This document shows, one piece after another, positions 1 through 64,000 of a stretch of DNA of 64,000 nucleotides. Positions within the stretch are counted from its first letter, which is position 1. Each line of letters starts with the position of its first letter. The notes below the pieces were generated by a model. It was not told the origin of the DNA. It worked only from the letters and a program-made list of their open reading frames with translations, and did no database searches. Position numbers and translations under genes: made by a program. The DNA comes from an uncultured bacterium (GTDB taxonomy: Bacteria > Desulfobacterota > Deferrimicrobia > J040): positions 4,622 through 68,621 of the forward strand of contig CAYSCN010000010.1 of the NCBI GenBank assembly GCA_964429585.1, given 5' to 3'.

Positions 1-158
1 AGAAGGAGGCGGAACTCGAGGAAGAGGTATTCAGATTGAAGATCAAGCGTTATACGACTCAGCTCGAGAACAAGATGATCATCAGGAACAAGAGGAGAGA
101 GCTTGCCCGGGTGAAGACTATCATCAACGAGAAACTCAGAGCGGGTGAGAATAAATAA
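1..158 (+). CDS. rpmC: 50S ribosomal protein L29, C-terminal fragment (5' end outside the window)
   Basis: Frame-3 translation ...ARVKTIINEKLRAGENK* matches the conserved L29 C-terminus; TAA stop at 156-158; lies immediately upstream of rpsQ, as in the S10 operon. Confidence 0.7.
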   Translation, partial: KEAELEEEVFRLKIKRYTTQLENKMIIRNKRRELARVKTIINEKLRAGENK

Positions 159-179
159 CCTGTAGAGGTGGGAAGATAA

Positions 180-449
180 ATGGCGAGAAAAGAAAGAGGT
201 AACAGGAAGACGAGAGTGGGGGTCGTGGTAAGCGATAAGATGGACAAGACTGTCGTCGTCCAGGTTGAGCAGTTGGTCATGCACTCCCTCTACAAAAAAT
301 ACGTGAGAAGGCGCAAGAAGTACAAGGCCCACGACGAGCAGAACCAGTATCAGGTTGGCGATACAGTGGAAATCATAGAGACCCGACCTCTTTCCAAAGA
401 GAAAAGATGGAGGGTCAGGCGTTTAATTTCGAGGCCAGAAATCAAATAG
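180..449 (+). CDS. rpsQ: 30S ribosomal protein S17
   Basis: 89 aa, [24 protein letters not shown]..., typical S17 N-terminus and size; conserved operon position. Confidence 0.9.
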
Positions 450-464
450 CAGGGGTGTGAGAAG

Positions 465-833
465 ATGATACAGATGCAGACCGTTCTGGATGCGGCTGAC
501 AATTCGGGTGCAAAAAAGTTGTACTGCATCAAGGTTCTCGGTGGCACGAAGAGGCGTTATGCGAGCTTGGGCGACGTTATAGTCGTCAGCGTCAAGGAAG
601 CACTTCCGAACAGCAAGGTCAAGAAGGGAGATGTCTACCGCGCGGTGGTGGTCAGAACTGCCAAAGAAGTGAGAAGACCGGATGGAACTTATATCAAGTT
701 CGATACAAACTCTGCGGTGCTCATCAACAATCAGGGTGAACCGATAGGGACAAGAATATTCGGCCCCGTCGCGAGAGAGCTCAGGGCGAAGAAATTCATG
801 AAGATCATATCTCTTGCACCAGAAGTTCTCTGA
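465..833 (+). CDS. rplN: 50S ribosomal protein L14
   Basis: 122 aa, [17 protein letters not shown]...; canonical L14 sequence. Confidence 0.95.
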
Positions 834-845
834 GGGGAGAGCGAG

Positions 846-1184
846 ATGACCAAACCCAAGCTGAAAATCAGAAGAAACGACATAGTAAAGGTTGTGAAAG
901 GTAAAGACAGAGGGAAAATCGGGAAAGTGATAAAGGTCATTCCCGAGAGAAGAAGGGTTGTCGTTGAAAAAGTGAACATGGTGAAAAGGCATGTCAGGCC
1001 GAGCGCGGCTTTTCCCCAGGGGGGAATAGTCGAGAAGGAAGCGTCCATATCCATTGCCAATGTGATGCTGATGTGCGACAAGTGCAACCAGCCGACCCGT
1101 GTGGGTTATAGGATAACGGAGGCCGGAGAGAAATACCGTTACTGCAAGAAGTGCGGGGAAGTAATTGAGGCGAAAACCAAATAG
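846..1184 (+). CDS. rplX: 50S ribosomal protein L24 (with C-terminal Cys-rich extension)
   Basis: 112 aa; KIRRNDIVKVVKGKDRGKIGKV KOW motif; C-terminal CDKC...CKKC zinc-ribbon-like tail. Confidence 0.9.
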   Translation: MTKPKLKIRRNDIVKVVKGKDRGKIGKVIKVIPERRRVVVEKVNMVKRHVRPSAAFPQGGIVEKEASISIANVMLMCDKCNQPTRVGYRITEAGEKYRYCKKCGEVIEAKTK

Positions 1185-1200
1185 CAGGAGAGCGTGAAAG

Positions 1201-1743
1201 ATGAAGCCGAGACTTCTCGAATACTATCACAGTGAAGTTAAGAAAAAGATGATGGAGAAGTTCCATTACGACAACGTAATGGAGGTTCCCAGACTCGTCA
1301 AGGTCGTCATCAACATGGGGCTTGGAGAAGCGGTTCACAACATAAAACTGCTCGACTCTGCGGTGGAAGAGCTTGCGCTGATAACGGGTCAGAGACCCGT
1401 CGTCACCAAAGCGAAGAAGTCCATCTCCAACTTCAAGTTGAGAAAGGGTATGCCCATAGGGGTGAAGGTGACGCTCAGAGGAGATAGAATGTACTATTTC
1501 ATAGACAAGCTCTTCAACGTGGCGCTCCCAAGGGTTCGCGATTTCAGGGGTATTTCCCCCAAAGGATTCGACGGCAGGGGGAACTATACTCTCGGGATAA
1601 GGGAACAGATAATATTCCCTGAAATAAACTACGACAAGATCGAGAAGATAAAAGGGATGAACATAACATTCGTGACAACGGCGGAAACGGACGAGGAAGC
1701 CTTCTGGCTTCTCAAATTGCTCGGGATGCCATTCCGCCAGTAA
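1201..1743 (+). CDS. rplE: 50S ribosomal protein L5
   Basis: 180 aa; MKPRLLEYY...[16 protein letters not shown] canonical L5. Confidence 0.95.
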
Positions 1744-1755
1744 AAGGAGGGTGCC

Positions 1756-1941
1756 TTGGCGCGGAAAGCTCAACTGGAAAAGATGAAAAAAGAACCGAAG
1801 TTCAAGGTGAGGAAAAGAAACAGGTGCAAAAGGTGCGGTCGGCCACGCGGTTATTACAGGAAATTCGGGTTGTGCAGGATTTGCCTGAGGGAGCTCGCTC
1901 TTCGAGGAGAACTACCTGGTGTCAGAAAAGCAAGCTGGTGA
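1756..1941 (+). CDS. rpsN: 30S ribosomal protein S14 type Z (zinc-binding)
   Basis: 61 aa with [20 protein letters not shown] motif; TTG start at 1756 after AAGGAGG. Confidence 0.9.
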
Positions 1942-1955
1942 AGGGGTGATGAGAT

Positions 1956-2354
1956 ATGGCTATAAATGATCACATTTCGAATATGCTCACGAGAATCCGA
2001 AATGCCCAGATGGCTGGGAAGAAGGCGGTGGAACTCCCCTCGAGCAAGATACTCGTATCCATTGCTGCAATATTGAAAGAAGAGGGGTACATAGAGGACT
2101 ACAAATACATAGAAGATGGGAAGCAGGGAATTCTGAAGATTGCTCTCAAGTACAGCCCCGCGTATGGGTACGCGATTTCGGGCTTGAAGAGGGTGAGCAA
2201 ACCCGGCAGGCGTATATATGTTGGGAAGGATGAAATTCCTCAGGTCAAGCGAGGTTATGGAATATGCATTCTCTCCACCTCCAGGGGAATCTTGACGGGA
2301 GACAAAGCCAGGGAGCTTGGTATCGGTGGAGAGCTTCTTTGTGAAATCTGGTAG
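1956..2354 (+). CDS. rpsH: 30S ribosomal protein S8
   Basis: 132 aa; DHISNMLTRIRNAQMAGKK canonical S8. Confidence 0.95.
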   Translation: MAINDHISNMLTRIRNAQMAGKKAVELPSSKILVSIAAILKEEGYIEDYKYIEDGKQGILKIALKYSPAYGYAISGLKRVSKPGRRIYVGKDEIPQVKRGYGICILSTSRGILTGDKARELGIGGELLCEIW

Positions 2355-2372
2355 TGAGAGGAGAGCATTACC

Positions 2373-2915
2373 ATGTCCAGAATAGGGAGAATACCTGTTA
2401 CGATACCTGATGGCGTGAACGTGGAGTTGAAGGGGAACTCCATAACGGTCAAGGGGAAGCTCGGGACGCTTTCCAGGGAGATCCCCGATGAGGTTGTGGT
2501 AAATGTCGAGAACGGCAAGATAATCGTTCAGAAGAAGGTCGATAACAAGAGGTGCAAGGCGTTTCAGGGGCTTGTTAGATCTCTGATCAACAACATGGTG
2601 ATAGGAGTTTCTCAGGGATTCGAAAAGGTTCTCGAGATTCACGGGATAGGATACAGGGCGGAGCTCAAGGGCGATGAGCTTCATCTGTCGCTTGGCTATT
2701 CGCATCCCGTGATATTCAAGGTGCCCGATGATGTGAAGATTTCGGTGGAAGAGAGAAATACGGTGATTAAGGTTTTCGGGATAGACAAGGAGAAAGTGGG
2801 TCTCGTCGCCGCGAAAATTAAGAGCTTCAGAAAACCGGATGTTTACAAGAACAAGGGTATCAGGTACAGAGGCGAGAGACTCATAAAGAAGGCAGGTAAA
2901 ACTGTTGGCAAATAA
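2373..2915 (+). CDS. rplF: 50S ribosomal protein L6
   Basis: 180 aa; MSRIGRIPVTIPDGVNVELKGNSITVKGKLG canonical L6. Confidence 0.95.
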   Translation: MSRIGRIPVTIPDGVNVELKGNSITVKGKLGTLSREIPDEVVVNVENGKIIVQKKVDNKRCKAFQGLVRSLINNMVIGVSQGFEKVLEIHGIGYRAELKGDELHLSLGYSHPVIFKVPDDVKISVEERNTVIKVFGIDKEKVGLVAAKIKSFRKPDVYKNKGIRYRGERLIKKAGKTVGK

Positions 2916-2943
2916 ACACTTTATCCTCTGTGAGGTGTAGCAG

Positions 2944-3312
2944 ATGGCTGTAAAGAATAAAAAAGTTTTCATGAGACTCAGGAGAAAGAAGAGAATAAGA
3001 AAGAGGGTGTTCGGAACTTCTGAAAGGCCGAGGTTGACTGTCTTCAGAAGCGCTAAACACATCTACGCACAGATCGTCGACGATTCGATAGGACACACCA
3101 TCGTGGCTGCGTCGACTCTGAGCAAAGACGTGAGAGACAAAGTTAAAGGTCTCAAGAAGGTGGAAGCGGCGAAGGTCGTGGGAAAAGCTTTGGCTGAGAA
3201 AGCACTCGAGAAAGGCGTGAAAAAGGTGGTTTTCGACAGGAACGGGTTCAAATATCACGGAAGAGTTGCCGCTTTGGCCGAAGGAGCAAGAGAAGGCGGA
3301 CTCGAATTTTGA
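2944..3312 (+). CDS. rplR: 50S ribosomal protein L18
   Basis: 122 aa; [34 protein letters not shown] canonical L18. Confidence 0.95.
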
Positions 3313-3338
3313 CAAACACTCGAAAGGAGGCGTGAGGA

Positions 3339-3839
3339 TTGGTCAAGAAAATAAATCCCGAGGGTCTGGATTTAAAAGAAAAAGTAATTCACATAAGCAG
3401 GGTCTCCAAGGTGGTCAAGGGTGGGAAGAGATTCAGCTTCAGCGCTCTTGCTGTGGTTGGAGACGGAAACGGCATCGTGGGATACGGCCTGGGTAAGGCC
3501 AAGGAGGTACCAGAAGCCATCCGTAAAGCGATAGAAAAGGCGAAGAAGAACCTCGTGAGAGTTCCCGTCATCGAGGGGACCATACCCTATGAGACTATAG
3601 GTGAGTTCGGAGCGAGCAGGGTGGTTCTGAAACCGGCCTCTCCCGGTACGGGGGTCATTGCCGGAGGTGCTGTCCGGGCTGTTGTCGAAGCTGCGGGCAT
3701 AAAGGACATTCTCACCAAATCTCTCGGGAGCAACAATCCTCACAATCTCGTGAAAGCGTGTATAAAGGGGTTGACCGAGATGAAGGACCCCAGCGTGATC
3801 ATGTCTATCAGAAAAAAGAGCAAGGGCGAGGGTGAGTGA
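3339..3839 (+). CDS. rpsE: 30S ribosomal protein S5
   Basis: 166 aa; [30 protein letters not shown] canonical S5; TTG start after GGAGG. Confidence 0.95.
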
Positions 3840-4024
3840 TGGCGAAGGAGCTCAAAATAACCTTGAAGAAGAGTTTGATTGGTAAATCCGAGAAGCAGAG
3901 AAGAGTTGCGTATGGCCTTGGGCTTAGGAGGCCGAACAAGAGCGTGATCAGAAAAGACACTCCAGAAATAAGGGGCATGATCGAGAAGATAAAGTTCATG
4001 CTCGAAGTAGAGGAAATAAACTGA
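3836..4024 (+). CDS. rpmD: 50S ribosomal protein L30
   Basis: 62 aa; [27 protein letters not shown] canonical L30; ATGA overlap with rpsE stop. Confidence 0.9.
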
Positions 4025-4037
4025 GAAGAGGGTAGCC

Positions 4038-4478
4038 ATGGAACTTCATGAGTTGAGGCCAGCTGAAGGTTCCAAGAAGAGGAGAAAAAGAGTCGGTCGA
4101 GGCAAGGGTTCCGGTCACGGTAAGACCTGCGGTAGAGGGCACAAGGGTCAAAACGCGAGATCAGGCGGAAAGACCCCGCCGTGGTTCGAGGGCGGACAGA
4201 TGCCGCTTCAGAGAAGGCTGCCCAAGCGGGGATTCCGGAACAGGTTCAGGAAGATATACTCCATCGTCAATGTGGACAGGCTCAATGTCTTCGAGGATGG
4301 GGATGTCGTGGATATTGCCGCTCTCGTGAAGAAAGGGCTCGTGAAAAACGTGAGAGATGGAGTAAAGATACTGGGGAACGGTGAGCTGACGAAGAAGTTG
4401 ACGGTAAGGGTTGACAAGGTGTCCAAGTCCGCGGAGGAGAAGATCAAATCGGCGGGTGGCACCGTGGAGGTCATTTAA
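4038..4478 (+). CDS. rplO: 50S ribosomal protein L15
   Basis: 146 aa; Gly/Arg-rich N-terminus [22 protein letters not shown] typical of L15. Confidence 0.95.
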
Positions 4479-4479
4479 G

Positions 4480-5787
4480 TTGATAGGCGGATTTCAGAAC
4501 ATAGCAAAGGTTCCGGAGCTCAGGAAAAGGCTGCTGGCCACTGCGTGGTTCCTGGTCATATACAGGCTTGGAGCGCACATACCGACTCCCGGAATAGACA
4601 CCTCGGCGCTGGCAGCGTTTTTCGCCCAGCAGAAGGGGACGCTTTTCGGACTCATCGACATGTTTTCCGGCGGCGCGTTGCAGAGGCTGTCGGTTTTTGC
4701 ACTTGGAATCATGCCTTACATCAGCGCTAGCATTATTTTGCAGCTTTTGACCGTGGTGGTTCCCTCTCTCGAGAGGCTTTCCAAAGAGGGAGAGCTCGGG
4801 CAGAAGAAAATAAACCAGTACTCGAGGTACGGAACAGTCATTCTCAGCATGATACAGGCGCTCGGTATCGCCATTGGTCTTGAGGGGATGAGGGTTGGAA
4901 CGGGAGCATCGGTAGTTTATCATCCCGGGTGGGCTTTCAGAGCCATGACCGTCCTGACCCTCACCACGGGAACCATCTTTATCATGTGGATAGGCGAACA
5001 AATAACCGAAAGGGGAATAGGAAACGGGATATCGCTCATCATATTCGCCGGTATCGTTGCGAGGATGCCCAGCGCGATTGTCAGGACTTTCAGGCTGGTT
5101 AAGGCGGGGGAGATGAGTCTGTTCCTGCTTCTGTTCCTGTTGATACTGATGGTGATAGTCGTGGCGGTTATCGTGTTCTTCGAGAGGGCTCACAGGAGAA
5201 TACCCATTCAGTACGCGAGGCGCGTAGTTGGGAGAAGAGTCTACGGTGGACAGTCCACACATCTGCCGCTCAAGGTGAACACGGCGGGAGTCATACCGCC
5301 GATATTCGCTTCGTCGATACTGCTTTTTCCGGCTACACTCGCCAATTTCATACCTCATCCTTTGACGAAGACCATTTCCGGGTTTCTGATGCCCGGCAGG
5401 TTCGTTTACGAATTTCTCTACGTGATTCTGATCATATTCTTCTGTTATTTCTACACCGCCGTCACATTCAACCCGGTTGATGTGGCAGACAACATCAAGA
5501 AATACGGAGGCTACATACCGGGAATCAGGCCGGGGAAGAAAACGGCTGAATATATAGACACGGTGCTGACAAGGATTACGCTGGGTGGTGCTCTTTACGT
5601 CTCGGCAATCTGCGTTCTCCCTTCCGTGCTGATAAACAAGTTCAACGTACCGTTCTACTTTGGTGGTACTGCTCTCTTGATAGTGGTGGGAGTTGCGATG
5701 GACACGGTTCAGCAGATAGAAACCCATCTCATAACCAGGCATTACGATGGGTTCCTCAAAAAAGGAAGAGTAAGAGCGAGGAGGTAG
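4480..5787 (+). CDS. secY: protein translocase subunit SecY
   Basis: About 435 aa, 10 TM helices, [19 protein letters not shown]-terminus; TTG at 4480 after GGAGG. The 4411 ATG in the ORF track sits inside rplO and is rejected. Confidence 0.9.
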
Positions 5788-5792
5788 GGGAG

Positions 5793-6440
5793 ATGAAAGG
5801 GATCGTTTTCTTGGGCCCTCCTGGTGCGGGAAAGGGGACACAGGCGAAGAAAATCGTGGAGAAGTTTGGCATCCCTCAGATATCTACGGGGGACATGCTG
5901 AGAGAGGCGGTGAAAGAGGGTACGGAGCTCGGCAAGAAGGCCAAAGAGTACATGGATAAAGGTGCTCTCGTTCCAGATGAGGTCGTCATAGGTATAGTGA
6001 AGGAGAGGCTTGCCAGGCCCGATTGCGATAAAGGGTTCATACTCGATGGATTTCCCAGGACCATCCCGCAGGCAGAAGCGCTGGACAGAGTGGTGGAGGA
6101 GCTTGGGAAGACGATAAATTACGTGATTGCTCTCGAAGTAGATGATGACGAACTGATTGAAAGACTTTCCGGAAGAAGAACCTGCAAGTCGTGCGGGGCC
6201 ATGTTCCACGTGAAGTTCAACCCTCCTGCCAAAGAGGGAGTTTGCGACAAATGCGGCGGTGAGCTCTATCAGAGGGATGATGACAGGGAAGAGACGATAA
6301 AGAACAGGTTGAAGACTTACAAGGAGCAGACGGCTCCTCTCATCGATTACTACAGATCTAGAGGAAACTTCCACGCCATTCAGGCATCTGGAGATATCGA
6401 TGAGATCTTTTCGAGGATAGAAGCGATATTGAATCAGTGA
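5793..6440 (+). CDS. adk: adenylate kinase (zinc-binding lid)
   Basis: 215 aa; [12 protein letters not shown]-loop; CKSCG...CDKCG zinc lid. Confidence 0.95.
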
Positions 6441-7192
6441 GAATGATAATTTTAAAAAGCAGGGAAGAGATAGAGAAGTTGAGGGAAGTCAACGCTCTTG
6501 TGGCGGAATTTTTCGAGGGGGTGAAAGAATTAATAAAACCCGGGGTCACGACATTTGATCTTGAAGAGTTCTCTGAAAAGTTCGTGAGGGAAAAGGGAGT
6601 GATAGCGGCTTTCAAGGGGTATATGGGGTATCCGGCGAATCTATGCGTATCGATAAACGAGGAAGTTGTTCACGGGATACCCAGCAGATCAAAGGTGTTG
6701 AAAGATGGAGACCTGGTTAGCATAGACTTTGGTCTCAAAAAAGAGGATTTTTTTGGTGATGCTGCCCGGACGTATCCGGTTGGTAGCGTGGACGAGGAAG
6801 GGAAAAGGTTGATGGAAGTTACAGAAAAGGCCCTTTACGTTGGTATTGATGAAGCCAGGGTAGGGAACAGGCTTTACGATATATCGGGAGCCATTCAGGA
6901 ATTCGTTGAAGGAAACGGATTCTCCGTTGTAAGGGACTACGTTGGTCACGGAATAGGAAGGAGCCTCCACGAGGATCCCCAGGTTCCCAACTTCGGAGAG
7001 CGCGGGACGGGGATTAAGCTTCAGCCCGGATTGGTGCTGGCCATAGAGCCAATGGTGAACGAGGGAAGCCATGAAGTGGAAGTGCTGGAGGACGGATGGA
7101 CGGTGGTAACCAGGGACAGGAAAAGGTCTGCTCACTTCGAGCACTCGGTTGCAATCACCGAGAATGGAGCATTGATATTAAGTAAAGTTTGA
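6437..7192 (+). CDS. map: type I methionine aminopeptidase
   Basis: 251 aa; metal ligands in context DFG...D, HGIGR..HE, E..E; ATGA overlap with adk. Confidence 0.9.
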
Positions 7193-7201
7193 AGAGGGGA
7201 T

Positions 7202-7423
7202 ATGGCGAAAGAAGAACCGATCGAGGTGGAAGGCAAAGTAATAGAAGTTTTACCCAATGCGATGTTCAGGGTAGAACTTGAGAATGGCATGAAGATTCTC
7301 GCCCACGTTTCCGGGAAGATGAGGATGAATTTCATCAAAATTCTCCCCGGAGACAGGGTAACAGTCCAGATTTCTCCCTATGATTTGTCCAGAGGGAGAA
7401 TCGTTTACAGAACCAAAGGGTGA
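7202..7423 (+). CDS. infA: translation initiation factor IF-1
   Basis: 73 aa; [34 protein letters not shown] canonical S1-like IF-1. Confidence 0.95.
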
Positions 7424-7432
7424 GGTGAAATC

Positions 7433-7546
7433 ATGAAGGTTAGAGCGTCGGTTAAGAAGATATGTGATAAGTGTAAGATAATCAAAAGGAAAGGTGTTGT
7501 AAGAGTTATATGCGAAAATCCCAAGCACAAACAGAGACAGGGATAA
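7433..7546 (+). CDS. rpmJ: 50S ribosomal protein L36
   Basis: Not in the ORF track (37 aa). Read manually: [37 protein letters not shown], canonical zinc-ribbon L36 between infA and rpsM. Confidence 0.9.
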
Positions 7547-7558
7547 AAGGAGGGTACA

Positions 7559-7939
7559 TTGGCGAGAATAGCAGGCGTTGATTTGCCCAAGACGAAGAGA
7601 ATCGACATCGCACTCACCTATATCTACGGGATTGGGCACACCACATCCAAGAAGGTGCTCGAGGAGGCCGGTGTGGACCCGTCGGTAAAGGTGAAGGACC
7701 TGACCGAGGAGCAGGTTGCGAAAATCAGGGAAGTCATAGACAAGAACTACAAGGTCGAAGGTGACCTCCGCAAGGAAGTCGCCATGAACATCAAGCGGCT
7801 TATGGACCTTGGTACCTACAGGGGGTTGAGGCACAGAAAGGGCCTGCCCGTCAGAGGTCAGAGGACCCACACGAACGCCAGAACCAGAAAGGGTCCGAGA
7901 AAGTCCGTCATAGGGAAGAAGAGAGAGAAGAAGAAATAA
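7559..7939 (+). CDS. rpsM: 30S ribosomal protein S13
   Basis: 126 aa; [25 protein letters not shown] canonical S13; TTG start. Confidence 0.95.
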
Positions 7940-7960
7940 ACATACCGGAGTGGAGGAGAA

Positions 7961-8347
7961 ATGGCAAGGCGACCGAGAGGCAAGAAAAAGGTAAAGAAAA
8001 ACATTCCCGTGGGGATAGCCCATATAAAGGCTACCTTCAACAATACCATCATCACGATAACGGACATGGATGGTAATACTATCTGCTGGTCGAGTGCAGG
8101 AGCGATGGGATTCAGAGGTTCCAGAAAATCCACACCGTTCGCGGCTCAGGTTGCTGCCGAGGATGCTGCGAAAAAAGCGATGGAGCACGGTGTGCGAAGC
8201 GTGGCGGTATTCATCAAGGGACCCGGCTCAGGAAGGGAGGCTGCGCTGAGGACGCTTCAGGCGGCGGGATTGAAAATAAATTACATAAGGGATGTTTCCC
8301 CCATCCCTCACAACGGCTGCAGACCACCTAAAAGAAGACGAGTCTGA
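7961..8347 (+). CDS. rpsK: 30S ribosomal protein S11
   Basis: 128 aa; [18 protein letters not shown] canonical S11. Confidence 0.95.
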
Positions 8348-8375
8348 ACGAGAAACTTTGAAGGAGGTTTAGACC

Positions 8376-9002
8376 TTGGGTAGATATACTGGTCCTGTTT
8401 GCAAACTTTGCAGGAGGGAAGGGCTGAAGCTTTTCCTGAAAGGAGACAGGTGCTTCACGGACAAATGTTCGTTCGAGCGCAGGCCTTACGCGCCTGGACA
8501 GCACGGGCACAGAAGACCTAAGTTCAGCGATTACGGCATCCAGTTGAGGGAAAAACAGAAAGTTCGCAGGATGTACGGCATCATGGAACAACAGTTCAGA
8601 ATCTACTTTTACAGGGCTGACAGGATGAAGGGGAAGACCGGTGAGAATCTTCTCATTCTCCTGGAGCGGCGGCTCGACAACGTCGTTTACAGGCTTGGAT
8701 TTGCAGTGACCAGGAGAGAAGCTCGCCAGCTCGTAAGTCATGGCCACTTCAAAGTTAACGGCAGGAAGGTTGACATACCGTCTTATCTCGTGAGGGCGGG
8801 TGATGTCGTAGAACTCAGAGAGAAGAGCAGAAACATCGTTAAGATAAACGAGAATCTTGATACGGTGGTGAGAAAGGGGATACCCTCCTGGCTCGAGCTT
8901 TACAGGGAGGAATACAGGGGGGTCGTCAAGACTCTGCCCAGGAGGGAAGACATACTCGAGCCCATCAACGAGCAGCTCATCGTGGAGCTTTACTCCAAGT
9001 AA
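8376..9002 (+). CDS. rpsD: 30S ribosomal protein S4
   Basis: 208 aa; [25 protein letters not shown] zinc-finger S4 N-terminus; TTG start. Confidence 0.95.
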
Positions 9003-9041
9003 TTCTCGTGCCCCTGCTGGTGATACAATTCAAGCACCTAA

Positions 9042-10079
9042 TTGGAGGATGATATGTTCCAGAGGAATTGGAAAGAATTGATAAAGCCGAAAAGGGTGGA
9101 CATAGATTCGGCAACCGCGACGAGCTTTTATGGAAAGTTCATAGCGGAACCCCTCGAGAGGGGATTCGGGATTACCCTCGGAAACGCCCTGAGAAGAATT
9201 CTTCTTTCTTCACTTCAGGGAGCTGCGATAACGGCAGTGAGAATAGAGGGGGTTCAGCACGAATTTTCGTCCATTCAGGGCGTTGTTGAGGATGTGACCG
9301 ATATAATCCTCAACCTCAAAGGCGTCGAACTGAAGATGGATACCTCGGAACCGAGAAACATCTCCCTTGATGTGACGGGTCCGAAGAAAGTGACTGCAGC
9401 GGATATCCAGTGCGACCATCACGTCGAGGTGATAAACAAGGAGCATTACATAGCCGAAGTTCTTGAAGGCGGCAGGTTGAAGATTGAGATGACCGTGAAG
9501 ATGGGGAAGGGTTACGTTCCTGCGGAGAGGAATCTCGAAGAAGACATGCCTATCGGCACCATTCCGATAGACGCCATTTTCTCGCCAATCAAGAAAGTAA
9601 ATTTCGACGTCACGAATGCTCGTGTTGGGCAGCAGACGGATTACGACAGGTTGATACTTGAAGTGTGGACGGATGGCTCGGTGCTGCCGGCGGATGCGGT
9701 TGCCTATGCTGCGAGAATTCTCCAGGATCAGCTCTCCATATTCATAAATTTCGAGGAGCCCGAGGAGGAGGAAGAGGTTCCAGAAGACGAGGAGGGTATC
9801 GACAGGGAGCTCGAAGAGAAGCTCTACAAGACGATAGACGAGCTGGAGCTGTCCGTTAGGGCGTATAATTGCTTGAGGAACGCTAACATTACGTATATAG
9901 GCGAACTGGTTCAGAAGACTGAACAGGAGATGCTCAAGACCAAGAATTTCGGTCGCAAGAGCCTCAACGAGATCAAGCAGGTTCTGCAGGAGATGGGTCT
10001 TTCTCTCGGAATGGAAATAAAGAACTTCGACCCTGACAGGTTCAGGAAAGAGGGAGAAGACTCCGACACGGAGGAGTAA
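9042..10079 (+). CDS. rpoA: DNA-directed RNA polymerase alpha subunit
   Basis: About 340 aa with N-terminal dimerisation and acidic-linker/CTD regions (ELELSVRAYNCLRNANITYIGEL). The start may instead be the ATG at 9054 (MFQRNWKELIKP), which has the better RBS. Confidence 0.9.
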   Translation: MEDDMFQRNWKELIKPKRVDIDSATATSFYGKFIAEPLERGFGITLGNALRRILLSSLQGAAITAVRIEGVQHEFSSIQGVVEDVTDIILNLKGVELKMDTSEPRNISLDVTGPKKVTAADIQCDHHVEVINKEHYIAEVLEGGRLKIEMTVKMGKGYVPAERNLEEDMPIGTIPIDAIFSPIKKVNFDVTNARVGQQTDYDRLILEVWTDGSVLPADAVAYAARILQDQLSIFINFEEPEEEEEVPEDEEGIDRELEEKLYKTIDELELSVRAYNCLRNANITYIGELVQKTEQEMLKTKNFGRKSLNEIKQVLQEMGLSLGMEIKNFDPDRFRKEGEDSDTEE

Positions 10080-10103
10080 AAAAAGTTCTAAAAGGAGTGA
10101 GCG

Positions 10104-10472
10104 ATGCGTCACGCGAAGGACCACAGGAAACTTGGAAGAAAGCCGGCTCACAGGAAAGCGCTGCTTCGGAATCTGCTCAATTCTCTCATCGAGCACGAGA
10201 GAATCACCACGACCGTGCCGAAGGCAAAGGAGCTGAGGAGGCTCGCTGACAGGGCTATAACGCTCGGCAAGAAAAACACTACCCACGCCAGGCGTATGTT
10301 GTTTGCAATGCTGGTGAACAAGAAGAACACAGCGAAAGTATTCGACGTTCTCGCGAAGAGATACGAAAACAGGAATGGCGGTTACACCAGGATAATAAGG
10401 ACGGGCTTTCGAGCAGGTGACGGAGCAGAGATGGCGATAATCGAGTATCTTCCCGAAGGTGAGAAGAAATAG
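10104..10472 (+). CDS. rplQ: 50S ribosomal protein L17
   Basis: 122 aa; MRHAKDHRKLGRKPAHRKALLRNL canonical L17; last gene of the alpha operon. Confidence 0.95.
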   Translation: MRHAKDHRKLGRKPAHRKALLRNLLNSLIEHERITTTVPKAKELRRLADRAITLGKKNTTHARRMLFAMLVNKKNTAKVFDVLAKRYENRNGGYTRIIRTGFRAGDGAEMAIIEYLPEGEKK

Positions 10473-10502
10473 AGTTTTCCACGTCGAATCCGCAAAGAGA
10501 CA

Positions 10503-10534
10503 AAAAGAGCGGGGTTTTCCCCGCTCTTTTTTTA
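10503..10534 (+). terminator. rho-independent terminator of the ribosomal superoperon
   Basis: AAAAGAGCGGGG-TTTT-CCCCGCTCTTTT stem-loop followed by a T-run directly after the rplQ stop. Confidence 0.85.
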
Positions 10535-10592
10535 TCTACGTGTGTACTTCCAGCTATTTTCAAAGAGATTTTCGATTCCGCGGGCATTTGTC

Positions 10593-10638
10593 TTGACAGA
10601 TTTCTTGACAGCTGTTAGAATTTGAAATCGAATTTCAA
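10593..10638 (+). promoter_or_regulatory. sigma-70-type promoter (TTGACA-N17-TAGAAT) with an adjacent 7-3-7 palindromic operator upstream of fur
   Basis: TTGACA at 10593-10598 and TAGAAT at 10616-10621, 17-nt spacer. Perfect palindrome TTGAAATCGAATTTCAA at 10622-10638, overlapping the probable transcription start and just upstream of the fur RBS. Confidence 0.5.
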
Positions 10639-10671
10639 TATTACAATTGCAAAATCGAGGAGAGAAGGAAG

Positions 10672-11097
10672 TTGGAAGGGATAATCGAAAGGGTTGAGAA
10701 GGATTTGCGCGAATGCGGGAAAAAGGTTTCGAAAACGCGAAGAAAGGTCATGGAAGTTTTCTTCTCGTGCGGCAGGCATGTGTCGGTAGAGGACCTGTAC
10801 ATGGAAGTGAAGAAAAAGCATCCGGAGATAGGATACGCTACAGTCTACAGAACGCTCAAAGTCCTGGAAGAGCTGGGATACGCAGTTTCACTGGATGTGG
10901 GTGACGGTAGCACGAAATTTGAAACAGCCTTTTCACAGCATCACGACCACCTGGTATGTACCTCCTGCGGCACAATCCTCGAATTTCACGAACCGGAGAT
11001 TGAGCGGCTTCAGGAGAGGGTTGCCAGGAAGTATCACTTCATAGTTGAAAGTCATACCCTCCACTTGTTCGGAACATGTGAAAAGTGTCAGGGTTGA
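10672..11097 (+). CDS. fur: Fur-family metal-uptake transcriptional regulator
   Basis: 141 aa; winged-helix N-terminus plus HHDHLVC..C metal site and C-terminal CxxC; TTG start. Confidence 0.85.
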   Translation: MEGIIERVEKDLRECGKKVSKTRRKVMEVFFSCGRHVSVEDLYMEVKKKHPEIGYATVYRTLKVLEELGYAVSLDVGDGSTKFETAFSQHHDHLVCTSCGTILEFHEPEIERLQERVARKYHFIVESHTLHLFGTCEKCQG

Positions 11098-11110
11098 GTG
11101 GGGAGAGTGA

Positions 11111-13097
11111 GATGCAGTGTCACGGGAGGAATGAGGCCTCCAGCGAGGTTTTGTGTGAAGAGAAGATAATCTTCGTGGGAACGCCCAATGTGGGGAAGAG
11201 TGTAATCTTCGGCTACGTTACTGGAAGGTACGTGACCGTGTCGAATTATCCAGGGACCACCGTGGAGGTGATGAAGGGTCTAGCCAGGATAGGTGGAAAA
11301 AGGGTGCAGGTCATCGATACTCCGGGAGTCAACTCGCTTACCCCGATGTCAGAAGACGAAAAGGTGACGCGTGACATACTCATGCATGAGGACAGTTACA
11401 GGGTATTTCAGGTGTGCGATTCCAAGAACCTGGAGAGGTCACTTCCCATAACGATACAGCTGATGGAGCTCGAGGTTCCGTTGGGCCTTATTCTGAACAT
11501 GTCTGACGAAGCGGAAAAACACGGAATTCAGATAGATGACGGTAAGCTTTCTGAAATATTGTCAATTCCGATAATAAAGACGGTAGCTGTCAGAAAAAAA
11601 GGAGTTGATAGAATAGCGTGGCTCTATGGTCAGGTCAGGGAGGGAACTTTCAAGGTAGATTACGGAGATTACGTTGAGGAGGCCGTATCGAAGGTTGAAA
11701 GGGTTCTTGATAGGGGCGGAGTTGCCAAGGGAAAAAGAGGACTGGCTCTGATGATTCTAAGTGGGGACAGAACTCTCGTAGGTTGGTTGAGAGACAATCT
11801 CACCCCCGAGCAGATCGAGGAGCTGGAAGTGGTGAGGGCGGAGCTGGAGAAGCGCGTTGGAGTTCCTGTTTCATACCACATTCACAATGTCAGACATCGG
11901 GCCGTGATGAAGATAATGGAGCAGGTGAGGAGAAGGAGGGCGGAGAGAAAATTCACGTTTCTCGACAGGCTCGGCTGGTTGTCCATGCATCCCGTGTATG
12001 GTGTCCCCGTGATGATCGCTGTCCTCTACCTGGCATATCTTTTCGTGGGTAAGTTCGGAGCGGGCACTATGGTGGATTTCCTGGAAGGTTATGTTTTCGG
12101 GGGATACGTGATTCCTTTTTTCAAGAATCTGTTCGATGCTTACGTTCCGTTTCCCATAGTGAGAGACTTTTTCGTGGGCGACTATGGGATTATCACCATG
12201 GCGCTCACTTACTCATTCGCTATCATTTTTCCAATCGTTGGAACCTTTTTCATCGGATTCGGGATAATGGAGGACTCTGGCTATCTTCCCAGACTTGCAG
12301 TGATGGTGGACAGGATATTCAAGAAGATCGGTTGCAATGGAAAGGCGATTTTGCCGCTCATTCTCGGGCTCGGTTGCGATACCATGGCGACATTGACGAC
12401 CAGGATTCTCGAAACTCCAAAGGAAAGGATAATAATAACGCTTCTCCTCGCACTGGGAGTCCCCTGCTCGGCTCAGCTTGGAGTGGTGCTGGGGATGTTA
12501 GGCGGCATTGGGTTGCTCGCTACTGTGGTATGGGTGCTTTTCATGGTGCTGATCATCGTGTTTGTTGGTTACCTTGCTTCTCTTATAGTAAAGGGGGATG
12601 AGGCGGATTTCATAATGGAGATTCCCCCGATGAGGGTTCCAGAAGCGAGAAACATAATGGTGAAGACGCTTGCCAGAATAGAGTGGTATTTGAAAGAGGC
12701 TGTTCCTCTGTTCATACTGGGCACGGTGGTTCTTTTCGTGGCTGACAGGTTCGGACTGCTCGAGCTGGTCGATAAGTTTTCGGCCCCTGTCGTGGTGAAT
12801 CTTCTGGATCTTCCTCCGAAGACAGCGGAAGCGTTCATAATCGGTTTTTTGAGGAGGGACTACGGTGCGGCAGGTCTCTACGCGATGCAGAAGGCGGGTC
12901 TTCTTGACAACACGCAGGTGATGGTCAGCCTGATTACCATAACGCTTTTCATACCGTGTATAGCCAACCTTTTCGTGATAATAAAGGAAAGAGGAGCGAA
13001 GATTGCGATGGCGATGGTTCTTTTCATATTTCCCTTTGCTCTTCTGGTCGGAACCGTTTTCAACAAGCTCGTCAGATTCCTTGGGATAGTCTTTTGA
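11111..13097 (+). CDS. feoB: ferrous iron transporter FeoB (G-domain plus membrane permease)
   Basis: GTPNVGKS G1 motif, DTPG G3, then about 8 TM helices. ATG at 11111 follows GGGGAGAGTGAG; the ORF-track start at 11085 is a GTG inside the fur 3' end. Confidence 0.9.
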
Positions 13098-13169
13098 GCA
13101 GCCTATTATGTTCATTCGGCCTGGAGAACCGATGAAAAACCCTGTTAATGGGGAAGGAGGTTTCATTAA

Positions 13170-13358
13170 GTGTTTATCCGTTGTCCTTTCTGTGGTATTG
13201 AAATAAACACTGAAGACAGGAGCTGCCACCGTGAGTGCCCTGTTGGGAAGAACTGCAAGATGATATGTTGCCCCAACTGCAAATATTCGTTCGTCATACC
13301 CAGGTCTTCCATTCTCGAGCTCCTGAAAAAACTGTTCGGCGGGAGCGGCGGAAAATGA
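13170..13358 (+). CDS. small Cys-rich (8 Cys) zinc-ribbon-like protein, FeoB-associated
   Basis: 62 aa, CPFC...C...C...C...CCPNC; its stop overlaps the start of the downstream DtxR-FeoA gene (ATGA). Confidence 0.5.
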   Translation: MFIRCPFCGIEINTEDRSCHRECPVGKNCKMICCPNCKYSFVIPRSSILELLKKLFGGSGGK

Positions 13359-14002
13359 GGGAGCACAGCATAGACGAGATACTCGAATTGATATGGACGA
13401 TGAAAGAGGAAGGCCAGAGCTCTGAGTCCAGCATCGTCTCAAGCTCTGATGAGAAGGATGTGGAAGGGCTGATTGAGCAGATGGTAAAAGAGGGTCTTGT
13501 GGAAAGGAAAGAGAAGGATCTGATTCTCACGAAGAAGGGGCACGAGAGGGCCGAGATGATAATAAGGCGACACAGGCTTGCTGAGTGTCTGCTCTCACAG
13601 CTTTTCGATCTGGAAGACCATCACATAGAAAGCAGCGCGTGTAAATTCGAACACATCCTGAGCGATAGGGTGACTGAGTCCGTATGCACTTTTCTTGGGC
13701 ATCCTCCATACTGTCCGCACGGCAAACCGATACCCAGAGGTGAATGTTGTAAAAAGTTCAAGACCGAAGTTGTGCCTCTTGTTATACGCCTTTCCGATGG
13801 TGACGTGGGATCGGAATACAGGATAGTATTCATAATGCCTCGGCAAAGAAAGAGGCTGGAGCGGTTGAGTGCCATGGGCCTGGTGCCGGGGACATCGATA
13901 AAGCTTCTGCAGAAGCGGCCTTCTTACGTTATTCAATTCTCGGAGACGATGATCGCTGTCGATAAAGGGATAGCGGATGAGATTTACGTCAAGAGGGTCT
14001 GA
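13355..14002 (+). CDS. DtxR/MntR-family metal-dependent regulator fused to a C-terminal FeoA (SH3-like) domain
   Basis: MREHSIDEILELIW... HTH; DtxR metal-binding/dimerisation region; C-terminal VVPLVIRLSDGDVGSEYRIVFI...GLVPGTSIKLLQK FeoA-like segment. Start moved to the ATG at 13355, translationally coupled to the Cys-rich ORF. Confidence 0.75.
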   Translation: MREHSIDEILELIWTMKEEGQSSESSIVSSSDEKDVEGLIEQMVKEGLVERKEKDLILTKKGHERAEMIIRRHRLAECLLSQLFDLEDHHIESSACKFEHILSDRVTESVCTFLGHPPYCPHGKPIPRGECCKKFKTEVVPLVIRLSDGDVGSEYRIVFIMPRQRKRLERLSAMGLVPGTSIKLLQKRPSYVIQFSETMIAVDKGIADEIYVKRV

Positions 14003-15230
14003 CAAAAGATACGCGGCCTGTTCGCTTGCTCTGGTATTTTTTTTCGGTTTTCTTTTTTCCTCTTTCCCATTCGCATTTGCTGGGGAAGGGGGGCGTTCCC
14101 TCGTGCTTTTCAAGTTCTACGACGAAGAAGTCGAAGATCCGGAAATCGTCTATCAGTCACTTGAGAATGTTTTGCGGCGTTTGGGAAATTTGCGTCTGGA
14201 AAAGCCCGGTAAATTCAGGGAAATATCAACTGGGGTGAGGTATCTTCCGGAACCAGCGCCTTCAGACGTGTATTCCTGGAGGGAGAGCCTCGAGAAGGCG
14301 AGGGAGATGTTTAGAGTGCTCGACCTGAGCGGAGCGGCTCGATTACTCGAAAGAATCGTGGAAGTCCCATATAAGTATGAGTTGACGAAAACTTCTCTCG
14401 ATATTGTTCGAGAAGCGACTCTTTTGCTCGCCTTCATAAAGTTCAAACTGGGAGAGGAAGACCAGGCGGGAAGGCTTGTAAATAGGCTTAGAGCTTTTGG
14501 CCTGGACATCGACGAAATTGTCGAGATGTTTCCCCCGGATTTCAGTTCTTTTGCGAGGCTGGTGCTGCTCAAGAAGGGAGGAGTGGATCTGGTGATTTCC
14601 TCTACGCCGTCGGGAGCTACAGTTTTCGTGAACGGAGAAGAAGTCGGCAAAACTCCTCTGATCGATACGAGGGATGAATTCGGGAAACTGAAAGTAGAAG
14701 TGAGAAAGAACGGATACGTGACGAGATCGTTTTGGAAATTCGCGCTTCCAGGGGACAAAGTGGCGTTTGAGGTCAATCTCATACCGGACGAGTCGGTTTT
14801 TTTGAGGAGATCGATATCGCGAGGAGATTTCGAAGAGGCCGCACGAAGCGCCGAAGGATTCATTCGTAGAAACGGATTGGACGCTGCTCTCGTTTCCGTC
14901 CTGATGAAAGAGGGGAAATACCTGAAAATGGACCTGCTTCTGGTGATTTCCGGGGAAAACGAGAAAAATTATTCTCTGTTTAGAAACCTGAGGTTAAGTG
15001 ATAAAGTAGTAAATATCAAGACCATAGAACCACTTTTCGAGGATTCCCTTTTTGTCGGGATATGCCCGAATGCAAAGCTGTTTTTGGAAGAGGGCGATAG
15101 AGAGGTGGAGAAATTGACGTCCAAGTGGTGGTTCTGGACGTTGCTTGCTTTTGGGGCAGCGGGTTTGGTTTACGGTGTATCCAAGGGGGGAAGCCGAAGC
15201 TCAGGGGGGAGCGTGACGGTGGAATTCTAG
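13977..15230 (+). CDS. PEGA-domain protein with signal peptide and C-terminal TM anchor
   Basis: 417 aa; hydrophobic N-terminus; two PEGA-like segments (ISSTPSGATVFVNGEEVGKTPL; VEVRKNGYVTRSF); C-terminal WWFWTLLAFGAAGLVYGV TM. Start uncertain (26-nt overlap with the upstream gene). Confidence 0.55.
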   Translation: MRFTSRGSDKRYAACSLALVFFFGFLFSSFPFAFAGEGGRSLVLFKFYDEEVEDPEIVYQSLENVLRRLGNLRLEKPGKFREISTGVRYLPEPAPSDVYSWRESLEKAREMFRVLDLSGAARLLERIVEVPYKYELTKTSLDIVREATLLLAFIKFKLGEEDQAGRLVNRLRAFGLDIDEIVEMFPPDFSSFARLVLLKKGGVDLVISSTPSGATVFVNGEEVGKTPLIDTRDEFGKLKVEVRKNGYVTRSFWKFALPGDKVAFEVNLIPDESVFLRRSISRGDFEEAARSAEGFIRRNGLDAALVSVLMKEGKYLKMDLLLVISGENEKNYSLFRNLRLSDKVVNIKTIEPLFEDSLFVGICPNAKLFLEEGDREVEKLTSKWWFWTLLAFGAAGLVYGVSKGGSRSSGGSVTVEF

Positions 15231-15234
15231 AGAG

Positions 15235-16593
15235 GTGCCCCAAGTAGGCCAAATGAGAGAGAGCTTCAAATTACTCATCACCCTGATAGTTTTGTTTTCG
15301 GCGGTTTCTCTTTCCCTTGCCGGCGGAGAAAAGGTAATAAAGGGGATAGACAAAACCAGGATAATCAAGTCCCAGGACAAGCCTCACGACGTACTGAAAA
15401 AAGCCTGCTACGCCTGCCACCCGGGGGAAAAATATGATTTCTGGATGTTGATTTACGAGGGGAAGGAGCCCCGTATAACGGTGGAGAGGAAGCTCACTCC
15501 CTTCGGAACTGGAGTGGGAGCGGCCACGGAGGGAAAGGGAACATTCAACTCGCACGAGAGTCTCACCTGCAATTTTTGCCACTATGAAAATCCCGCAAAA
15601 GGCAAGCCCAGGTTCATCGTCGACCCGGAAGGGCTCTGCAGGATTTGCCACCCTGCCACGGTGGACCACCATTATCCAGCGGAAAAGGTCAAGGATAAAG
15701 TGGTGGATCTGATAAGGGAGAACAAGCTTCCTGGACTTGCCGGTGAATTCAACTGTTACACCTGCCATAAGATACACGACTCTGTTTTTTCCATGAGAGA
15801 TGATTACAGGAAGGCTCTCGAAGAACTGGAGGTTCCGAATCCTCACGGGAGCAAGGTTTTCTGCGCTACGTGTCACGCGGGAAAAATCAGGAAGGGGGGC
15901 GAAGTAAGGTTCGTCACGGGCCTCGACATAGACGGGCTTTGCCTCCGCTGCCACGGGAAAGAGGGAATACCTTCTTCTCCTCATGTATGGGGTGTCACTT
16001 CGACGGAGAAAACGTGGAAGATGGATTACGTGGGGTATCCCTTGAGGAGGGGAAAGTTGACCTGTCAGACGTGCCACGATGAGGTCTGCTATGATCCCAT
16101 AGATCCGGAAAATCCGAAGTTCCTGAGAGGAGGACCATACGCGAGCGAGGACGAATTCTGTTACAAATGCCACGTCAATACGGATGTCGCTTTTTCGAGC
16201 CCCCACAGGCAAATCGACCAGTTTGGGAGGATAATTGAGGAAAGCTGCCTGTTCTGTCACGTGGGTGTTCCAACGGGCGCAGAGGGAGACCCGAATGTCC
16301 GGCTCGCAGGAGACGAGGTGGGAATATGCGGGACTTGCCACGATATAGTCCCACATCCCGGGGTGAATCACCTGATAAAGCTTCCTCCGAGAATGCTCAG
16401 GAGAAAACGGGAATATGAGAGAAGGCATCTGGTAAAGATTCCCCTTGATGATGAGGGAAACATAAGGTGCAGCACGTGCCACAATCCTCATGCCAAGGGA
16501 GTTATAAAGGGGGAGGCAGGCGTGGGGGCTGGTTCCAAGTGGCGCGTTGCTGACTTCAAAGAAGTGTGCGCTCCGTGCCATGGGCGTTATTGA
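15235..16593 (+). CDS. dodecahaem c-type cytochrome (12 CxxCH), secreted
   Basis: 452 aa; signal peptide; 12 CxxCH motifs counted by eye (CYACH, CNFCH, CRICH, CYTCH, CATCH, CLRCH, CQTCH, CYKCH, CLFCH, CGTCH, CSTCH, CAPCH). Confidence 0.85.
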   Translation: MPQVGQMRESFKLLITLIVLFSAVSLSLAGGEKVIKGIDKTRIIKSQDKPHDVLKKACYACHPGEKYDFWMLIYEGKEPRITVERKLTPFGTGVGAATEGKGTFNSHESLTCNFCHYENPAKGKPRFIVDPEGLCRICHPATVDHHYPAEKVKDKVVDLIRENKLPGLAGEFNCYTCHKIHDSVFSMRDDYRKALEELEVPNPHGSKVFCATCHAGKIRKGGEVRFVTGLDIDGLCLRCHGKEGIPSSPHVWGVTSTEKTWKMDYVGYPLRRGKLTCQTCHDEVCYDPIDPENPKFLRGGPYASEDEFCYKCHVNTDVAFSSPHRQIDQFGRIIEESCLFCHVGVPTGAEGDPNVRLAGDEVGICGTCHDIVPHPGVNHLIKLPPRMLRRKREYERRHLVKIPLDDEGNIRCSTCHNPHAKGVIKGEAGVGAGSKWRVADFKEVCAPCHGRY

Positions 16594-16617
16594 AGAATGC
16601 AAATAAAGGAGTGAGCG

Positions 16618-17283
16618 ATGTGGAGCTTAATCGTCAAAGGCGGATGGGTGATGTATCCCCTTCTCGCACTATCCGTTATTGCACTCGCTATCATAATCGA
16701 AAGGTTGGTAGCCCTGCACAGGATAAGGGTCAACACGTCCGATTTCGTCGAGGAAATCAACGAGCTTCTCGGCAAGAACCAGATGGAGGAAGCGATTGCC
16801 AGGTGCGAGAGAGAAAACAGTCCAGCGGGAAGGGTGATAATGGCGGGGCTTAAGAATTTCAGGAAGAGCAGGGAGGAGGTGGAGGGAGCCATAGAGACCG
16901 CTGGAGATATCGAAATTTCGAAGATGGAGAAAGGGCTTCTTTATCTTTTGACGATCGCGAAGATATCCCCGCTTCTCGGGTTTTTCGGGACCGTTGTAGG
17001 CATGATAAAGGCGTTCGAGGCAATAGGGAGATTTGGGGTTGAGAATCCGCGGATGGTGGCGCTGGGAATTTCGGAGGCTCTGATTACGACGGCAGCCGGT
17101 CTCATCATCGCGATTCCTGTGTTTTTCGCCCACTTCTACTTTACGAATAGAATCAACAGGTTCGTTCTCTCGATGCAGGAGTCGAGCCTGGCCTTTCTCG
17201 AGGCTCTGAGTGAGCTGGAGGAGAAAATAGCAATGCGGGCCGCTCAGGTTGATGAGATAGGAGGTGAATACATTGAAGTTTAG
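16618..17283 (+). CDS. exbB: MotA/TolQ/ExbB-family proton-channel protein
   Basis: 221 aa, 3 TM helices, ExbB/TolQ-like loop and C-terminal TM pair. Confidence 0.8.
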   Translation: MWSLIVKGGWVMYPLLALSVIALAIIIERLVALHRIRVNTSDFVEEINELLGKNQMEEAIARCERENSPAGRVIMAGLKNFRKSREEVEGAIETAGDIEISKMEKGLLYLLTIAKISPLLGFFGTVVGMIKAFEAIGRFGVENPRMVALGISEALITTAAGLIIAIPVFFAHFYFTNRINRFVLSMQESSLAFLEALSELEEKIAMRAAQVDEIGGEYIEV

Positions 17284-17689
17284 ACGGTCGACTCAGAAGG
17301 ACGATGAGGTTATTCCGACTGCATCCATGGCAGATATAGTTTTTCTCCTGATAATTTTCTTCATGGTCACCTCCGTTTTCAACCTCGACCGGGGCCTTGA
17401 GATGAGGCTTCCACAGATGGAGAAAGCGGGTCAAATTTCCAGGAAGGGTATTGTCGTATCGATTGACAAGAAAGGAGACGTGTTCGTCGATGGAAACAAG
17501 GTGGAAATTTACGAGGTAGGAAGAGTCGTGTATGAAAAGCGGGGAAAGAGTCCCGGCGCACCTGTGATATTCAAGAGCGACAGGGACACGAGATATCAAA
17601 TGGTGATGGATGTCCTGGATGAGTTGATGAAGGCAGGAATATACGACGTATCGCTACCTGTGGTGGAAGAGAAGAAAAAAGAGGAATAG
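17264..17689 (+). CDS. exbD: ExbD/TolR-family biopolymer transport protein
   Basis: 141 aa; single N-terminal TM (MADIVFLLIIFFMVTSVF) plus periplasmic domain, typical ExbD. Confidence 0.8.
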   Translation: MNTLKFRRSTQKDDEVIPTASMADIVFLLIIFFMVTSVFNLDRGLEMRLPQMEKAGQISRKGIVVSIDKKGDVFVDGNKVEIYEVGRVVYEKRGKSPGAPVIFKSDRDTRYQMVMDVLDELMKAGIYDVSLPVVEEKKKEE

Positions 17690-17698
17690 GAAGGGAGA

Positions 17699-18517
17699 AT
17701 GACCAGCAGGGAGCTCATAAAGATGTGGGGAGTCGTTCTGGCCTCTGTGCTGGTTCACATTCTTCTCTTTTCTGCTTTTTCGTTCAGGTACGAGCCCAAC
17801 ATAAAATTCATTAGGAAGAAAACGAAAATAACGCTTCACCCCTTCAGGCCACTGGTGCCCAGAAAGGTTTCCTTGAAAAAAGAGGAGCCCGTGATTCCCC
17901 GCTCAGGATCGATGGTAGAGGAATCGAAAGGCGGAATCAAGGCTAAGGAACAGGAACTTGGAATATCCAGGCCCTCCTCAAGTGAAGAAGATTTGATGCC
18001 GGCCCCGGAGGCTGCCGGGGGAGAGGTGGAAGATACTTCTGTTTTGTCAGATTTTCTCGCAATGATCAGAAGTGACGAATTCCAAAAGAGGCTCGAAGAA
18101 ATAAGAAGAGAAAAGGAGAGTGCCTGGACGGGTAAAGGGGTCGGAAAAAGCGACCTGTCTGTCCCTGAGGGCGCGAAGGGAGGGAAAGGAAAGTTCGAGG
18201 AGCCTTACCTGGATCCTAGAGTTAGACTCGTAGTGGTTTCGTATCCGAAAACGTCCATAGAGAAGGAACACCCGTATATAACCTACCCTGATTTGAAGGT
18301 AAAGAAATACGAACTTCCTTCGGGGTGGTGCAATGTGGTGATTCGAATCTATACCGATCAGAGGGGGAACGTGGTGAGCAGGGAAATATTGAGACCTCGG
18401 GAAGGAGGTATGAGGGAGAGGCTGTTTCTCGAGCACACACTCGAATCTCTGAAGAGCTGGAAATTTCCAAGGGCCAAGTCGGAAATCATCATCGATGTGA
18501 GGTATTACGTGGAATGA
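17699..18517 (+). CDS. tonB: TonB-family energy transducer (N-terminal TM, Pro/Glu-rich linker, C-terminal TonB domain)
   Basis: 272 aa; TM WGVVLASVLVHILLFSAF; charged linker; C-terminal domain resembling the TonB C-terminal domain. Confidence 0.65.
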   Translation: MTSRELIKMWGVVLASVLVHILLFSAFSFRYEPNIKFIRKKTKITLHPFRPLVPRKVSLKKEEPVIPRSGSMVEESKGGIKAKEQELGISRPSSSEEDLMPAPEAAGGEVEDTSVLSDFLAMIRSDEFQKRLEEIRREKESAWTGKGVGKSDLSVPEGAKGGKGKFEEPYLDPRVRLVVVSYPKTSIEKEHPYITYPDLKVKKYELPSGWCNVVIRIYTDQRGNVVSREILRPREGGMRERLFLEHTLESLKSWKFPRAKSEIIIDVRYYVE

Positions 18518-19275
18518 CGAGACGGGTTCTTTTGATTCTCGCGTTGTGTCTGGCGGCCATGACAACATATGCCTATGCCATGGATCCAGAGGGGTGTATC
18601 GAGTGTCACGAAATGCAGTTGATAGTCAAGGCGGGACAGGCTTACAGGAACCTGCGGGTTGCCGAAAAGGAATACAGGCTTTCTTCACATGGAAGTCTTT
18701 ACTGTTCGGATTGCCATGCAAGCGAAACGATCGTTCCTCATGAACCCGGAAACAGGGAAGCAGTGTGTTTCGAGAAGTGCCATTCGAAGGGGAGCATCGA
18801 AGAGGTGAGGAAAGTCCACACGGAGAAATACTACAGCTATCAAGACGATATTCATTACAAGGAAGGAATCGGGTGTGCCGATTGTCACAGCGAATTCGGT
18901 AAGGTGAAAACTTATGCCATGTCTCTTAAATGCCTCACCTGTCACGGGAAAAACGGTGAGGGAAAGGGGGTGCTCCTCGTTTCGACCCCGGTTCACGGAG
19001 ACCTCACGGGTGTGGGGGGAGTAGTGACGTGTGGAGATTGTCATTCTCCTCATATTCCAAAGGAGAAAAGAACGGAAGAGACGCTGAATTGCTATCGCGG
19101 CTCAGAGTGTCACGGAAACCGTGTCGTGAGGAAGATTGCCGTAGGCGGTCACCTGTCTTCGGGAGGAGGGCGGATTCTGGGCGTGATCCGGGAGGCAGTA
19201 AGGATTGTGGTCGTGCTGTTCCTGCTCGTGGGGGTAGGGCTCATCCTGTCAGGGAGTAGGAAAAATGGAAGGTGA
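18514..19275 (+). CDS. membrane-anchored multihaem c-type cytochrome (5 CxxCH plus a CX3CH and a CX5CH variant)
   Basis: Start moved to the ATG at 18514 (MTRRVLLILALCLAAM signal), overlapping the tonB stop (ATGA). Motifs CIECH, CSDCH, CFEKCH, CADCH, CLTCH, CGDCH, CYRGSECH; C-terminal TM IVVVLFLLVGVGLIL. Confidence 0.8.
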   Translation: MTRRVLLILALCLAAMTTYAYAMDPEGCIECHEMQLIVKAGQAYRNLRVAEKEYRLSSHGSLYCSDCHASETIVPHEPGNREAVCFEKCHSKGSIEEVRKVHTEKYYSYQDDIHYKEGIGCADCHSEFGKVKTYAMSLKCLTCHGKNGEGKGVLLVSTPVHGDLTGVGGVVTCGDCHSPHIPKEKRTEETLNCYRGSECHGNRVVRKIAVGGHLSSGGGRILGVIREAVRIVVVLFLLVGVGLILSGSRKNGR

Positions 19276-20218
19276 TAGGGTAGTCGTTAAAAAAGAAGTA
19301 AAGAAGTATGCGACTGTGGATGTGATCATCCACCACGCTGCGTTAGCACTTGGTGCTATTCTCATCATCACGGGGGTGGGAGTGAAATTCTGGAGCGGAG
19401 GTTTCTGGGAGGTTTCTCACTTCTGGGCGGGCGTTCTCTTCTCTATTGTCGTTGTCTCTCATCTGTGCGTGTTGATAGCAAGAGGAGTAACGAAGGATAT
19501 TCCGATCGGGAGATTCCCTTTTCTTTTTTCGGTCCGGGAGTTCTTGAATTACTTGAAAGGTATTGGCGGAATGGATGCTAAGTTCTCGGTCCCCGAGAGG
19601 GTGGATTATTTTTCGTTGATGTTTTTTTCAGTCGTTGTCTCTGCTTCTGGGATTTTCCTCCGCTTTCCCAATCTTCTTCCAGGTAGAGGTGGGATAGACG
19701 TTGTCTTCACCATGCTGTCTGTGCATTTCACGTCTGCTGTGGGCTTTACGTTCTGGGTTGTTGCGGTCCACGTGTTGAACACGGTTGTGAGCCCTTTTCC
19801 TGGAAACGACCCGATGTATATCTTCGGCAGAGAAGTCGATATTGAGGCCGTCAGGGAACACAGACCGGGATGGTTCGAGGAGCTGGAAAGGGAGGGGGCC
19901 GTGGAGGTTTTGAAGGAAGAGGACCCGGAAGAAAAGATAGACAGGGAAAAGGTCGAGTCGCTGCTCAATGAAGGCAACCGGAATTTCAGGGAAGGCAATT
20001 TTGAGGATGCGGAAAGACTTTACAGGGAAGCAATAGCTTTGTATCCAGCCTACTCGCAGGCGCACTACAATCTTGCCGTTTTACTCAAGAAAATGGGGCG
20101 ATATGCTGAAGCAATAGGACAGTGCAGGAGATTTCTCGAGGTGGATCCGTTTCATCCTCTTTCGATCAGGGTAAAGGAGATGATACGCGAAATGGAGGAA
20201 GGGCCAGGTGCTCGGTAA
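19265..20218 (+). CDS. integral-membrane b-type cytochrome-like domain fused to C-terminal TPR repeats
   Basis: 317 aa; 4-5 TM helices with conserved His (IIHHAALALG, VVSHLCV, HFTSAVGFTFWVVAVHVLN) resembling FdnI / Ni-Fe hydrogenase cytochrome b; C-terminal TPR-like repeats (AERLYREAIALYPAYSQAHYNLAVLLKKMGRYAEAIGQ). Confidence 0.6.
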   Translation: MEGDRVVVKKEVKKYATVDVIIHHAALALGAILIITGVGVKFWSGGFWEVSHFWAGVLFSIVVVSHLCVLIARGVTKDIPIGRFPFLFSVREFLNYLKGIGGMDAKFSVPERVDYFSLMFFSVVVSASGIFLRFPNLLPGRGGIDVVFTMLSVHFTSAVGFTFWVVAVHVLNTVVSPFPGNDPMYIFGREVDIEAVREHRPGWFEELEREGAVEVLKEEDPEEKIDREKVESLLNEGNRNFREGNFEDAERLYREAIALYPAYSQAHYNLAVLLKKMGRYAEAIGQCRRFLEVDPFHPLSIRVKEMIREMEEGPGAR

Positions 20219-20747
20219 AGGATACAGGTTGTTTTCTATTGTGGTTGCTCTCACGTCTTTTTTCCTTGTTGTGGTTTCCGGTAGGAGTGAGAAAGGCGGT
20301 GTCTCGATACCTCCTGTGAAAATCTCCAGGCTCGTTTACTTCCACGGGAAAGGGGAAGAACCGGAAGTAGTGAGGAAGGACTGTTCGTCCCAGGCAGGTT
20401 GCCATCTCGTCTTCCCGCATGAGGACAGACGCGGCTTTGCTGCTTTCCGGAATCAACACGAAACTTTCATGGACTGTTTCGTCTGTCACAGGATCTCGGG
20501 GTTTGAGAAATTCGCTGTGGAAAAAACTTACGGCAGGAGGGTGGTGATATTGGAGACGTTGCCGCAACGTGGCGATTTTCACGCTCAATTCATGAAGCCG
20601 GTTGGTTGTGACGGCTGTCACACTGACGAGGGGAAACGGCGGTTCGAAAAAGTCACCGGGGAAAAATTTGGTAGCGAGATGGTGAATCCTCTTCCGCTCA
20701 TTCTCCTCAAGGAAGGATCGAAGAAATGGTTCGTTCCAGGTTTCTGA
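20208..20747 (+). CDS. small periplasmic c-type cytochrome (2 canonical CxxCH plus a possible variant site)
   Basis: 179 aa; N-terminal TM/signal; CFVCH, CDGCH and CSSQAGCH. Confidence 0.7.
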   Translation: MLGKGYRLFSIVVALTSFFLVVVSGRSEKGGVSIPPVKISRLVYFHGKGEEPEVVRKDCSSQAGCHLVFPHEDRRGFAAFRNQHETFMDCFVCHRISGFEKFAVEKTYGRRVVILETLPQRGDFHAQFMKPVGCDGCHTDEGKRRFEKVTGEKFGSEMVNPLPLILLKEGSKKWFVPGF

Positions 20748-30676: not shown

Positions 30677-31338
30677 TGGATATTTTGAAATTTGCCAGGA
30701 AGAAAAAGGACGGTTTGGGGAATCGCATCCTCATTGCGAGTCTCGTAATTTTGATGTTCATAATATTCCTCATCGGACTCCACATAGGGAGAATCGTCGA
30801 AAAAAGTGCCGAGATGTCTTACCGGGCGCGCGTTGTCGCGAAGCCGAGCGATATCAGAGAAGAGGGGAGGAAAATCGAGGAAAAGTTGAATCAGTTTCAG
30901 GGAAAAGAGGCGACGCCCGGGACGCGGTCTGAGCTGCGGGTTGGCGAAACGAGAGAGGGTGAGGAAGTCGGGTCAGGGGCCTCAGTTTTTGAGAGGGATG
31001 AAACGAAGCGAGCTGAAGAGAGTCGGCATGGGCAGCGGGCAACCAGGAACCGGGTCTCGGAACGGTCTACGGCAGGTGGGGCTTCGGTTTCTGAAAAGAT
31101 GGGCGGATATTATCTGCAGGTTGGGGTTTTCGCAGTGAAGAGTAACGCTTTGGCGATGGAGAAGCGTGCGAAGAGTTTCGGTTTAGGGGTGAGGCTCGAG
31201 AAGATGAGGGATAAAAGGGGGAGAAAACTGACCAGGGTTCTCGTAGGTCCCTATCCCACCAGGGAAACCGCATCCCGGAACAGGGTGGAGGTGGCGCGTA
31301 AGCTGGGTGTCACAAGCCCTGTGATAGTCAAGAGGTGA
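30673..31338 (+). CDS. SPOR-domain (peptidoglycan-binding) membrane protein
   Basis: 221 aa; N-terminal TM; charged linker; C-terminal SPOR fold (YYLQVGVFAVKSNALAMEKRAK...RVLVGPYPTRETAS). Confidence 0.75.
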   Translation: MMDILKFARKKKDGLGNRILIASLVILMFIIFLIGLHIGRIVEKSAEMSYRARVVAKPSDIREEGRKIEEKLNQFQGKEATPGTRSELRVGETREGEEVGSGASVFERDETKRAEESRHGQRATRNRVSERSTAGGASVSEKMGGYYLQVGVFAVKSNALAMEKRAKSFGLGVRLEKMRDKRGRKLTRVLVGPYPTRETASRNRVEVARKLGVTSPVIVKR

Positions 31339-32828
31339 GAATGATCGATATCAACCCATCAAAGGAAGAGTTCTTTCGTCTTGCCGGTTCATTCAACATA
31401 GTTCCAGTGTACGGGGAGCTGTTGACCGATTGCGAAACTCCCGTTTCGGCTTTTTTCAAGCTCAGAGGTAGAAAAGGAAAACCCGCGTTTCTCCTCGAGA
31501 GCGTCGAGGGGGGTGAGAAATGGGGCAGATACAGTTTCCTTGGATTCGACCCGATCGCTGAGTTTTCTGCCTGGGAGAATAGAGTCGTAGTTCGCGTGGG
31601 AAGCGAGATTGTGGAGGAAAATGTGACGGATCCTCTCGTCTCGCTGAAGAAGTTCATGGAAGGATACAGATACAGTCTGCCCGGGGGGGTTCCCAGACTT
31701 TCTTGCGGCGCGGTCGGGTACATAGGCTACGACTACGTCCGTTTCGTGGAGAAAATCCCAACCATTGCCGAAAAAACTCACGAGTATCCGGATCTATTCT
31801 TCATGATCCCATCTCTTGTTGTGGTATTCGACAATTTGAGAAAAAAGACGGTGGTCATAGCCAATGTGCATGTGAGGGATGGTGAAGACCTCGACGTTCT
31901 CTACGAAGACGCCGCTTCGAAAATAGAATCGGTCGAGAGTCTGATGTTCGGTGAAGGTGGATATGTTCCTCCTCTGACTAAGATGAGAGATGATGAGCTC
32001 CATCTCTCACCGATGATATCAGAGGAGGATATGCGTGACGCCATCGAAAAGACGAGAGGATATATAAGGGATGGCGAGGCGATCCAGGTCGTGCTCTCCA
32101 ACAGGTTTTCCATGCCATATGAAGGCGATCCGTTCAATTCATACAGGGCACTTCGGATAATCAATCCTTCCCCGTATATGTTCTATTTCGAGACAGATAG
32201 CGTGTCCGTGGCCGGATCGTCTCCCGAAGTGCTCGTGAGGCTGGAGGGAGAAAACGTTATTTTGAGGCCGATTGCGGGAACCAGGCCCAGGGGGGGAGAT
32301 GAGGAGGAGGACCGGCTCCTGGAAAGCGATCTTCTGTCGGATCCGAAGGAGCTCGCGGAACATCTCATGCTGGTCGATCTTGGACGAAATGATCTGGGCA
32401 GGATATCGAGGCCAGGGAGCGTAAAGGTTTCCGAGTTCATGGTTATAGAGAGATACTCTCACGTTATGCACATAGTTTCCAATGTGGTTTCGAAAGTGAA
32501 AAAGGACTGTGATGCCTTCGACGTGGTCAGGGCGACGTTTCCGGCTGGTACGGTTACTGGGGCGCCGAAGGTTCGTGCCATGGAGATAATAGAGGAGTTC
32601 GAGCCGGAGAGGAGGGGAATCTACGCCGGCGCGGTGGGATACTTCGATTTCTCCGGCAATATGGACCTGTGCATCGCCATCAGGACGCTCGTATTCTCCA
32701 AAGATTTGGCAATTGCTCAGGCTGGGGCGGGGATCGTATACGATTCCGTTCCTGAAAGGGAGATAAAGGAAATAGAGAACAAAGCGCGCGCCCTCACGGA
32801 AGCTCTCAGGTGGGGGGAAAAGAAATGA
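31335..32828 (+). CDS. trpE: anthranilate synthase component I
   Basis: 497 aa; chorismate-binding family (GAVGYIGYDYVRF, LMLVDLGRNDLGR, GAPK). Confidence 0.9.
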   Translation: MRMIDINPSKEEFFRLAGSFNIVPVYGELLTDCETPVSAFFKLRGRKGKPAFLLESVEGGEKWGRYSFLGFDPIAEFSAWENRVVVRVGSEIVEENVTDPLVSLKKFMEGYRYSLPGGVPRLSCGAVGYIGYDYVRFVEKIPTIAEKTHEYPDLFFMIPSLVVVFDNLRKKTVVIANVHVRDGEDLDVLYEDAASKIESVESLMFGEGGYVPPLTKMRDDELHLSPMISEEDMRDAIEKTRGYIRDGEAIQVVLSNRFSMPYEGDPFNSYRALRIINPSPYMFYFETDSVSVAGSSPEVLVRLEGENVILRPIAGTRPRGGDEEEDRLLESDLLSDPKELAEHLMLVDLGRNDLGRISRPGSVKVSEFMVIERYSHVMHIVSNVVSKVKKDCDAFDVVRATFPAGTVTGAPKVRAMEIIEEFEPERRGIYAGAVGYFDFSGNMDLCIAIRTLVFSKDLAIAQAGAGIVYDSVPEREIKEIENKARALTEALRWGEKK

Positions 32829-34444
32829 TTGTAGTGATAGACAACTACGATTCTTTTACCTTCAACATCGTTCAGGCTCTTCAGGCGCTTGGAGCGCAGG
32901 TGGAGGTGTTTAGAAATGATCAGGTTTCTGTCGAGCAGGTTGAAGCGATGGAGCCTGATGGTATCGTCATTTCTCCCGGCCCTGGAGGTCCTGACAGGGC
33001 GGGAATAAGCGTCGAAGCTGTGAAGCGTTTTGCGGGAAAAGTTCCCATTCTGGGAGTTTGTCTCGGCCATCAGTGCATAGGATACGCTCTCGGAGCGAAA
33101 GTGGTTTCCGCCCGTAAAATAATGCACGGAAAGACTTCCCCGATACATCACGACGGGAGCGGCATTTTTGCGGGGATAGAGAATCCATTCAGAGCAACCA
33201 GATATCACTCGCTCGCGGTGATGTGGGATCGAATTCCCGAGGATGTCGAGGTTTGTGCGTGGACCGAGGACGGGGAGATAATGGGGATAAGGCACAGGAA
33301 ATATCCCCTTTACGGCGTCCAGTTTCACCCCGAGTCGGTGATGACCGATCACGGGGTCAGGCTATTCGAGAACTTCCTGAGCGTGGTGAAGGGGAGCCAG
33401 GGAATCGTCAGAGAGTTCGTGAATATCAAGGAACCGATTTCACTCGTTGTGTCGGGCGCCCATCTGACGGGTCCTCAAATGAGGGAGGCCATGGAAATGA
33501 TGATGTCCGGAGACGCGACTCCGGCTCAAATAGCCTCTTTTCTCACGGCCCTTTCCATGAAAGGTGAGACTCCGGAGGAGATTGCAGCTGCTGTTGGCGT
33601 TATGAGGGAGAAAGCGGTGAGAATCAGGTCGAATCATCCGGAGCTGCTCGATACGTGCGGCACGGGAGGAGACAGGAAGGGCACCTTCAACATATCCACT
33701 ACTGTGGCTTTCATAGCCGCAGGCGCCGGAGTTCCGGTGGCGAAGCATGGAAACAGGTCTGTCACGAGCAAGGCAGGCTCTGCGGATGTTCTTGAAGCTC
33801 TGGGTGCAGATCTCGATACACCCGTGGAGGTTGTCGAAAAATGCTTAAATGACGTCGGAGTGACGTTCATGTTCGCTCCAAAGTTCCACCTTGCCATGAA
33901 ATACGCCATAGGCCCGAGGAGGGAAATAGGTATAAAGACGATTTTCAATGTTCTGGGCCCGCTTTCCAATCCTGCAGGCGCAAACAGGCAGATCGTTGGG
34001 GTTTTCAGTGAGGAACTCGGGAGGGTCTACGCCAAGGTGTTGAAAGAGCTCGGGATGGCTAGGGGAGTGGTGGTCTACGGAGCTGACGGGCTCGACGAGG
34101 TGTCGCCGTCGGGGCCAACGCTGGTATGGGAAGTGGACGAGAAGGAGATCAGGGAATACGTTTTCGATCCCTTGGCTATCGGGTTGACGTATCATCCTCT
34201 GGATGAGATTCTGGGAGGCGACGCCAAGGTGAACGGAGAAATATTGCTTTCCGTTCTTTCCGGCGAGGAGAGCCCTTACCTGGATGCGGCGCTTCTCAAC
34301 GCGGCCTTTGCCATATATTGTGGTGGTGTTGCATCCGACGTGAAGGAGGGGTACGAACTGGCGAGGGAATCCGTTTTCTCGGGGAGAGCGAAGGAGAAGC
34401 TTGCAGGTTTTCTCGATTACTTCGGGGGTAAATCTGGAAATTGA
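32825..34444 (+). CDS. trpGD: bifunctional anthranilate synthase component II (GATase) / anthranilate phosphoribosyltransferase
   Basis: MIVVIDNYDSFTFNIVQ...GVCLGHQ...FHPES class-I GATase followed by the TrpD domain (CGTGGDRKGTFNIST, GNRSVTSKAGSADVLEALG). ATGA overlap with trpE. Confidence 0.9.
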   Translation: MIVVIDNYDSFTFNIVQALQALGAQVEVFRNDQVSVEQVEAMEPDGIVISPGPGGPDRAGISVEAVKRFAGKVPILGVCLGHQCIGYALGAKVVSARKIMHGKTSPIHHDGSGIFAGIENPFRATRYHSLAVMWDRIPEDVEVCAWTEDGEIMGIRHRKYPLYGVQFHPESVMTDHGVRLFENFLSVVKGSQGIVREFVNIKEPISLVVSGAHLTGPQMREAMEMMMSGDATPAQIASFLTALSMKGETPEEIAAAVGVMREKAVRIRSNHPELLDTCGTGGDRKGTFNISTTVAFIAAGAGVPVAKHGNRSVTSKAGSADVLEALGADLDTPVEVVEKCLNDVGVTFMFAPKFHLAMKYAIGPRREIGIKTIFNVLGPLSNPAGANRQIVGVFSEELGRVYAKVLKELGMARGVVVYGADGLDEVSPSGPTLVWEVDEKEIREYVFDPLAIGLTYHPLDEILGGDAKVNGEILLSVLSGEESPYLDAALLNAAFAIYCGGVASDVKEGYELARESVFSGRAKEKLAGFLDYFGGKSGN

Positions 34445-35211
34445 GTTTTCTCGATCGTATCATTTCCGAGAAAGAGAAAGAGTTGAAGAAGGTTGAAGAA
34501 TGGCTTCGTGAGAACTCTGGGGAGCGAAGTGTGCCCCCGCGGAAAGTCGATTTCAGGGACGGAGGACGGAAGATAATTGCTGAAATAAAAAGGCGGTCTC
34601 CTTCCAAGGGACCGTTGAGAGTTGATATAGTTGCGAGAGAACTCGCCCTGGAGTACGTGAGGGCGGGGGCAGCGGGAATATCAGTTTTGACGGACAGCAA
34701 GTTCTTCGGTGGGGACTTGAGTGACCTGATGGAAGTATCCCGGGTGACGGGGGAAGTTCCGGTATTGCGCAAGGATTTCGTAATAGACGAGCTGCAGGTT
34801 CTGGAGTCTTATCATGGTGGAGCCGACATGGTCCTCCTGATAGCGAGAGCGTTGACGGGAGAAAGTCTTTCACGGTTGATTCGCGCGTGTGAGGGGCTGG
34901 GGCTCACGCCGCTCGTGGAGATACACACTGAGGAGGAGCTCGAGGGCGCTTTGGAGAGCGGAGCTCGTCTCATAGGGGTGAACAACAGGGATCTGGACAC
35001 GTTTGTGGTGGATCTTGAGGTTTCCAGGAGGCTGATACCCAGGATTCCGGAAGAGTGTGTGAAGGTGGTGGAAAGCGGCATATCTGATCCGAATGTCATG
35101 TCCGAGCTGGAGGAACTTGGGGCGGATGCTTTTCTCATCGGTGAATCACTTGTAACCTCGCCTTCACCGGGGGAAAAATTGAAATTTCTGATTGAGTATA
35201 AAAGCCAGTAG
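34441..35211 (+). CDS. trpC: indole-3-glycerol phosphate synthase
   Basis: 256 aa; [30 protein letters not shown] motifs; TTG start overlapping the trpD stop. Confidence 0.85.
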
Positions 35212-35228
35212 AAAAAGGTAGAAAGGAG

Positions 35229-36590
35229 ATGAATATGGAGACGAAAATCGTCCTGAAGGATTCGGAGATTCCGAAGGTATGGTACAACATCATTCCAGAT
35301 CTGAAGAATCCTCCCGAGCCGGTTCTGCATCCGGCGACCAGAAAGCCCGTTACGCCGGATGATCTTTCCCCGCTTTTTCCGATGGCTCTCATCGAGCAGG
35401 AAGTGTCACAGGAAAGGTGGATTCCCATTCCTGAAGAGGTTCTGGAAATATATTCGCTATGGAGACCGACGCCTATGTTCAGGGCGAGGAGGCTGGAGAG
35501 GGAGCTGAACACGAAATCGAAGATTTACTATAAATACGAGGGTGTTTCCCCTGCGGGTTCTCACAAGCCCAACACTTCGATTCCTCAGGCATATTACAAC
35601 AAGCAGGCTGGTCGGAAGAGGATAGCCACGGAGACCGGTGCAGGGCAGTGGGGGTCAGCACTGGCTCTCGGCGCTTCGTTCTTCGGCCTGGAAGCTACCG
35701 TTTACATGGTCAAAGTGAGCTATCACCAGAAGCCTTACAGGAGAATTCTTATGGAAACCTGGGGGGCATCGGTCATTCCCAGCCCGAGCGACAGGACTCA
35801 GTCGGGGAGGAAAATACTCGAGGAGAACCCGGATTCTTTAGGCAGCCTGGGTATTGCCATAAGCGAGGCCGTCGAGGATGCGGTGACCAGGGAAGATACG
35901 TCGTATGCCCTTGGCTCGGTTCTGAATCACGTTCTCCTTCACCAGACCGTCATAGGGCTCGAGTGCAAGAAGCAGCTGGAAGAAGTCGGGGACTACCCGG
36001 ATATCGTGATTGGGTGCTGCGGCGGGGGGAGCAATCTCGCCGGGATTGCCTTCCCGTTTCTTTACGATGTGTTCTCGGGCGGCAAAGAGGTGAGAGTGAT
36101 AGCGGTTGAGCCCGCTGCCTGTCCGACTCTCACCAAGGGAGTTTACACTTACGATTTCGGTGATACAGCACAGCTCACTCCTCTGGTTAAGATGTATACG
36201 CTCGGGCACGATTTCGTTCCTTCGGGCATACACGCTGGTGGCCTCAGATATCACGGAGATGCGCCTCTCGTGAGCCAGCTCTACAGGGAAGGGTTCATCG
36301 AGGCCCAGGCGTATCATCAGACGGAGGTTTTCAGGAGTGCCCTTCTATTCGCCAGGTCGGAGGGGATACTTCCTGCACCCGAGTCGTCACACGCGGTCCA
36401 CTCGGCTATAGTCGAGGCGAAAAAAGCCGATGAGGAAGGGGTCGAGAAGACCATTCTGTTCAATCTGAGCGGGCACGGGTTTTTCGATCTGGCGGCATAC
36501 GACGATTATCTCTCCGGGAAACTGGTCGACTTCGAGTATCCGGAGGAGAAGGTGAAGGAGGCACTCGATAGGCTGCCCAAAGTCGAGTGA
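35229..36590 (+). CDS. trpB: TrpB2-type tryptophan synthase beta-chain paralogue
   Basis: 453 aa, longer than TrpB1, with the characteristic TrpB2 N-terminus (VWYNIIPDL...); PLP-lysine context ...GSHK...; GGGSN glycine loop. Confidence 0.8.
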
Positions 36591-36599
36591 GTCTGGAGC

Positions 36600-37226
36600 A
36601 TGTTTCGGGTCAAGATATGCGGAATAACGAACGCTTACGACCTCAGGATGGTCGAAGAGTCGGGTGCGGATGCCGCGGGTTTCGTTTTTTTCCGAAGAAG
36701 CAAACGTTACGTGGATTTCGAGCAGTGTGCCGAGATGGTTAAAGCCGAGACTCCGTCGGTATTACTTGTGGGAGTTTTCGTGAACGAGGACCCGGCGGTG
36801 ATAAATCGCATCGCCGGACTGGTGGGGCTCGGTTGTGTCCAGCTTTCTGGTGATGAGGATGAGAGATGCGTGAAGGAGATAGACGTTCCCGTCATCAAAG
36901 TCATCCGGCCCAGTTCGGCCGACGACGTGAAGAAAGGCGAACAGTTTCCCTCTGAGTACATAATGTTCGATTCCCCGCTTCCCGGGTCGTTTGGTGGGAC
37001 CGGCAGGCAGTTCGATTATTCTCTGATACTCGAGGCTGGCATCAAAAGGAAATTTCTCCTCGCCGGAGGGCTGACACCGGACAATGTGATGGATGTCGTG
37101 TCGCGCGTTGGACCTGTGGGCGTAGATGTTTCCACCGGCGTTGAAATGTTTCCCGGTAAAAAGGACCCGAGAAAAGTGAGGGAGTTCGTGACGCGGGCGC
37201 TGGAGGCTTTGTCCAACGATGGGTAA
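36600..37226 (+). CDS. trpF: phosphoribosylanthranilate isomerase
   Basis: 208 aa; [18 protein letters not shown], typical TrpF TIM barrel. Confidence 0.85.
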
Positions 37227-38427
37227 ATTCAAGAGGTCGAGACCGGACGGAAGAGGATACTTCGGTTCTTTCGGTGGGAGGTATGTTGCGGAGACGCTCA
37301 TGCCTGCCCTGCTGGAACTCGAGAGCGCTTTCGTGGACGCCATAAAAGACAGGGAGTTCAAAGCTGAACTTAAAGAAATGCTCGGGGCGTACGCGGGTAG
37401 GCCTACTCCTCTTTATTTTGCGGAAAATCTCACCAGGTTCGTCGGTGGAGCGAAAATATATCTGAAAAGGGAGGATCTGTGCCATACGGGAGCGCACAAG
37501 ATAAACAACACGATTGGACAGGGATTGCTTGCCCGACGCATGGGAAAGAGAAGGATAATTGCCGAAACGGGTGCAGGCCAGCATGGCGTGGCGACTGCTA
37601 CGATTTGTGCCCGGCTGGGATTGGAATGCGAGATATACATGGGCGAAGAGGATATGAAGAGACAGGAGATAAACGTGTTTCGAATGGAGCTCCTCGGTGC
37701 GAAGGTGATACCCGTCAAGTCGGGTTCCCGGACCCTGAAGGACGCGATGAACGAGGCGATAAGGGACTGGGTGTCCAATGTGAAGACTACTCATTACATG
37801 ATAGGATCGACTGCTGGGCCTCACCCGTATCCGTGGATGGTGAGATATTTTCAGTCTGTCATCGGAAGAGAGACCAGAAGACAGATTCTGAAGCTCGAGG
37901 GGCGCCTTCCCGATGCTCTGGTGGCGTGCGTGGGGGGCGGAAGCAACTCCCTGGGATTTTTCTACGAGTTTCTCGAGGATGGGGAGGTTTCTCTTTTCGG
38001 AGTCGAGGCAGGTGGGTTGGGAATCAGAAGCGGCAAGCACGCGTCGACTCTTACCGCGGGTAAAGTCGGCGTTCTCCATGGAAGCAGGTCATACGTGATA
38101 ATGACACCCGACGGGCAGGTGAAGGAAGTGCACTCGATATCTGCGGGACTGGACTACCCTGGTGTTGGGCCGGAGCATGCCTACCTGAAAGAGACGGGGA
38201 GAGTCACGTATACTTATGTGACGGACAGGGAAGCGCTCTGGGGTTTCACGATTCTCACGGAGAAGGAAGGAATAATGCCGGCACTGGAATCCGCCCACGC
38301 TGTGGCTTTTGGAATGGGGCTCGCGAAGAAGCTTGGGCAGGGAAAGATGGTGATCATCAATCTGTCCGGTAGGGGTGACAAGGACATAGATACGGTGAGG
38401 AAACGGTTTGAAGGAAAAAAGGATTGA
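37219..38427 (+). CDS. trpB: tryptophan synthase beta chain (TrpB1)
   Basis: 402 aa; [21 protein letters not shown] (PLP Lys), GGGSNSLG. Confidence 0.9.
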
Positions 38428-39223
38428 AAAAAAATTTTCAGAGTTGAGGGCATCCGGGGAAAAAGCGCTGGTTCTCTACCTGACAGCGGGGGATCCCGAT
38501 TTTGAAACGTCCCTGGAACTTCTGGCGTGTGCTGCGTCCTCCGGGGTGGATATCCTGGAAGTTGGAGTTCCTTTTTCCGATCCGATGGCGGACGGACCGG
38601 TGATTCAGAGGGCGTTCCAGCGCTCCCTGGGTAACGGTTTCCGCACGTCTCATGTCTTCCGGTTGATCAGGGAATTTCGAAAATACTTTTCCACCCCCGT
38701 TGTGATTTTCGGATATCTCAATCCGATACTTGCGTATGGGGTGGAGAAGTTTTTTGATGAGGCTGGCCGTGCAGGAGCCGATGGGGTGTTGCTGGTTGAT
38801 CTTCCATTCGAGGAGTGGGAGCCGTATAAAAAAATGGCTTGCTCGAGCGGGCTCGACTGGATAGGACTCGTTGCACCAACCTCCGGGGATGAAAGAATAT
38901 CGAAGATAGCACGCGGGTCGAGCGGATTCGTTTACGTGATATCGGTTACCGGGATTACCGGAGCCAGAAATGCGTTGCCCGGGGAGTATATAGGTGTGGT
39001 GAAAAAGGTGAGAGGCGAGGTGACGACGCCGGTTGTAGTGGGGTTCGGAATTTCCTCGCCCGAGATGGCAAGGGAAGTCGCTTCTCACTGCGACGGAGTT
39101 GTGGTGGGGAGCGCAGCCGTGAGAATAATAGAAAGGTGGGAATGGAAGAGAGAGAAGATGATAAAAGAACTTTCTTCCTTCGTTGAAAACGTGAAGATGG
39201 GGTTGACAGATGGCGTTTTTTAA
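38408..39223 (+). CDS. trpA: tryptophan synthase alpha chain
   Basis: 271 aa; [30 protein letters not shown] canonical TrpA. Confidence 0.9.
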
Positions 39224-40085
39224 AAAGAAGAAGAGTTCGAAGAAAGCAGAGAAGAAGGTGACTGTTCCGGAGAATCTCTGGATAAAGTGTGACAATTGCA
39301 AGGAGATCATCTACAGGAGAGAGGTAGAGAGGAATCTCAAGGTCTGCCCCAAGTGCAGGTATCATTTCAGAATATCGGTGGATGAGAGAATCGACAGCCT
39401 GATCGACGAAGGGACTTTCCAGGAATTTGCCGCCGATCTCGAATCCGTCGATATCCTTGGATTCGTGGATACCAAGAGGTATGTGGACAGGCTGAAGGAG
39501 GCGAAAAAAAGGAGCGGGAGGAACGAGGCGGTTGTCACCGGAGTTGGGAAACTCAACGGGATAGAGGTCGTCATAGCCGTTTTCGATTTTACTTTTCTCG
39601 GCGGGTCCATGGGGTGCGTGGTTGGAGAGAAGGTGACTCTTGCGATAGAGGAAGCTACGAAAAGAGAGATACCGCTTTTAATCGTGAGCGCTTCCGGCGG
39701 TGCCAGGATGCAGGAGGGAACTCTTTCACTGATGCAGATGGCGAAAACTTCCGCTGCCATGAAGAGGTTCCACGAGAAGGGATTGCCGTATATAAGCATA
39801 TTGACCGACCCGACCACAGGAGGAGTGGCGGCGAGCTTCGCCATGCAGGGAGATGTGATCATTTCTGAGCCGGGTGCGCTGATAGGTTTCGCCGGACCGA
39901 GGGTCATCGAGCAGACAATAATGCAGAAGCTCCCCGAAGGATTTCAGAGGGCCGAATTTCTTCTCGAGCACGGGATGATAGACATGATAGTTCCACGTAC
40001 CGAAATGAAGGAGGTCGTGCACAGGCTGCTTCAATACATGATTTCTAACAGGACGGGGAAGAGAAAATCGGGTAAAAACCAGTAA
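39210..40085 (+). CDS. accD: acetyl-CoA carboxylase carboxyltransferase beta subunit
   Basis: 291 aa; N-terminal C4 zinc finger [11 protein letters not shown]...CPKCRYH; carboxyltransferase fold. Confidence 0.85.
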
Positions 40086-41347
40086 TGTCCGACTCGCGCG
40101 GAGCAATCAAACTCGGTCTCGGCAGAACGAGAAAGCTGCTTTCATTTCTGGGGAATCCAGAGAAAAGATTCAGGTCTATTCAGATTACCGGGACAAACGG
40201 TAAAGGGTCTACAGCAATTTTTCTCCATAATTTGCTCACCGACCTGGGTTTCAGGGTGGGAGTCTACACTTCTCCCCATATAGTCGATCCCGAGGAGAGG
40301 GTCAGAGTGGGAGGAGAGCTCTTCCGGGGTGATCTTCTCAAAGAGATCGAAGCATTGAGGAAGGCTTTTTTGAGGAGGTACCCATCCAGCCGGTTCGATG
40401 AACCTACTTTCTTCGAGCTCGTTACGGCGGTTTGCTTATCATATTTCAGAGAGAGTCGGGTGGACTTCGCGGTCCTTGAGACAGGCCTCGGAGGGCGCCT
40501 GGATGCCGTGACTGCTGCAGGCGCGGAAGTGGTGGTGTGCACGTCGATTTCTCTGGATCACCAGGAATATCTCGGAAACAGCCTGGAAGAGGTTCTGATG
40601 GAGAAGATCCATCCATTCAGGGGTGGATTTTTGGTTCTGGGAAGGATCCCCGATCTCTTTTGGAGCCTGGTTTGGATCAGGGCGAGAGTTCGCGGTGGAA
40701 AAGTCATTTCGAAGAACAGGGATTTTTTCTTTTTCGAGAGCGGGGAGGGTAGGCTGAATTTCGTGTCCAGGAGGTGTGTCTTCGGGATTACTCTCTCTGT
40801 GGGGGGGAGGTTTCAGCACGAGAATTGCTCGCTGGCTCTTGCAGGGCTCGAGGCTTTGTTGGGATGTTACGGGATGGAGGTTGAAAAATGGAAGGTTTCC
40901 ACGATTCGAAAAGCGTTGAGGCGAACGAAGATACCCGGAAGAATGGAGCTCGTGGAGACGAGTCCTCGTGTTTACCTCGACGTTGGGCATAATGTAGAAG
41001 CGTCTGAAACGATATCTTCTGAGGTATTCGGCGGTAAGAGGAGAGATGAGAGTGTTCTTTTGTTCACTCTTCCTGACAACAGGGACCTGGTCTGTTTTTT
41101 GATGCCCTTTGCCGGGTATGCCGGAGAAGTGATATATGTCGCGCTCGGAGAGGGGTTTCACACGGTTGAGAGTGCCAGGTTCGCATCCTATCGACTGGGT
41201 GTTAAACTGCGTGTTGTGACTTCGTTCGAGCACGGTCTTAGGCTTGCGAGAGACCGGGCGGGAGAAAGCGGTGTGGTTCTCGTGACCGGGTCGTATCACA
41301 TCGTTGAGAGGTATTACAGACTTGTGGGGAAAAAACCTGTATTTTAA
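40085..41347 (+). CDS. folC: bifunctional folylpolyglutamate synthase / dihydrofolate synthase
   Basis: 420 aa; ITGTNGKGST P-loop of the Mur-ligase family. Confidence 0.8.
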   Translation: MSDSRGAIKLGLGRTRKLLSFLGNPEKRFRSIQITGTNGKGSTAIFLHNLLTDLGFRVGVYTSPHIVDPEERVRVGGELFRGDLLKEIEALRKAFLRRYPSSRFDEPTFFELVTAVCLSYFRESRVDFAVLETGLGGRLDAVTAAGAEVVVCTSISLDHQEYLGNSLEEVLMEKIHPFRGGFLVLGRIPDLFWSLVWIRARVRGGKVISKNRDFFFFESGEGRLNFVSRRCVFGITLSVGGRFQHENCSLALAGLEALLGCYGMEVEKWKVSTIRKALRRTKIPGRMELVETSPRVYLDVGHNVEASETISSEVFGGKRRDESVLLFTLPDNRDLVCFLMPFAGYAGEVIYVALGEGFHTVESARFASYRLGVKLRVVTSFEHGLRLARDRAGESGVVLVTGSYHIVERYYRLVGKKPVF

Positions 41348-43430
41348 ATTTAAACTTCTGGCTTTTATCTTTCTTGTGATCGTGTTCACGACCTCTTCGG
41401 CGGATTCTCAGGTTTTGAAAGAGATTCCGTTCACAGGGGGGATGGTGAGGGTGGATGCGGGGAGAATAGAGGTCAGGAAAGACGAAGGGCTCGTGGAAGC
41501 GACCGGAGGTATCCTTCTGGAATACCAGGGGCGAAAGATCAGGGCGGATAGGGGTGTGTACTACTTCGAGAAGGGGATGATGGAGGCGATCGGAAACGTG
41601 ACTTTCACTGATGAGGGAGTGCAGTTTACATGTGAAAAGATAATCATAGATCTCGGGACGGGAAGGGTGGTTCTTGAGGACGGTGTGTTGAGGGTCAAGG
41701 ATGAGCACCTTTTTGTGCAGGCTGCGAGGTTCGTGGAGCTTCGGAAAGACCTCTTTTCGATTGAGGATGGCATGTTCAGCACGTGCGACCAGTGCGATAA
41801 GAGGGACTGGGAGATAGGCATAGGAAGCGGCAAGGTGAAGATGGGTGGTTACGCCACCGGAAGGAATATAACGTTGAAAGTCAGAGGGACTCCTTTATTC
41901 TGGCTTCCGTTTGCGTTTTTTCCTGCCAAGACGGAGAGGGAAACCGGATTTCTGATGCCCAACTTCTCGACCGATTCGAATAGAGGTACGAGATTCACTC
42001 TGCCGTTTTACATAGTGACGTCCGATTTCTCCGATCTCACTCTTTACTTCGACTACATGACAAAGAGAGGATACAAGCCGGCGGCCGAGTTCAGATACAG
42101 GCTCACCGAGAATTCCTCGGGAACCCTGTTGGGGGAATTCGTGAATGACAGGGAAAAGGAGGAAGAAAGATACAGGTTTTTTTACGAGACCTGGGTGACC
42201 GGAGACTTCCCCTTTTTCATGAACGGGAGGGTGGATTATCCTTCTGACGAGGAATATTTTCTCGATTTCCACGATGACATAGGATTGAGAACGGCGAGGC
42301 AGCTCATAAGTGACGGTTCGTTTGGATTCGAGGGAGATTCCGTGACTGTGGAGGTGGGTGGAACCTACATACAGAATCTCGATCCTGCTCTTTCGGGGAA
42401 GGATTCTATTCACGTTGCGCCTTCTTTGGTGTTCAGGGTAAAGAAAAAGAGGCTTTTGGGGCCTGTTTTTGCTTCGGGAAGCCTATCGTTCAGAAACTTT
42501 TATTCGGCTGTGGAAGGGGGCACACCCAAAGGCGCGCTGGATTTCAAGCTGGATCTGGTCGAAAAAGTTGCCGATGTGTTCATTTTATCAGGGAAGGCGC
42601 GTTTTTACGGCGGAGCGTACAATGGGAAAGATTCGGCTGGAGAGAGGAAGGTGGAGAAGATTTCTTACGTGGATTCCACTGTTTCTTTGAAGACTCAGCT
42701 GGAGCGTTTTTACGGGAAGATGAGTCACACCTTCGAACCTATGGTTTCGATACAGAAGACGGACAGGCTCACGAGTCTTCCACACAGAGAATTCGAGCCG
42801 TACGATAGAGCTCCGGAAAAAACGAGAGTGATCGCTGGTCTGGATAACACGCTGAGGAGGGAGGGGGAGATTCTGGGCACTCTTTCACTGAAGTATTCTT
42901 ACGACCTCGAGCGGGAGAGAAACACAAACGCGACGCTGCTCGACCCTTTTTCTCCTTACTTCAGAAATTACCAGGATCAGGTCGACATCGCCGTCGAGGG
43001 TTCACTTTCGGACGACAGGAGGTCGGACGTTTTCATTTCGGGGGAGTTCTACCCGCTCGAAGGAGGGGTTGTTGGTGGAGAAGCTTTCTACAACACCAAG
43101 TTTGGCAGGATGGACAAGTACACCGTCAAGTTCCGTTACAGGAAAGCCGAGGACCTGGAATTTCAGGGGTCTCTGAGGCACACGAGGACTCTCGCCACGG
43201 ACCTGAACCTGTTCCTTTCGTTTCTTCCATTCCGGTGGCTCAAATATAGAGGGTGGATCGATTATTCGCTGAAGGATAACGTAATTATAGAGAATACATC
43301 GTATTTCGAGTATATTCCAAAGAGCGAGTGCTGGAGCGTGACTTTTGGGGTGAGCCGCAAGACGAGGCCCGCGGAGACCACGTATTCGGTTTTCTTCTCG
43401 CTCCGGGGCATCGGGACTATCGGGAAATGA
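41304..43430 (+). CDS. lptD: LPS-assembly outer-membrane protein LptD (OstA family)
   Basis: 708 aa; signal peptide; N-terminal OstA-like beta-jellyroll; large C-terminal beta-barrel region rich in Y/F-terminated strands. Start uncertain (44-nt overlap with folC). Confidence 0.7.
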   Translation: MRGITDLWGKNLYFKFKLLAFIFLVIVFTTSSADSQVLKEIPFTGGMVRVDAGRIEVRKDEGLVEATGGILLEYQGRKIRADRGVYYFEKGMMEAIGNVTFTDEGVQFTCEKIIIDLGTGRVVLEDGVLRVKDEHLFVQAARFVELRKDLFSIEDGMFSTCDQCDKRDWEIGIGSGKVKMGGYATGRNITLKVRGTPLFWLPFAFFPAKTERETGFLMPNFSTDSNRGTRFTLPFYIVTSDFSDLTLYFDYMTKRGYKPAAEFRYRLTENSSGTLLGEFVNDREKEEERYRFFYETWVTGDFPFFMNGRVDYPSDEEYFLDFHDDIGLRTARQLISDGSFGFEGDSVTVEVGGTYIQNLDPALSGKDSIHVAPSLVFRVKKKRLLGPVFASGSLSFRNFYSAVEGGTPKGALDFKLDLVEKVADVFILSGKARFYGGAYNGKDSAGERKVEKISYVDSTVSLKTQLERFYGKMSHTFEPMVSIQKTDRLTSLPHREFEPYDRAPEKTRVIAGLDNTLRREGEILGTLSLKYSYDLERERNTNATLLDPFSPYFRNYQDQVDIAVEGSLSDDRRSDVFISGEFYPLEGGVVGGEAFYNTKFGRMDKYTVKFRYRKAEDLEFQGSLRHTRTLATDLNLFLSFLPFRWLKYRGWIDYSLKDNVIIENTSYFEYIPKSECWSVTFGVSRKTRPAETTYSVFFSLRGIGTIGK

Positions 43431-43441
43431 GGAGGTTTGAC

Positions 43442-44506
43442 ATGAAAGGACTCATTCTGAGCGGCGGAAAAGGAACGAGGCTTAGGCCTCTCACTTACAC
43501 GAGTGCCAAGCAGCTCATCCCGGTGGCGAACAAACCGGTTCTTTTTTACTGCCTGGAGGCGATGAAGGAGGCTGGAATCGAGGATGTGGGGATCATCGTT
43601 GGGGACACGAAGAAGGAGATAATGGAGGCGGTCGGTGACGGGAGCAGGTTCGGGTTGAGAGTAACCTATATCGAGCAGGAGGCTCCTCTCGGGCTCGCCC
43701 ACGCCGTGAAGATTGCTGAAGATTTCATTGGACGGGAAAGGTTCGTGATGATGCTGGGTGACAACCTGATAATGGAGGGTATCAGGAGGTTCGTCGATAG
43801 CTTCGACAAGGATAGCGCCAACAGCCACATTCTCCTGGCGAAGGTGAAAAACCCACAGCAATTCGGGGTTGCTATCGTGGAGGGCGGTAAGGTCGTGGAT
43901 CTGGTGGAGAAACCCAAAGAGCCGATTTCCGACCTGGCGCTGGTGGGCGTGTATCTGTTCGATGAAACGATATTCAAGGCGGTAAGGGAAATAAAACCCT
44001 CGTTCAGGGGGGAGCTGGAGATAACAGACGCGATAGCCTGGCTCGTGAAAAACGGATACAGCGTATCGCATCATCTGGTCTCGGGCTGGTGGAAGGATAC
44101 GGGAAAGCTGGAGGACATCCTCGAGGCGAACAGGCTGGTGCTCGACCAGCTCGAAGAGTGCGTGGAGGGGGATGTAGACGAGAACTCTCTCGTGGAGTTC
44201 AAGGTGGTGGTGGAGAAGGGGGCGAAAATAATCAGAAGCAGGGTGAGGGGACCGGCAGTCATAGGAAAGGACACGGTGATCGAGGATTCTTACATAGGAC
44301 CTTTCACGTCGATTTCCAGAGGTTGCGTCATAAAAGGAGTGGAACTGGAACACAGCATAGTGATGGACGAGTGTCAGATAATAGATGCCGGGGCGCGCAT
44401 TTCCGACTCGCTTCTCGGCAGAAGCGTGAAAATAATGAAGAGTGACAGAGTTCCAAGGACCATAAGCATCATGGCTGGCGACAGTTCTCAGATTACGCTA
44501 CCTTGA
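43442..44506 (+). CDS. rmlA: long-form glucose-1-phosphate thymidylyltransferase (nucleotidyltransferase plus C-terminal left-handed beta-helix)
   Basis: MKGLILSGGKGTRLRPLT sugar-nucleotidyltransferase signature; 355 aa with C-terminal hexapeptide-like repeats. The ORF-track start at 43328 is rejected because a GGAGG lies before the 43442 ATG. Confidence 0.8.
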   Translation: MKGLILSGGKGTRLRPLTYTSAKQLIPVANKPVLFYCLEAMKEAGIEDVGIIVGDTKKEIMEAVGDGSRFGLRVTYIEQEAPLGLAHAVKIAEDFIGRERFVMMLGDNLIMEGIRRFVDSFDKDSANSHILLAKVKNPQQFGVAIVEGGKVVDLVEKPKEPISDLALVGVYLFDETIFKAVREIKPSFRGELEITDAIAWLVKNGYSVSHHLVSGWWKDTGKLEDILEANRLVLDQLEECVEGDVDENSLVEFKVVVEKGAKIIRSRVRGPAVIGKDTVIEDSYIGPFTSISRGCVIKGVELEHSIVMDECQIIDAGARISDSLLGRSVKIMKSDRVPRTISIMAGDSSQITLP

Positions 44507-44532
44507 GGCACAAAAACTGTAGGAGGGAAGTG

Positions 44533-44988
44533 ATGATAGAAGGTGTGGTAATAAAGAAGCTCAGGGTCATTCCCGATGAAAGGGGAAGACTCATGGAAAT
44601 CATGCGATCGGATGATGAGCTTTTCATAAAATTCGGTCAGGTTTACATGACGACCGGATATCCAGGGGTGGTCAAGGCGTGGCATTATCACAGGAAACAG
44701 TGGGACAACTTCTGTGTCGTGAAGGGGATGATGAAGGTGGTTCTATACGACGCGAGAGAGGATTCACCGACGAAGGGGGAGATCATGGAACTCTTCATGG
44801 GCGAACACAACCCCATTCTCCTTCGTATTCCGCCGCTCGTGTATCACGGATTCAAGACGATAAGTGAGAATGAGGCGATTCTAATAAATATACCGACTGA
44901 GCTATACAACTACGAAGAGCCGGATGAGCACAGGGTCCATCCCCACGACAACGATATTCCTTATTCGTGGGAGAGGAGGGACGGCTGA
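44533..44988 (+). CDS. rmlC: dTDP-4-dehydrorhamnose 3,5-epimerase-like cupin
   Basis: MIEGVVIKKLRVIPDERGRLMEI...WHYH...; RmlC-like cupin signature; start set at the ATG after GGAGGG. Confidence 0.75.
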   Translation: MIEGVVIKKLRVIPDERGRLMEIMRSDDELFIKFGQVYMTTGYPGVVKAWHYHRKQWDNFCVVKGMMKVVLYDAREDSPTKGEIMELFMGEHNPILLRIPPLVYHGFKTISENEAILINIPTELYNYEEPDEHRVHPHDNDIPYSWERRDG

Positions 44989-46028
44989 TGAAGATTTTCG
45001 TGGCTGGCGGGGCAGGATTCATAGGCTCAAATTTCATCAGATACATGCTTTCCAAGTACGATGATGTGGAGATACTCAATTTCGACAAGCTCACATATGC
45101 CGGCAACCTGGAGAATCTCAGGGATGTTGAAAATGACTCGAGATACAGTTTCGTCAGGGGAGACATTTCCGAGCTTGTTGACGTCAGGGAACACTTGACG
45201 GATGAATTCGATGTGGTGGTGAATTTCGCTGCGGAATCTCACGTGGACAGAAGCATTCACGATCCGGTTCCGTTTTTGAGAACCAACGTTCTCGGGACGG
45301 GGATTCTCCTGAGCGTCGCCAGAGAGAGGAATATTCCACTATTCGTCCAAATATCTACGGATGAAGTTTATGGAAGCCTTGGGCCGGAAGGGCTTTTCAC
45401 TGAAAAGACTCCATTGGCTCCCAACAGTCCCTATTCGGCATCGAAGGCTTCAGCCGATCTCGTCGCAAGATCTTATTTCAAGACTTTCGGCTACCCGGTC
45501 ATAATCACGAGGTGTTCGAACAATTATGGACCATACCAGTTCCCGGAGAAGCTCATTCCGCTGTTTATAACGAATGCTCTCGAAGACAAGCCTCTTCCTC
45601 TCTATGGTGACGGTTTGAACGTTCGTGACTGGATTTACGTGGACGATCACTCTGAAGCTATAGATCTGGTAATGAGAAAAGGCAAACCTGGAGAAGTCTA
45701 CAACATAGGCGGCGAGTGTGAAAAAACGAATCTCGAGATAACGGAAACCATTCTGGAGCTTTTGGGCAAGCCAAGGTCTCTCATCAGGTTCGTCGAAGAC
45801 AGGCCGGGACACGACAGAAGGTATGCGATGGACATCTCGAAGATAAGAGAGGAGCTGGGGTTTGAGCCGAAGACTCCATTTATCGAGGGAATGAAAAAAA
45901 CGGTAGAATGGTATAAGGATAACGAACAGTGGTGGAGGAACGTGAAAAGTGGCGAATATCTTCTCTATTATGAGAAGGTCTACGGAAAAAGGCTCTCCCA
46001 AGAAGAAGGTGCTCCTCCTCGGCGCTGA
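44988..46028 (+). CDS. rmlB: dTDP-glucose 4,6-dehydratase
   Basis: MKIFVAGGAGFIGSNF Rossmann; YSASKAS catalytic YxxxK; 1-nt overlap (TGATG) with rmlC. Confidence 0.9.
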   Translation: MKIFVAGGAGFIGSNFIRYMLSKYDDVEILNFDKLTYAGNLENLRDVENDSRYSFVRGDISELVDVREHLTDEFDVVVNFAAESHVDRSIHDPVPFLRTNVLGTGILLSVARERNIPLFVQISTDEVYGSLGPEGLFTEKTPLAPNSPYSASKASADLVARSYFKTFGYPVIITRCSNNYGPYQFPEKLIPLFITNALEDKPLPLYGDGLNVRDWIYVDDHSEAIDLVMRKGKPGEVYNIGGECEKTNLEITETILELLGKPRSLIRFVEDRPGHDRRYAMDISKIREELGFEPKTPFIEGMKKTVEWYKDNEQWWRNVKSGEYLLYYEKVYGKRLSQEEGAPPRR

Positions 46029-46863
46029 CGGAATGCTCGCACACGATCTTTTCGAGGTGTTTCGGGAAGAGTTCGAGGTGGTTCCGAAAAACAGGAGAGA
46101 GGTTGACATAACTCTCGAGACCGATGTGAGAAGAGCGATCTTGTCGGTTAGGCCCGACGTGGTGTTGAACGCCGCTGGATACACCGCAGTCGACAGGGCA
46201 GAAAAAGAGAGAGAACTCGCCCTGGCTGTAAACGGCAGGGCTCCCGGATTGCTTGGAAGAGTCTGTCGAGAAGCGGGGGCGCTTTTGGTCCACTTCAGCA
46301 CGGATTACGTATTCGATGGAGAAAAAAGGGCTCCCTACGCCGAAGAGGACGATACTTCTCCTTTGAATCATTACGGATACACGAAATTGCTCGGGGAAGG
46401 GGAGGTGATCGAATCGGGATGTGAATATTTGATAATAAGAACCCAGTGGCTCTTCGGGCCCAAAGGGAGGAATTTCGTTTTTTCCATAGTGGACAGATTC
46501 AGGAGAGAGGGGAGAGCGTCGGTCGTGAACGATCAGGTCGGATGTCCAACTCACACTCACGATCTGGCTTTGGCCACGTTCAGGCTCGTCACCGGTAACC
46601 AGAGGGGAATTTTTCACTTCTCCGGCGAGGGAGAAACTACCTGGTTCGACTTTGCCAGGAAAATAGCTGAACTCGCCGTTCCCGAAGATGTGGACATAAC
46701 CCCAATCAAAAGTGTTGATTTGAAATTGCCTGCCAGAAGGCCGCAGTATTCTGTGCTTTCGAAGAAGAAATATACCGACGCCGTTGGTTCTCCACCCAGG
46801 CACTGGGAGGAGATGCTGAAAAGCTTCCTCAAAAGGGTGTTCGAGGGAGGGGTCGTCTGGTAG
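45970..46863 (+). CDS. rmlD: dTDP-4-dehydrorhamnose reductase
   Basis: KVLLLGADGMLAHDL Rossmann; YGYTKLLGE YxxxK; overlaps the rmlB 3' end. Start 45970 (ATG) or 45949 (GTG). Confidence 0.8.
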   Translation: MRRSTEKGSPKKKVLLLGADGMLAHDLFEVFREEFEVVPKNRREVDITLETDVRRAILSVRPDVVLNAAGYTAVDRAEKERELALAVNGRAPGLLGRVCREAGALLVHFSTDYVFDGEKRAPYAEEDDTSPLNHYGYTKLLGEGEVIESGCEYLIIRTQWLFGPKGRNFVFSIVDRFRREGRASVVNDQVGCPTHTHDLALATFRLVTGNQRGIFHFSGEGETTWFDFARKIAELAVPEDVDITPIKSVDLKLPARRPQYSVLSKKKYTDAVGSPPRHWEEMLKSFLKRVFEGGVVW

Positions 46864-46878
46864 GGGAGTGTGTTTGAG

Positions 46879-47787
46879 ATGAGAATTCTCGTCACAGGAG
46901 GAGCCGGCTTCATCGGGTCTCATCTGACCGACAGGTTTCTCGAACTCGGTCATGAAGTTTTCGTTCTGGACAATCTTGAAACCGGCAGAAAGGAAAACGT
47001 GAGCGATGGCGCTCACTTCATACTTGGTGATGTGAGGGGTGAAGTTCTTCACGACGTTGTGAGAAAATTCAGGCCCGAGGTGATCTGCCATCACGCGGGA
47101 CTGCCGTCGGTTGGGGATTCTTTGAGGATGCCGGACCTTTATGCATCCGTCAATTTTCATGGAACGCTCAACGTGGCCATGGCGGCCGAAAAGTACCGTG
47201 TCCAGCGGGTGATATACGGGTCTGCTGCCACTCCCCTGTATGGGTTTCAGCCTGAAGGTGCCGTCACGGAGGAGGCGTTGCTCAGTCCCGCCACTCCTTA
47301 CGGCGTTTACGTTGCGGCATCCGAGCTTCTTCTAAAGACCTATGGGAAAAGAGGGCTGGACGTGGTTTGTCTCAGGTATTCCAACGTATATGGAACCCGC
47401 CAGAATCCATACAGAGGCGGCGTCATTGCGATATTCATGGAGTCTGCCATCCAGGATCAGGTCCTGTTCGTTCACGGCGATGGATGGCAGAAAAGAGACT
47501 TCATCCACGTGGAAGACGTGGTCAGAGCAAACGTGGCTGCTCTGGATTACGGAGAGGGTGAATCCATACACGTTTGCACCGGAGTAGAGACGAGCATAAG
47601 ATCCCTCGCCCAGATGGTAGGAGAAGTCGTCGGCAAGGAACCTTCGATCGTATATGGGTCGGATTTAAAGGATGTCTATGGAGCCACGAATCTTTCCAAT
47701 TCCAAAGCGTGGGACGTGCTCGGCTGGTCCCCTCAAATTTCCCTGCCGGAAGGGCTCAAAATGGTTTATCAGAACTACCTCACCTGA
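46879..47787 (+). CDS. NAD-dependent nucleoside-diphosphate-sugar epimerase (GalE/WbpP-like)
   Basis: MRILVTGGAGFIGSHL Rossmann; YGVYVAASE YxxxK region; SDR-extended family. Confidence 0.75.
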   Translation: MRILVTGGAGFIGSHLTDRFLELGHEVFVLDNLETGRKENVSDGAHFILGDVRGEVLHDVVRKFRPEVICHHAGLPSVGDSLRMPDLYASVNFHGTLNVAMAAEKYRVQRVIYGSAATPLYGFQPEGAVTEEALLSPATPYGVYVAASELLLKTYGKRGLDVVCLRYSNVYGTRQNPYRGGVIAIFMESAIQDQVLFVHGDGWQKRDFIHVEDVVRANVAALDYGEGESIHVCTGVETSIRSLAQMVGEVVGKEPSIVYGSDLKDVYGATNLSNSKAWDVLGWSPQISLPEGLKMVYQNYLT

Positions 47788-47851
47788 TATGGTCGTCTTC
47801 GCTTGATTTCTGTTATAGTAAACGATTGTATTTCCGTTTGGCAGAGGTGTC

Positions 47852-49648
47852 ATGAAAGACAGAATAAGGAATTTTTCGATAATCGCTCACGTGGATCACG
47901 GCAAATCTACTCTCGCTGATCGGCTGCTCGAGTTCACCGGAGCAATCACCGAGAGAGAGAAGGTGGACCAGTATCTCGATACTATGGACCTGGAGAGAGA
48001 AAGAGGGATAACGATCAAAGCTCAGACGGTAAGGCTCAATTACAAAGCTTCGGACGGGAACTTATATTTCCTCAACCTTATTGACACGCCGGGTCACGTG
48101 GATTTTTCCTACGAAGTTTCAAGAAGCCTCGCTGCCTGCGAGGGTGCCCTTCTGGTCGTTGATGCTTCCCAGGGGGTGGAAGCACAAACTCTGGCCAATG
48201 TGTATCAGGCGATAGATCAGGAACTGGAGGTGATTCCGGTAATCAACAAGATAGACCTGCCCAACGCCGATCCTGAAAGAGTTAGGAGAGAAATAGAGGA
48301 AGTCATTGGCCTGGAAACGGAGAACCTCGTTCTGGCAAGCGCCAAGACTGGCGAGGGGACAGAGGAAATCCTGGAGAAGATTGTGAGCCTGATTCCTCCT
48401 CCATCTGGAAATGAAGATGAACCCCTGAAGGCTCTCGTCATAGATTCCTGGTTCGACAATTATCAGGGTGTGGTGACCTTGATAAGAGTGTTCGACGGCA
48501 CGGTGCGAGTGGGCGACAGAATATTTCTCATGGCTACAGGCAGGGAGTATGAAGTGAGTCGCCTTGGTGTTTTCGCGCCCAAACCCACCCCCGTCAGGGA
48601 ACTATCTGTGGGAGAAGTGGGTTTCCTGATGGCGGGCATAAAGGATGTCAGAGAGATGAAGGTGGGCGATACCATCACTCATGCCAGGAGGAAGGCTCTT
48701 GTGCCCCTGCCGGGGTTCAAGAACGTCAAGCCAATGGTTTTTGCGGGCCTGTATCCTGTCAGATCGGAGGACTACGAGGATCTCAAGGATGCCATTGAGA
48801 AGCTCAGGCTCAACGATTCCTCTTTTACGGCCGAGCCGGAGACTTCCACCGCTCTGGGTTTCGGGTTCAGGTGCGGGTTTCTCGGGCTGCTGCACATGGA
48901 AATAATCCAGGAGAGGTTAGAAAGGGAATTCGAAATAGAGCTAATCACCACTGCTCCCACTGTGAGGTACAGAGTGGTCAAAAAGACTGGAGAGGTCGTC
49001 GAAATAGACAGCCCTTCTCAGCTCCCTCCTCAGGTGGAGATCGATCACATGGAGGAGCCTGTCATTACTGCCACGATTCACGTGCCAGGTGAGTATCTCG
49101 GGCCGGTGCTCAAACTGTGCGAGGACAAAAGGGGGATACAGAGAGATTTGAAGTTCCTGACCGGTAACAGGGTGATTCTCACTTATGACCTTCCTTTGAA
49201 CGAGATTGTGCTCGACTTCTACGACAAGATAAAGACCGTGTCGAGGGGCTATGCTTCACTCGACTACGAGTTCAGGGGGTATCAGGAGTCCGACCTCGTC
49301 CTGCTTGACATATTGATAAACAAGGAGAAGGTGGATGCCCTTTCCACGATTGTTCACAGGGACAAGGCATATTACAGAGGCAGGGAATTGACGCAAAAGT
49401 TGAAGGAGCTGATTCCGAGGCAGTTGTTCGAGGTGGTCATACAGGCGGCGATAGGTTCCAAAGTCATTGCCCGGGAGACGGTCAAACCGCTGAGAAAAAA
49501 CGTTCTGGCGAAATGTTATGGGGGAGACGTGACGAGGAAGAGAAAGCTGCTCGAGAGGCAGAAGGAAGGGAAGAAGAGGATGAAGCAGGTGGGAACGGTG
49601 GAGATACCACAGGAGGCGTTCCTGGCAATATTAAAGATAAAGGATTGA
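47852..49648 (+). CDS. lepA: elongation factor 4 (LepA)
   Basis: 598 aa; [11 protein letters not shown]1, DTPGHVDF G3, NKIDL G4; LepA-specific C-terminal domain. Confidence 0.95.
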
Positions 49649-49652
49649 TGTC

Positions 49653-50333
49653 ATGGGGAAAAAAACGGAGACGGAGATCAAGCTGGAGGACAAGAAAGAG
49701 GTGAGGAGGGCGGGTGTTTTTCGAGAGTACCTGGAAGCCCTCATAATCGCGATAATCATCGCTCTCTTCATCAGGACGTTCGTCATTCAGGCATTCAAGA
49801 TACCTTCCGGTTCGATGGAGCCCACTCTTCTCATCGGAGACCACATATTCGTCAACAAGTTCATTTACGGTTTCAGAGTTCCTTTTTTGAAGAAGAGAGT
49901 GCTCACCTTCACGAAACCCAAGCGGGGGGACATCATAGTTTTCATATTCCCGGAAGACAGGTCGAAGGATTTCATCAAGAGAGTGGTGGGCGTGGAAGGA
50001 GACGTGATAGAGGTCAGGAACAAAGTTCTCTACGTGAACGGCGTTCCTCAGGACGAGCCCTACGTTCAGCACGTGGATGATGGGGTCATTATCCCCCAGA
50101 GGGACAACTTCGGGCCTTACAGGGTTCCTCCGGGAAAACTGTTCGTCATGGGGGATAACAGGGACAGGAGTTACGACTCCAGGTTCTGGAAGTGCGTGGA
50201 CGTGAGTGATGTTCTGGGTAAAGCTTTCATAATATATTTCTCCATCAAGAACGATCCGGAGTCCCGCTGGTACGAGGTGTGGAAGTTACCTCAGAGGATT
50301 AGGTGGGACAGAATTGGAAAGCTCATCAACTGA
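49653..50333 (+). CDS. lepB: signal peptidase I
   Basis: 226 aa; catalytic PSGSMEPTL Ser box and KRVVG Lys box; GDNRD...S box E. Confidence 0.9.
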   Translation: MGKKTETEIKLEDKKEVRRAGVFREYLEALIIAIIIALFIRTFVIQAFKIPSGSMEPTLLIGDHIFVNKFIYGFRVPFLKKRVLTFTKPKRGDIIVFIFPEDRSKDFIKRVVGVEGDVIEVRNKVLYVNGVPQDEPYVQHVDDGVIIPQRDNFGPYRVPPGKLFVMGDNRDRSYDSRFWKCVDVSDVLGKAFIIYFSIKNDPESRWYEVWKLPQRIRWDRIGKLIN

Positions 50334-52016
50334 GGGTGGCTTTTTTTGCTTCCTGGGGAAGTACATCTTGAAAGTCGATCCCTCCCCGGGAGTGCTCTCC
50401 ACATCCACATATCCGTCGTGTTGCTTCACTATTCCGAAAACTGCCGAAAGGCCAAGCCCCATGGCATCTCTGTGTTCTTTCAACGTGAAGAAGGGGAGGA
50501 ATATTCGATCCAGCAGGCCAGGCGGTATGCCCGGGCCATCGTCTGATACTGCTACATACGCGTAGTCACCCGGTTTGAGCCCGGGCTTGCGAGATGCTTC
50601 TTCGCTCGAAAACGATGCGATTCCAGTATGGATTAATATGTTACCTTTTCCTTCAGTGGCTTCCACTGCGTTTTCTACCAGGAGTCTGAGTGCTTTCTCC
50701 ACGAGCGTTCTGTCGACCTGTGCCGATGGGGCGGGGGTCCAGAAACGGACATTGAGTTTCAGGTTTTCTCCCGCCAGTTTCTGAAGCTCCGGCAAAAGTT
50801 TTCTCACGAAATCATTCAGATTCGTTTCGACCGGGTTGTATGCGTATTTCCTGCCATAGGAAAGCAGTCTTCTGACGAGAGTGGATGAGCGTTCTACGAT
50901 GTTCAATATGGCGTCTATTCGCTCCACCAGTTCGGTCTGGTCGCTGTATTTGAGCTTCAGTATTTCGCAGTATCCGGTTATGGCGGCGAGATGATTGTTG
51001 GTGAAGTGGGCTATTCCGGTGATTATCCTTTCGAGCTCTTCTATTTTTCTCAAAAGAGCCGTCCTGCTTTCTTCCCTGGGTGATGCTTCTGCAAGAGATG
51101 CCATGTCGGGTCTTATCAGTTCGAATACGTCGGCGAGTCCTCTCGTGATGCGCTGAAGGTTTTTTCTGATTTCAGTCGATTTCTCTTCGTACTCCACTCC
51201 TTCCAGGACGAGGCCGTAGAGCTTTCCCGTCAGGATGAGTATGTTTTTTATTTCCCTGGAGAGTTTTTTTTGGGGATTGTATATCTCCACTATGCCCGAA
51301 AGTGTGCCGTTTTCCCGAAACAGTGGGATGGCTACCATGGAGTCGGCTTCGATGAATTTCCTTTTTTCTGGGTCCAGAACCGGGTCGTTCTTCATATCGG
51401 GCGAGTGGTATATGTCACGAGTTTTCGTCAAGTGACCGGCTATTTCTTCCTCACTCCCAAGCTTTATGTAGAGGGAATATATTCTTCCCGTTCTCATTTC
51501 TACGAGCTCCCTGTACTCGATGTATCCATTCCGTGCAGCTCCGGCAGAAGCCGTCTCACCTCCGAGAATTCTGCCGAAGGTGTGGCACATGTCTCTGATT
51601 ACCAGATAGTTGCGGCCTATCTGGAGGAGCTTCTTGAAGTGCTCTTTCCCGAACTGGAAAGACTCGAGGATCTCCAGTATCTCTTTTTTTCTCTCTTCGA
51701 CGCTTTCGATGAAGTTTCCCGCGAGAATAATGGAGGAGGGGATATTGCCTCGCATTACCGGGCGGATAGAGACAACGGAGGAAATCGTTTTTCCCTCGAT
51801 GGAAAAGATCAGGCGAGTGCTGTATTCGCTCCCGGTTTCCAGAACTTTTTTGAGGGCTTTGTCGAGTTCCATTCTGCTCTCGGGAGAAACGAGGCTGGAT
51901 AAGCTTTTGCCGATTAGCTTTTCGCCGATTCCCGTCGTCCTTGTGGCCGGGCCGGATATTCCCGAGATGATTCCGCCCGGTGAGATGAAGAGGATGTAGG
52001 TTCCATTGTCTTCCAT
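50286..52016 (-). CDS. cytoplasmic PAS/GAF sensor histidine kinase (orphan, no adjacent response regulator)
   Basis: 576 aa; no TM; PAS-like N-terminus; GAF-like middle; H-box HFTNNHLAAITGY; HATPase_c with N, D-x-G-x-G (DDGPGI) and G-x-G-L-G-L (GLGLS) boxes. Confidence 0.85.
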   Translation of the reverse strand: MEDNGTYILFISPGGIISGISGPATRTTGIGEKLIGKSLSSLVSPESRMELDKALKKVLETGSEYSTRLIFSIEGKTISSVVSIRPVMRGNIPSSIILAGNFIESVEERKKEILEILESFQFGKEHFKKLLQIGRNYLVIRDMCHTFGRILGGETASAGAARNGYIEYRELVEMRTGRIYSLYIKLGSEEEIAGHLTKTRDIYHSPDMKNDPVLDPEKRKFIEADSMVAIPLFRENGTLSGIVEIYNPQKKLSREIKNILILTGKLYGLVLEGVEYEEKSTEIRKNLQRITRGLADVFELIRPDMASLAEASPREESRTALLRKIEELERIITGIAHFTNNHLAAITGYCEILKLKYSDQTELVERIDAILNIVERSSTLVRRLLSYGRKYAYNPVETNLNDFVRKLLPELQKLAGENLKLNVRFWTPAPSAQVDRTLVEKALRLLVENAVEATEGKGNILIHTGIASFSSEEASRKPGLKPGDYAYVAVSDDGPGIPPGLLDRIFLPFFTLKEHRDAMGLGLSAVFGIVKQHDGYVDVESTPGEGSTFKMYFPRKQKKPPSVDELSNSVPPNPLR

Positions 52017-52261
52017 TGCACTTGTGTGAGCCCCGAGTGATGAAAGCTATTATAAGTCAATTTGGATTTCAAACAATGAAATTGTATAAAGTATATAGCA
52101 GGGCGTGAGTTCTGGAGAGTAGCACTTCGCTCATTTGGCTGTTCTTTAATCTGGCGGGTCGGGGGTGGTAAAATTCAATTTTGAGTTTTCTTTTGTGCAT
52201 GGTGTAATGTTTAGGCTGACGTCATGGATATGACAACAATACTTTGAAGAGGGGTGGCGAT

Positions 52262-53107
52262 ATGGGAGTGGTAGACCTTTTCTGGATATTCGTGATGTTC
52301 TTCGCCCTGCAACCTCTTTTCAAGAAAAGAATGCTGGATGTATCCAGGCAAAAACTAATCGAGAAGATAGAAAAGGAGAGAGGTTCTCGTGTGATTCTGC
52401 TCGTGCACAGGATGGAGACCATGTCTCTTCTGGGATTTCCGATATTCCGTTACATCGATGTCAACGATGCTGAAGAGGTCATTCGCGCTATACACATGAC
52501 GGCTCCGGATGTTCCAATCGATCTGGTTTTGCACACCCCGGGTGGGCTTGCGCTCGCTTCGTTTCAGATAGCCAGGGCACTTGCAAGACACAGGGGAAAA
52601 GTCACCGTGTTTGTGCCTCACTACGCGATGTCTGGTGGCACGATCATCGCTCTGGCCGCGGATGAGATAGTGATGTGTGAGCATTCGGTTCTGGGGCCGG
52701 TGGACCCTCAGCTCGGGCAGGTGCCGGCAGCCTCCGTCCTCAAAGTTGTGAAAACGAAGCCGGTGGAGGAGATAGACGACCAGACGCTCATTCTCGCCGA
52801 CCAGGCGGAGAAAGCCATTGCCCAGGTGAGAGAAAATCTGAAGGATCTATTGATGAAGCACTACGACGAGGAGAAGGCTCAGGAAATAGCCACGGTTCTT
52901 TCGGAGGGAAGGTGGACTCACGACTACGCTATAACCTTCGAGGAGGCGAAGAAGCTCGGTCTGAACGTCTCGCCCGATATGCCCGAGGCGATCCTGGAAC
53001 TGATGGAACTTTTCCCCCAGCCGGTACGGCAGGTGCCTACGGTGGAGTACATACCCGTGCCTAGGGGGGTGGGGAGAAAGGGAGCGAAAGTGGGAGGAGA
53101 TGACTGA
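52262..53107 (+). CDS. SDH-family (ClpP/crotonase-fold) serine protease, membrane-anchored
   Basis: N-terminal TM (VVDLFWIFVMFFAL); LHTPGGLALAS and MSGGTIIALAADE motifs typical of the SppA/SDH serine-dehydrogenase proteinase clan. Start at the ATG 52262, or at the TTG 52244. Confidence 0.65.
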   Translation: MGVVDLFWIFVMFFALQPLFKKRMLDVSRQKLIEKIEKERGSRVILLVHRMETMSLLGFPIFRYIDVNDAEEVIRAIHMTAPDVPIDLVLHTPGGLALASFQIARALARHRGKVTVFVPHYAMSGGTIIALAADEIVMCEHSVLGPVDPQLGQVPAASVLKVVKTKPVEEIDDQTLILADQAEKAIAQVRENLKDLLMKHYDEEKAQEIATVLSEGRWTHDYAITFEEAKKLGLNVSPDMPEAILELMELFPQPVRQVPTVEYIPVPRGVGRKGAKVGGDD

Positions 53108-53150
53108 ATGGCAGGCTTCGTTTTCCCGTGTGCCGATGAAGGGGGGGACA

Positions 53151-53630
53151 ATGAAACTCATACTTGTCAGGCACGGTGAGGCCAACCCTTCAGATGTGGA
53201 CCCAAAGAGGCGTCTTTCTGCTCGAGGAATCAGGCAGGCGGAACTGGCTGGGGAATTCATCTCGAATCTGGGGCTGGTTCCGGACGTCGTTTTCGCCAGC
53301 GTAAAAGCCAGAAGCATTCAGACGGCAGAAATCATCTGTGAAAAGATCGGTCTATCGAAGAGCAGCGTTATCACCAGTTCTTCATTCGCCCCGGAGGGGG
53401 GTCCGGAAGAGATGGGGTGCGAGGTCGCCTCTGCCGGGGGGGATTGTGTGCTGCTCGTGGGACACATGCCGTCTGTAGCGAGATATGCGAGCTTTCTGAT
53501 CACTACTCCGAAGGAGGGGTTTGCCAACATCGCTTTCGACAATTGCCAGGTGGTTCTTCTGACGGGGGAGAGGCCCGACAGAGCGGGAGATTTCCTCCTG
53601 GATCTATCTTACCCTGCGGGCAATTTATAA
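53151..53630 (+). CDS. sixA: phosphohistidine phosphatase SixA-like (histidine phosphatase superfamily)
   Basis: MKLILVRHGEA with the catalytic RHG motif; about 160 aa; second His in LVGHMPS. Confidence 0.75.
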   Translation: MKLILVRHGEANPSDVDPKRRLSARGIRQAELAGEFISNLGLVPDVVFASVKARSIQTAEIICEKIGLSKSSVITSSSFAPEGGPEEMGCEVASAGGDCVLLVGHMPSVARYASFLITTPKEGFANIAFDNCQVVLLTGERPDRAGDFLLDLSYPAGNL

Positions 53631-53655
53631 AAAGACGAATGATAAGGAGGGGGGT

Positions 53656-55653
53656 ATGACGAAAAGGGGATTGGATTCGATTTTCCGACCCGAGACTATA
53701 GCAGTAATAGGAGCGTCGACGAATCCGGAAAAGATGGGTTATCAGATTCTGGATAACATAATCCAGGCCGGATTCGAGGGGAAGATATTTCCGGTGAACC
53801 CAAAAGCGTCTGAAATTCTGGGGCTTCAGTGTGTCAACGATATCTCCGAGTTGCCGGAGGGGATCGACCTGGCGGTGTTCATAATACCCGCGCACCTGGT
53901 CCCGTCCAATCTCGACAGACTTGGCGAAAGGGGCGTTAAATCGGCGATAGTCATAACCGGCGGTTTCGCCGAATCGGGTCCAGATGGGGAAAAGCTTCAG
54001 GAAGAGCTTTTGGATGTGGCGAGGAAGAGGAACGTACGGGTCATTGGACCGAACTGTCAGGGAGTTAACTACCCGTATCACAAGCTGTGCGCTTCCTGGC
54101 CCCTGATCACGCTCAAAGGTGACATAGCTTTCGTCTCCCAGAGCGGGACTGTAGGAGCGGCCCTGATCGACTGGGCGTCTCAGGAGAACATCGGTTTTTC
54201 CGCGTTCGTGAGCATGGGGAACAGAGCGGACGTGGATGAATCGGATCTAATAGAGTATTTTTCCAGAGATCCGAATACGAAGGTGATCACACTTTACATA
54301 GAAGGGGTGAAAAGACCGGATAATTTCGTGAACGCTCTCAAAGAGTGTGGAAAACCGATCGTGATATACAAGGCGGGAAGGACCGAGAGGGGGAGAAAAG
54401 CCGCCGAGTCGCACACGAAGTCGCTAGCGGGCAGGGACGAGATTTTCAACGCTCTGTTCAAGAAGTTCGGCGTGGTAAGGGCTGGCAACCTGGAAGAGCT
54501 ATACGATTTTTCCAAGGCTCTGGCCTATTTTCCGAAGCCGAGCGGGAACAGGATGCTGATCGTGACTAGTTCGGGGGGCTCGGCCATAATAGCTACGGAC
54601 ATGGCCGAGGAGCTGGGTTTTTCTGTCGAACCGTTGAGGGAAGAGACATCCAGGGCTCTGAAGGAGAATCTTCCGGATCATTGCATAGTCGCCAACCCGC
54701 TCGATTTGACTGGAGACACGGATGCGGCAAGATACGCGAAGGTTCTCGAGATTGCTGAGGGTGATTACGATGTGATAATGACGATTTTCGGAGATCCGAT
54801 TGCCGGTGCGCACGAAGTGGTGTCCCCTGAAAAACCTCATCTCGTGGCTTACCTTGGAGGAGCGGAGGTAGAGCGGGATGAGAGGGTCAGGATGGGGGAG
54901 AGGAAAATTGCTGTTTTCCCCACACCCGAGAGGGCGGTTATTGCAGCTTCTGTTTATTTATCGAAGGAAAGGAGGAGAGACAAGGTGGGAGACGATGGAG
55001 AAATGAAGGGAAGACTTCTGTCTCCGGTCGAGTCGATGGCGCTTCTCGAGAGATACGGAATTGCTGTTACCCCGTATCTTAAAGCGTCATCTGTGGACGA
55101 GGTCAGGAGGTTTTCGTCCAAACTCGGGTTTCCTGTGGTTCTCAAGATAAACTCGAGGGATGTGTCTCACAAATCCGATGTTGGTGGAGTTGTTTTGGGG
55201 ATAGAGAACGAAGATGAGGCAGAGAAGGCTTTTGGGGAGATGATGGGAAGGTGCAGAGCCAAAGGTATTACCACCGATGGGCTGGTGGTGAGCAAGCAGG
55301 CTGAAAAAGGGACGGAGATAATAGTTGGTGTTGTGAGGGACGAGCAATTCGGGCATGCTCTGGCGCTGGGTCTGGGAGGAATTTTCGTGGAAGTCCTGAA
55401 GGACGTTTCATTCAGGATGATTCCAGTAACTGAAGATGATGTGAGGGAAATGATAGACGAGCTGAAAGGGAGGTCCCTTTTCTACGGAGTCAGAGGGATG
55501 AAGCCGCTGGACGTCGATTCTCTGTGCTCGCTTTGCGTGTCGCTATCCGGGATGGTGAAGGAAAATCCTCAGATTGCCGAAATCGATTTGAACCCGGTCA
55601 TTCTGTATGAAAAGGGTTACACTGTGGTGGACGCGAGGGTGGTTATAGATTGA
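53656..55653 (+). CDS. ADP-forming acetyl-/acyl-CoA synthetase (fused alpha-beta; CoA-binding, CoA-ligase and ATP-grasp domains)
   Basis: 665 aa; N-terminal CoA-binding Rossmann (IAVIGAS...); succinyl-CoA-synthetase-like flavodoxin domain; C-terminal ATP-grasp. No GNAT tail, so not a Pat-type acetyltransferase. Confidence 0.75.
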   Translation: MTKRGLDSIFRPETIAVIGASTNPEKMGYQILDNIIQAGFEGKIFPVNPKASEILGLQCVNDISELPEGIDLAVFIIPAHLVPSNLDRLGERGVKSAIVITGGFAESGPDGEKLQEELLDVARKRNVRVIGPNCQGVNYPYHKLCASWPLITLKGDIAFVSQSGTVGAALIDWASQENIGFSAFVSMGNRADVDESDLIEYFSRDPNTKVITLYIEGVKRPDNFVNALKECGKPIVIYKAGRTERGRKAAESHTKSLAGRDEIFNALFKKFGVVRAGNLEELYDFSKALAYFPKPSGNRMLIVTSSGGSAIIATDMAEELGFSVEPLREETSRALKENLPDHCIVANPLDLTGDTDAARYAKVLEIAEGDYDVIMTIFGDPIAGAHEVVSPEKPHLVAYLGGAEVERDERVRMGERKIAVFPTPERAVIAASVYLSKERRRDKVGDDGEMKGRLLSPVESMALLERYGIAVTPYLKASSVDEVRRFSSKLGFPVVLKINSRDVSHKSDVGGVVLGIENEDEAEKAFGEMMGRCRAKGITTDGLVVSKQAEKGTEIIVGVVRDEQFGHALALGLGGIFVEVLKDVSFRMIPVTEDDVREMIDELKGRSLFYGVRGMKPLDVDSLCSLCVSLSGMVKENPQIAEIDLNPVILYEKGYTVVDARVVID

Positions 55654-55655
55654 GC

Positions 55656-56282
55656 TCAGTCCAGAAAATCTTTCAGCTCCGGGACGGAGAATCCCTTTTC
55701 TCTCAGATAGTTCTTGACTGAGCCCACGTCAATTGTGGGTATCCTCACGAATGCGGCGAAGTTTCCACGGAAGGGCGAAAGGATCATGCTCCTTATCTCC
55801 AGATCGAGCTCCGAGAATGCGTGCAGGAGGGAGTGGAGCGATTCGAAGCTGGGCAGGATGACTTCTATTCTGACTCCAACTCCTTCCACGTCTAGCGTGT
55901 CTATGAACGCGTTCAGGATGTCGGCTTTTGTGATGATTCCAACGAGCTTCTTTCCTTCAACCACGGGCAGAGCGCCGAATCTTCTTCTGGAAAGGATGAG
56001 GAGGGCGTCTTCTATGGTATCCCATGGCGTTACGGTGACGACATTTCTCGTCATCACTTCTCCGACTGTTTTCGAGAACCCGCGTCTGTTTTCGTCTGTC
56101 CCTGCGTTGTCGAATGCTGCGTTTCGAATGTCTGTGTCTGAAAGAATGCCTACCAGGATTTCCCCCTCTACCACGGGTAGGTGTTGAATCCTGTGGTCTT
56201 TCAGAAGTTTGGCCGCTTCTTTCAGGGTTTGAGCCGGCGAGACAGTGATCACCTTTCTGGTCATTCTCCTCCCGACGAACAT
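55656..56282 (-). CDS. CBS-pair protein with C-terminal ACT-like domain (AcuB-like)
   Basis: MFVGRRMTRKVITVSP...HLPVV (CBS1); VMTRNVVTVTPWDT...ALPVV (CBS2); C-terminal regulatory fold. Start set at the ATG after GGAGGGAAAC; the longer ORF-track start is rejected. Confidence 0.7.
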   Translation of the reverse strand: MFVGRRMTRKVITVSPAQTLKEAAKLLKDHRIQHLPVVEGEILVGILSDTDIRNAAFDNAGTDENRRGFSKTVGEVMTRNVVTVTPWDTIEDALLILSRRRFGALPVVEGKKLVGIITKADILNAFIDTLDVEGVGVRIEVILPSFESLHSLLHAFSELDLEIRSMILSPFRGNFAAFVRIPTIDVGSVKNYLREKGFSVPELKDFLD

Positions 56283-58117
56283 GTCGTTTCCCTCCCCTGT
56301 AGTGTGAGTATGTGTGCCGTGACCGACGATGCCAGGGCTTCGAGATTGTATCCGCCCTCTAGGACGGAAACTACCCTGCCGTGGCATGTCTCTTCGGCGA
56401 CGTTCAATAGTTTTTCCGTAATGATTCTGAAACCCTCCTCGGTAAAGTTGAGATCGGCGATCTGGTCGCTTGTGTGACCGTCGAAGCCTGAGGAGATGAG
56501 GATGAGTTCGGGTTGAAACTTCCTGATCTCAGGTTCGATTTCTTCTTCGAACGCCCTTATGAGATCCTCGTTCCCCGCGTGAGGTCTGAGGGGGATATTC
56601 AGGGTGAACCCTTCGCCCCTACCTTTTCCCCGCTCCATGCGCCGTCCAGTTCCAGGGTAGCAGAACGAGGGATGTTCGTGAACGCTGCAAAAGTAAACTG
56701 TATCGTCGTCTTCGAAAAGCTCCTGGGTGCCGTTTCCGTGATGCACGTCCCAGTCGAGGATGAATATCCGGTTGACCCCGTAGGCCATTTTTGCGTATAC
56801 GGCTCCGGCTGCCACGTTGTTGATGAAGCAGAAGCCCATTGCCCTGTTTCTCCCCGCATGGTGTCCCGGTGGGCGAATCAGGCAGAAGACGTTGTCGACC
56901 CTTCCGTTCATGACCGCATCGACCGCAGCCATTACCGCTCCGGCGGCTAACATGGCTGCGTCGTAGCTTCCTTTCGAGATCGAGCAGTCTCTGCTCTGGA
57001 ATATTTTGTCTCCGCGCGAAGCTGCTTCCTTGAATTCGGCGAGATATTTTTCATCGTGTATGTTCAGCAGAACTTCTTCGTGTGGGAAATATGGCTTGAG
57101 CTCTATGAGGCTGCGCCTCAGTCCGTTTTTGTCCAGTTCCTTGAGTATCGCGCTGATTCTCGCAGGCTGTTCGGACTGTCCTCTTCTTGTTCGGTGATTC
57201 AGAAACTCAGGGGAATATACGAGACCGGTTCTCCTTCGCGTGTCCGTGTATATGGTCTTGTATCCGTCCCAGGGGGCCGAGGTGAGGAGGAACGCTTTCC
57301 CCAGGGGGAATGTGACCTCTTCGCTGAACTCTTCGGTCTTCGTTCTCGAGTAGTAGCCTTTCTGGTTCCTGTAAACCCGCACTTTTATGTCTCTTCTGAA
57401 AAGAGCGAAGTCGTAAGCGTGGTTCAGGCGATTTATTTCTATGCTGGTAACGGGGAGGCCGAGTTCTTTCACGTACTCCTCGAGCTCGCGTTTTTTCTTC
57501 TCCAGGTTGTCATCCTCCAGAAAGTCGAATCCCTCCTTGGCCCAGTAATACTTTCCCACGGACAGAGACGCTTTCAGCCTGAACTGGTGGAATCCGAGTT
57601 CCTTGAAGAGCTTTTCATAGTATTCGAAGAGAGCGGATGCGTAGCCGGAGGCCTGTTTGGTGAGACTTATGGTTTCTATGTAGACGACTCTTTTTTCTTC
57701 CACCCTGAATGGAAACAGCAAAAGCCCCCTGAATTCCCTGTGGGTGTAGAAGAAAAGTGTGAGCTCTCCCACGTGATTCTCGTCGTTTTGTATCTGCGTG
57801 TCGTATATGATTCTGTCTTTGCCGAAGTAAAGAGCGTTCTCCACGTGAGTGAAGCCGCTCACTGGTTTGGAAAGCCGCTCGAAAAACTCGTGAGGCAGAA
57901 CGGGATGAGAGAAGATCTTCTTCCACGTGGATATGAGTTTCCTGATCGGGGGAGTGCTCTTTATGAGGAACTTGGCTCCACCTCCGCCCGCTTTTTTCAA
58001 GATGCTTGGGTCCAGCTCGGCGCCGAAAATCTTTCCGGCGGAGATCAACTGTTCGAAACTTTCCCTCAGCTCACTTTTCGAGAAGCGCTTTGTTTCGGTG
58101 CCGGAAATCTTGTTCAT
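56261..58117 (-). CDS. fusion of an N-terminal GNAT-like acetyltransferase fold with a C-terminal histone-deacetylase-family (HDAC/AcuC/APAH) amidohydrolase
   Basis: 618 aa. C-terminal 320 aa carry HDAC hallmarks (IRPPGHHA, DWDVHHGNGTQ, SGFDGH, LEGGY). The N-terminal 300 aa contain a GNAT-like beta4-alpha3 segment (VYIETISLTKQASGYASALFEYYEKLFKELGF, fitting Q/R-x-x-G-x-A). Confidence 0.6.
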   Translation of the reverse strand: MNKISGTETKRFSKSELRESFEQLISAGKIFGAELDPSILKKAGGGGAKFLIKSTPPIRKLISTWKKIFSHPVLPHEFFERLSKPVSGFTHVENALYFGKDRIIYDTQIQNDENHVGELTLFFYTHREFRGLLLFPFRVEEKRVVYIETISLTKQASGYASALFEYYEKLFKELGFHQFRLKASLSVGKYYWAKEGFDFLEDDNLEKKKRELEEYVKELGLPVTSIEINRLNHAYDFALFRRDIKVRVYRNQKGYYSRTKTEEFSEEVTFPLGKAFLLTSAPWDGYKTIYTDTRRRTGLVYSPEFLNHRTRRGQSEQPARISAILKELDKNGLRRSLIELKPYFPHEEVLLNIHDEKYLAEFKEAASRGDKIFQSRDCSISKGSYDAAMLAAGAVMAAVDAVMNGRVDNVFCLIRPPGHHAGRNRAMGFCFINNVAAGAVYAKMAYGVNRIFILDWDVHHGNGTQELFEDDDTVYFCSVHEHPSFCYPGTGRRMERGKGRGEGFTLNIPLRPHAGNEDLIRAFEEEIEPEIRKFQPELILISSGFDGHTSDQIADLNFTEEGFRIITEKLLNVAEETCHGRVVSVLEGGYNLEALASSVTAHILTLQGRETTCSSGGE

Positions 58118-58120
58118 GAG

Positions 58121-58633
58121 TCAGGGAGCGAACCTCGTGAAAACGAAATCCTGTGATGAGGCCCTCGCTTTGTGACACGGGAAACAGCTCGCGTATACCT
58201 TCGTGTCTTCTACGGGTTTTCCGTCCACGAATCTACCGAATCCCCATCCGCCCGTGTCGGCGTATTTTTTGGAGTCCTTGACCATGAACTCCTGACGCAT
58301 GGGTTTGCCCGGTACCAGGGCCGACTCCCAGGCAGCGTGTTTTTCCGCTTTGTAAGCCAGTTTGGCTATGATGGTTCCGTCGGGGAATGGCAGAGTTCCT
58401 TTTTTGAAAGCTTCGATAGCGATGTCGTTTCCCAGAATGAGCCGAATTTCCCCTTTGTCGGTTCGATGGGAGGCGGATATGACGGCCCAGTTTCTGTAAC
58501 CTTCCGGCAGCTCGACGCCGGTTGGCGCTACCGCTTTTTTGCCTTCACCGGCGAGTGGATTGTCGATACAGAGGAGTGTGATGAGGAGGAAGATTGGCAG
58601 GAACGTCGCAACGATTATAACGGCTTTTTTCAT
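58121..58633 (-). CDS. cytochrome P460-family protein (single C-terminal CxxCH)
   Basis: 170 aa; signal peptide; C-terminal CFPCH haem site; size and Lys-rich beta-sandwich region as in cytochrome P460/c'-beta. Confidence 0.65.
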   Translation of the reverse strand: MKKAVIIVATFLPIFLLITLLCIDNPLAGEGKKAVAPTGVELPEGYRNWAVISASHRTDKGEIRLILGNDIAIEAFKKGTLPFPDGTIIAKLAYKAEKHAAWESALVPGKPMRQEFMVKDSKKYADTGGWGFGRFVDGKPVEDTKVYASCFPCHKARASSQDFVFTRFAP

Positions 58634-59130
58634 GGTGACCCTCCTTTTTTCTCCCTGCGCCCGGCGTTTTTCTTGGGGGCGAAGAAAGTTCTCTCGAAGG
58701 TGAGAACCACTTCCCCATTCTGATTGAGGCCTTTCGTTTCGACGGTTACGATTCCCATATCAGGCCGGCTTTTGGATTCTCTCTTGTCGATTATTCTGCT
58801 TTCCGCGTATAAGGAGTCACCGTGGAAGACGGGTTTCAGGAACCTGATTTTATCTATCCCGAGGTTGGCTACGGTTTTTCCGCTAAGGTCTCTGACGGTC
58901 ATTCCGTAGACCAGGCAGAAGGAAAAGTATCCGGTGACCAGCCTTTTTCCCCATTCAGTTTCTTTCGCGTAATGCTCATCCAGGTGGATGGGGTGTTGAT
59001 TCATCGTGAGCAGCGTGAATAGCGTGTCGTCGAACTCCGTGACGGTTCGCCCCGGGAAGTGCTTGTAAATGTCGCCCACGATGAAATCTTCGTAATATTT
59101 CCCGAACGCCTCTTTCCCGTCTATTATCAT
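58630..59130 (-). CDS. MaoC-like (R)-specific enoyl-CoA hydratase / hotdog-fold dehydratase
   Basis: 166 aa; FTLLTMNQHPIHLDEHYA hotdog active-site region. Confidence 0.75.
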   Translation of the reverse strand: MIIDGKEAFGKYYEDFIVGDIYKHFPGRTVTEFDDTLFTLLTMNQHPIHLDEHYAKETEWGKRLVTGYFSFCLVYGMTVRDLSGKTVANLGIDKIRFLKPVFHGDSLYAESRIIDKRESKSRPDMGIVTVETKGLNQNGEVVLTFERTFFAPKKNAGRREKKGGSP

Positions 59131-59960
59131 TTTTCCCTCTCCGGTTCAGCTGGTTTGCCGACCTCCGGCTTTTTTCTTTCCGGGGGTTTACCTTCGAGAA
59201 TCCGTAGCAGTTCTTCCGCCGGCCTGTAGCCGGTTACGACTCTGCCGTCCGGGAGTATGAGCGTCGGGGTGGAGCGTATCCCGAGTTTTTTCGCAAGTTC
59301 TATGTTTTCGTCTATCACCTTTGTTTCACACGTGGGTTTCGGGATGGTTTTGCCCTCGAAGCTGTCTTCCAGAAGCTTCATCGATTTCTCGCACACGATG
59401 GCTTTTGCCACATCATAGGCGTCTTTGTGTATTTTGAGGGGAAACAGGATTATGAAGAACGCGTAGGAGTCGTTCTCCTTGACTATTTTCTTCAGTTCTC
59501 CGTGGAGCTTTTTGCAGAACGGGCATCTGGGATCGGTGAAGACCAGCACTCTGCGGGGGGCGTTTCTGTTTCCTATTACGAGGGTGTTTTCGAGGGATAT
59601 CTTCACTTCTTTTATCTTGCGGACCTTGATGAGGCGTTCTCTGGTAATGTTCTTCCGGTCTGGTATCCTCAGTATGTTTCCGGAAAAAAGGTATTTTTTG
59701 GAGTAGTCGATGTAAGCCACGTAGGCTATTCCTTTCCTCAACACGTCCACTTCCCACAATCCCGGGACTTCCGAGTTTCGGACCTCTTTTACCTCATCCA
59801 CCAGGTCCTTGAGAATCGTCTTCGCTTCCTCCACGGTCAGGGAGTGGCAGTCGCTGCACTTACCCTCGCCGCAGCCGTTGCTTTGAAATCCTTGGGATGT
59901 GGATGGAATGACGAGAAGCAGGGCGAAAAGCAGGGAGAAAAACGCTAAGAATCTGCTCAT
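59127..59960 (-). CDS. DsbC/DsbG-like periplasmic thiol:disulfide isomerase with an extra N-terminal Cys cluster containing a CxxCH
   Basis: 277 aa; signal peptide; thioredoxin-fold active site CPFC; N-terminal GCGEGKCSDCHS cluster. Confidence 0.7.
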   Translation of the reverse strand: MSRFLAFFSLLFALLLVIPSTSQGFQSNGCGEGKCSDCHSLTVEEAKTILKDLVDEVKEVRNSEVPGLWEVDVLRKGIAYVAYIDYSKKYLFSGNILRIPDRKNITRERLIKVRKIKEVKISLENTLVIGNRNAPRRVLVFTDPRCPFCKKLHGELKKIVKENDSYAFFIILFPLKIHKDAYDVAKAIVCEKSMKLLEDSFEGKTIPKPTCETKVIDENIELAKKLGIRSTPTLILPDGRVVTGYRPAEELLRILEGKPPERKKPEVGKPAEPEREK

Positions 59961-60118
59961 GAGTCTCTACCCCCCGGAGTTTTAGAAATTATAACTCACT
60001 TCCTTTCGACTTGCGACTTACGACTTACGATTTACGCAAGCACGAAATTCTAAATTCGAAGCTCGAAACAAGCCCGAGATTCGAATGCATAAATCACGAA
60101 AACGATGGTCCGTGGTTA

Positions 60119-60280
60119 ACGTAGTTGCGTGGATGGGTGGCTGCGTAACTGGGTGGTCTTTCGCAACTACGATAACCACGCAACCACATAACCACGAACC
60201 ACATTCACTCCACGTTTCGGTCACTAGGATTTAAATATTCGAATTTGTTAGTATTTCGTGCTTCGAATTTCGAATTTGAA
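60119..60280. repeat. copy A of a structured (hairpin-forming) intergenic repeat family
   Basis: Shares ...GGGTGGCTGCGTARYTG.GTG..TTTCGCAAYYACGATAACCACGCAACCAC... and CGTTTCGGTCAYTWGGATTT...TATTCGAATTTGTT with the copies at 61927-62180; contains inverted GTAGTTGCGTGG / CCACGCAAC arms. Confidence 0.6.
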
Positions 60281-60314
60281 ACATCTATTGTCTCGTTTTG
60301 GCTTTACTCTCCTG

Positions 60315-60338
60315 AATATGTATGTTAACATACATATT
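60315..60338. promoter_or_regulatory. perfect 24-bp palindrome AATATGTATGTTAACATACATATT, putative LexA operator (SOS box) in the lexA promoter
   Basis: Exact reverse-complement symmetry about GTT|AAC; 22 bp upstream of the lexA start codon, overlapping the probable -10 region. Typical autoregulatory placement. Confidence 0.7.
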
Positions 60339-60360
60339 ACCTCGTTCGGGGAGGGGAGAT

Positions 60361-60966
60361 ATGGAGAGGCTCACGGAAAAGCAGAGGGAGGTGCTGGAAT
60401 TCATCAGGAATTACGTTCTTGAACGGGGCTTCGCGCCCTCGGCTAAAGAAATAGCCGCCAGATTCGGCATAGCGGAGAAAAACGCCTTCTATTACCTCCA
60501 GGTGCTGGAGAGGAAGGGTTACATAAGGAGGCGTCGCAAAACTCCCAGGGTGGTGGAGTTCACTTCCAAATCCAGGGTTGCTCCGGTGGTGCTTCCCGTG
60601 GTTGGCAGGGTCCAGGCGGGAAAGCCGGTGACCGCGGTGGAGAATCTGGAAGGGGAGATAGTGATGGACAGAACCCTGGTGGGGGGAGAGGAGCTGTTCA
60701 TGTTGAGGGTGAAAGGAAACAGCATGGAGGGGGCTCACATCCTGGACGGAGACCTGGTCCTGGTGAGACCCCAGAAGAAGGTTGAGAGCGGAGAAATAGT
60801 GGTGGCTCTCGTGGGAGAGGAAGCGACCGTGAAGAGGATATATTGCGAGGGGGGGAAGGTGATACTCAGGGCGGAAAATCCCGCCTACGAGGACATCGTG
60901 GTGGATGGAAACGGAGAGCACTTCGAGGTAATTGGGAAGGTGGTGGGTGTGTTTCGGAAGATTTGA
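60361..60966 (+). CDS. lexA: LexA repressor (S24 self-cleaving peptidase)
   Basis: MERLTEKQREVLEFIRNYVLERGFAPSAKEIAARFG winged-HTH; AG cleavage site (RVQAGKP); catalytic Ser (VKGNSMEG) and Lys (VKRI). Start moved to the ATG after GGAGGGGAG; the ORF-track ATG at 60322 lies inside the operator. Confidence 0.9.
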   Translation: MERLTEKQREVLEFIRNYVLERGFAPSAKEIAARFGIAEKNAFYYLQVLERKGYIRRRRKTPRVVEFTSKSRVAPVVLPVVGRVQAGKPVTAVENLEGEIVMDRTLVGGEELFMLRVKGNSMEGAHILDGDLVLVRPQKKVESGEIVVALVGEEATVKRIYCEGGKVILRAENPAYEDIVVDGNGEHFEVIGKVVGVFRKI

Positions 60967-60996
60967 GAGGAATCCTCGCCGGGGAGGGCTTTTAGG

Positions 60997-61605
60997 ATGC
61001 TGATGGAGATTACTTTTGATGAACTGAGAAATTGTCTCACCCGGGAGGGGCTCTATCTCTTCTGCGGGAGGGAATACAGGGGACCCGTGACGTCGGTAGC
61101 CCTCCTTTCGGCTCTCGAAGGGAAAAACGTGGTGGTGGTGGACGCCGGAAACATGTTCGACCCCTACGTGGTGAGCAGGCTCTGCAGGGTGATGAGGGTG
61201 GATCCGGCGAAGGTTCTCTCCAGGTTTTTCATCGCCCGTGGTTTCACGTGTCACCAGGTGGAGAATCTGATCCTCGGTTCGCTTCCGGATTTCGTTCGCC
61301 AGCACAGACCTTCCGTGGTTCTGGTGGTGGGTCTTCTGGAGTCGTTCTACGACTCCGAGGTTCCGTTCAGGGAGGCGGAGATGCTCCTCAAAAGGACGCT
61401 TAAAGTGCTTTCGGGCCTCTCCAGGAAACTCCCGGTGCTGGTGGTGTCTCCGCTTCCGCCGCTTCCCGCGGGAGAAAGGAAGGTTTTCTTTCGCGTGCTA
61501 GCTCTGAGGGCGAGCCGGATTTACGGTCCCTGCGAGGAAGTGGAAAAGGGCTTTTGCCGGAGGCTTTCGCCCCGCCGGTTCGTATTCGAGAAGAAAGAGA
61601 ATTGA
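60997..61605 (+). CDS. inactive RecA-fold paralogue (ImuA/SulA-like), SOS cassette component
   Basis: 202 aa. Collinear with the RecA core, but the P-loop GPESSGKT is replaced by GREYRGPVTS (VVVDAGNMFDPYVVSRL corresponds to AFIDAEHALDPIYARKL; VVLVVGLLESF corresponds to VIVVDSVAAL). No Walker A lysine. Confidence 0.5.
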   Translation: MLMEITFDELRNCLTREGLYLFCGREYRGPVTSVALLSALEGKNVVVVDAGNMFDPYVVSRLCRVMRVDPAKVLSRFFIARGFTCHQVENLILGSLPDFVRQHRPSVVLVVGLLESFYDSEVPFREAEMLLKRTLKVLSGLSRKLPVLVVSPLPPLPAGERKVFFRVLALRASRIYGPCEEVEKGFCRRLSPRRFVFEKKEN

Positions 61606-61617
61606 GGGAGGGTGATA

Positions 61618-61925
61618 TGGGAAGAACGGTGCTTTCGTTCACCCAGGTTATTCATCGTGAAGAGGAGGAGTGGAAGAAGTTCAGGAGAGCCCTCAGGAAG
61701 GAAGACAGGGAAATCCTCGACAGGCTCTTTGGATACGCCAGGGTTCACGCGGCGGAGTCGTCTTACCTGGGCAGGGTGGCTCCCTTCGACGCGATGTTGA
61801 TTTCCATGCTGATAGAACAGGAGAAGAGGATAGACGAGCTGGAGAAGAGGCTGCTCGAGGTGGAAGTACGAAGCACGAAATCCGAGATTCGAAACAAATC
61901 AGTCCCTGACGAAACACGCGGTTAG
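61618..61925 (+). CDS. small hypothetical protein with coiled-coil C-terminus, co-transcribed with lexA and the imuA-like gene
   Basis: 102 aa; GGGTGA-N5-ATG RBS; no recognisable motifs. Confidence 0.35.
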
Positions 61926-61926
61926 T

Positions 61927-62180
61927 AGTTGTGTAGTTGGGTGGCTGCGTAGTTGCGTGATTGGGTGTGGTTTTTCGCAATCACGATAACCACGCAACCA
62001 CGTATCTACGGACCGTTTTTACCGCAAGTCGGTTCGTAGTTGAGTGGTTGAGTAGTTGGGTAGTTGCGTGGATTTTACACAATCACGCAGCTACACAACC
62101 ACGTATCTACGGACCAGGCTTATACTGCGTTTCGGTCATTTGGATTTCGATATTCGAATTTGTTTGGAGGTTGAATCCGC
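61927..62180. repeat. tandem copies B and C of the same hairpin repeat family
   Basis: Two adjacent units sharing AACCACGTATCTACGGACC and the GTAGTTGCGTG...CACGCA hairpin arms; copy C ends with the CGTTTCGGTCATTTGGATTTCGATATTCGAATTTGTT module also seen at 60206-60242. Confidence 0.6.
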
Positions 62181-62289
62181 CATTTAAAAGGGAGGGGGTA
62201 AACCCTTCCCCTACGATTTGTTGTTATTCGTCCAATACGATGTTGTAGGGGCGGGATTTACTCCCGCCCGCTAAACGCGGGGAAGGCTC

Positions 62290-64000
62290 ATGGGGAACCA
62301 GGAAAAGGTCAGAGGCTGGCTGCTCGACGTGAAAGGTACCCCTGGAGGGGTGGTTCTCTGGATTAAGACGGTGAACGGGGAGGTCCGCTCTTTCAGGATG
62401 CGGCTCTCACCCTGGTTCTATCTGGGAGGGAAAGAGACGCGCCTCAGGCGGGTGGGGAGTGCTCTAGAGCGCAGGGGTGCGAGAGTGACTTTCGAAGAGA
62501 TGCGGGAATTTTTCACCGGAGAGGAAGTTCTCGCTCTGAAGGTGCGGGCTTCGTCTCCCGCGGCGTTCCGATTTTTGGTAACCCTGGCGGAGAGGCTCGT
62601 GGGAGGAGAAAGTGTATACTCCAGCGATATACCCGTGGAGGAGTTTTTCTTTTATCTAACTGGTGTTTTCCCCCTGGGAAAGGTGGAGGTCGAGATGGAC
62701 GAGACAGGGGAGGTCCAGTCGATTTATCCGATGGAAGGCCCCTGGGACCTCGATTACGCTCTCCCTCCTCTTTCTTTCATGGAAATCAGGTCCGTCGGGA
62801 GGAGCGGGGTGAATCCTCTCCATCAGCCCTGGGTGTCTCTGGAGGTGCGTTTCGATGGAGACTGCTGGGAAATTCGGAGTGATGGGCCCGCTGAAGTCGT
62901 CACGATTCTGGACTCTATCATTCGGTCACGGGACCCGGACGTGGTGATTTCCGAATGGGGTGACGAATTCGTGTTCCCGCGACTCTTTTCGCTGGCCAGG
63001 AGCGCGGGGATTCCCTTTTCTCCGGGAAGGTGTGACGGGGGAGTGAGGGAGCGAGCCGGGACAGGGAAGTCGTTTTTCTCTTACGGCAGGATGATCTACA
63101 GGGCGGGCAGGATTTCCATTCCAGGCAGGATTCACCTGGACAGGAAGAATTCGTTTTTCTTCCCGGAGGTGGGTTACGAGGGGATGGCGGAGCTGGCTCG
63201 AATCTCGAGGATTCCTCTGGAGAGGGTGTGCAGGGCGGCGCCCGGGACGATAATTTCTGCCATGGAAGTTGAGAGAGCGTGGAAGAATCGCATCCTGATC
63301 CCTTCAAGGAAGCGGCAGGTGGAGGGATTCAAGAGCGCCGTGGAGCTGGTGGTGACGGACAAGGGGGGACTCGTTTATGCCCCTCCTGTGGGAGTTTTCG
63401 AAGGAGTCGCGGAGCTAGACTTCGCCTCCATGTATCCTGCCATAATGGAGAAATTCAATATTTCTCCAGAGACCATCAACTGTGCCTGCTGCGGAGGGAG
63501 GAAAATCCCGGAGACGGGGACCCACACCTGCGAGAAGAGAAGGGGCCTGATTCCCGAGGTTCTGAAACCGATACTTTCCCGGAGGAAGGCGTTCAAGGCG
63601 TTGAGGAGCAGCTCTGCCTCTGACCGGGCTCGGGTTTTCGACGCCAGGCAGAAGGCGCTGAAGTGGGTGCTGGTGGTGAGCTTCGGGTTCCTCGGGTACA
63701 GAAATGCCAGGTTTGGAAAAATAGAGGCTCACGAGGCGGTCACGGCGCTGGGAAGGGAGATGCTGCTCAAGGCCAAAGATGTTGCGGAGATGGAGGGATA
63801 CTCCTTCATACATGGGCTGACGGACGCCATGTGGGTTAAGCGGGACGGCGCGACTGAGAAGGATTACGAGGAGCTGGCTCGGCTCGTATCACGCGCGACG
63901 GGGCTGGAAATTGCCCTTGAGGGAGTGTACCGGTGGGTAGCGTTTTTACCTTCCAGGCGGAACCCGGAAATTCCAGTGCCCGGGAGGTTTCTCGGAGTTT
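62290..64000 (+). CDS. polB: family-B DNA polymerase (PolB/Pol II-like) with degenerate 3'-5' exonuclease motifs; 3' end outside the window
   Basis: Open frame from the ATG at 62290 to the window end (more than 570 codons; absent from the ORF track because there is no stop). Motif A DFASMYPAIM (vs DxxSLYPSII); motif-B-like KWVLVVSFGFLGY; motif-C-like HGLTDAM (vs YGDTDS). Exo I position reads SFMEIRS (vs FDIET) and Exo II reads WGDEFVFPRL (vs NxxxFDxxY), so the exonuclease catalytic acids are lost. Confidence 0.7.
   Translation, partial: MGNQEKVRGWLLDVKGTPGGVVLWIKTVNGEVRSFRMRLSPWFYLGGKETRLRRVGSALERRGARVTFEEMREFFTGEEVLALKVRASSPAAFRFLVTLAERLVGGESVYSSDIPVEEFFFYLTGVFPLGKVEVEMDETGEVQSIYPMEGPWDLDYALPPLSFMEIRSVGRSGVNPLHQPWVSLEVRFDGDCWEIRSDGPAEVVTILDSIIRSRDPDVVISEWGDEFVFPRLFSLARSAGIPFSPGRCDGGVRERAGTGKSFFSYGRMIYRAGRISIPGRIHLDRKNSFFFPEVGYEGMAELARISRIPLERVCRAAPGTIISAMEVERAWKNRILIPSRKRQVEGFKSAVELVVTDKGGLVYAPPVGVFEGVAELDFASMYPAIMEKFNISPETINCACCGGRKIPETGTHTCEKRRGLIPEVLKPILSRRKAFKALRSSSASDRARVFDARQKALKWVLVVSFGFLGYRNARFGKIEAHEAVTALGREMLLKAKDVAEMEGYSFIHGLTDAMWVKRDGATEKDYEELARLVSRATGLEIALEGVYRWVAFLPSRRNPEIPVPGRFLGV

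Follow-up and report, generated by a model that had tools for sequence, protein, structure and literature searches.

A predicted Fur-regulated ferrous-iron uptake operon of a variant class, with a candidate cysteine-ribbon accessory protein and possibly a metal-sensing FeoA

The canonical FeoA protein is about 75 aa long, SH3-like and encoded upstream of feoB; there are precedents for its working by contact with the G-domain of FeoB and for its being covalently joined to a partner, and Bacteroides has FeoA-FeoB fusions (PMC8980893). In delta-proteobacteria the dFUR consensus, WTGAAAATNATTTTCAW, precedes fur and feo genes (Rodionov et al. 2004, PMC545781), and operons of the types “fur2-feoB1-R” and “feoB1-R” have been described in Desulfuromonas and Geobacter (PMC545781). 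Proteins of the DtxR/IdeR type have a standard architecture, in which a winged helix is followed by a dimerisation and an SH3/FeoA-like domain, and their box has the consensus TTAGGTTAGSCTAACCTAA (PMC8464063). Such DtxR-type proteins are routinely left out of FeoA counts by Feo researchers (PMC8980893).

The locus analyzed here is a known kind of Fur-regulated Feo operon and represents a variant class, in which the order is feoB, Cys-ribbon, FeoA. This class carries a candidate new accessory protein, the Cys-ribbon protein, and possibly a metal-sensing FeoA. The locus lies in a window of 64 kb, by which we mean the whole stretch of DNA that was analyzed, and its features are listed in Table 1. 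As read from the sequence, it would be the 5' end of an operon for ferrous-iron uptake under Fur autoregulation, and we hold this whole explanation, Cys-ribbon and sensor-equipped FeoA included, to be reasonably probable. Every sequence feature of a preliminary description of this DNA was found again where it had been placed, and the interpretation is corrected in part below.

Table 1. Features of the iron operon, with positions in the 64-kb window.
Feature	Position	Strand	Evidence
Intrinsic terminator hairpin and T-run after rplQ	10496..10537	+	Inverted repeat with 19-nt arms, 89% complementary; 13 pairs in terminator scan
Sigma-70-type promoter	10593..10621	+	TTGACA 10593-10598, 17-nt spacer, TAGAAT 10616-10621; 11/12 positions
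Predicted Fur box, delta-proteobacterial type (tTGAAAtcGAaTTTCAa vs WTGAAAATNATTTTCAW)	10622..10638		13/16 specified positions; abuts the -10 box
fur, Fur-family metalloregulator, 141 aa, TTG start	10672..11097	+	PF01475, E = 3.4e-36
feoB, Fe(II) permease with N-terminal G-domain, 661 aa	11112..13097	+	TIGR00437, 400.8 bits vs cut-off 315.65
Cys-ribbon gene, 62 aa, 8 Cys, GTG start	13170..13358	+	GGAGG ribosome-binding site 8 nt upstream
DtxR-like / FeoA-domain gene, 215 aa	13355..14002	+	PF02742 (2e-25), PF04023 FeoA (6e-14)
Probable continuation of the transcription unit	13977..21610	+	ORFs overlapping or <=25 nt apart; Pfam assignments

The terminator, which follows the end of rplQ (10472), separates the iron operon from the ribosomal/rpoA operon. 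The promoter TTGACA-N17-TAGAAT that had been proposed behind it was confirmed together with its coordinates: it is the best promoter-like site within 10000-15500 and has an extended -10 (TG at 10613-10614), and TTGAC-type -35 boxes occupy the equivalent relative place in six related genomes (L001-L004, L081, L084). An extra TTGACA is present at 10605-10610, as part of a 9-nt direct repeat (TCTTGACAG). The preliminary description saw here an iron module with a single promoter and operator, which holds, and let it end at 14002, which does not, the co-oriented genes running on to about 21610. These encode, in order, a PEGA-domain protein, a multihaem cytochrome, ExbB, ExbD, a protein of unknown function, a cytochrome c3-like protein, a cytochrome b561-TPR protein, a second unknown and an NHL-repeat protein. 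The terminator scan found no convincing terminator between operon genes up to about 21610, and the genes of 13977-21610 probably belong to the fur-feoB transcription unit. Their order recurs in L081-L084, and the order rpoA-rplQ-fur-feoB-cys-dtxR-PEGA-cytochrome-exbBD is kept across Deferrimicrobia.

A perfect 7-3-7 palindrome, TTGAAATCGAATTTCAA, stands directly after the promoter, as had been noticed. Perfect palindromes of this type are not rare (5 in the window vs 3.1 expected in shuffles); what makes this one significant is where it stands, its match to the motif and the fact that related genomes conserve it. It fits the dFUR consensus in the identical 17-bp frame, and is predicted to be a repressor site over the transcription start expected from the promoter, 50 bp upstream of the fur start. 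We scanned the window with a Fur-box matrix built from 17 published sites, which are themselves predicted and not footprinted. The palindrome ranks first in the 64 kb with 22.1 bits, the next best match reaching 15.4; the maximum over 30 shuffles is 19.3, and the training sites have a median of 21.9 and a range of 19.3-25.9. The other matches in the window all lie inside coding sequence, i.e. the matrix scan found no second regulatory copy of the box there. The search for further copies of the palindrome that had been suggested likewise returned, at the scope of the window, this one copy and no second.

Orthologous boxes of the form TGAWA-N5-WWTCA are found at the same place after the -10 in six related genomes (L001-L004, L081 and L084), with scores of 17.8-27.0 bits. 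Three of the four closest relatives (L002, L003, L004) have classical-looking Fur boxes there, matching the E. coli consensus at 15/19 positions. The palindrome is the most diverged of these orthologous boxes (12/19 vs E. coli, 9/14 vs the Bacillus-type 7-1-7). The earlier statement that it does not resemble a Fur box is thus right against the E. coli consensus only, and wrong against the delta-proteobacterial one.

It had also been left open whether the palindrome is the site of Fur or of the DtxR-like protein encoded downstream. On the match to the dFUR frame and the classical boxes of the relatives, Fur is the much better candidate binder. That the palindrome is instead bound as an operator by the DtxR-like protein, or by both proteins, is very unlikely. 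As a perfect palindrome it has a 7-3-7 register, which the 7-1-7 and the 19-bp Fur consensus lack, and autoregulation would be plausible for a gene located within the same operon. But it sits in the exact 17-bp frame of delta-type Fur sites and scores above the median of the published ones; its outer pentamers (TGAAA-N5-TTTCA) are those of Fur boxes, the 7-3-7 look being made only by the central 5 bp; and the orthologous sites drift to classical Fur boxes (TGATAATCAATTTCA; 15/19 vs GATAATGATAATCATTATC) and not to TTAGGTTAGSCTAACCTAA. Moreover, the helix-turn-helix of the DtxR-like protein looks unfit for reading DNA. With Fur as the binder, Fe2+-Fur would occupy 10622-10638 when iron is plentiful and shut off fur, feoB and the genes behind, a control step that rests on motif, position and conservation.

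Fur scores 124.5 bits with PF01475 (cut-off 23.1), and its translation contains HHDH and two CxxC pairs, CTSC and CEKC. Among the NCBIfam models the Fur equivalogs are the best (120, 115 and 104 bits), before PerR (83) and Zur (31), all of them below their cut-offs. Its identity to the syntenic orthologues is 54-73%. FeoB, the Fe(II) permease of the system, is composed of FeoB_N, FeoB_Cyto, two Gate and FeoB_C domains, and the domain search found no FeoA domain at its N-terminus. A free-standing feoA is absent from the space between fur and feoB and from the rest of the 64 kb. Within the window, therefore, the claim of a feoB without a separate feoA stands; a separate feoA may be present in the rest of the genome.

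The 62-aa ORF with eight cysteines behind feoB had been proposed as a real gene, coupled to the next one by an ATGA overlap. Its ribosome-binding site and the maintenance of all eight Cys in 10 lineages bear this out. Substitutions fall at codon positions 3, 1 and 2 in the numbers 1059, 572 and 430, respectively, and gene and ATGA overlap are conserved even in genomes whose annotators left the gene uncalled. The family is marked by the pattern CPxCG...C-x3-CP-x5-C-x3-(C)CPxCxY, behind which comes a basic amphipathic helix, and the protein of this locus has two CPxC knuckles, CPFC and CPNC. AlphaFold2 gives two beta-hairpins and a C-terminal helix (pLDDT 67), a predicted zinc-ribbon-like fold. 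The Pfam and NCBIfam models gave no match (19.1 bits with Zn_ribbon_4, cut-off 30.3), and Foldseek retrieved generic zinc ribbons only (best E = 1.6). The cysteines C5/C8/C34/C37 suggest one metal site, and C19/C23/C29/(C33) would make a second.

The family is undescribed. It comprises 285 cluster representatives at E <= 1e-3, from bacteria and archaea. Its genomic context was analyzed in 80 metagenome loci seeded with one pattern, [IV]CCPNC[GKR]Y, which covers only part of the family. In this sample feoB is directly upstream of the ribbon in 61/63 loci, and a FeoA domain is downstream in 74/74: fused to it in 42, in the next ORF in 13, and via a DtxR-like domain in 19. Ribbon-FeoA fusions also account for 20 of the best 150 family representatives. 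Two cultured organisms show the same arrangements, Anaeromyxobacter terrae with fur-feoB-cys-DtxR-like/FeoA and Palaeococcus ferrophilus with feoB-cys-feoA. In the ordinary systems among 80 control loci from a FeoB search, feoA precedes feoB and the ribbon is missing; it occurs only with the FeoBs closest to the one of this locus. Its near-constant place between feoB and a FeoA domain makes the Cys-ribbon protein a probable part of the Feo system that has been overlooked.

Its neighbourhood with feoB could be incidental, the protein being a real small zinc ribbon without a role in Feo, such as a general zinc/redox protein or a nucleic-acid-binding factor. The protein matches neither a known family nor a solved structure, Foldseek returning generic zinc ribbons with E >= 1.6, and one database entry names a member “predicted Zn-ribbon and HTH transcriptional regulator”. 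But this is very unlikely in view of the constancy of both neighbours across bacteria and archaea, the in-frame fusions to FeoA, the overlaps of ribbon start and stop codons with feoB and the FeoA gene, and the absence of the ribbon from ordinary feoA-feoB loci. As a Feo component, the Cys-ribbon would act with the FeoA domain on FeoB, the link to Feo coming from context and fusions and direct contacts being conjectural. The two genes behind feoB would provide its cytoplasmic accessory pair, made in fixed proportion through the ATGA overlap.

The second member of this pair, whose ATG overlaps the TGA of the ribbon gene, is the DtxR-like protein. Only the 62-aa ORF parts its gene from feoB. It scores 88.8 bits with PF02742 and 52.2 bits with PF04023. 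Residues 1-58 form a divergent acidic winged helix, residues 59-128 the metal-binding and dimerisation domain and residues 145-213 the FeoA domain; a Cys/His linker (111-141) overlaps the end of the dimerisation domain. The preliminary description spoke of a FeoA fused to a DtxR-family repressor. This “DtxR-FeoA fusion” is not a new one: the arrangement of winged helix, dimerisation and SH3/FeoA-like domains is the ordinary three-domain plan of DtxR/IdeR. With Foldseek the best matches of the whole protein are full-length IdeR/DtxR (E = 1e-12, 213-227 aligned columns), while the C-terminal domain, searched by itself, retrieves stand-alone FeoA structures only (3e19, E = 1e-4). The NCBIfam equivalogs DtxR (79.8 bits vs 290) and MntR (74.6 vs 350) both remain below cut-off.

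The metal-ligand positions E8, E11, H73, E77, E92, C96, E99 and H100 are invariant in 27/27 sequences. The residues that contact DNA in DtxR have a different fate: R27, R29, R47, R50 and R60 are not kept as basic residues, and S42, R47 and R60 are mostly acidic (R47 is Glu in 19/27, R60 Asp or Glu in 20/27, S42 Glu or Asp in 22/27). In all 27 the recognition helix is acidic, its net charge lying between -2 and -7. Pairwise identity is 0.40 in the helix-turn-helix region and 0.72-0.79 in the rest of the protein, and the helix-turn-helix model PF01325 matches 0/27 members even at E <= 1. A degenerate N-terminus is found in every other lineage carrying the module. Since the DNA-contact residues are lost, the protein may be no DNA-binding regulator, and the earlier claim that two different iron regulators flank the transporter becomes doubtful.

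We therefore weighed two readings. By the first, a hypothesis with roughly even odds, the protein would be the FeoA of the system, a FeoA domain carried on a DtxR-type metal-binding dimerisation module that would serve as its own Fe2+/Mn2+ sensor. If true, uptake would be tuned after translation as well as through Fur. By the second, it would be a normal repressor that binds DNA in a metal-dependent way and acts as a second iron/manganese regulator in the manner of IdeR or MntR, co-expressed with Fur and controlling genes elsewhere in the genome; its FeoA-like domain would then be the usual SH3-like third domain. This is a real possibility, if somewhat short of an even chance. The full DtxR/IdeR plan and the Foldseek result speak for it, all metal ligands are conserved, and residues 1-58 are still given a winged-helix fold by AlphaFold2 (pLDDT 74-90). 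In databases such proteins carry the name “DtxR family Mn-dependent transcriptional regulator”. In Geobacter the protein encoded next to feoB-1 is called IdeR; Embree and colleagues reportedly presented it as an alternative iron regulator in 2014. [quoted passage not shown]

Against a repressor stand the 0/5 DNA-contact arginine positions conserved as basic, several being acidic, and the lack of any PF01325 match. In addition, the recognition helix, acidic throughout, is the least conserved part of the protein, and orthologous repressors usually show the opposite. The DtxR-like protein also holds the exact slot of a plain FeoA in sister operons, where an 84-aa FeoA or a ribbon-FeoA fusion takes its place, and the next gene after it in L090 encodes a canonical PF01325+PF02742 regulator.

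Compared with DtxR, IdeR and MntR (PDB 1C0W, 1U8R, 7B1V), the DtxR-like protein has the same order of three domains, with a PF02742 dimerisation domain and an SH3/FeoA-like C-terminus. Its ligands E8/E11 resemble MntR, while C96/E99/H100 resemble DtxR. It differs from them by an N-terminus without PF01325 match, by DNA-contact residues replaced, often by acids, by a recognition helix three residues shorter at its start, by a C-terminal domain nearer in sequence to stand-alone FeoA than to the SH3 domain of DtxR, and by a gene that is always behind feoB and the ribbon gene. Like canonical FeoA, it has a PF04023 domain encoded next to feoB. Unlike in canonical FeoA, this domain is downstream of feoB and does not occur by itself: a Cys-ribbon is fused to it or precedes it, and this lineage has it on a DtxR-type sensor module. 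It is part of a 215-aa protein, whereas a stand-alone FeoA has about 75-85 aa.

Relative to the fur-feoB1-R operons of Geobacter and Desulfuromonas (PMC545781), the locus shares a 17-bp palindrome of the type WTGAAAATNATTTTCAW some tens of bp upstream of fur, the fur gene, a feoB without upstream feoA, a regulator-like gene and a predicted iron-dependent autoregulation. The box is at -50 here and at -30 to -37 in the published sites, and its central 5 bp are TCGAA instead of ATNAT, which gives the perfect 7-3-7 look. Unlike those operons, this one is placed directly behind rplQ and apparently runs on into cytochrome and exbBD genes; a small Cys ORF between feoB and R is not described for them.

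The Cys-ribbon protein resembles FeoC and the PF12669 proteins, for which binding of metal or of an Fe-S cluster and a modulation of FeoB are suspected, in being small, Cys-bearing and encoded directly downstream of feoB. It differs from both in its Cys pattern and in being tied to FeoA and not replacing it. We rejected an assignment to FeoC (PF09012), which neither the 62-aa protein nor 10 relatives match and whose winged helix is missing, as well as to PF12669 (no match of the protein or its relatives at E <= 0.05, no hydrophobic or membrane segment in the sequence). The same order of feoB, small Cys-rich protein and feoA exists in Methanococcus voltae (Mvol_0975-0976-0977; PMC9431491). The small protein of M. 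voltae, compared here by its description only, is ferredoxin-like with a CX2CX2C motif and is regarded as unique to M. voltae by PMC9431491. It was detected by proteomics and increased 69-fold under FeS2 growth (PMC9431491), evidence that a microprotein of this kind can be expressed.

All the elements named in the preliminary description, namely the terminator, the promoter, the palindrome and the genes, were found in the sequence. They are collected in the table, together with the sites found directly after the -10 box in four close relatives (L001 to L004) and two more distant Deferrimicrobia loci (L081 and L084). A 9-nt direct repeat (TCTTGACAG, two copies 12 bp apart, window 10591-10611) creates two TTGACA boxes, whereas the relatives have a single TTGAC box only. 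The second TTGACA could pair with a weak -10 element, TCGAAT (10628-10633), inside the Fur box.

Features of the iron operon in the window, and sites directly after the -10 box in related loci
Feature	Window position	Remarks
Terminator hairpin	10496-10537	19-nt arms and T-run; 3' of rplQ (ends 10472)
Promoter TTGACA-N17-TAGAAT	10593-10621	TG extended -10; 11/12 positions matched; top promoter-like site of its region
Perfect palindrome TTGAAATCGAATTTCAA	10622-10638	single occurrence in the window
fur	10672-11097	PF01475
feoB	11112-13097	TIGR00437, 400.8 bits, above cut-off
Cys-ribbon ORF	13170-13358	62 aa, 8 Cys
DtxR-like gene	13355-14002	215 aa; PF02742 and PF04023; ATG overlaps the preceding TGA
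Co-oriented downstream genes	13977-21610	PEGA protein, multihaem cytochrome, ExbB, ExbD, unknown, cytochrome c3-like, cytochrome b561-TPR, unknown, NHL-repeat
Site in L001		TGAAAAAGAATTTCA
Site in L002		TGATAACGAATATCA
Site in L003		TGATAATCAATTTCA
Site in L004		TGAAAATCATTTTCA
Site in L081		TGAAAATGAAATTCA
Site in L084		TGAAAATGATATTCA

A perfect 7-3-7 palindrome is, as such, not beyond chance (five in the window against about three in shuffles). The one that follows the promoter had been described as unlike the classic Fur box, and its scores are indeed 12/19 with the E. coli consensus and 9/14 with that of Bacillus. It nevertheless fits the delta-proteobacterial Fur box WTGAAAATNATTTTCAW, derived from the sequences preceding feo and fur genes, at 13/16 positions and in an identical 17-bp frame (Rodionov et al. 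2004, PMC545781); according to the same work the E. coli Fur profile fails in these delta-proteobacteria. The outer pentamers and the spacing agree with the published consensus, and the central five bases (TCGAA versus the published ATNAT) are the sole source of the 7-3-7 appearance. With a matrix trained on 17 published Geobacter and Desulfuromonas sites, the window site reaches 22.1 bits, above the training median of 21.9, and ranks first in the 64 kb; the next site scores 15.4 and the maximum over 30 shuffled windows is 19.3.

The sites of L001 to L004, L081 and L084 share the form TGAWA-N5-WWTCA. Those of L002, L003 and L004 each agree with the classical 19-bp E. coli consensus at 15/19, a level reached by one chance match in the whole window. 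That match, at 26454-26472 and the window's best to this consensus, was considered as a Fur box; it lies in the end of the coding sequence of an FtsB-like ORF and appears fortuitous. Further copies of the palindrome, for which a search had been suggested, are not enriched within the window (five with at most three mismatches, 4.3 expected) and none is regulatory. Two more candidate operators, at 33931 and 8269, obtained with a matrix from five orthologous sites, were rejected as they fall inside coding sequences (trpGD and a ribosomal-protein gene, respectively). No second regulatory copy of the Fur box was found in the 64-kb window. Because of the consensus fit, the matrix rank, the orthologous boxes and this absence of a second regulatory copy, Fur autoregulation of the operon is the best reading, Fur binding itself being predicted from the motif.

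The order rpoA-rplQ-fur-feoB-small ORF-dtxR-like-PEGA-cytochrome-exbB-exbD is kept in the four close relatives (FeoB identity 65-75%; Candidatus Deferrimicrobia or unclassified “Deltaproteobacteria” MAGs) and in more distant members of the class. In outline this arrangement is not new. Operons “fur2-feoB1-R” and “feoB1-R” behind such boxes are already listed in PMC545781, and feoB-1 of G. metallireducens adjoins fur, no feoA genes accompany it, and it groups separately from the characterised FeoBs (PMC2700814). For G. sulfurreducens GSU1381 and GSU1382 the literature search gave no paper naming either gene. The transcription unit probably extends beyond 14002: the DtxR-like gene and the one behind it share 26 nt, the genes of 13977-21610 overlap or lie at most 25 nt apart, no convincing terminator was detected from 13977 to about 21610, and the downstream gene order is equally present in L081 to L084. 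The Fur-box promoter may thus drive an operon of at least 11 kb combining Fe(II) uptake, cytochromes and an ExbBD motor. The side observation on the downstream genes also covers 21843-24776. The spacer between feoB and the ribbon gene (13098-13169) is 72 nt long in the window versus 13-25 nt, or an overlap, in relatives; it contains a weak promoter-like match (13081-13109, 9/12) that is not conserved.

Only one relative of the 62-aa protein came up in a word-based homology search. That the ORF might be lineage-specific was discarded after an exhaustive profile search, which yielded 285 cluster representatives, mostly of 56-90 aa. The ORF had been presented as an 8-Cys protein translationally coupled (ATGA) to the next gene, and this holds well: reading frame, eight Cys and ATGA overlap are kept in distant Deferrimicrobia despite the ORF being unannotated there. 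Its conservation is also borne out by the substitutions across ten lineages, which fall mostly at codon position 3 (1059, 572 and 430 at positions 3, 1 and 2, respectively) and leave all Cys intact. The family follows the pattern CPxCG...C-x3-CP-x5-C-x3-(C)CPxCxY, then a basic amphipathic helix; C5, C8, C23, C29, C34, C37 and Y39 are invariant and C19 nearly so. No Pfam or NCBIfam model covers the family. The AlphaFold2 model, of moderate confidence, displays two beta-hairpins and a C-terminal helix, and a fold search with it found no significantly similar solved structure.

Gene callers often skip the ribbon, and databases that hold it label it hypothetical, as for the named members of Anaeromyxobacter terrae and Palaeococcus ferrophilus (“hypothetical protein”). 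The 62-aa gene is uncalled in some genomes, where it appears as a 198-bp “gap” in several assemblies (L081 to L084, about 5803-6000). In several database entries it is overwritten by a false extension, the DtxR-like gene being stretched to 255 aa over the small ORF in another frame (window 13235-14002).

The gene context of the ribbon was read in a sample of 80 metagenome loci, with counts taken over the readable ones. feoB lies directly upstream in 61/63 loci and a FeoA domain follows the ribbon in 74/74, either fused in its frame (42 loci), as the following ORF (13) or, as in the window, through a DtxR-like domain (19). N-terminal fusions of the ribbon to a FeoA domain also account for 20 of the best 150 family representatives, and single-locus look-ups agree with the 80-locus context. 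fur is found upstream of feoB in 8/12 loci of the DtxR-like subclass versus 0/21 of the plain FeoA subclass. As a control, 80 loci were retrieved by FeoB search: in ordinary systems feoA precedes feoB and the ribbon is absent; it occurs only with the FeoBs closest to that of the window. In a cyanobacterial locus (L005, 5991-6348; FeoB 41% identical) feoB is followed by a plain FeoA and no ribbon was detected; the order feoB-then-FeoA is therefore possible without it.

FeoA had been described as fused to a DtxR-family repressor. DtxR-family proteins typically consist of three domains, namely winged helix, dimerisation and SH3-like C-terminal (PMC8464063), and the AlphaFold2 model of the 215-aa protein (pLDDT 72.8) finds its best structural matches in full-length IdeR/DtxR (E about 1e-12). 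The architecture as such is thus ordinary; Feo researchers removed DtxR-type proteins from their counts of FeoA architectures (PMC8980893). There are about 5000 homologues, and among the 120 best listed almost all measure exactly 215 aa. PF02742 and PF04023 are present in the homologues and PF01325 never is; in a 27-member check the latter was detected in 0/27 even at E <= 1. In the 27-member alignment pairwise identity drops to 0.40 over the helix-turn-helix region from 0.72-0.79 elsewhere, and the putative DNA-reading helix is net negative (-2 to -7) in 27/27 members. None of the five positions of the DNA-contact arginines of DtxR is kept basic: R47 is Glu in 19/27 and R60 Asp/Glu in 20/27; S42 is Glu/Asp in 22/27. 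The metal-ligand positions are invariant throughout the 27 sequences. The degenerate N-terminus is found in every other lineage with the module. Loss of DNA reading thus appears likely from the alignment.

Of the two iron regulators initially proposed, the second is in question. We consider it about as likely that the DtxR-like protein acts as a metal-sensing FeoA as that it is a true repressor. The former is suggested by the degenerate N-terminus, the invariant metal ligands, the C-terminal domain, which in isolation matches by sequence stand-alone FeoA structures only, and the operon slot, which is that of plain FeoA in sister systems. A FeoC-like nature of the N-terminal winged helix was rejected (PF09012 at E = 0.52 only; no FeoC in a PDB profile search, in which a MarR-like protein ranked first with E = 0.015).

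Between the dimerisation and FeoA domains lies a Cys/His motif, SVCTFLGHPPxCPHGxPIPRGxCC (window 13685-13750, residues 111-132). Its residues C111, H116, C120, H122, C131 and C132 are invariant across lineages, AlphaFold2 confidence is low, and it may form an extra metal site. In one lineage (L090, 5842-6255; L091, 3968-4381) a canonical two-domain DtxR/MntR regulator (PF01325 and PF02742) directly follows feoB, the ribbon and the DtxR-like/FeoA gene. That of L090 shows a normal helix-turn-helix motif and carries the same C...GHP..CPHG...CC motif.

From motif, position and conservation, Fe2+-Fur would bind 10622-10638 and block the promoter. From the gene context, Fe(II) import by FeoB would involve two translationally coupled partners, the ribbon and the FeoA-domain protein. 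The ribbon would bind metal through two Cys sites and dock via its basic helix, and the DtxR-type module might sense cytosolic metal and shift the FeoA domain on FeoB. We tentatively propose, while judging it somewhat improbable as a whole, an undescribed feoB/Cys-ribbon/FeoA class of Feo systems. In this class the 7-8-Cys ribbon and FeoA would form an obligate pair on the cytoplasmic side of FeoB; in the subclass linked to fur, a former DtxR repressor, its DNA binding lost and its metal site kept, would sense cytosolic Fe2+ and gate the transporter directly. If true, post-translational feedback would be added to Fur repression, and a metal-sensing FeoA of this kind would exemplify a transcription-factor scaffold put to use in controlling a transporter.

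The promoter, the operator and the operon outline are of a known kind; new are the FeoA-associated Cys-ribbon family and the probable loss of DNA reading in its DtxR-like partner. For FeoB, the most widespread bacterial importer of Fe(II), the mode of control and the functions of FeoA and FeoC are still unsettled (PMC8749426, PMC8980893). The link of this small Cys-rich protein to FeoA, with the two fused in over half of the loci sampled, suggests that a partner has been overlooked. Both bacteria and archaea have the ribbon, cultured Anaeromyxobacter and Palaeococcus among them, which makes it amenable to testing. It is distinct both from FeoC and from the PF12669 Cys-rich membrane peptide of other Feo systems (PMC8749426). 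A methanogen operon likewise contains feoB, a small Cys protein with proteomic support and feoA (PMC9431491), the likeness being one of gene order.

Follow-up and report, generated by a model that had tools for sequence, protein, structure and literature searches.

The gene under study encodes a 317-residue protein in which an FdnI-like cytochrome b of the dihaem type is followed by a C-terminal TPR domain, and it lies between two genes for c-type cytochromes in the window (the whole stretch of DNA that was analysed, 64,000 nucleotides). This trio forms part of a larger cluster with the following features, where the basis of each assignment is given in brackets for the trio and "same order" means the same order in related loci:

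10593-10621: promoter-like site upstream of fur
10622-10638: palindrome TTGAAATCGAATTTCAA upstream of fur
10672-11097, + strand: fur, cluster head
11085-13097, + strand: feoB, cluster head
13170-13358, + strand: small Cys-rich open reading frame
13355-14002, + strand: DtxR-type regulator with a FeoA domain
13977-15230, + strand: PEGA-domain membrane protein, same order
15235-16593, + strand: 12-haem cytochrome c, same order
16618-17283, + strand: ExbB, same order
17264-17689, + strand: ExbD, same order
17699-18517, + strand: TonB-like protein with an N-terminal anchor, same order
18514-19275, + strand: 253-residue c-type cytochrome with a signal peptide, a C-terminal transmembrane (TM) anchor and a short basic tail (open reading frame, Pfam, motif and hydropathy inspection)
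19265-20218, + strand: target gene, 317-residue FdnI-like dihaem cytochrome b with a C-terminal TPR domain (open reading frame, Pfam/NCBIfam matches, AlphaFold2 model)
19307-19789, + strand: four-TM cytochrome b domain of the target, residues 15-175 (hydropathy, AlphaFold2, alignments to FdnI)
19790-19939, + strand: hydrophilic linker of the target without a TM segment, residues 176-225 (HMMER alignment to 1kqf_C, MAFFT, hydropathy)
19940-20200, + strand: TPR domain of the target, residues 226-312, with two motifs (231-262 and 265-296) and a capping helix (300-311) (Pfam, PDB, Foldseek)
20208-20747, + strand: 179-residue small c-type cytochrome with an N-terminal TM anchor (open reading frame, motif inspection)
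20726-21610, + strand: NHL beta-propeller protein with a signal peptide
21634-21840, + strand: DUF4177 small protein, very highly conserved
21843-24776, + strand: 30-haem cytochrome c
24769-26088, + strand: FAD-dependent oxidoreductase-like protein without a signal peptide, about 50% identical in relatives

The target reading frame starts with ATG, with a Shine-Dalgarno-like GGAG/AGGA stretch 5-14 nt upstream, and overlaps each flanking gene by 11 nt, its start with the stop of the 253-residue cytochrome and its stop with the start of the 179-residue one. Public annotation of two further contigs from this organism calls an identical frame. The reading frame is real and the cytochrome b-TPR fusion genuine. 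The TPR_2 model matched 71/71 family members scanned, and conservation of five histidines reaches 96-100% across 72 sequences, which rules out an artefact of assembly or chance for the fusion.

Hydropathy and the AlphaFold2 model (pLDDT 90.2) gave four TM helices in the N-terminal part, at residues 17-42, 46-76, 109-133 and 144-175. The first-pass annotation had allowed four or five helices with histidines; the fifth was not found, while the histidines do lie within the helices, with H23 and H24 in TM1, H52 and H66 in TM2, and H154 and H169 in TM4. The HMM check against cytochrome b models suggested there returned PF01292 at E = 8.4e-6 (residues 15-178, model positions 2-167 of 179, 26.1 bits for a gathering score of 30.1) and the FdnI gamma model TIGR01583 at E = 8e-6, with a score of 25.9 bits that is far under the equivalog cut-off of 115.85. 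The closest relative, P0024 (40% identical), reached 43.8 bits with PF01292, over the Pfam threshold, and this model matched 29 of the 71 family members at E ≤ 0.01, the best at 9e-11. Single-sequence phmmer of residues 1-210 gave no match in the PDB and a profile was needed to reach FdnI: the sole PDB match of a 16-sequence family profile was E. coli FdnI (1kqf_C, E = 0.003), nearly full length over positions 12-207. The same chain was the top PDB match of the target model in Foldseek, with E = 3.3e-5 and a target-normalised TM-score of 0.63 over 224 columns. In addition, hhalign aligned the target family with the b domains of relatives, all of them passing the PF01292 threshold, at a probability of 99.3% and E = 3.5e-20, with all five conserved histidines in register. 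Of the six b domains compared, four come with a fused haem-c domain carrying 3-11 CxxCH motifs, three at the N-terminus and one at the C-terminus. From these sequence and fold comparisons, residues from about 15 to 175 are related to the FdnI/PF01292 dihaem cytochrome b, and the proposal of an FdnI/HyaC-type cytochrome b fused to TPR repeats was borne out by the Pfam and NCBIfam models, the family profile, Foldseek and the aligned haem ligands.

The conserved histidines are H23, H52, H66, H154 and H169. In the MAFFT alignment H23, H52 and H154 correspond to FdnI H18, H57 and H155, and H169 is offset by one residue from FdnI H169, the TM4 pair being spaced 15 residues apart in the target versus 14 in FdnI. 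The FdnI-type bis-histidine pattern for two haems (one in TM1, one in TM2 and two in TM4) is present, and the domain is expected to bind haem. H66, in the cytoplasmic half of TM2, has no FdnI counterpart. The loop K106-x4-E111-x2-D114-Y115 is invariant in the family and aligns with FdnI K108-F117, which we take to be the quinone-site segment of FdnI; K106, F107 and E111 fall opposite FdnI K108, Y109 and Q113, and the loop marks a candidate quinone site in the target. Overall, the likeness to E. coli FdnI (PDB 1kqf chain C; PF01292) covers the four TM helices, the histidine ligands, the K-Y…Q/E loop before TM3 and an R/H-x2-W tail after TM4, at only about 16% identity. The fifth conserved histidine, the extra residue between the TM4 histidines and the 87-residue C-terminal TPR are found in the target and not in FdnI, and the partners differ, being FdnGH for FdnI and membrane-anchored multihaem c-type cytochromes for the target.

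After TM4, the linker motif R200-x2-W203 aligns with the C-terminal tail H197-P-R-W200 of FdnI. The TPR domain that follows was found far above the Pfam thresholds, with TPR_2 at E = 4e-13 (48.7 bits, cut-off 27) and TPR_1 at E = 5e-11 (42.4 bits, cut-off 27.8), both over residues 231-262 and 265-296; TPR repeats had been announced for the last 120 residues, and the repeats stood while their extent shrank to about 87 residues (226-312). AlphaFold2 predicted helices at 221-242, 246-259, 264-276, 280-293 and 300-311. The TPR sequence matched consensus-TPR proteins in the PDB, and Foldseek superposed the domain on CTPR proteins (CTPR2/3) with an rmsd of 1.2-1.7 Å over 83-88 columns. The two 34-residue repeats are near the consensus of canonical TPRs (consensus CTPR, the TPR of O-GlcNAc transferase, the Hop/SGT type). 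Peptide-clamp TPRs typically have three repeats, whereas the target has only two and a cap, and, unlike canonical TPR proteins, it is predicted to be attached, on the cytoplasmic side, to a respiratory membrane protein. Identity of the target to its family is 41% in the TPR, the best-conserved region, versus 26% in the TM domain, with Y263, S264, Q265 and a D-P-F-N-P motif invariant. Judged by its presence in every member scanned and by this conservation, the TPR is functional.

At least 71 protein clusters of 304-334 residues from uncultured metagenome-assembled genomes share the cytochrome b-TPR architecture, one of them named Candidatus Deferrimicrobiaceae (MBNT15). A word-indexed search with the whole target protein returned TPR proteins and the query only, and with residues 1-210 the query alone; the relatives were retrieved only by exhaustive HMMER search and a profile. 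In the literature searched, no FdnI-type cytochrome b/TPR fusion with multihaem cytochromes was described, nor one under the names Deferrimicrobium/-microbiota or MBNT15, and the terms TPR, ExbB, TonB and NHL are absent from the MBNT15 genome paper. The fusion had been called unusual, which fits the lack of a description in the literature searched but not its conservation in a family of one lineage: it is a conserved, so far undescribed variant found in an uncultured iron-cycling lineage.

The 253-residue cytochrome upstream contains five CxxCH motifs and one CxxxCH, with an extra Cx5CH in this window only. It was found in 15/15 related loci, and its five CxxCH plus one CxxxCH and its position directly upstream of the target are kept in 14/15 (in L017 the reading-frame call is unreliable). 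By analogy with CbcA, it is probably the periplasmic partner subunit of the target. The 179-residue cytochrome downstream, with two CxxCH motifs and one Cx5CH (Cx4CH in relatives), was found in 14/15 loci, 13 by tblastn and L016 by blastp. The order 6-haem cytochrome c with C-terminal anchor, target, 3-haem cytochrome c with N-terminal anchor is constant, and the non-canonical haem motifs of the two flanking cytochromes are conserved as well. Around the trio, the conserved cluster runs fur-feoB-dtxR-PEGA-12-haem c-exbB-exbD-TonB-like-…-NHL-DUF4177-30-haem c, and it may be regulated by iron. PDB sequence searches with the TonB-like, FAD-dependent and DUF4177 proteins gave no matches. The acidic C-terminus of the DUF4177 protein (…REVVED) was considered as an EEVD-like ligand of the TPR and rejected, its orthologues ending in …REIAG/S.

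The side of the membrane on which the TPR lies was deduced from several indicators. Family mean counts of K+R are 2.7 at the N-terminus and 7.2 in loop 2 versus 0.8 in loop 1 and 1.4 in loop 3, to be read by the positive-inside rule. Since the number of TM helices is even (four), the N-terminus and the TPR would be on the same side, and the basic residues put that side in the cytoplasm. Jormakka et al. are said to have placed the termini of FdnI in the cytoplasm in 2002, and the alignment of the linker with the C-terminal tail of FdnI, together with the FdnI homology, would therefore place the TPR there. In the fused relatives the b domain is preceded by a haem-c domain in the periplasm, a single TM helix and then a basic loop. 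A fifth helix flipping the TPR to the periplasm was ruled out, as no hydrophobic segment follows residue 175. LptD is encoded within the window, so the organism is a diderm with a periplasm. On these indicators, the target TPR almost certainly faces the cytoplasm. As c-type cytochromes are periplasmic, a cytoplasmic TPR cannot hold the neighbouring ones, and the role of scaffold proposed for it in the first-pass annotation finds no support; the two flanking cytochromes, described there as soluble, are both membrane-anchored.

In an alternative that is very improbable, the TPR would be periplasmic and would engage the c-type cytochromes on either side, scaffolding them at the quinone entry point or acting as an apocytochrome chaperone of the CcmI/NrfG kind for the unusual CxxxCH and Cx4-5CH haem sites. 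CcmI and NrfG use their TPR domains in the maturation of cytochrome c, and the non-canonical motifs kept by both flanking cytochromes would agree with such a role, but the four helices with their distribution of basic residues, the FdnI homology extending over the tail before the TPR and the membrane arrangement of the fused relatives all speak against it. Moreover, no ccm, ccs or nrfEF genes were found within the cluster (10672-26088). A CcmI/NrfG-type chaperone would have a periplasm-exposed TPR encoded together with such haem-lyase genes, and the target shows neither feature.

It is considered reasonably probable that the target serves as the b subunit, interacting with quinone, in an inner-membrane "bc-type" electron-transfer module of three genes, with the TPR as a cytoplasmic docking or assembly element. 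The other subunits would be the 6-haem cytochrome c with its C-terminal TM helix and the 3-haem cytochrome c with its N-terminal one, so that the module would correspond to a CbcL-type multihaem-c/cytochrome-b fusion divided over separate genes, in the arrangement of CbcA-CbcB of Geobacter. Two b haems would be ligated as in FdnI, by H52/H154 near the periplasm and H23/H169 near the cytoplasm, and electrons would cross the membrane through them. At the cytoplasmic-side end, a menaquinone/menaquinol site may lie beside the K106/E111/D114/Y115 loop and the family-specific H66; at the periplasmic end, the haem-c subunits would link on to the 12- and 30-haem cytochromes of the cluster, whose head of fur-feoB-dtxR suggests extracellular electron transfer and/or iron acquisition. 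With the quinone site on the cytoplasmic side, quinol oxidation toward the periplasm would consume membrane potential. The TPR would act in protein-protein docking or in assembly and not as a periplasmic cytochrome scaffold. Its candidate partners are the C-terminal tail with which the anchor of the 6-haem subunit ends in the cytoplasm, a further copy of the complex, or some soluble protein of the cytoplasm. This reading is built on the homology, the fold, the conserved histidines and gene order, and the topology indicators, all of which were observed; haem binding, the quinone site, the direction of electron flow, iron regulation of the cluster and the TPR partner are inferred.

Modules of the CbcL, CbcBA and ImcH type are the electron commitment step in extracellular-iron respiration or uptake and set the energy conserved, and we know of none with a solved structure or an understood mechanism of regulation. 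Those of the CbcBA/CbcL type are needed to reduce extracellular acceptors of low potential. In Geobacter sulfurreducens, CbcB is a 4-TM dihaem cytochrome b and CbcA a 7-haem cytochrome c anchored by a C-terminal TM helix, whereas CbcL joins a 9-haem cytochrome c to an FdnI/HydC-like b domain with five candidate histidines; CbcB and CbcL have no sequence homology to each other (bioRxiv 10.1101/2021.04.15.440034). The target resembles CbcBA in that its dihaem b adjoins a periplasmic multihaem c with a C-terminal TM helix, the c gene preceding the b gene, and resembles CbcL in its five-histidine pattern and in its homology, by the hhalign comparison above, to metagenomic multihaem-c/b fusions of CbcL-like architecture. 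As the target was set beside CbcB (GSU0593) and CbcL (GSU0274) by description, "Cbc-like" denotes architecture and makes no claim of orthology. Neither CbcB nor CbcL has been described with a TPR, and the target module differs further by its third, small anchored cytochrome c. The context also differs, with a sigma-54/BccR regulator for cbcBA versus Fur/FeoB/DtxR and ExbBD-TonB-like genes at the target; no BccR-like regulator was found in the cluster, the fur, feoB and dtxR-like genes being at its head instead.

Two further readings were weighed. In the first, the b domain would be a wire across the membrane that leads, as in the Hmc, Tmc or Dsr complexes, to a redox partner in the cytoplasm and bypasses menaquinone; the TPR would dock a soluble oxidoreductase, the FAD protein (24769-26088) for instance, by the cytoplasmic-side haem. 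Electrons would then run between cytoplasmic metabolism and the haem-c chain in the periplasm. The strong conservation of a cytoplasmic TPR, the extra conserved H66 in the cytoplasmic half of TM2 and the position of the signal-peptide-less FAD protein at the cluster end, with its identity of about 50% in relatives, are in its favour. However, of the eight related loci long enough to be informative, five (L004, L006, L007, L009 and L013) lack the FAD gene while the TPR is always kept, which also weakens the case for an obligate pairing of the TPR with the FAD protein, the loop aligned with the presumed quinone-site segment of FdnI is invariant, and the cluster contains no HdrD-like or FeS subunit of the Hmc/Tmc/Dsr kind; the wire is thus judged unlikely. 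In the second, the target would anchor a formate dehydrogenase, [NiFe] hydrogenase or thiosulfate reductase in the membrane; this was rejected on gene context and is extremely improbable. JGI names of relatives ("thiosulfate reductase cytochrome b subunit" and "cytochrome b subunit of formate dehydrogenase" among them) and the nearest solved structure, FdnI, point that way, yet neither the cluster nor any of the 15 related loci yielded genes for molybdopterin, FeS or hydrogenase subunits, c-type cytochromes are the neighbours that never vary, and the TIGR01583 score stays far below its cut-off. Furthermore, b subunits of this kind are typically mis-annotated as "thiosulfate reductase"-like (bioRxiv 10.1101/2021.04.15.440034).

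Returning to the quinone-interacting bc-type module, a conserved cytoplasmic protein-binding domain on its b subunit would suggest a coupling to the cell interior through assembly, regulation or a redox partner, and the 87-residue TPR gives a concrete handle for finding that partner. A more far-reaching version, of low probability, is that the cytoplasmic TPR is no passive tag for assembly but a coupling device that recruits a cytoplasmic protein to the cytoplasmic-side haem/quinone site of the b subunit; the recruit could be a redox enzyme, the DUF4177 protein, the cytoplasmic domain of ExbB or an iron-sensing regulator. If this were true, the cluster, which spans 15 kb, is linked to Fur/Feo and combines about 51 c-type haem sites with an ExbB-ExbD-TonB-like motor, would amount to a hitherto unrecognised type of machine, serving extracellular electron transfer or the reductive uptake of iron, in which electron flow is gated or fed from inside the cell. 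The conserved Deferrimicrobiota/MBNT15-like cluster joins Fur/FeoB, a TonB-type motor and these haem sites, and the published genome analysis of the phylum gives no description of it. The automatic annotations "TPR protein" and "thiosulfate reductase cytochrome b" are corrected by the present assignment. NrfG is mentioned in bioRxiv 10.1101/2022.05.06.490989. The uet cluster of Tenderiales, in which NHL and TPR/NrfG proteins occur, constitutes a separate system.

The target gene and the cytochrome genes that flank it are as follows:

18514-19275, + strand: 253-aa c-type cytochrome with a signal peptide, five CxxCH and one CxxxCH motifs, a C-terminal TM anchor and a short basic tail
19265-20218, + strand: target, 317 aa, FdnI-like cytochrome b with C-terminal TPR
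20208-20747, + strand: 179-aa c-type cytochrome with an N-terminal TM anchor, two CxxCH and one Cx5CH motifs

The coordinates of the target ORF (ATG start) were exact, and the gene and its gene call are identical on two more public contigs of this organism, one from a JGI metagenome and one from an SRA assembly. A GGAG/AGGA sequence resembling a ribosome-binding site lies directly 5' of the ORF. Since the target overlaps each neighbour by 11 nt, translational coupling with both is suggested.

The membrane domain had been read as an FdnI-like cytochrome b, and profile and fold comparisons supported this identity. PF01292 (Ni_hydr_CYTB, prokaryotic cytochrome b561), the model for Ni/Fe-hydrogenase b-type cytochromes, matched residues 15-178 over nearly its full length (E=8.4e-6) with 26.1 bits, slightly under the 30.1-bit gathering score. 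The same model matched 29 of the 71 family members; the closest relative, P0024 (40% identity), exceeded the Pfam threshold at 43.8 bits. The FdnI model TIGR01583 matched end to end (E=8e-6), far under its equivalog cut-off. A PDB search with the single target sequence gave no match; with a 16-sequence family profile, the sole match was E. coli FdnI (1kqf_C, E=0.003), profile positions 12-207 pairing with FdnI residues 9-207. Foldseek of the target model against the PDB also placed FdnI at the top (E=3.3e-5, TM 0.63). This AlphaFold2 model, computed from the 71-sequence family alignment (mean pLDDT 90.2, pTM 0.71), and hydropathy gave TM helices at 17-42, 46-76, 109-133 and 144-175, so that of the "4-5" segments first proposed, four stand and a fifth does not. 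The domain resembles FdnI in structure; the low TIGR01583 score and the lack of FdnGH-type genes show that the target is not an FdnI equivalog.

In the 72-sequence family alignment, H66, H154 and H169 are invariant, while H52 is found in 71/72 and H23 in 69/72; sequences without H52 or H23 show gaps there and no substitutions. The conserved His pairs of the first-pass annotation hold in part, since the TM1 His-His doublet is kept at H23 only. In the joint alignment, H23, H52 and H154 pair with FdnI H18, H57 and H155, and H169 is one residue off FdnI H169 because the His spacing in TM4 is 15 residues in the family and 14 in FdnI. Jormakka et al. 2002 are said to have assigned FdnI H57/H155 as ligands of the periplasmic-side haem and H18/H169 as those of the cytoplasmic-side haem. 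FdnI has no counterpart of H66, which lies in the half of TM2 nearer the cytoplasm. In the loop before TM3, the invariant K106, E111, D114 and Y115 pair with FdnI K108, Q113, M116 and F117, a segment that contributes to the cytoplasmic-side menaquinone/HQNO site of FdnI. Haem and quinone binding by the target is a well-grounded prediction. At residue 164 (window 19754-19756), where 93% of the family have His, the target has Trp; FdnI H164, a non-ligand, pairs with family position 163, one residue away.

The C-terminal TPR repeats were also recovered; two repeats and a cap make up about 87 aa, rather than the 120 aa first estimated. TPR profiles scored far above threshold at residues 231-262 and 265-296, and PDB matches of this part were consensus TPR proteins and the O-GlcNAc transferase TPR. 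The model places helices at 221-242, 246-259, 264-276 and 280-293 and a cap at 300-311; its TPR helices fit those of designed CTPR proteins to within 1.2-1.7 Å.

Word-indexed searches for relatives returned the query itself only. An exhaustive HMMER scan of residues 1-210 against 1.84 billion representatives gave 10 matches, three of which (P0024, P0025 and P0029) combine cytochrome b with TPR, and a profile from these three retrieved 71 clusters of 267-334 aa, mostly 304-334 aa. TPR repeats occur in 71/71 family members scanned, showing the fusion to be genuine and conserved. At source, members are labelled 'hypothetical', 'tetratricopeptide repeat protein', 'thiosulfate reductase cytochrome b subunit' or 'cytochrome b subunit of formate dehydrogenase', and they come from MAGs named Deltaproteobacteria, Desulfobacteria or Candidatus Deferrimicrobiaceae (phylum Deferrimicrobiota, formerly MBNT15). 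Within the family, the target groups with P0024 on a divergent branch. Identity of the target to the family is 41% in the TPR and 26% in the TM domain (63% and 54% among the remaining members). The TPR is thus the best-conserved part of the protein, which rules out a decaying appendage; as judged from these alignments, it is under selection. No description of the cytochrome b-TPR fusion was found in the literature; it is real, conserved and unexplained, on a core of familiar function.

The first-pass annotation left the side of the TPR domain open and proposed that it could scaffold the neighbouring soluble cytochromes. Four TM helices, with no hydrophobic stretch beyond residue 175 in the hydropathy profile, put the TPR on the same membrane side as the N-terminus. 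Family mean K+R counts are 2.7 for the N-terminus and 7.2 for loop 2, against 0.8 for loop 1 and 1.4 for loop 3. The termini of FdnI are cytoplasmic, and the R200-x2-W203 segment preceding the TPR pairs with its C-terminal tail. In fused relatives, between the haem-c domain, which must be periplasmic, and the b domain there is a single TM helix followed by a basic loop. By these three independent indicators, the TPR almost certainly faces the cytoplasm. With the c-type cytochromes periplasmic, it cannot contact them, and the scaffold proposal is contradicted by topology. Neither neighbour is soluble, both being membrane-anchored.

The TPR would instead serve as a docking or assembly element in the cytoplasm. 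One candidate partner is the C-terminal tail that the 6-haem subunit exposes to the cytoplasm (…LSPPxGRGGDRS in many relatives); others are a soluble protein and contacts within an oligomer. The C-terminus of the DUF4177 protein was discarded as partner, its acidic tail not being conserved, and the case for the FAD protein as an obligate partner is weakened, since its gene is missing from 5/8 informative loci.

The non-TPR matches of the exhaustive scan are FdnI-like b domains, four with a haem-c fusion of 3-11 CxxCH (N-terminal in P0031-P0033, with a lone TM helix and a basic loop ahead of the b domain, and C-terminal in P0030) and three without CxxCH. Six of these b domains were compared with the family: 6/6 passed the PF01292 threshold, and hhalign of the family against them gave 99.3% probability (E=3.5e-20, 196 columns) with five of five histidines aligned. 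The published architecture of CbcL/MtoC/MtrH is that of the N-terminal haem-c/b fusions (PMC6295460), and the five-histidine pattern noted for CbcL (10.1101/2021.04.15.440034) is that of the family; the target domain resembles CbcBA/CbcL in architecture. Geobacter CbcA/CbcB were described with c-then-b order and a C-terminally anchored c subunit (10.1101/2021.04.15.440034), as at the target locus.

The surrounding cluster includes:

10672-26088, + strand: conserved co-directional cluster, ~15.4 kb, four c-type cytochromes (~12+6+3+30 haem motifs)
13170-13358, + strand: Cys-rich zinc-ribbon-like ORF, 62 aa, CPFC…CHRECPVGKNCKMICCPNC, good Shine-Dalgarno
17699-18517, + strand: 'TonB-like' protein with N-terminal anchor
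21634-21840, + strand: DUF4177 protein, 68 aa, no signal peptide

Fifteen related loci of different MAGs (target identity 26-35%) share the order fur, feoB, dtxR/feoA-like, PEGA protein, 12-haem c, exbB, exbD, TonB-like, 6-haem c (C-terminal anchor), cytochrome b-TPR, 3-haem c (N-terminal anchor), NHL propeller, DUF4177, ~30-haem c and sometimes the FAD protein. From 13977 to 26088, the co-directional genes overlap or are separated by ≤24 nt. The cluster contains no convincing terminator and encodes no outer-membrane porin or TonB-dependent receptor; no description of this ExbBD/TonB-multihaem cluster was found in the literature.

Most likely, the target provides the b subunit of a bc-type module that has three subunits. 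Its two b haems would span the membrane and link a menaquinone site on the cytoplasmic side with the periplasmic haem-c subunits, which would feed, or receive from, the 12- and 30-haem cytochromes. Electrons could flow outward, with quinol oxidized to reduce Fe(III), or inward, with quinone reduced in electron uptake; given an FdnI-like cytoplasmic-side site, the outward direction would cost membrane potential and the inward one would build it up. Since Fur/FeoB/DtxR genes head the cluster, its expression may respond to iron, and it might serve to acquire iron reductively, instead of or besides respiration. At 10593-10638, 5' of fur, a strong sigma-70-like match (TTGACA-17-TAGAAT, 11/12, extended TG) is immediately followed by the perfect palindrome TTGAAAT-CGA-ATTTCAA, which may be a Fur-type operator for the cluster.

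All orthologues of the 253-aa cytochrome have the non-canonical CxxxCH. The 179-aa cytochrome has Cx5CH in the window and Cx4CH in 13/14 detected orthologues (not at locus L016). No dedicated haem lyase is encoded near these genes. DUF4177 is by far the most conserved cluster gene (62-77% identity to orthologues, versus ~30% for the target and flanking cytochromes), and no PDB relative was found. The Cys-rich ORF, between feoB and the dtxR-like gene, overlaps the regulator start by 4 nt and is absent from public gene calls in locus L002. Conservation of the 'TonB-like' protein is limited to the C-terminal ~100 residues (~50% identity in relatives). Since no Pfam family or PDB sequence matched it, its label derives from its place behind exbB-exbD and from a weak NCBIfam match. 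Genes 3' of the cluster are housekeeping (GGDEF, ArgRS, trp operon, LptD), and LptD indicates a diderm organism. Nearly all long ORFs in window 1-50000 are on the + strand, with persistently positive GC skew (~+0.2 over ~50 kb). The window opens on the last part of a ribosomal-protein operon, which a bidirectional hairpin terminator at 10502-10531 closes.

Follow-up and report, generated by a model that had tools for sequence, protein, structure and literature searches.

A pair of genes in the 64,000-nucleotide stretch of DNA analysed here (hereafter the window), which derives from an uncultured member of the Deferrimicrobia, probably constitutes a compact, as yet undescribed form of the AcuABC switch, since it combines a conserved fusion of GNAT-like and HDAC domains with an AcuB-like gene that always accompanies it. 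The fused gene was found, as an earlier note on this DNA had described, as an ORF of 618 aa at positions 56261..58117 of the minus strand, and its product carries a divergent N-terminal GNAT fold followed by an intact class-II zinc deacetylase in one chain. The full-length AlphaFold model of the fusion had a pLDDT of 85.5 and a pTM of 0.86. At the domain junction, which is well ordered in the model, the pLDDT was 83–93, suggesting that the two domains are predicted to form one rigid unit. About 3 residues at most separate the GNAT-like domain from the HDAC domain, and the alignment with the HDAC6 catalytic domain begins at aa 293–297; practically no linker is thus left between the fused domains.

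The earlier note had also raised, as an a priori possibility with no other support, that the fusion might be an assembly or frameshift artefact of two neighbouring genes, with the suspected frameshift near position 57200. This explanation is refuted by the occurrence of the same frame in 63 independent genomes and retains virtually no probability; the near-absence of a linker and the ordered junction also speak against it. Of 74 related loci, a non-redundant set drawn from species-representative GTDB genomes, 63 show the frame unbroken over ~600–625 aa, and the fusion is shared by at least 120 protein clusters (a lower bound, from clustering at 90% identity with at least 95% of the query covered), whose sources are different studies and assemblers. 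The carriers belong to the Deferrimicrobia and the Thermoanaerobaculia, and the fused proteins are in all cases annotated as "histone deacetylase" only.

The deacetylase part (aa ~293–610; 56288..57241, minus strand) was assigned to the HDAC6/HdaH-like class-II enzymes from its Pfam and PDB matches. Pfam Hist_deacetyl matched aa 316–605 with an E-value of 4e-98, and the best PDB matches were HDAC6 CD2 and the bacterial HDAH PA3774; the 'lysine deacylase' 5zmp was also matched. Among 50 fused homologues, the catalytic residues H419, H420, D457, D546 and Y590 were invariant and H459 was at least 90% conserved. The segments R415-P416-P417 and E587-G588-G589-Y590 were invariant in the fused family as well, and these RPP and EGGY foot-pocket motifs have been linked to robust (short-acyl) deacetylase activity (PMC11532494). 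With the His-His dyad, the Asp-His-Asp zinc ligands and the catalytic Tyr all present, the class-II domain is complete, as had been claimed, and its sequence indicates a catalytically intact, class-II-like head. It shares RPP, EGGY, His-His, the zinc ligands and Tyr with the cluster-1 HdaH enzymes (P. aeruginosa PA3774 and K. pneumoniae HdaH; PMC11532494) and with eukaryotic HDAC6. Whereas the known HdaH enzymes are single-domain proteins that tetramerize via an N-terminal L1 loop, a trait of sub-cluster 1b (PMC11532494), a 290-aa GNAT-like domain stands at the N-terminus here; the PA3774 alignment begins at PA3774 residue 36, past the L1 loop region, and the GNAT-like domain takes that position. 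For cluster-1 enzymes, a partner of the AcuB type has not been reported, and the main text of the cluster-1 survey (PMC11532494) makes no mention of a GNAT fusion.

The ancestry of the deacetylase bears on a different reading, in which acetyl groups would be cycled not on proteins but on a small amine such as a polyamine, a diamine, an amino sugar or some other metabolite, with an SSAT-like N-acetyltransferase and a fused ApaH/HDAC10-like amidohydrolase setting the size of free polyamine pools. The same HDAC branch also contains HDAC10 and bacterial ApaH as close relatives, and HDAC10 was among the PDB matches (1e-51). Polyamine deacetylases (HDAC10/ApaH) are marked by a Glu gatekeeper (PEG) or a PIS motif, together with an L2 loop that confers polyamine specificity. 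The polyamine 'gatekeeper' position is occupied by I553, in the consensus D-P-I-A (D-P/Q-I-A); an isoleucine here resembles both the 'PLG' of HDAC6 and the 'PIS' of ApaH, a bacterial polyamine deacetylase, and is thus compatible with polyamine substrates. Many GNATs acetylate small molecules, and AAC(2') appeared among the fold matches described below. The nearest solved relatives, however, are lysine deacetylases (HDAC6 CD2, PA3774/HdaH and 5zmp), and no ApaH chain was present among the 60 best PDB matches to the HDAC domain. Furthermore, the neighbourhoods examined contained zero polyamine genes, the AcuB-type partner is so far known solely as a protein-deacetylase regulator, and adjacent Pat-like and AcuC-like genes suggest protein acetylation. 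We consider small-amine cycling quite unlikely.

For the N-terminal part, the GNAT-like module had been placed at aa 80–230; the AlphaFold model and Foldseek corrected this to a domain of ~280 aa (aa ~13–292; 57242..58081, minus strand) that has a helical insert and is extended at the C-terminus. GNATs have a mixed alpha/beta fold with the order beta1-alpha1-alpha2-beta2-4-alpha3-beta5-alpha4-beta6-7, and the element order in the domain model (pLDDT 86, pTM 0.82) was that of this fold. When the model was compared with the PDB by Foldseek, the best 50 matches were all GNATs, including AtaT2, Gcn5, NatD and AAC(2'), at weak scores (E ~1e-3, target-normalised TM ~0.4); no chain named AcuA was among these 50. 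Motif A, with the consensus Q/R-x-x-G-x-G/A at the beta4-alpha3 junction, is the CoA pyrophosphate-binding loop of GNATs. Its counterpart here, recognized from the family alignments and its position in the model, is Q155-A-S-G158-Y-A160 (57638..57655, minus strand), which lies within the peptide TKQASGYASALFEYYEKLFKELGF (aa 153–176; Q155-x-x-G158-x-A160) and sits in the model where the strand 138–152 meets the helix 159–173, before helix alpha3. G158 and Y159 were invariant in both family alignments, A1 and A3; S161 (in A1) and A160 (in A3) were each invariant in one alignment and reached at least 90% in the second, and Q155 was at least 90% conserved in both. Even in distant relatives, G158 was at least 90% conserved. 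Outside motif A, residues Y105, Y190, Y191, W192, E195 and H233 were invariant, and D106, E148 and K274 were at least 90% conserved.

Direct sequence searches of the domain gave little: no Pfam or NCBIfam model matched, IDM1_C alone appearing at E=0.063; a family-profile search of the PDB found no GNAT; and hhalign against a Pat-GNAT alignment aligned motif A alone, without significance. Among 59 distant relatives retrieved by the family profile, 15 matched Pfam Acetyltransf_1 (best 3e-7) in overlapping regions, as in P0161, so that the sequence support for GNAT membership is transitive, via these relatives. The proposal of a GNAT-like N-terminus thus stood in the predicted structure, in Foldseek, in the conserved motif A and, through the 15 relatives, in an HMM search; a direct HMM match in Pfam and NCBIfam was not obtained. 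These results suggest that the domain represents a separate, divergent GNAT clade of ~290 aa that domain databases miss.

To our knowledge, GNATs have no universal catalytic residue, and activity is therefore unreadable from sequence. One alternative, which we regard as rather unlikely, is that the domain is non-catalytic and serves to tune or target the deacetylase, either by sensing acetyl-CoA or CoA or as a platform on which substrates dock; equally doubtful is the corollary that the protein is an eraser only, with acetyl-CoA (through the GNAT-like domain) and adenine nucleotides (through the AcuB-like protein) as inputs. The extreme divergence from catalytic GNATs and the predicted rigid packing on the HDAC domain speak for a non-catalytic role, and the conservation of motif A proves a CoA-type ligand site and no more. 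Pat/PatZ provides a precedent, since its GNAT is regulated by an ACD-like domain that is itself non-catalytic (PMC12184503). On the other hand, the domain persists without the deacetylase. In at least two clades, a stand-alone GNAT-like gene occupies the same locus where the HDAC part and the AcuB-like gene have been lost, and its product still carries 'TNxPRxTG' as a remnant of the HDAC N-terminus; stand-alone copies also occur as extra paralogues in genomes that carry the fusion. Its survival as a separate gene suggests that the domain functions on its own. Phage and giant multidomain proteins likewise contain relatives of the domain without any HDAC, and the many invariant polar and aromatic residues beyond motif A also disfavour a mere sensor or platform.

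The phage relatives raise a further alternative, namely that the GNAT-like domain is a domesticated conflict effector with a non-lysine target such as aminoacyl-tRNA, for which the deacetylase and the AcuB-like protein would serve as built-in antidote and regulator. The domain matched phrog_25452 and phrog_27103, and its best viral matches were uncharacterised phage proteins, followed by GNAT-annotated viral proteins. What it has in common with the virion-associated or polyvalent-protein domains of phages (phrog_25452, phrog_27103; Bacillus phages CP-51, JL and Shanette; PMC5512222) is motif A leading to a C-terminal 'PLGKAF(L/M)L...W' extension, with ~30% identity across half the domain; in the phage versions, the fusion partners are head-morphogenesis or other effector domains and in no case HDAC. 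These phage proteins, among them those of SPO1-like Bacillus phages and 'minor capsid/head' fusions, are the nearest relatives outside the family, the best fold matches include the toxins AtaT2, AtaT, TacT and GmvT, and polyvalent-protein GNATs have been described as injected effectors (PMC5512222). Against an effector role, the module occurs as a single chromosomal copy that has been conserved vertically in two phyla-level lineages, it has metabolic neighbours, and mobile-element hallmarks were not found near the loci read. In addition, deacetylation of aminoacyl-tRNA is not a known activity of HDAC-family enzymes, and the stand-alone copies occur without an adjacent antitoxin-like gene. An effector role is, in our estimation, highly unlikely.

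The partner gene (55656..56282, minus strand) encodes an AcuB-like regulator of 208 aa with a Bateman module (2 x CBS) and an ACT domain, as defined by Pfam, PDB matches and a Shine-Dalgarno sequence with ATG. The raw ORF spans 55656..56387, and the ATG at 56282 is the most likely start, having the Shine-Dalgarno sequence GGGGAGGG ~7 nt upstream. From this ATG, the gene overlaps the stop of the fusion by 22 nt, an overlap also seen in loci L077 and L078. Pfam CBS was matched in two stretches (1.5e-32), and PDB matches included TTHA0829 (5awe, 5e-25), B. subtilis AcuB (9s4v/9qs7) and, by phmmer, G. stearothermophilus AcuB (9s4w, 7e-25, aligned at aa 4–171); aa 87–201 aligned with the 'CBS/ACT protein' 1vr9 (phmmer). 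Pfam returned no direct ACT match in this protein. Its aa 1–200 aligned in BLASTP (32% identity, E 7e-29) with the product of 12496-13125 in locus L025, which has a Pfam ACT match and a TTHA0829-like ACT at aa 135–200; the C-terminal ACT domain is thereby confirmed transitively, at the level of sequence. With TTHA0829 and the Geobacillus and Bacillus AcuB proteins as best PDB matches and an end-to-end match to a CBS+ACT protein, the suggestion that the overlapping CBS-pair/ACT gene is AcuB-like proved sound. An AcuB-like gene follows the fused gene in all cases with enough downstream sequence (57/57) and is absent from every locus without the HDAC part. As judged from this pattern, it is an obligate partner of the fusion, and the two genes are translationally coupled.

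On the other side of the AcuB-like gene, a fused alpha-beta, ADP-forming acyl-CoA synthetase of 665 aa (Pfam CoA_binding_2, Succ_CoA_lig and ATP-grasp_5) is encoded at 53656..55653 on the plus strand, in convergent orientation, with 2 nt between the stop codons of the two genes. The tail-to-tail synthetase reported earlier is thus real, and it recurs: of the 27 fused loci with complete flanks, 11 have an orthologue no more than 5.5 kb away, and it is missing from ±5.5 kb in the other 16; five stand-alone loci also have one within 5.5 kb. Two independent gene orders were observed, divergent and 103–168 nt upstream in the Thermoanaerobaculia, convergent and downstream in the window's lineage. 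The protein scored 545 bits against the NCBIfam acetate--CoA ligase model (cut-off 1200), which places it below the equivalog cut-offs. Synthetase orthologues contain the catalytic phospho-histidine motif SHT(K/R)SLAG (here SHTKSLAG), which is missing from the Pat-like paralogues; no conserved lysine signature was found near the catalytic His, the residue after HT being K or R.

Upstream of the fusion, and also on the minus strand, lie genes assigned by Pfam to a DsbC-like thioredoxin (59127-59960), a MaoC hydratase (58630-59130) and a cytochrome P460 (58121-58633), with 4-nt overlaps among them and a 3-nt gap before the start of the fusion. The MaoC-P460 pair precedes the fusion only in L004, L012 and L045, and this context is a lineage-specific operon. 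Some loci also hold a canonical pair of CBS+ACT and class-I HDAC genes with a Pat-like acetyltransferase adjacent, and in Thermoanaerobaculia loci Pat-like genes lie a few kb off.

Taken together, the domains, the AcuB-like partner and the recurrent synthetase support in silico the earlier idea of a fused and rearranged acuABC-like logic. Like AcuA-AcuB-AcuC of Bacillus subtilis and Geobacillus (PMC13121692, PMC13039410, PMC11255334), the system combines a putative writer of the GNAT type with a Bateman+ACT sensor and a zinc-dependent eraser of the HDAC family, its sensor and deacetylase genes are translationally coupled, and an acetyl-CoA-forming synthetase adjoins the locus. The reading is strengthened by the finding that AcuB binds and inhibits AcuC via its ACT domain under nucleotide control, a link worked out only in 2026 (PMC13121692, PMC13039410), and by the divergent synthetase ~100–170 bp upstream in the Thermoanaerobaculia, which mirrors the acsA/acuABC arrangement. 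The locus is nevertheless acuABC-like and not a canonical acuABC operon. The putative writer and the eraser are fused here, whereas acuA, acuB and acuC are three genes; the order is (writer-eraser)-sensor as against writer-sensor-eraser; the eraser is class-II/HDAC6-like as against the class-I AcuC; the putative writer falls in a GNAT clade of its own, unannotated and ~290 aa long; and the neighbouring synthetase is an ADP-forming ACD as against the AMP-forming AcsA.

Our preferred reading, in which we place about even confidence, is a writer/eraser toggle with an AcuB-like partner, that is, the AcuA/AcuB/AcuC logic of Bacillus built from other parts: a non-AcuA GNAT clade, a class-II deacetylase and a fused writer and eraser. 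The GNAT-like head would use acetyl-CoA to acetylate lysines on one or more client proteins, and the HDAC head would strip the same marks. Adenine nucleotides (AMP/ATP and possibly Ap4A) would be sensed by the CBS pair of the AcuB-like protein, whose ACT domain, in one of the loading states, would dock on the HDAC head and block the eraser, so that net acetylation would track energy charge and acetyl-CoA supply. Binding of AMP, ADP, ATP and Ap4A and inhibition of a deacetylase have been described for the Bacillus and Geobacillus AcuB proteins only (PMC13121692, PMC13039410). As client, the ADP-forming acyl-CoA synthetase next door, or some other enzyme of acetyl-CoA metabolism, would be most likely; the unrelated neighbourhoods in many genomes suggest that the module may act more globally. 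AcuB is known to us as a regulator of a class-I enzyme, not of a class-II one, which counts against the toggle. So do the weak Foldseek scores of the GNAT-like domain and its lack of direct sequence matches, the 16 loci without a nearby synthetase, the missing lysine signature and the isoleucine at the gatekeeper position.

Pat/PatZ-type acetyltransferases, which regulate CoA-forming synthetases, join a GNAT to an NDP-forming acyl-CoA-synthetase-like domain, and the fusion resembles them in linking a GNAT to a large domain related to acetyl-CoA metabolism. Its partner domain is a deacetylase, however, whereas theirs is ACD-like and regulatory. Bifunctional enzymes that modify and demodify their targets include the uridylyltransferase/UR GlnD (with ACT domains), GlnE, AceK and HprK/P. 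By analogy, the toggle would likewise place opposed activities in one chain, with small molecules setting the direction through ACT or Bateman sensors, although the chemistries and folds differ. We know of no acetyl-based enzyme of this kind, and the literature searched yielded none.

How bacteria coordinate the opposing acetyltransferase and deacetylase activities of lysine acetylation is still an open question, and the fusion with its obligate AcuB-like partner offers a minimal two-protein system for reconstituting reciprocal regulation. It would extend AcuB-type control from class-I to class-II deacetylases and would mark ADP-forming acetyl-CoA synthetases of uncultured Deferrimicrobia and Thermoanaerobaculia as possible targets of acetylation. 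Because the ~290-aa GNAT clade is missed by domain databases, more than 100 proteins are labelled 'histone deacetylase' only. In its strongest and, to our minds, still doubtful form, the proposal is a self-contained two-gene switch, in which a one-chain writer and eraser of lysine acetylation works with an AcuB-like energy sensor and has the ADP-forming acetyl-CoA synthetase as its primary client. If true, this would be the first acetyl-based bifunctional 'toggle' enzyme and, with the synthetase as client, the first acetylation control of an ACD-type enzyme, and its writer would come from a previously unrecognised GNAT clade that also takes in phage virion effectors.

The 618-aa open reading frame at 56261-58117 (minus strand) in the ORF listing of the window was shown by a Pfam scan to carry a full Hist_deacetyl domain at residues 316-605 (E=4e-98), which bears out the earlier reading of a complete deacetylase domain in this protein. 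In phmmer searches against the PDB, the alignments to both catalytic domains of HDAC6 began at residues 293-297, and that to bacterial HdaH/PA3774 at residue 312. Judging from HDAC6, the deacetylase domain thus begins almost directly behind the N-terminal module. The full-length model had a pTM of 0.86 and a well-ordered junction, with pLDDT values of 83-93 around residues 285-315, so that the GNAT-like and HDAC halves are predicted to form one rigid body.

The earlier note had considered that the fusion of the two domains might be a frameshift artefact. We scanned one genome per GTDB species and found 73 loci; with duplicates and fragments removed and the window added in, the set comprised 74. 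The HDAC domain continued in the same uninterrupted frame in 63 of these, the window included, the fused frame measuring approximately 600-625 aa when counted from the beginning of the N-domain match as far as the stop codon. A full-length protein search likewise returned at least 120 protein clusters (90% identity) of 586-686 aa at a query cover of at least 95%, named in their sources only as 'histone deacetylase' or 'AcuC-like enzyme'. An assembly or frameshift artefact is excluded by the unbroken frame in the 63 loci, and the fusion is real. A search with the N-terminal domain only, which gave mainly stand-alone proteins, had suggested that the fusion is rare, an impression overturned by the genome scan and the full-length search. 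The hosts, whose distribution the earlier note had proposed to survey, are mostly Deferrimicrobia (MAGs named 'Deltaproteobacteria bacterium') together with Thermoanaerobaculia/Acidobacteriota.

The assignment of the N-terminal part to the GNAT fold was upheld by structure prediction and not by domain models: residues 1-315 had no Pfam or NCBIfam match, the sole trace being a sub-threshold IDM1_C hit (E=0.063), so that of the two domains expected from HMM scans Hist_deacetyl was found and the GNAT models were silent on the N-terminal 310 residues. A homologue search with residues 1-310 gave 135 proteins that form a well-conserved family (alignment A1), in which the motif A residues Q155, G158, Y159, A160 and S161 are invariant or nearly so, as are residues of the blocks S186-V-G-K-Y-Y-W-A-K-E-G-F197 and P271-L-G-K-A-F-L-L278. 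The AlphaFold2 model built with this alignment was confident (pLDDT 86.4, pTM 0.82) and had the GNAT order of elements; motif A lies where strand 138-152 meets helix 159-173, and the model also has a helical insertion (residues 202-238) and additional C-terminal strands. The best 50 Foldseek matches in the PDB were all GNATs (AtaT2, Gcn5, NatD, AAC(2'), Naa50 and TacT among them), with weak scores (E ~1e-3, target-normalised TM ~0.4). Among viral models, the top places went to uncharacterised proteins of phages (E down to 5e-11), including a head-morphogenesis fusion; annotated GNATs came next.

A family-profile search of 1.84 billion representative proteins yielded 359 relatives, the distant ones aligning at profile positions ~165-305. 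Pfam detected Acetyltransf_1 in 15 and Acetyltransf_10 in 8 of 59 small distant relatives, and in one of them (P0161) the Pfam GNAT region overlaps the region aligned by the family profile. Compared with PDB sequences, the family profile gave chance matches only (lipocalin and T4 lysozyme, E 0.2-0.7), and when hhalign compared the family alignment with one of Pat-GNATs, only motif A came into register, without significance. We conclude that the N-terminal domain represents a very divergent clade within the GNAT superfamily, for which current domain libraries have no model, and that its catalysis is putative. That this conserved domain is instead non-catalytic, with a role in acetyl-CoA sensing or docking, we consider unlikely.

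The distant relatives P0136-P0267 match the GNAT-like domain in its C-terminal half, from motif A through the 'PLGKAF(L/M)L...W' extension. They include phage proteins (phrog_25452, phrog_27103 and 'minor capsid/head' fusions), with representatives in the Bacillus phages CP-51, JL, Shanette and PBC5, as well as NUDIX fusions, pentapeptide fusions and giant proteins 1000-5000 aa long; Pfam scans of two of the giants (P0137 and P0141) found no domain at all. It is very improbable that the GNAT-like domain is a domesticated effector of the conflict type whose antidote is built in. A separate feature of the GNAT-like domain is a loop rich in Lys and Gly, modelled with low confidence, at residues 37-49 (PSILKKAGGGGAKF; window 57971-58009, minus strand), for which the family has the consensus P-x-I-I-K-K-S-G-K-G-x-R-F. 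In the fused-family alignment K41 never varies; conservation of K42 reaches at least 90% in both alignments, and so does that of G45 and G47 in the N-domain family alignment. The loop looks like sequences at acetylation sites, among them the histone H4 tail and the 'SGK' motif of Acs. It might be auto-acetylated, act as a pseudo-substrate, or else contact the CoA phosphate.

In an alignment of 50 fused homologues, the deacetylase residues H419, H420, D457, D546 and Y590 are invariant and H459 is at least 90% conserved. The motifs R415-P-P417 and E587-G-G-Y590 are also invariant; a survey of bacterial deacylases (PMC11532494) describes RPP and EGGY as marking deacetylases that are robust and have a small foot pocket. 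The position of the HDAC10 Glu gatekeeper is occupied by Ile in the fused family (D-P/Q-I-A), which fits the 'PLG' of HDAC6 and the 'PIS' of bacterial polyamine deacetylases alike, so that this residue leaves the substrate class unsettled. An acetylation cycle on small amines or polyamines, with which this Ile is compatible, appears rather unlikely; we favour lysines of client proteins as the target.

The HDAC part is missing in 11 of the 74 loci. In Thermoanaerobaculia, stand-alone and fused genes share the same locus: upstream lies the divergent synthetase, Aldedh, Amidohydro_2 and Pat-like acetyltransferase genes lie downstream, and the C-terminal tails of the stand-alone products keep 'TNxPRxTG', the first HDAC-domain strand of the fused proteins. 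Fused and stand-alone forms interleave in a rough NJ tree, and several genomes have a stand-alone paralogue of ~289 aa in addition to a fused copy (L078/L002, L034/L063, L038/L068 and L059/L070), L078 and L002 lying on the same 876-kb contig. These observations make an ancestral fusion followed by repeated loss of the HDAC part the likeliest history, which in turn implies an independent function for the GNAT-like domain. Along with the HDAC part, the CBS gene is lost. The stand-alone paralogues sit in unrelated neighbourhoods, the L002 copy having a patatin gene and a conventional GNAT nearby.

The CBS gene (55656-56282, minus strand) most plausibly starts at ATG 56282, after GGGGAGGG, and overlaps the last 22 nt of the fusion, an overlap also present in independently called genes. 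It follows the fusion in all 57 fused loci with enough downstream sequence, L061 having been checked by eye. The best PDB matches of its product were T. thermophilus TTHA0829 (5awe) and AcuB of G. stearothermophilus and B. subtilis (E up to 7e-25), the alignment extending beyond the Bateman domain to residue 171; residues 1-200 were 32% identical (E 7e-29) to the CBS+ACT protein of a Thermoanaerobaculia locus (L025), whose C-terminus matches Pfam ACT and the TTHA0829-like ACT. AcuB is a Bateman+ACT dimer that binds AMP, ADP, ATP and Ap4A and inhibits the deacetylase AcuC via its ACT domain, acuB and acuC being translationally coupled (PMC13121692, PMC13039410); the two reports differ on the effect of Ap4A, which would either strengthen this inhibition or abolish it. 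The PDB matches, the ACT alignment and the coupling to an HDAC gene mark the window gene as AcuB-like in architecture and context, as the earlier note had it, and its product may regulate the class-II HDAC of the fusion.

The tail-to-tail synthetase was likewise confirmed: an ADP-forming acyl-CoA synthetase of 665 aa (53656-55653, plus strand; CoA_binding_2, Succ_CoA_lig and ATP-grasp_5 in Pfam) converges on the module, its stop codon 2 nt from that of the CBS gene. Its NCBIfam acetate--CoA ligase scores were below the equivalog cut-offs; orthologous synthetases are 55-65% identical and have the catalytic SHT(K/R)SLAG motif. A conserved Lys beside the catalytic His was considered as an acetylation site and dropped, since the position is K or R and gives no signal. 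Of the 27 fused loci with full flanks, 11 have such an orthologue no more than 5.5 kb away; the overall count is 19 fused loci and 5 stand-alone ones. In Thermoanaerobaculia the synthetase is divergent and upstream by ~100-170 bp (103-168 nt), the geometry of acsA/acuABC; in the window lineage (window, L012, L045 and L072) it is convergent and downstream. A crude ORF clustering of the neighbourhoods, contaminated by antisense shadow ORFs, did no more than confirm that the synthetase and the CBS gene recur. Many Deferrimicrobia have the two-gene module in unrelated neighbourhoods, which suggests that it may act more globally than on an adjoining synthetase.

Six Thermoanaerobaculia loci (L025, L018, L031, L033, L037 and L040) have a second CBS+ACT gene and a class-I deacetylase gene directly after the module. 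In L025 (12496-14252), these encode a protein with Pfam CBS, ACT and TTHA0829-like ACT matches and a 379-aa class-I HDAC with HDAC2, HDAC8 and Rpd3 as best PDB matches; this is a canonical acuB-acuC pair beside the fused system. Seven loci (L001, L023, L053, L058, L061, L071 and L075) have, a few kb away, a Pat-like gene (~940 aa; L001 9492-12332), downstream of the module or of a stand-alone GNAT-like remnant and accompanied by aldehyde dehydrogenase, Amidohydro_2 and PAS protein genes; its product joins an N-terminal GNAT to an ACD-like domain without the SHT catalytic-His motif. With such pairs and Pat-like neighbours, these loci would be hubs of acetylation control.

In the window, a SixA-like histidine phosphatase gene (His_Phos_1, 176 aa; 53100-53630, plus strand) lies 26 nt upstream of the synthetase, an enzyme that works through phospho-histidine, and the pair is kept in L012, L045 and L072. 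The phosphatase gene is overlapped at its start by a gene for a ClpP-like SDH-type protease (52244-53107), and a PAS-HisKA-HATPase sensor kinase gene (50286-52016, minus strand) precedes the synthetase block. Upstream of the fusion (58121-59960, minus strand), the window sub-lineage has genes for a DsbC-like thioredoxin, a MaoC-type hydratase and a cytochrome P460 in this order on the same strand, followed by the fusion in fourth place and the AcuB-like gene, with overlaps or gaps of 3-4 nt at the junctions; secreted redox proteins are here combined with a cytoplasmic acetylation module. MaoC and P460 genes also precede the fusion in L004, L012 and L045. A LexA-like ORF, judged from its translation only, is divergent from this operon (60322-60966, plus strand).

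Our literature searches, which covered 8 million papers, found no description of a GNAT-HDAC fusion or of a bifunctional acetyltransferase/deacetylase, and nothing relevant on acetylation control of an ADP-forming acetyl-CoA synthetase; the fusion is absent from the main text of the 2024 survey of bacterial classical deacylases (PMC11532494).

We infer from architecture, conservation and context that the fusion and its AcuB-like partner constitute an acetylation switch of the Acu type; a GNAT clade not yet covered by domain models comes as a by-product of the finding. The proposed design resembles that of enzymes that both modify and demodify, such as GlnD. The GNAT-like head would acetylate client lysines with acetyl-CoA as donor, the HDAC head would strip these marks, and the AcuB-like protein would sense adenine nucleotides and block the HDAC head in one loading state. 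With the HDAC head gated in this way, net acetylation would track energy charge and acetyl-CoA supply.

Follow-up and report, generated by a model that had tools for sequence, protein, structure and literature searches.

Background

At the locus analysed here, lexA is followed by the cassette of an archaeal-type error-prone polymerase, the bacterial PolB2 "mutasome" operon (iRadA-PPB2-PolB2), which is thought to have been acquired from archaea by a single transfer and in the vicinity of which lexA and SRAP genes are enriched (PMC11791011, PMC4104785). The iRadA family has been described (PMC11791011), and the operon is characterised there by an iRadA of RadA fold that has lost its ATPase site, a helical PPB2 of about 90 aa with a conserved N-terminal arm, and a PolB2 in which the first Asp of the DxD motif is replaced. 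lexA is a known neighbour of the bacterial PolB2 operons, and DNA damage induces the archaeal ones (PMC4104785; PMC11791011). Both studies give the gene neighbourhood only: LexA is named twice in each, just as the product of a neighbouring gene, and its operator is not described.

The DNA motif of LexA has changed repeatedly, which is unusual among bacterial regulators, and 17 LexA motifs had been reported by 2021; an Ala-Gly bond and a Ser/Lys dyad serve as criteria for self-cleavage of the protein (PMC8565304). With every new motif, the SOS regulon of a further lineage becomes accessible. The lineage concerned here comprises uncultured Candidatus Deferrimicrobiaceae and related "Deltaproteobacteria" metagenome assemblies, of which there is no experimental knowledge. 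We analysed a palindrome in front of lexA in the window, i.e. in the whole stretch of 64 kb under study, and we propose, with a probability of roughly 0.88, that it serves as the operator for the LexA whose gene starts 22 nt behind it.

A 24-bp palindrome upstream of lexA

The original prediction, made from this stretch of DNA, held that a perfect 24-bp palindrome located 22 bp upstream of lexA is a candidate for a lineage-specific LexA box. The sequence AATATGTATGTTAACATACATATT occupies positions 60315-60338, and its two halves, AATATGTATGTT and AACATACATATT, are reverse complements of each other. Between the palindrome and the ATG at position 60361, where lexA starts, lie exactly 22 nt (60339-60360), among them the Shine-Dalgarno sequence GGAGGGGAG, in agreement with the predicted symmetry and distance. 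The features of this region are as follows:

60315..60338, no strand: predicted LexA operator (SOS box), with the conserved 22-mer at 60316-60337 and the core GTATG-N4-CATAC at 60320-60333
60350..60358, + strand: Shine-Dalgarno sequence GGAGGGGAG of lexA, read from the sequence
60361..60966, + strand: lexA (201 aa), with a winged helix, the recognition helix GIAEKNAFYY, the cleavage site Ala86-Gly87, Ser121 and Lys158

The 24-bp site is the longest perfect palindrome in the window, the runners-up being 14 bp long, and none of 200 shuffles of the window contained a palindrome of that length (the maximum was 22 bp, reached in 2 shuffles). It is also unique in the window by other measures. The 16-mer TGTATGTTAACATACA, searched with up to 3 mismatches, occurs once (0.07 occurrences expected), and the core GTATG-N4-CATAC, with at most 1 mismatch, is found only at the palindrome. 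A 22-bp weight matrix derived from orthologous sites upstream of lexA genes of the clade (see below) scores the site at 37.0 bits, compared to a maximum of 17.8 bits in shuffles, and reveals no other site of at least 6 bits in the 64 kb. The earlier remark that no second copy lies in front of polB is thus corroborated by both the core search and the matrix search.

Judged from its domains and catalytic residues, the gene at 60361-60966 is a genuine lexA. Its product scores 204.2 bits against the TIGR00498 lexA equivalog model (cut-off 110.95), contains the Pfam domains PF01726 (LexA_DNA_bind, 1e-17) and PF00717 (Peptidase_S24, 7.8e-35), and its top matches in the PDB are the LexA structures 3K2Z and 1JHH/3JSO. 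The residues A86-G87, S121 and K158 align with the AAG, GMSM and VKR motifs of E. coli LexA and are invariant in 31 LexA relatives; on the strength of the TIGR00498 score and of these invariant Ala-Gly, Ser and Lys residues, the protein is predicted to be a competent LexA. We also considered a start codon within the palindrome (an open reading frame from 60322 would add MLTYILPRSGRGD to the protein) and rejected this reading. Two database proteins (P0004 and P0008) bear N-terminal extensions that are translations of the box.

Conservation of the palindrome among related lexA loci

A protein search with this LexA returned one identical sequence and one that is 79% identical; the other relatives fall into a group of 66-72% and a large one of 53-61% identity. 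Those few that are named come from "Deltaproteobacteria bacterium" or Candidatus Deferrimicrobiaceae. DNA around the related lexA genes, referred to here as the clade, was drawn from reference genomes, metagenomes and an exact protein look-up. In the scan of reference genomes with a broad LexA alignment 5 of the 80 returned loci belonged to the clade, a second peptide pattern proved too generic, and the unrelated lexA loci (L006-L080) served as a control set.

The palindrome is present just upstream of lexA in all 82 clade loci that have upstream DNA, as 57 distinct 26-mers, at LexA identities ranging from 48 to 100%, and it is absent from all 73 lexA loci with other recognition helices. The consensus of the clade sites is ATAKGTATGYTARCATACMTAT. 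The half-site initially read from the window, TGTATGTT/AACATACA, did not stand as such: what is conserved is the core GTATG-N4-CATAC within a palindrome of 22 bp. GTAT and ATAC occur in every extracted site (TAT/ATA being prescribed by the pattern used for extraction), the inner G/C is kept in 84% of the distinct sites, as is the central TA, and the outer AT-rich positions of the box are also conserved. The GTTAAC centre varies in relatives, being replaced by GCTAAC, GTTAGC, GTCAGC or ACTAAT, while the arms remain fixed.

This pattern bears on the trivial explanation that the palindrome arose by chance or is a restriction-site artefact, GTTAAC being the site of HpaI. The centre alone speaks for it; the failure of any of the 200 shuffles to reach 24 bp, the variability of precisely this centre between fixed arms, and the conservation over 57 distinct orthologous sites, on account of which we rejected the HpaI artefact, leave this explanation with hardly any probability.

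In 0.46 Mb of clade loci, matrix hits of at least 14 bits comprise the sites upstream of lexA and four additional ones, all of them inside the gene cassette described below; 0.58 Mb around the 73 unrelated lexA genes contains no hit at this threshold. With one match in the 64 kb of the window and none in the 0.58 Mb of unrelated lexA loci, the 22-bp matrix appears specific enough for whole-genome scans of the clade. Apart from the -35 hexamer, no other conserved element is visible in the upstream regions of the clade lexA genes. Viral contigs matching ATGTATGNTANCATACAT were also considered and discarded: the 16 matches, of which 15 lie in phage contigs of low GC content (0.29-0.43) and one in a contig with a GC content of 0.61, are about at chance level by a rough estimate, and none of these contigs carries cassette genes.

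Covariation of the box with the LexA recognition helix

The recognition-helix region was extracted from every LexA in the fetched loci (~160 lexA loci). All LexA proteins with the helix GIA(E/V)KN(A/G)F(Y/S)Y have the box, save those of two loci that start inside the gene and thus lack any upstream DNA, and for LexA proteins with any other helix the box is missing in every case. For instance, the LexA from Terriglobia (L006, 48% identity) is preceded by CGAACATATGTTCG in place of the palindrome, and the LexA from Sulfopaludibacter (L041), which has a different helix, is accompanied by a GTAC-N4-GTTC-type site and adjoins a remnant of iRadA.

Within the clade, Glu39 is always paired with GTATG/CATAC (46 distinct combinations of helix and box) and Val39 is always paired with GTATA/TATAC, both arms being altered (9 combinations). 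In the HMMER alignment residue 39 falls on Ser39 of the E. coli protein, where the recognition helix begins, and Ser39 reportedly contacts DNA in the crystal structure of the E. coli LexA-DNA complex. The coupled replacement of Glu39 by Val and of G by A probably represents a single evolutionary event and counts once; nevertheless, it is the pattern expected if residue 39 reads the innermost base pair.

AT-rich palindromes are common operators and the assignment to LexA comes from sequence comparison, and one could therefore suppose that the site belongs to another transcription factor encoded elsewhere, with LexA binding a different element that was not recognised. Such a factor would have to follow the LexA helix exactly over ~160 lexA loci and shift its site along with Glu39Val; the box moreover goes with the cassette genes wherever these have been separated from lexA (see below), and the only other conserved element upstream of lexA is the -35 hexamer. 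We consider a foreign operator very improbable. The reading as a LexA box specific to this lineage, already put forward in the original prediction, is strongly supported by the phylogenetic footprint, by the covariation of the recognition helix and by the boxes that re-appear before detached operon genes.

Promoter geometry

The promoter elements of lexA in the window, followed by those of two relatives, are:

60303..60308, + strand: putative -35 element TTTACT, 17 nt upstream of TAACAT, in the same register in relatives
60326..60331, + strand: putative -10 element TAACAT at the centre of the box (TARCAT or CARCAT in relatives, at a fixed distance from the -35-like hexamer)
Relative with 79% identity (L163): -35 TTGACC, 17-nt spacer, -10 TAACAT
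Relative L164: -35 TTTACA, 17-nt spacer, -10 TAACAT

Because a scan of 59900-62400 with a strict sigma-70 consensus found no promoter (the -35 and -10 elements together match at 8 of 12 positions), the assignment is drawn from the register conserved in relatives. In contexts aligned on the box, TTGACC occupies the position 17 nt in front of TARCAT in 23 of 74 distinct cases, and the remaining ones mostly have TTTACN, TTGCCG or TTCCAT there. The suggested overlap of the palindrome with the -10 region thus finds support in a -35-like hexamer kept at a constant distance in divergent relatives, the negative strict scan notwithstanding. The box covers the spacer and the putative -10 element, a placement that is classical for repression by occlusion. 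In loci of the Deferrimicrobiaceae type the ATG follows 4-7 nt after the core of the box and the putative -10 element ends 6 nt before the ATG; this position and this short distance imply that the lexA transcripts there would be leaderless.

The symmetry could instead be structural, reflecting the core of a bidirectional promoter or a hairpin in DNA or RNA. The central hexamer does read TAACAT on either strand and serves divergent arrangements, and the single-stranded DNA of the palindrome folds at -6.4 kcal/mol (z = -5.2). Most loci, however, are colinear and have no divergent gene, and still keep both arms; what is conserved is a sequence (GTAT/ATAC in every site) and not merely the pairing, and a weak AT-rich stem is no terminator. 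An RNA hairpin was considered and rejected since the palindrome contains the putative -10 element: transcription would begin close to the 3' end of the palindrome, and the hairpin could not form. A purely structural role is accordingly judged highly unlikely.

The downstream cassette and the position of polB2

The genes and other elements located around and behind lexA are:

60038..60277, + strand: repeat copy A, a hairpin-rich element of ~240 bp between dsbC and the lexA promoter (context, not part of the operator)
60997..61605, + strand: iRadA, RadA/Rad51 fold, 202 aa; weak matches to RadA, RadB and Rad51, conserved position in the cassette
61617..61925, + strand: PPB2 (arCOG07300-like, DUF8156), 102 aa; labelled PF26485, N-terminus MGRTVLSFTQ
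61864..62164, + strand: repeat copy B, hairpin-rich, which takes up the larger part of the 365 bp from PPB2 to polB2
62193..62212, + strand: terminator-like hairpin just upstream of polB2 (match to a consensus only)
62290..64000, + strand: polB2, archaeal-type family B polymerase, partial, leaving the window; PF00136 (4.4e-25) and NF004416 (1e-94)

A Walker A motif (GxxxxGK[ST]) was not found in the sequence of iRadA, and the active-site motif of PolB2 reads GLTD where GDTD is expected, i.e. the first Asp of the DxD motif is replaced. The order iRadA, PPB2, polB2 is that of the bacterial PolB2 mutasome operons, the folds of iRadA and PPB2 being predicted from sequence; as predicted proteins, the products of the genes behind lexA thus make up this known operon (iRadA-PPB2-PolB2). 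Cassette genes lie beside lexA in 49 of 49 clade loci with downstream DNA, as opposed to 1 of 73 other lexA loci. Most clade loci are colinear with a single box at lexA, and therefore co-transcription from the lexA promoter is presumably the common state.

In the window, the end of PPB2 (61925) and the start of polB2 (62290) are 365 bp apart, the predicted folding energy of 61900-62295 is -169.8 kcal/mol (z = -8.4), and comparison with the closest relative (L163) indicates that the last ~20 codons of PPB2 are derived from repeat copy B. Within the 64 kb no further copy of this repeat was found beyond A and B, and L163 has a dsbC-lexA spacer of 125 bp that lacks copy A. Because polB2 has no box of its own and is preceded by the 365-bp hairpin-rich insertion and by the terminator-like hairpin, its SOS control is uncertain here, and regulation by the site upstream of lexA cannot be taken as assured in this window.

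Boxes accompany the genes of rearranged operons

Several relatives deviate from the colinear order. In L091, where a gene on the opposite strand parts lexA from iRadA, a box of 33.8 bits lies directly before iRadA; in L119, where an opposite-strand gene parts PPB2 from polB2, a box of 34.3 bits lies directly before polB2; and in L096 and L107 a second box is located between lexA and iRadA. Further boxes thus precede genes of the PolB2 cassette, namely iRadA (L091, L096, L107) and polB2 (L119). In another type of rearrangement the box is shared: in L083-L086 and L157 polB2 is divergent from lexA with a single box in between (in L084 and L086 a mirror-image TTGATC lies on the other strand, 17 nt from the hexamer at the box centre), and in L164/L165 PPB2-polB2 and lexA-iRadA diverge around one box. 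The box thus appears to follow the cassette genes, as has been reported for split imuABC cassettes (PMC3901139).

Proposed mechanism and scope of the regulon

The comparisons above show a conserved site that covaries with the recognition helix, keeps a constant position relative to the promoter and turns up again before detached cassette genes. LexA binding, repression, RecA-dependent induction and the exact start of transcription are inferred, and the best-supported model is the usual SOS scheme with a new operator sequence. A LexA dimer would bind the two GTATG/CATAC half-sites, probably with contacts across the 22-bp AT-rich palindrome, and would then cover the spacer and the -10 element (TAACAT) of the lexA promoter, blocking RNA polymerase. 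The lexA-iRadA-PPB2 operon would thereby be repressed, and so would polB2, to the extent that transcripts continue into it. Upon DNA damage, RecA filaments would stimulate self-cleavage of LexA at Ala86-Gly87 by the Ser121/Lys158 dyad, the promoter would open, and the PolB2 translesion "mutasome" would be produced together with new LexA.

How far the regulon extends beyond the cassette is a separate matter. Searches by tblastn, with approximate E. coli queries, found no recA, uvrA or dinB in the window or in the clade loci, i.e. in the neighbourhoods of lexA; dinB was found only beside unrelated deltaproteobacterial lexA genes (likewise with an approximate E. coli query). The protein might be a private repressor, i.e. 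a LexA2-like paralogue specific to this module, with no targets other than lexA itself and the PolB2 cassette, while the general SOS regulon would be run by a second, housekeeping LexA that recognises another motif; this alternative concerns the scope of the regulon and not the identity of the palindrome. It would account for the association with the cassette in 49 of 49 clade loci with downstream DNA versus 1 of 73 others, for the confinement of all four additional boxes to the cassette, for the single box in the 64-kb window, and for the SRAP gene of L091, which lies directly upstream of lexA and has no box; the first two of these points favour a small regulon. There is also a precedent: in Pseudomonas putida lexA2-imuA-imuB-imuC is controlled as a unit by LexA2, beside the regulon of LexA1 (PMC3901139). 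Against it, no second lexA was seen in the sampled clade loci, which are confined to the surroundings of this lexA; the Sulfopaludibacter locus (L041), with another helix and a GTAC-N4-GTTC-type site beside an iRadA remnant, suggests that the LexA adjacent to a cassette is the lineage's own type; and the sampled DNA represents the same neighbourhood repeatedly, so that missing targets say little. We regard a private repressor as a serious possibility, somewhat short of even odds.

A more far-reaching variant, which we put forward only tentatively and hold to be rather doubtful, is that LexA, its own GTATG-N4-CATAC operator, used by no other system, and the PolB2 mutasome of archaeal origin together make up an autonomous mutagenesis module, inducible by DNA damage, that is passed on, and possibly also transferred, as one unit. 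Its repressor would have diverged in specificity so far as to be orthogonal to the general SOS system of the host, and residue 39 would read the innermost base pair of each half-site. If true, Glu/Val at residue 39 would be a rare natural switch of specificity in LexA involving one residue and one base pair. The proposal that the palindrome is the operator of the LexA encoded next to it stands apart from these considerations.

Comparison with known systems

The site shares its general design with the classical LexA boxes of E. coli (TACTG(TA)5CAGTA, CTGT-N8-ACAG) and of Bacillus and other Gram-positive bacteria (CGAAC-N4-GTTCG), which are likewise palindromic, serve a LexA dimer and overlap the lexA promoter, and the protein has the architecture of the classical LexA proteins, i.e. 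PF01726 and PF00717, the Ala-Gly site and the Ser/Lys dyad (PMC9578287, PMC8565304). The sequences differ. As pointed out in the original prediction, the site does not conform to either consensus, CTG/CAG and GAAC/GTTC being missing at the required spacing; aligned on the centre, GTATG/CATAC has 1 of 4 core positions in common with the Gram-positive GAAC/GTTC, and the centres of the GTAT and ATAC tetramers are 10 bp apart, compared to 8 bp in Gram-positive bacteria and 12 bp in E. coli. The recognition helix differs as well (AEKNAFYY here versus SPNAAEEH in E. coli LexA). Other published LexA motifs, namely TTAC-N3-GTAA, GGTT-N10-AACC, GTTC-N7-GTTC, CTAA-N5-TTAG, GGA-N5-TCC and the direct repeat of Balneolaeota, are also unlike GTATG-N4-CATAC, and to our knowledge it is not among the LexA motifs of cyanobacteria, Xanthomonas, Fibrobacter, Leptospira, Verrucomicrobia, Myxococcus, Magnetococcus or Petrotoga. 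As far as an incomplete search of the open-access literature can tell, GTATG-N4-CATAC appears to be unreported as a LexA motif.

The Balneolaeota motif TTACACATATTTTWTACATA was obtained by the same type of reasoning, from an element conserved in front of orthologous lexA genes in a little-studied lineage known mainly through draft genomes (PMC7739468). It is, however, a direct repeat, which has been validated by gel shift and covers recA and translesion polymerases (PMC7739468), whereas the motif described here is an inverted repeat and is predicted.

With respect to operon structure, an analogy is provided by lexA2-imuA-imuB-imuC (dnaE2) of P. putida and other Proteobacteria, in which, like here, lexA comes first and is followed by genes for a RecA-fold accessory protein, another accessory protein and a polymerase that is non-replicative. 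A box at the lexA promoter serves to repress that operon, as we propose for the present one, and when imuABC cassettes are split, each part tends to have its own SOS box (PMC3901139), which is likewise the case in L091, L096, L107 and L119. The two sets of proteins are not homologous in composition: an inactive RadA, the small helical PPB2 and the B-family PolB2 of archaeal origin are found here in place of ImuA, ImuB (Y-family-like) and ImuC (C family), and the operator motif of lexA2-imuABC differs from GTATG-N4-CATAC.

The known bacterial PolB2 mutasome operon, finally, has the same genes in the same order, with lexA alongside, SRAP nearby in many relatives, and the first Asp of the DxD motif lost (PMC4104785, PMC11791011). 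The divergent cassettes found here (L083-L086; L164/L165) contrast with the report that the order is only colinear in bacteria (PMC11791011). The gene neighbourhood was described in 2014 (Makarova et al.) and 2025 (Timinskas et al.); what is new here is the operator, its placement in the promoter and its behaviour when the operon is rearranged. The predicted LexA-binding motif is an additional one, its link to the PolB2 mutasome is well supported, and where the earlier link to lexA was one of neighbourhood only, it provides the first operator-level argument for direct SOS control of the bacterial PolB2 mutasome.

Proposed operator and start codon of lexA

In Deferrimicrobiaceae-type loci, the clade group in which the box (the candidate LexA site) adjoins the lexA ATG, the palindrome of the box upstream of lexA is lengthened to about 32 bp (CCCATATGGGTATGTCAACATACCCATATGGG; L001, L111, L114 and similar loci), and the lexA start codon is located inside the right arm of this extended palindrome. 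Since the right arm includes the start codon, the sequences imply a leaderless lexA mRNA and a putative operator that overlaps the start codon. Gene callers sometimes place the lexA start at an ATG within the box, which results in spurious N-terminal extensions that are translated operator, e.g. in the database LexA proteins P0004 and P0008 (MLTYIYWP…, MYANIHIQG…); the window ORF 60322-60966 carries the operator-derived N-terminal extension MLTYILPRSGRGD.

Many Deferrimicrobiaceae-type loci, as well as L091 (3450-4121), possess a SRAP/YedK-like gene immediately 5' of lexA on the same strand. The lexA upstream sequences of the Deferrimicrobiaceae-type loci with this gene end …GACGACAAGGGGTGCATAGCCCCCCTTCCGTAG, and in L091 the SRAP/YedK-like gene is without a box of its own. 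SRAP has been associated with PolB2 neighbourhoods (PMC11791011).

Repeats and structured spacer around the PolB2 cassette

The lexA-iRadA-PPB2 module of the window is flanked by two direct copies of a repeat element of 240-300 bp, and the spacer before polB2 ends with two GC-rich hairpins:

60038-60277, repeat element, first copy
61864-62164, repeat element, second copy (copy B)
62193-62212, GC-rich hairpin
about 62248-62272, GC-rich hairpin

The ends of the repeat element are inverted-repeat-like (AAGCACGAAAT..AATTCGAA / TTCGAATTTCGAATTT), its interior comprises long hairpins made of 8-nt periodic units (GTAGTTGCGTGG ... CCACGCAACCAC), and no further copies were found within the 64-kb window. 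The element resembles either a miniature inverted-repeat element or a REP-like insertion. Copy B encodes the final ~20 codons of PPB2 (…EVEVRSTKSEIRNKSVPDETRG, 61864-61925), replacing the C-terminus that in the closest relative, L163, reads …EELEEKRGRSG. The PPB2 gene of L163 is followed by an 8-nt-periodic repeat of another kind. The spacer 5' of polB2 (61900-62295) exhibits exceptional RNA structure (-169.8 kcal/mol, z = -8.4), which could serve in termination, stabilisation or processing of the operon transcript.

Composition and gene content of the window

Regions of + strand genes show a strongly positive GC skew (about +0.2), and over the - strand genes at 50-52 kb and 56-60 kb the skew falls to about 0, a pattern that indicates strongly purine-rich coding strands. 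Glu, Lys and Arg are abundant in the encoded proteins, which is suggestive of a thermophile. Judged by eye from ORF translations, the remaining genes look like housekeeping ones (the end of a ribosomal protein cluster, secY, adk, feoB, multihaem cytochromes, a trp operon and lepA).

Other arrangements of lexA and translesion polymerases

In Candidatus Sulfopaludibacter (L041, 3998-5040) a truncated iRadA (138 aa) adjoins a LexA whose recognition helix is of another type, PPB2 and PolB2 being absent beside them; upstream, a TTGACT-17 nt-TATAAA promoter has a GTAC-N4-GTTC-type site in its spacer. The locus looks like a decayed PolB2 cassette next to a LexA of another specificity. A dinB homologue follows unrelated lexA genes at ~0.3-1.6 kb in L007, L010, L016, L019, L023, L027, L028, L038, L044 and L048, mostly from deltaproteobacterial metagenome-assembled genomes; this neighbourhood is a different lexA-translesion polymerase pairing from lexA-PolB2.

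According to the 2025 survey of bacterial PolB2 mutasome operons by Timinskas et al. (PMC11791011), these operons exist in bacteria exclusively in the colinear order iRadA-PPB2-PolB2. We found divergent arrangements, in which polB2, or PPB2-polB2, is oriented away from lexA, in L083-L086 and L157, and in L164 and L165.
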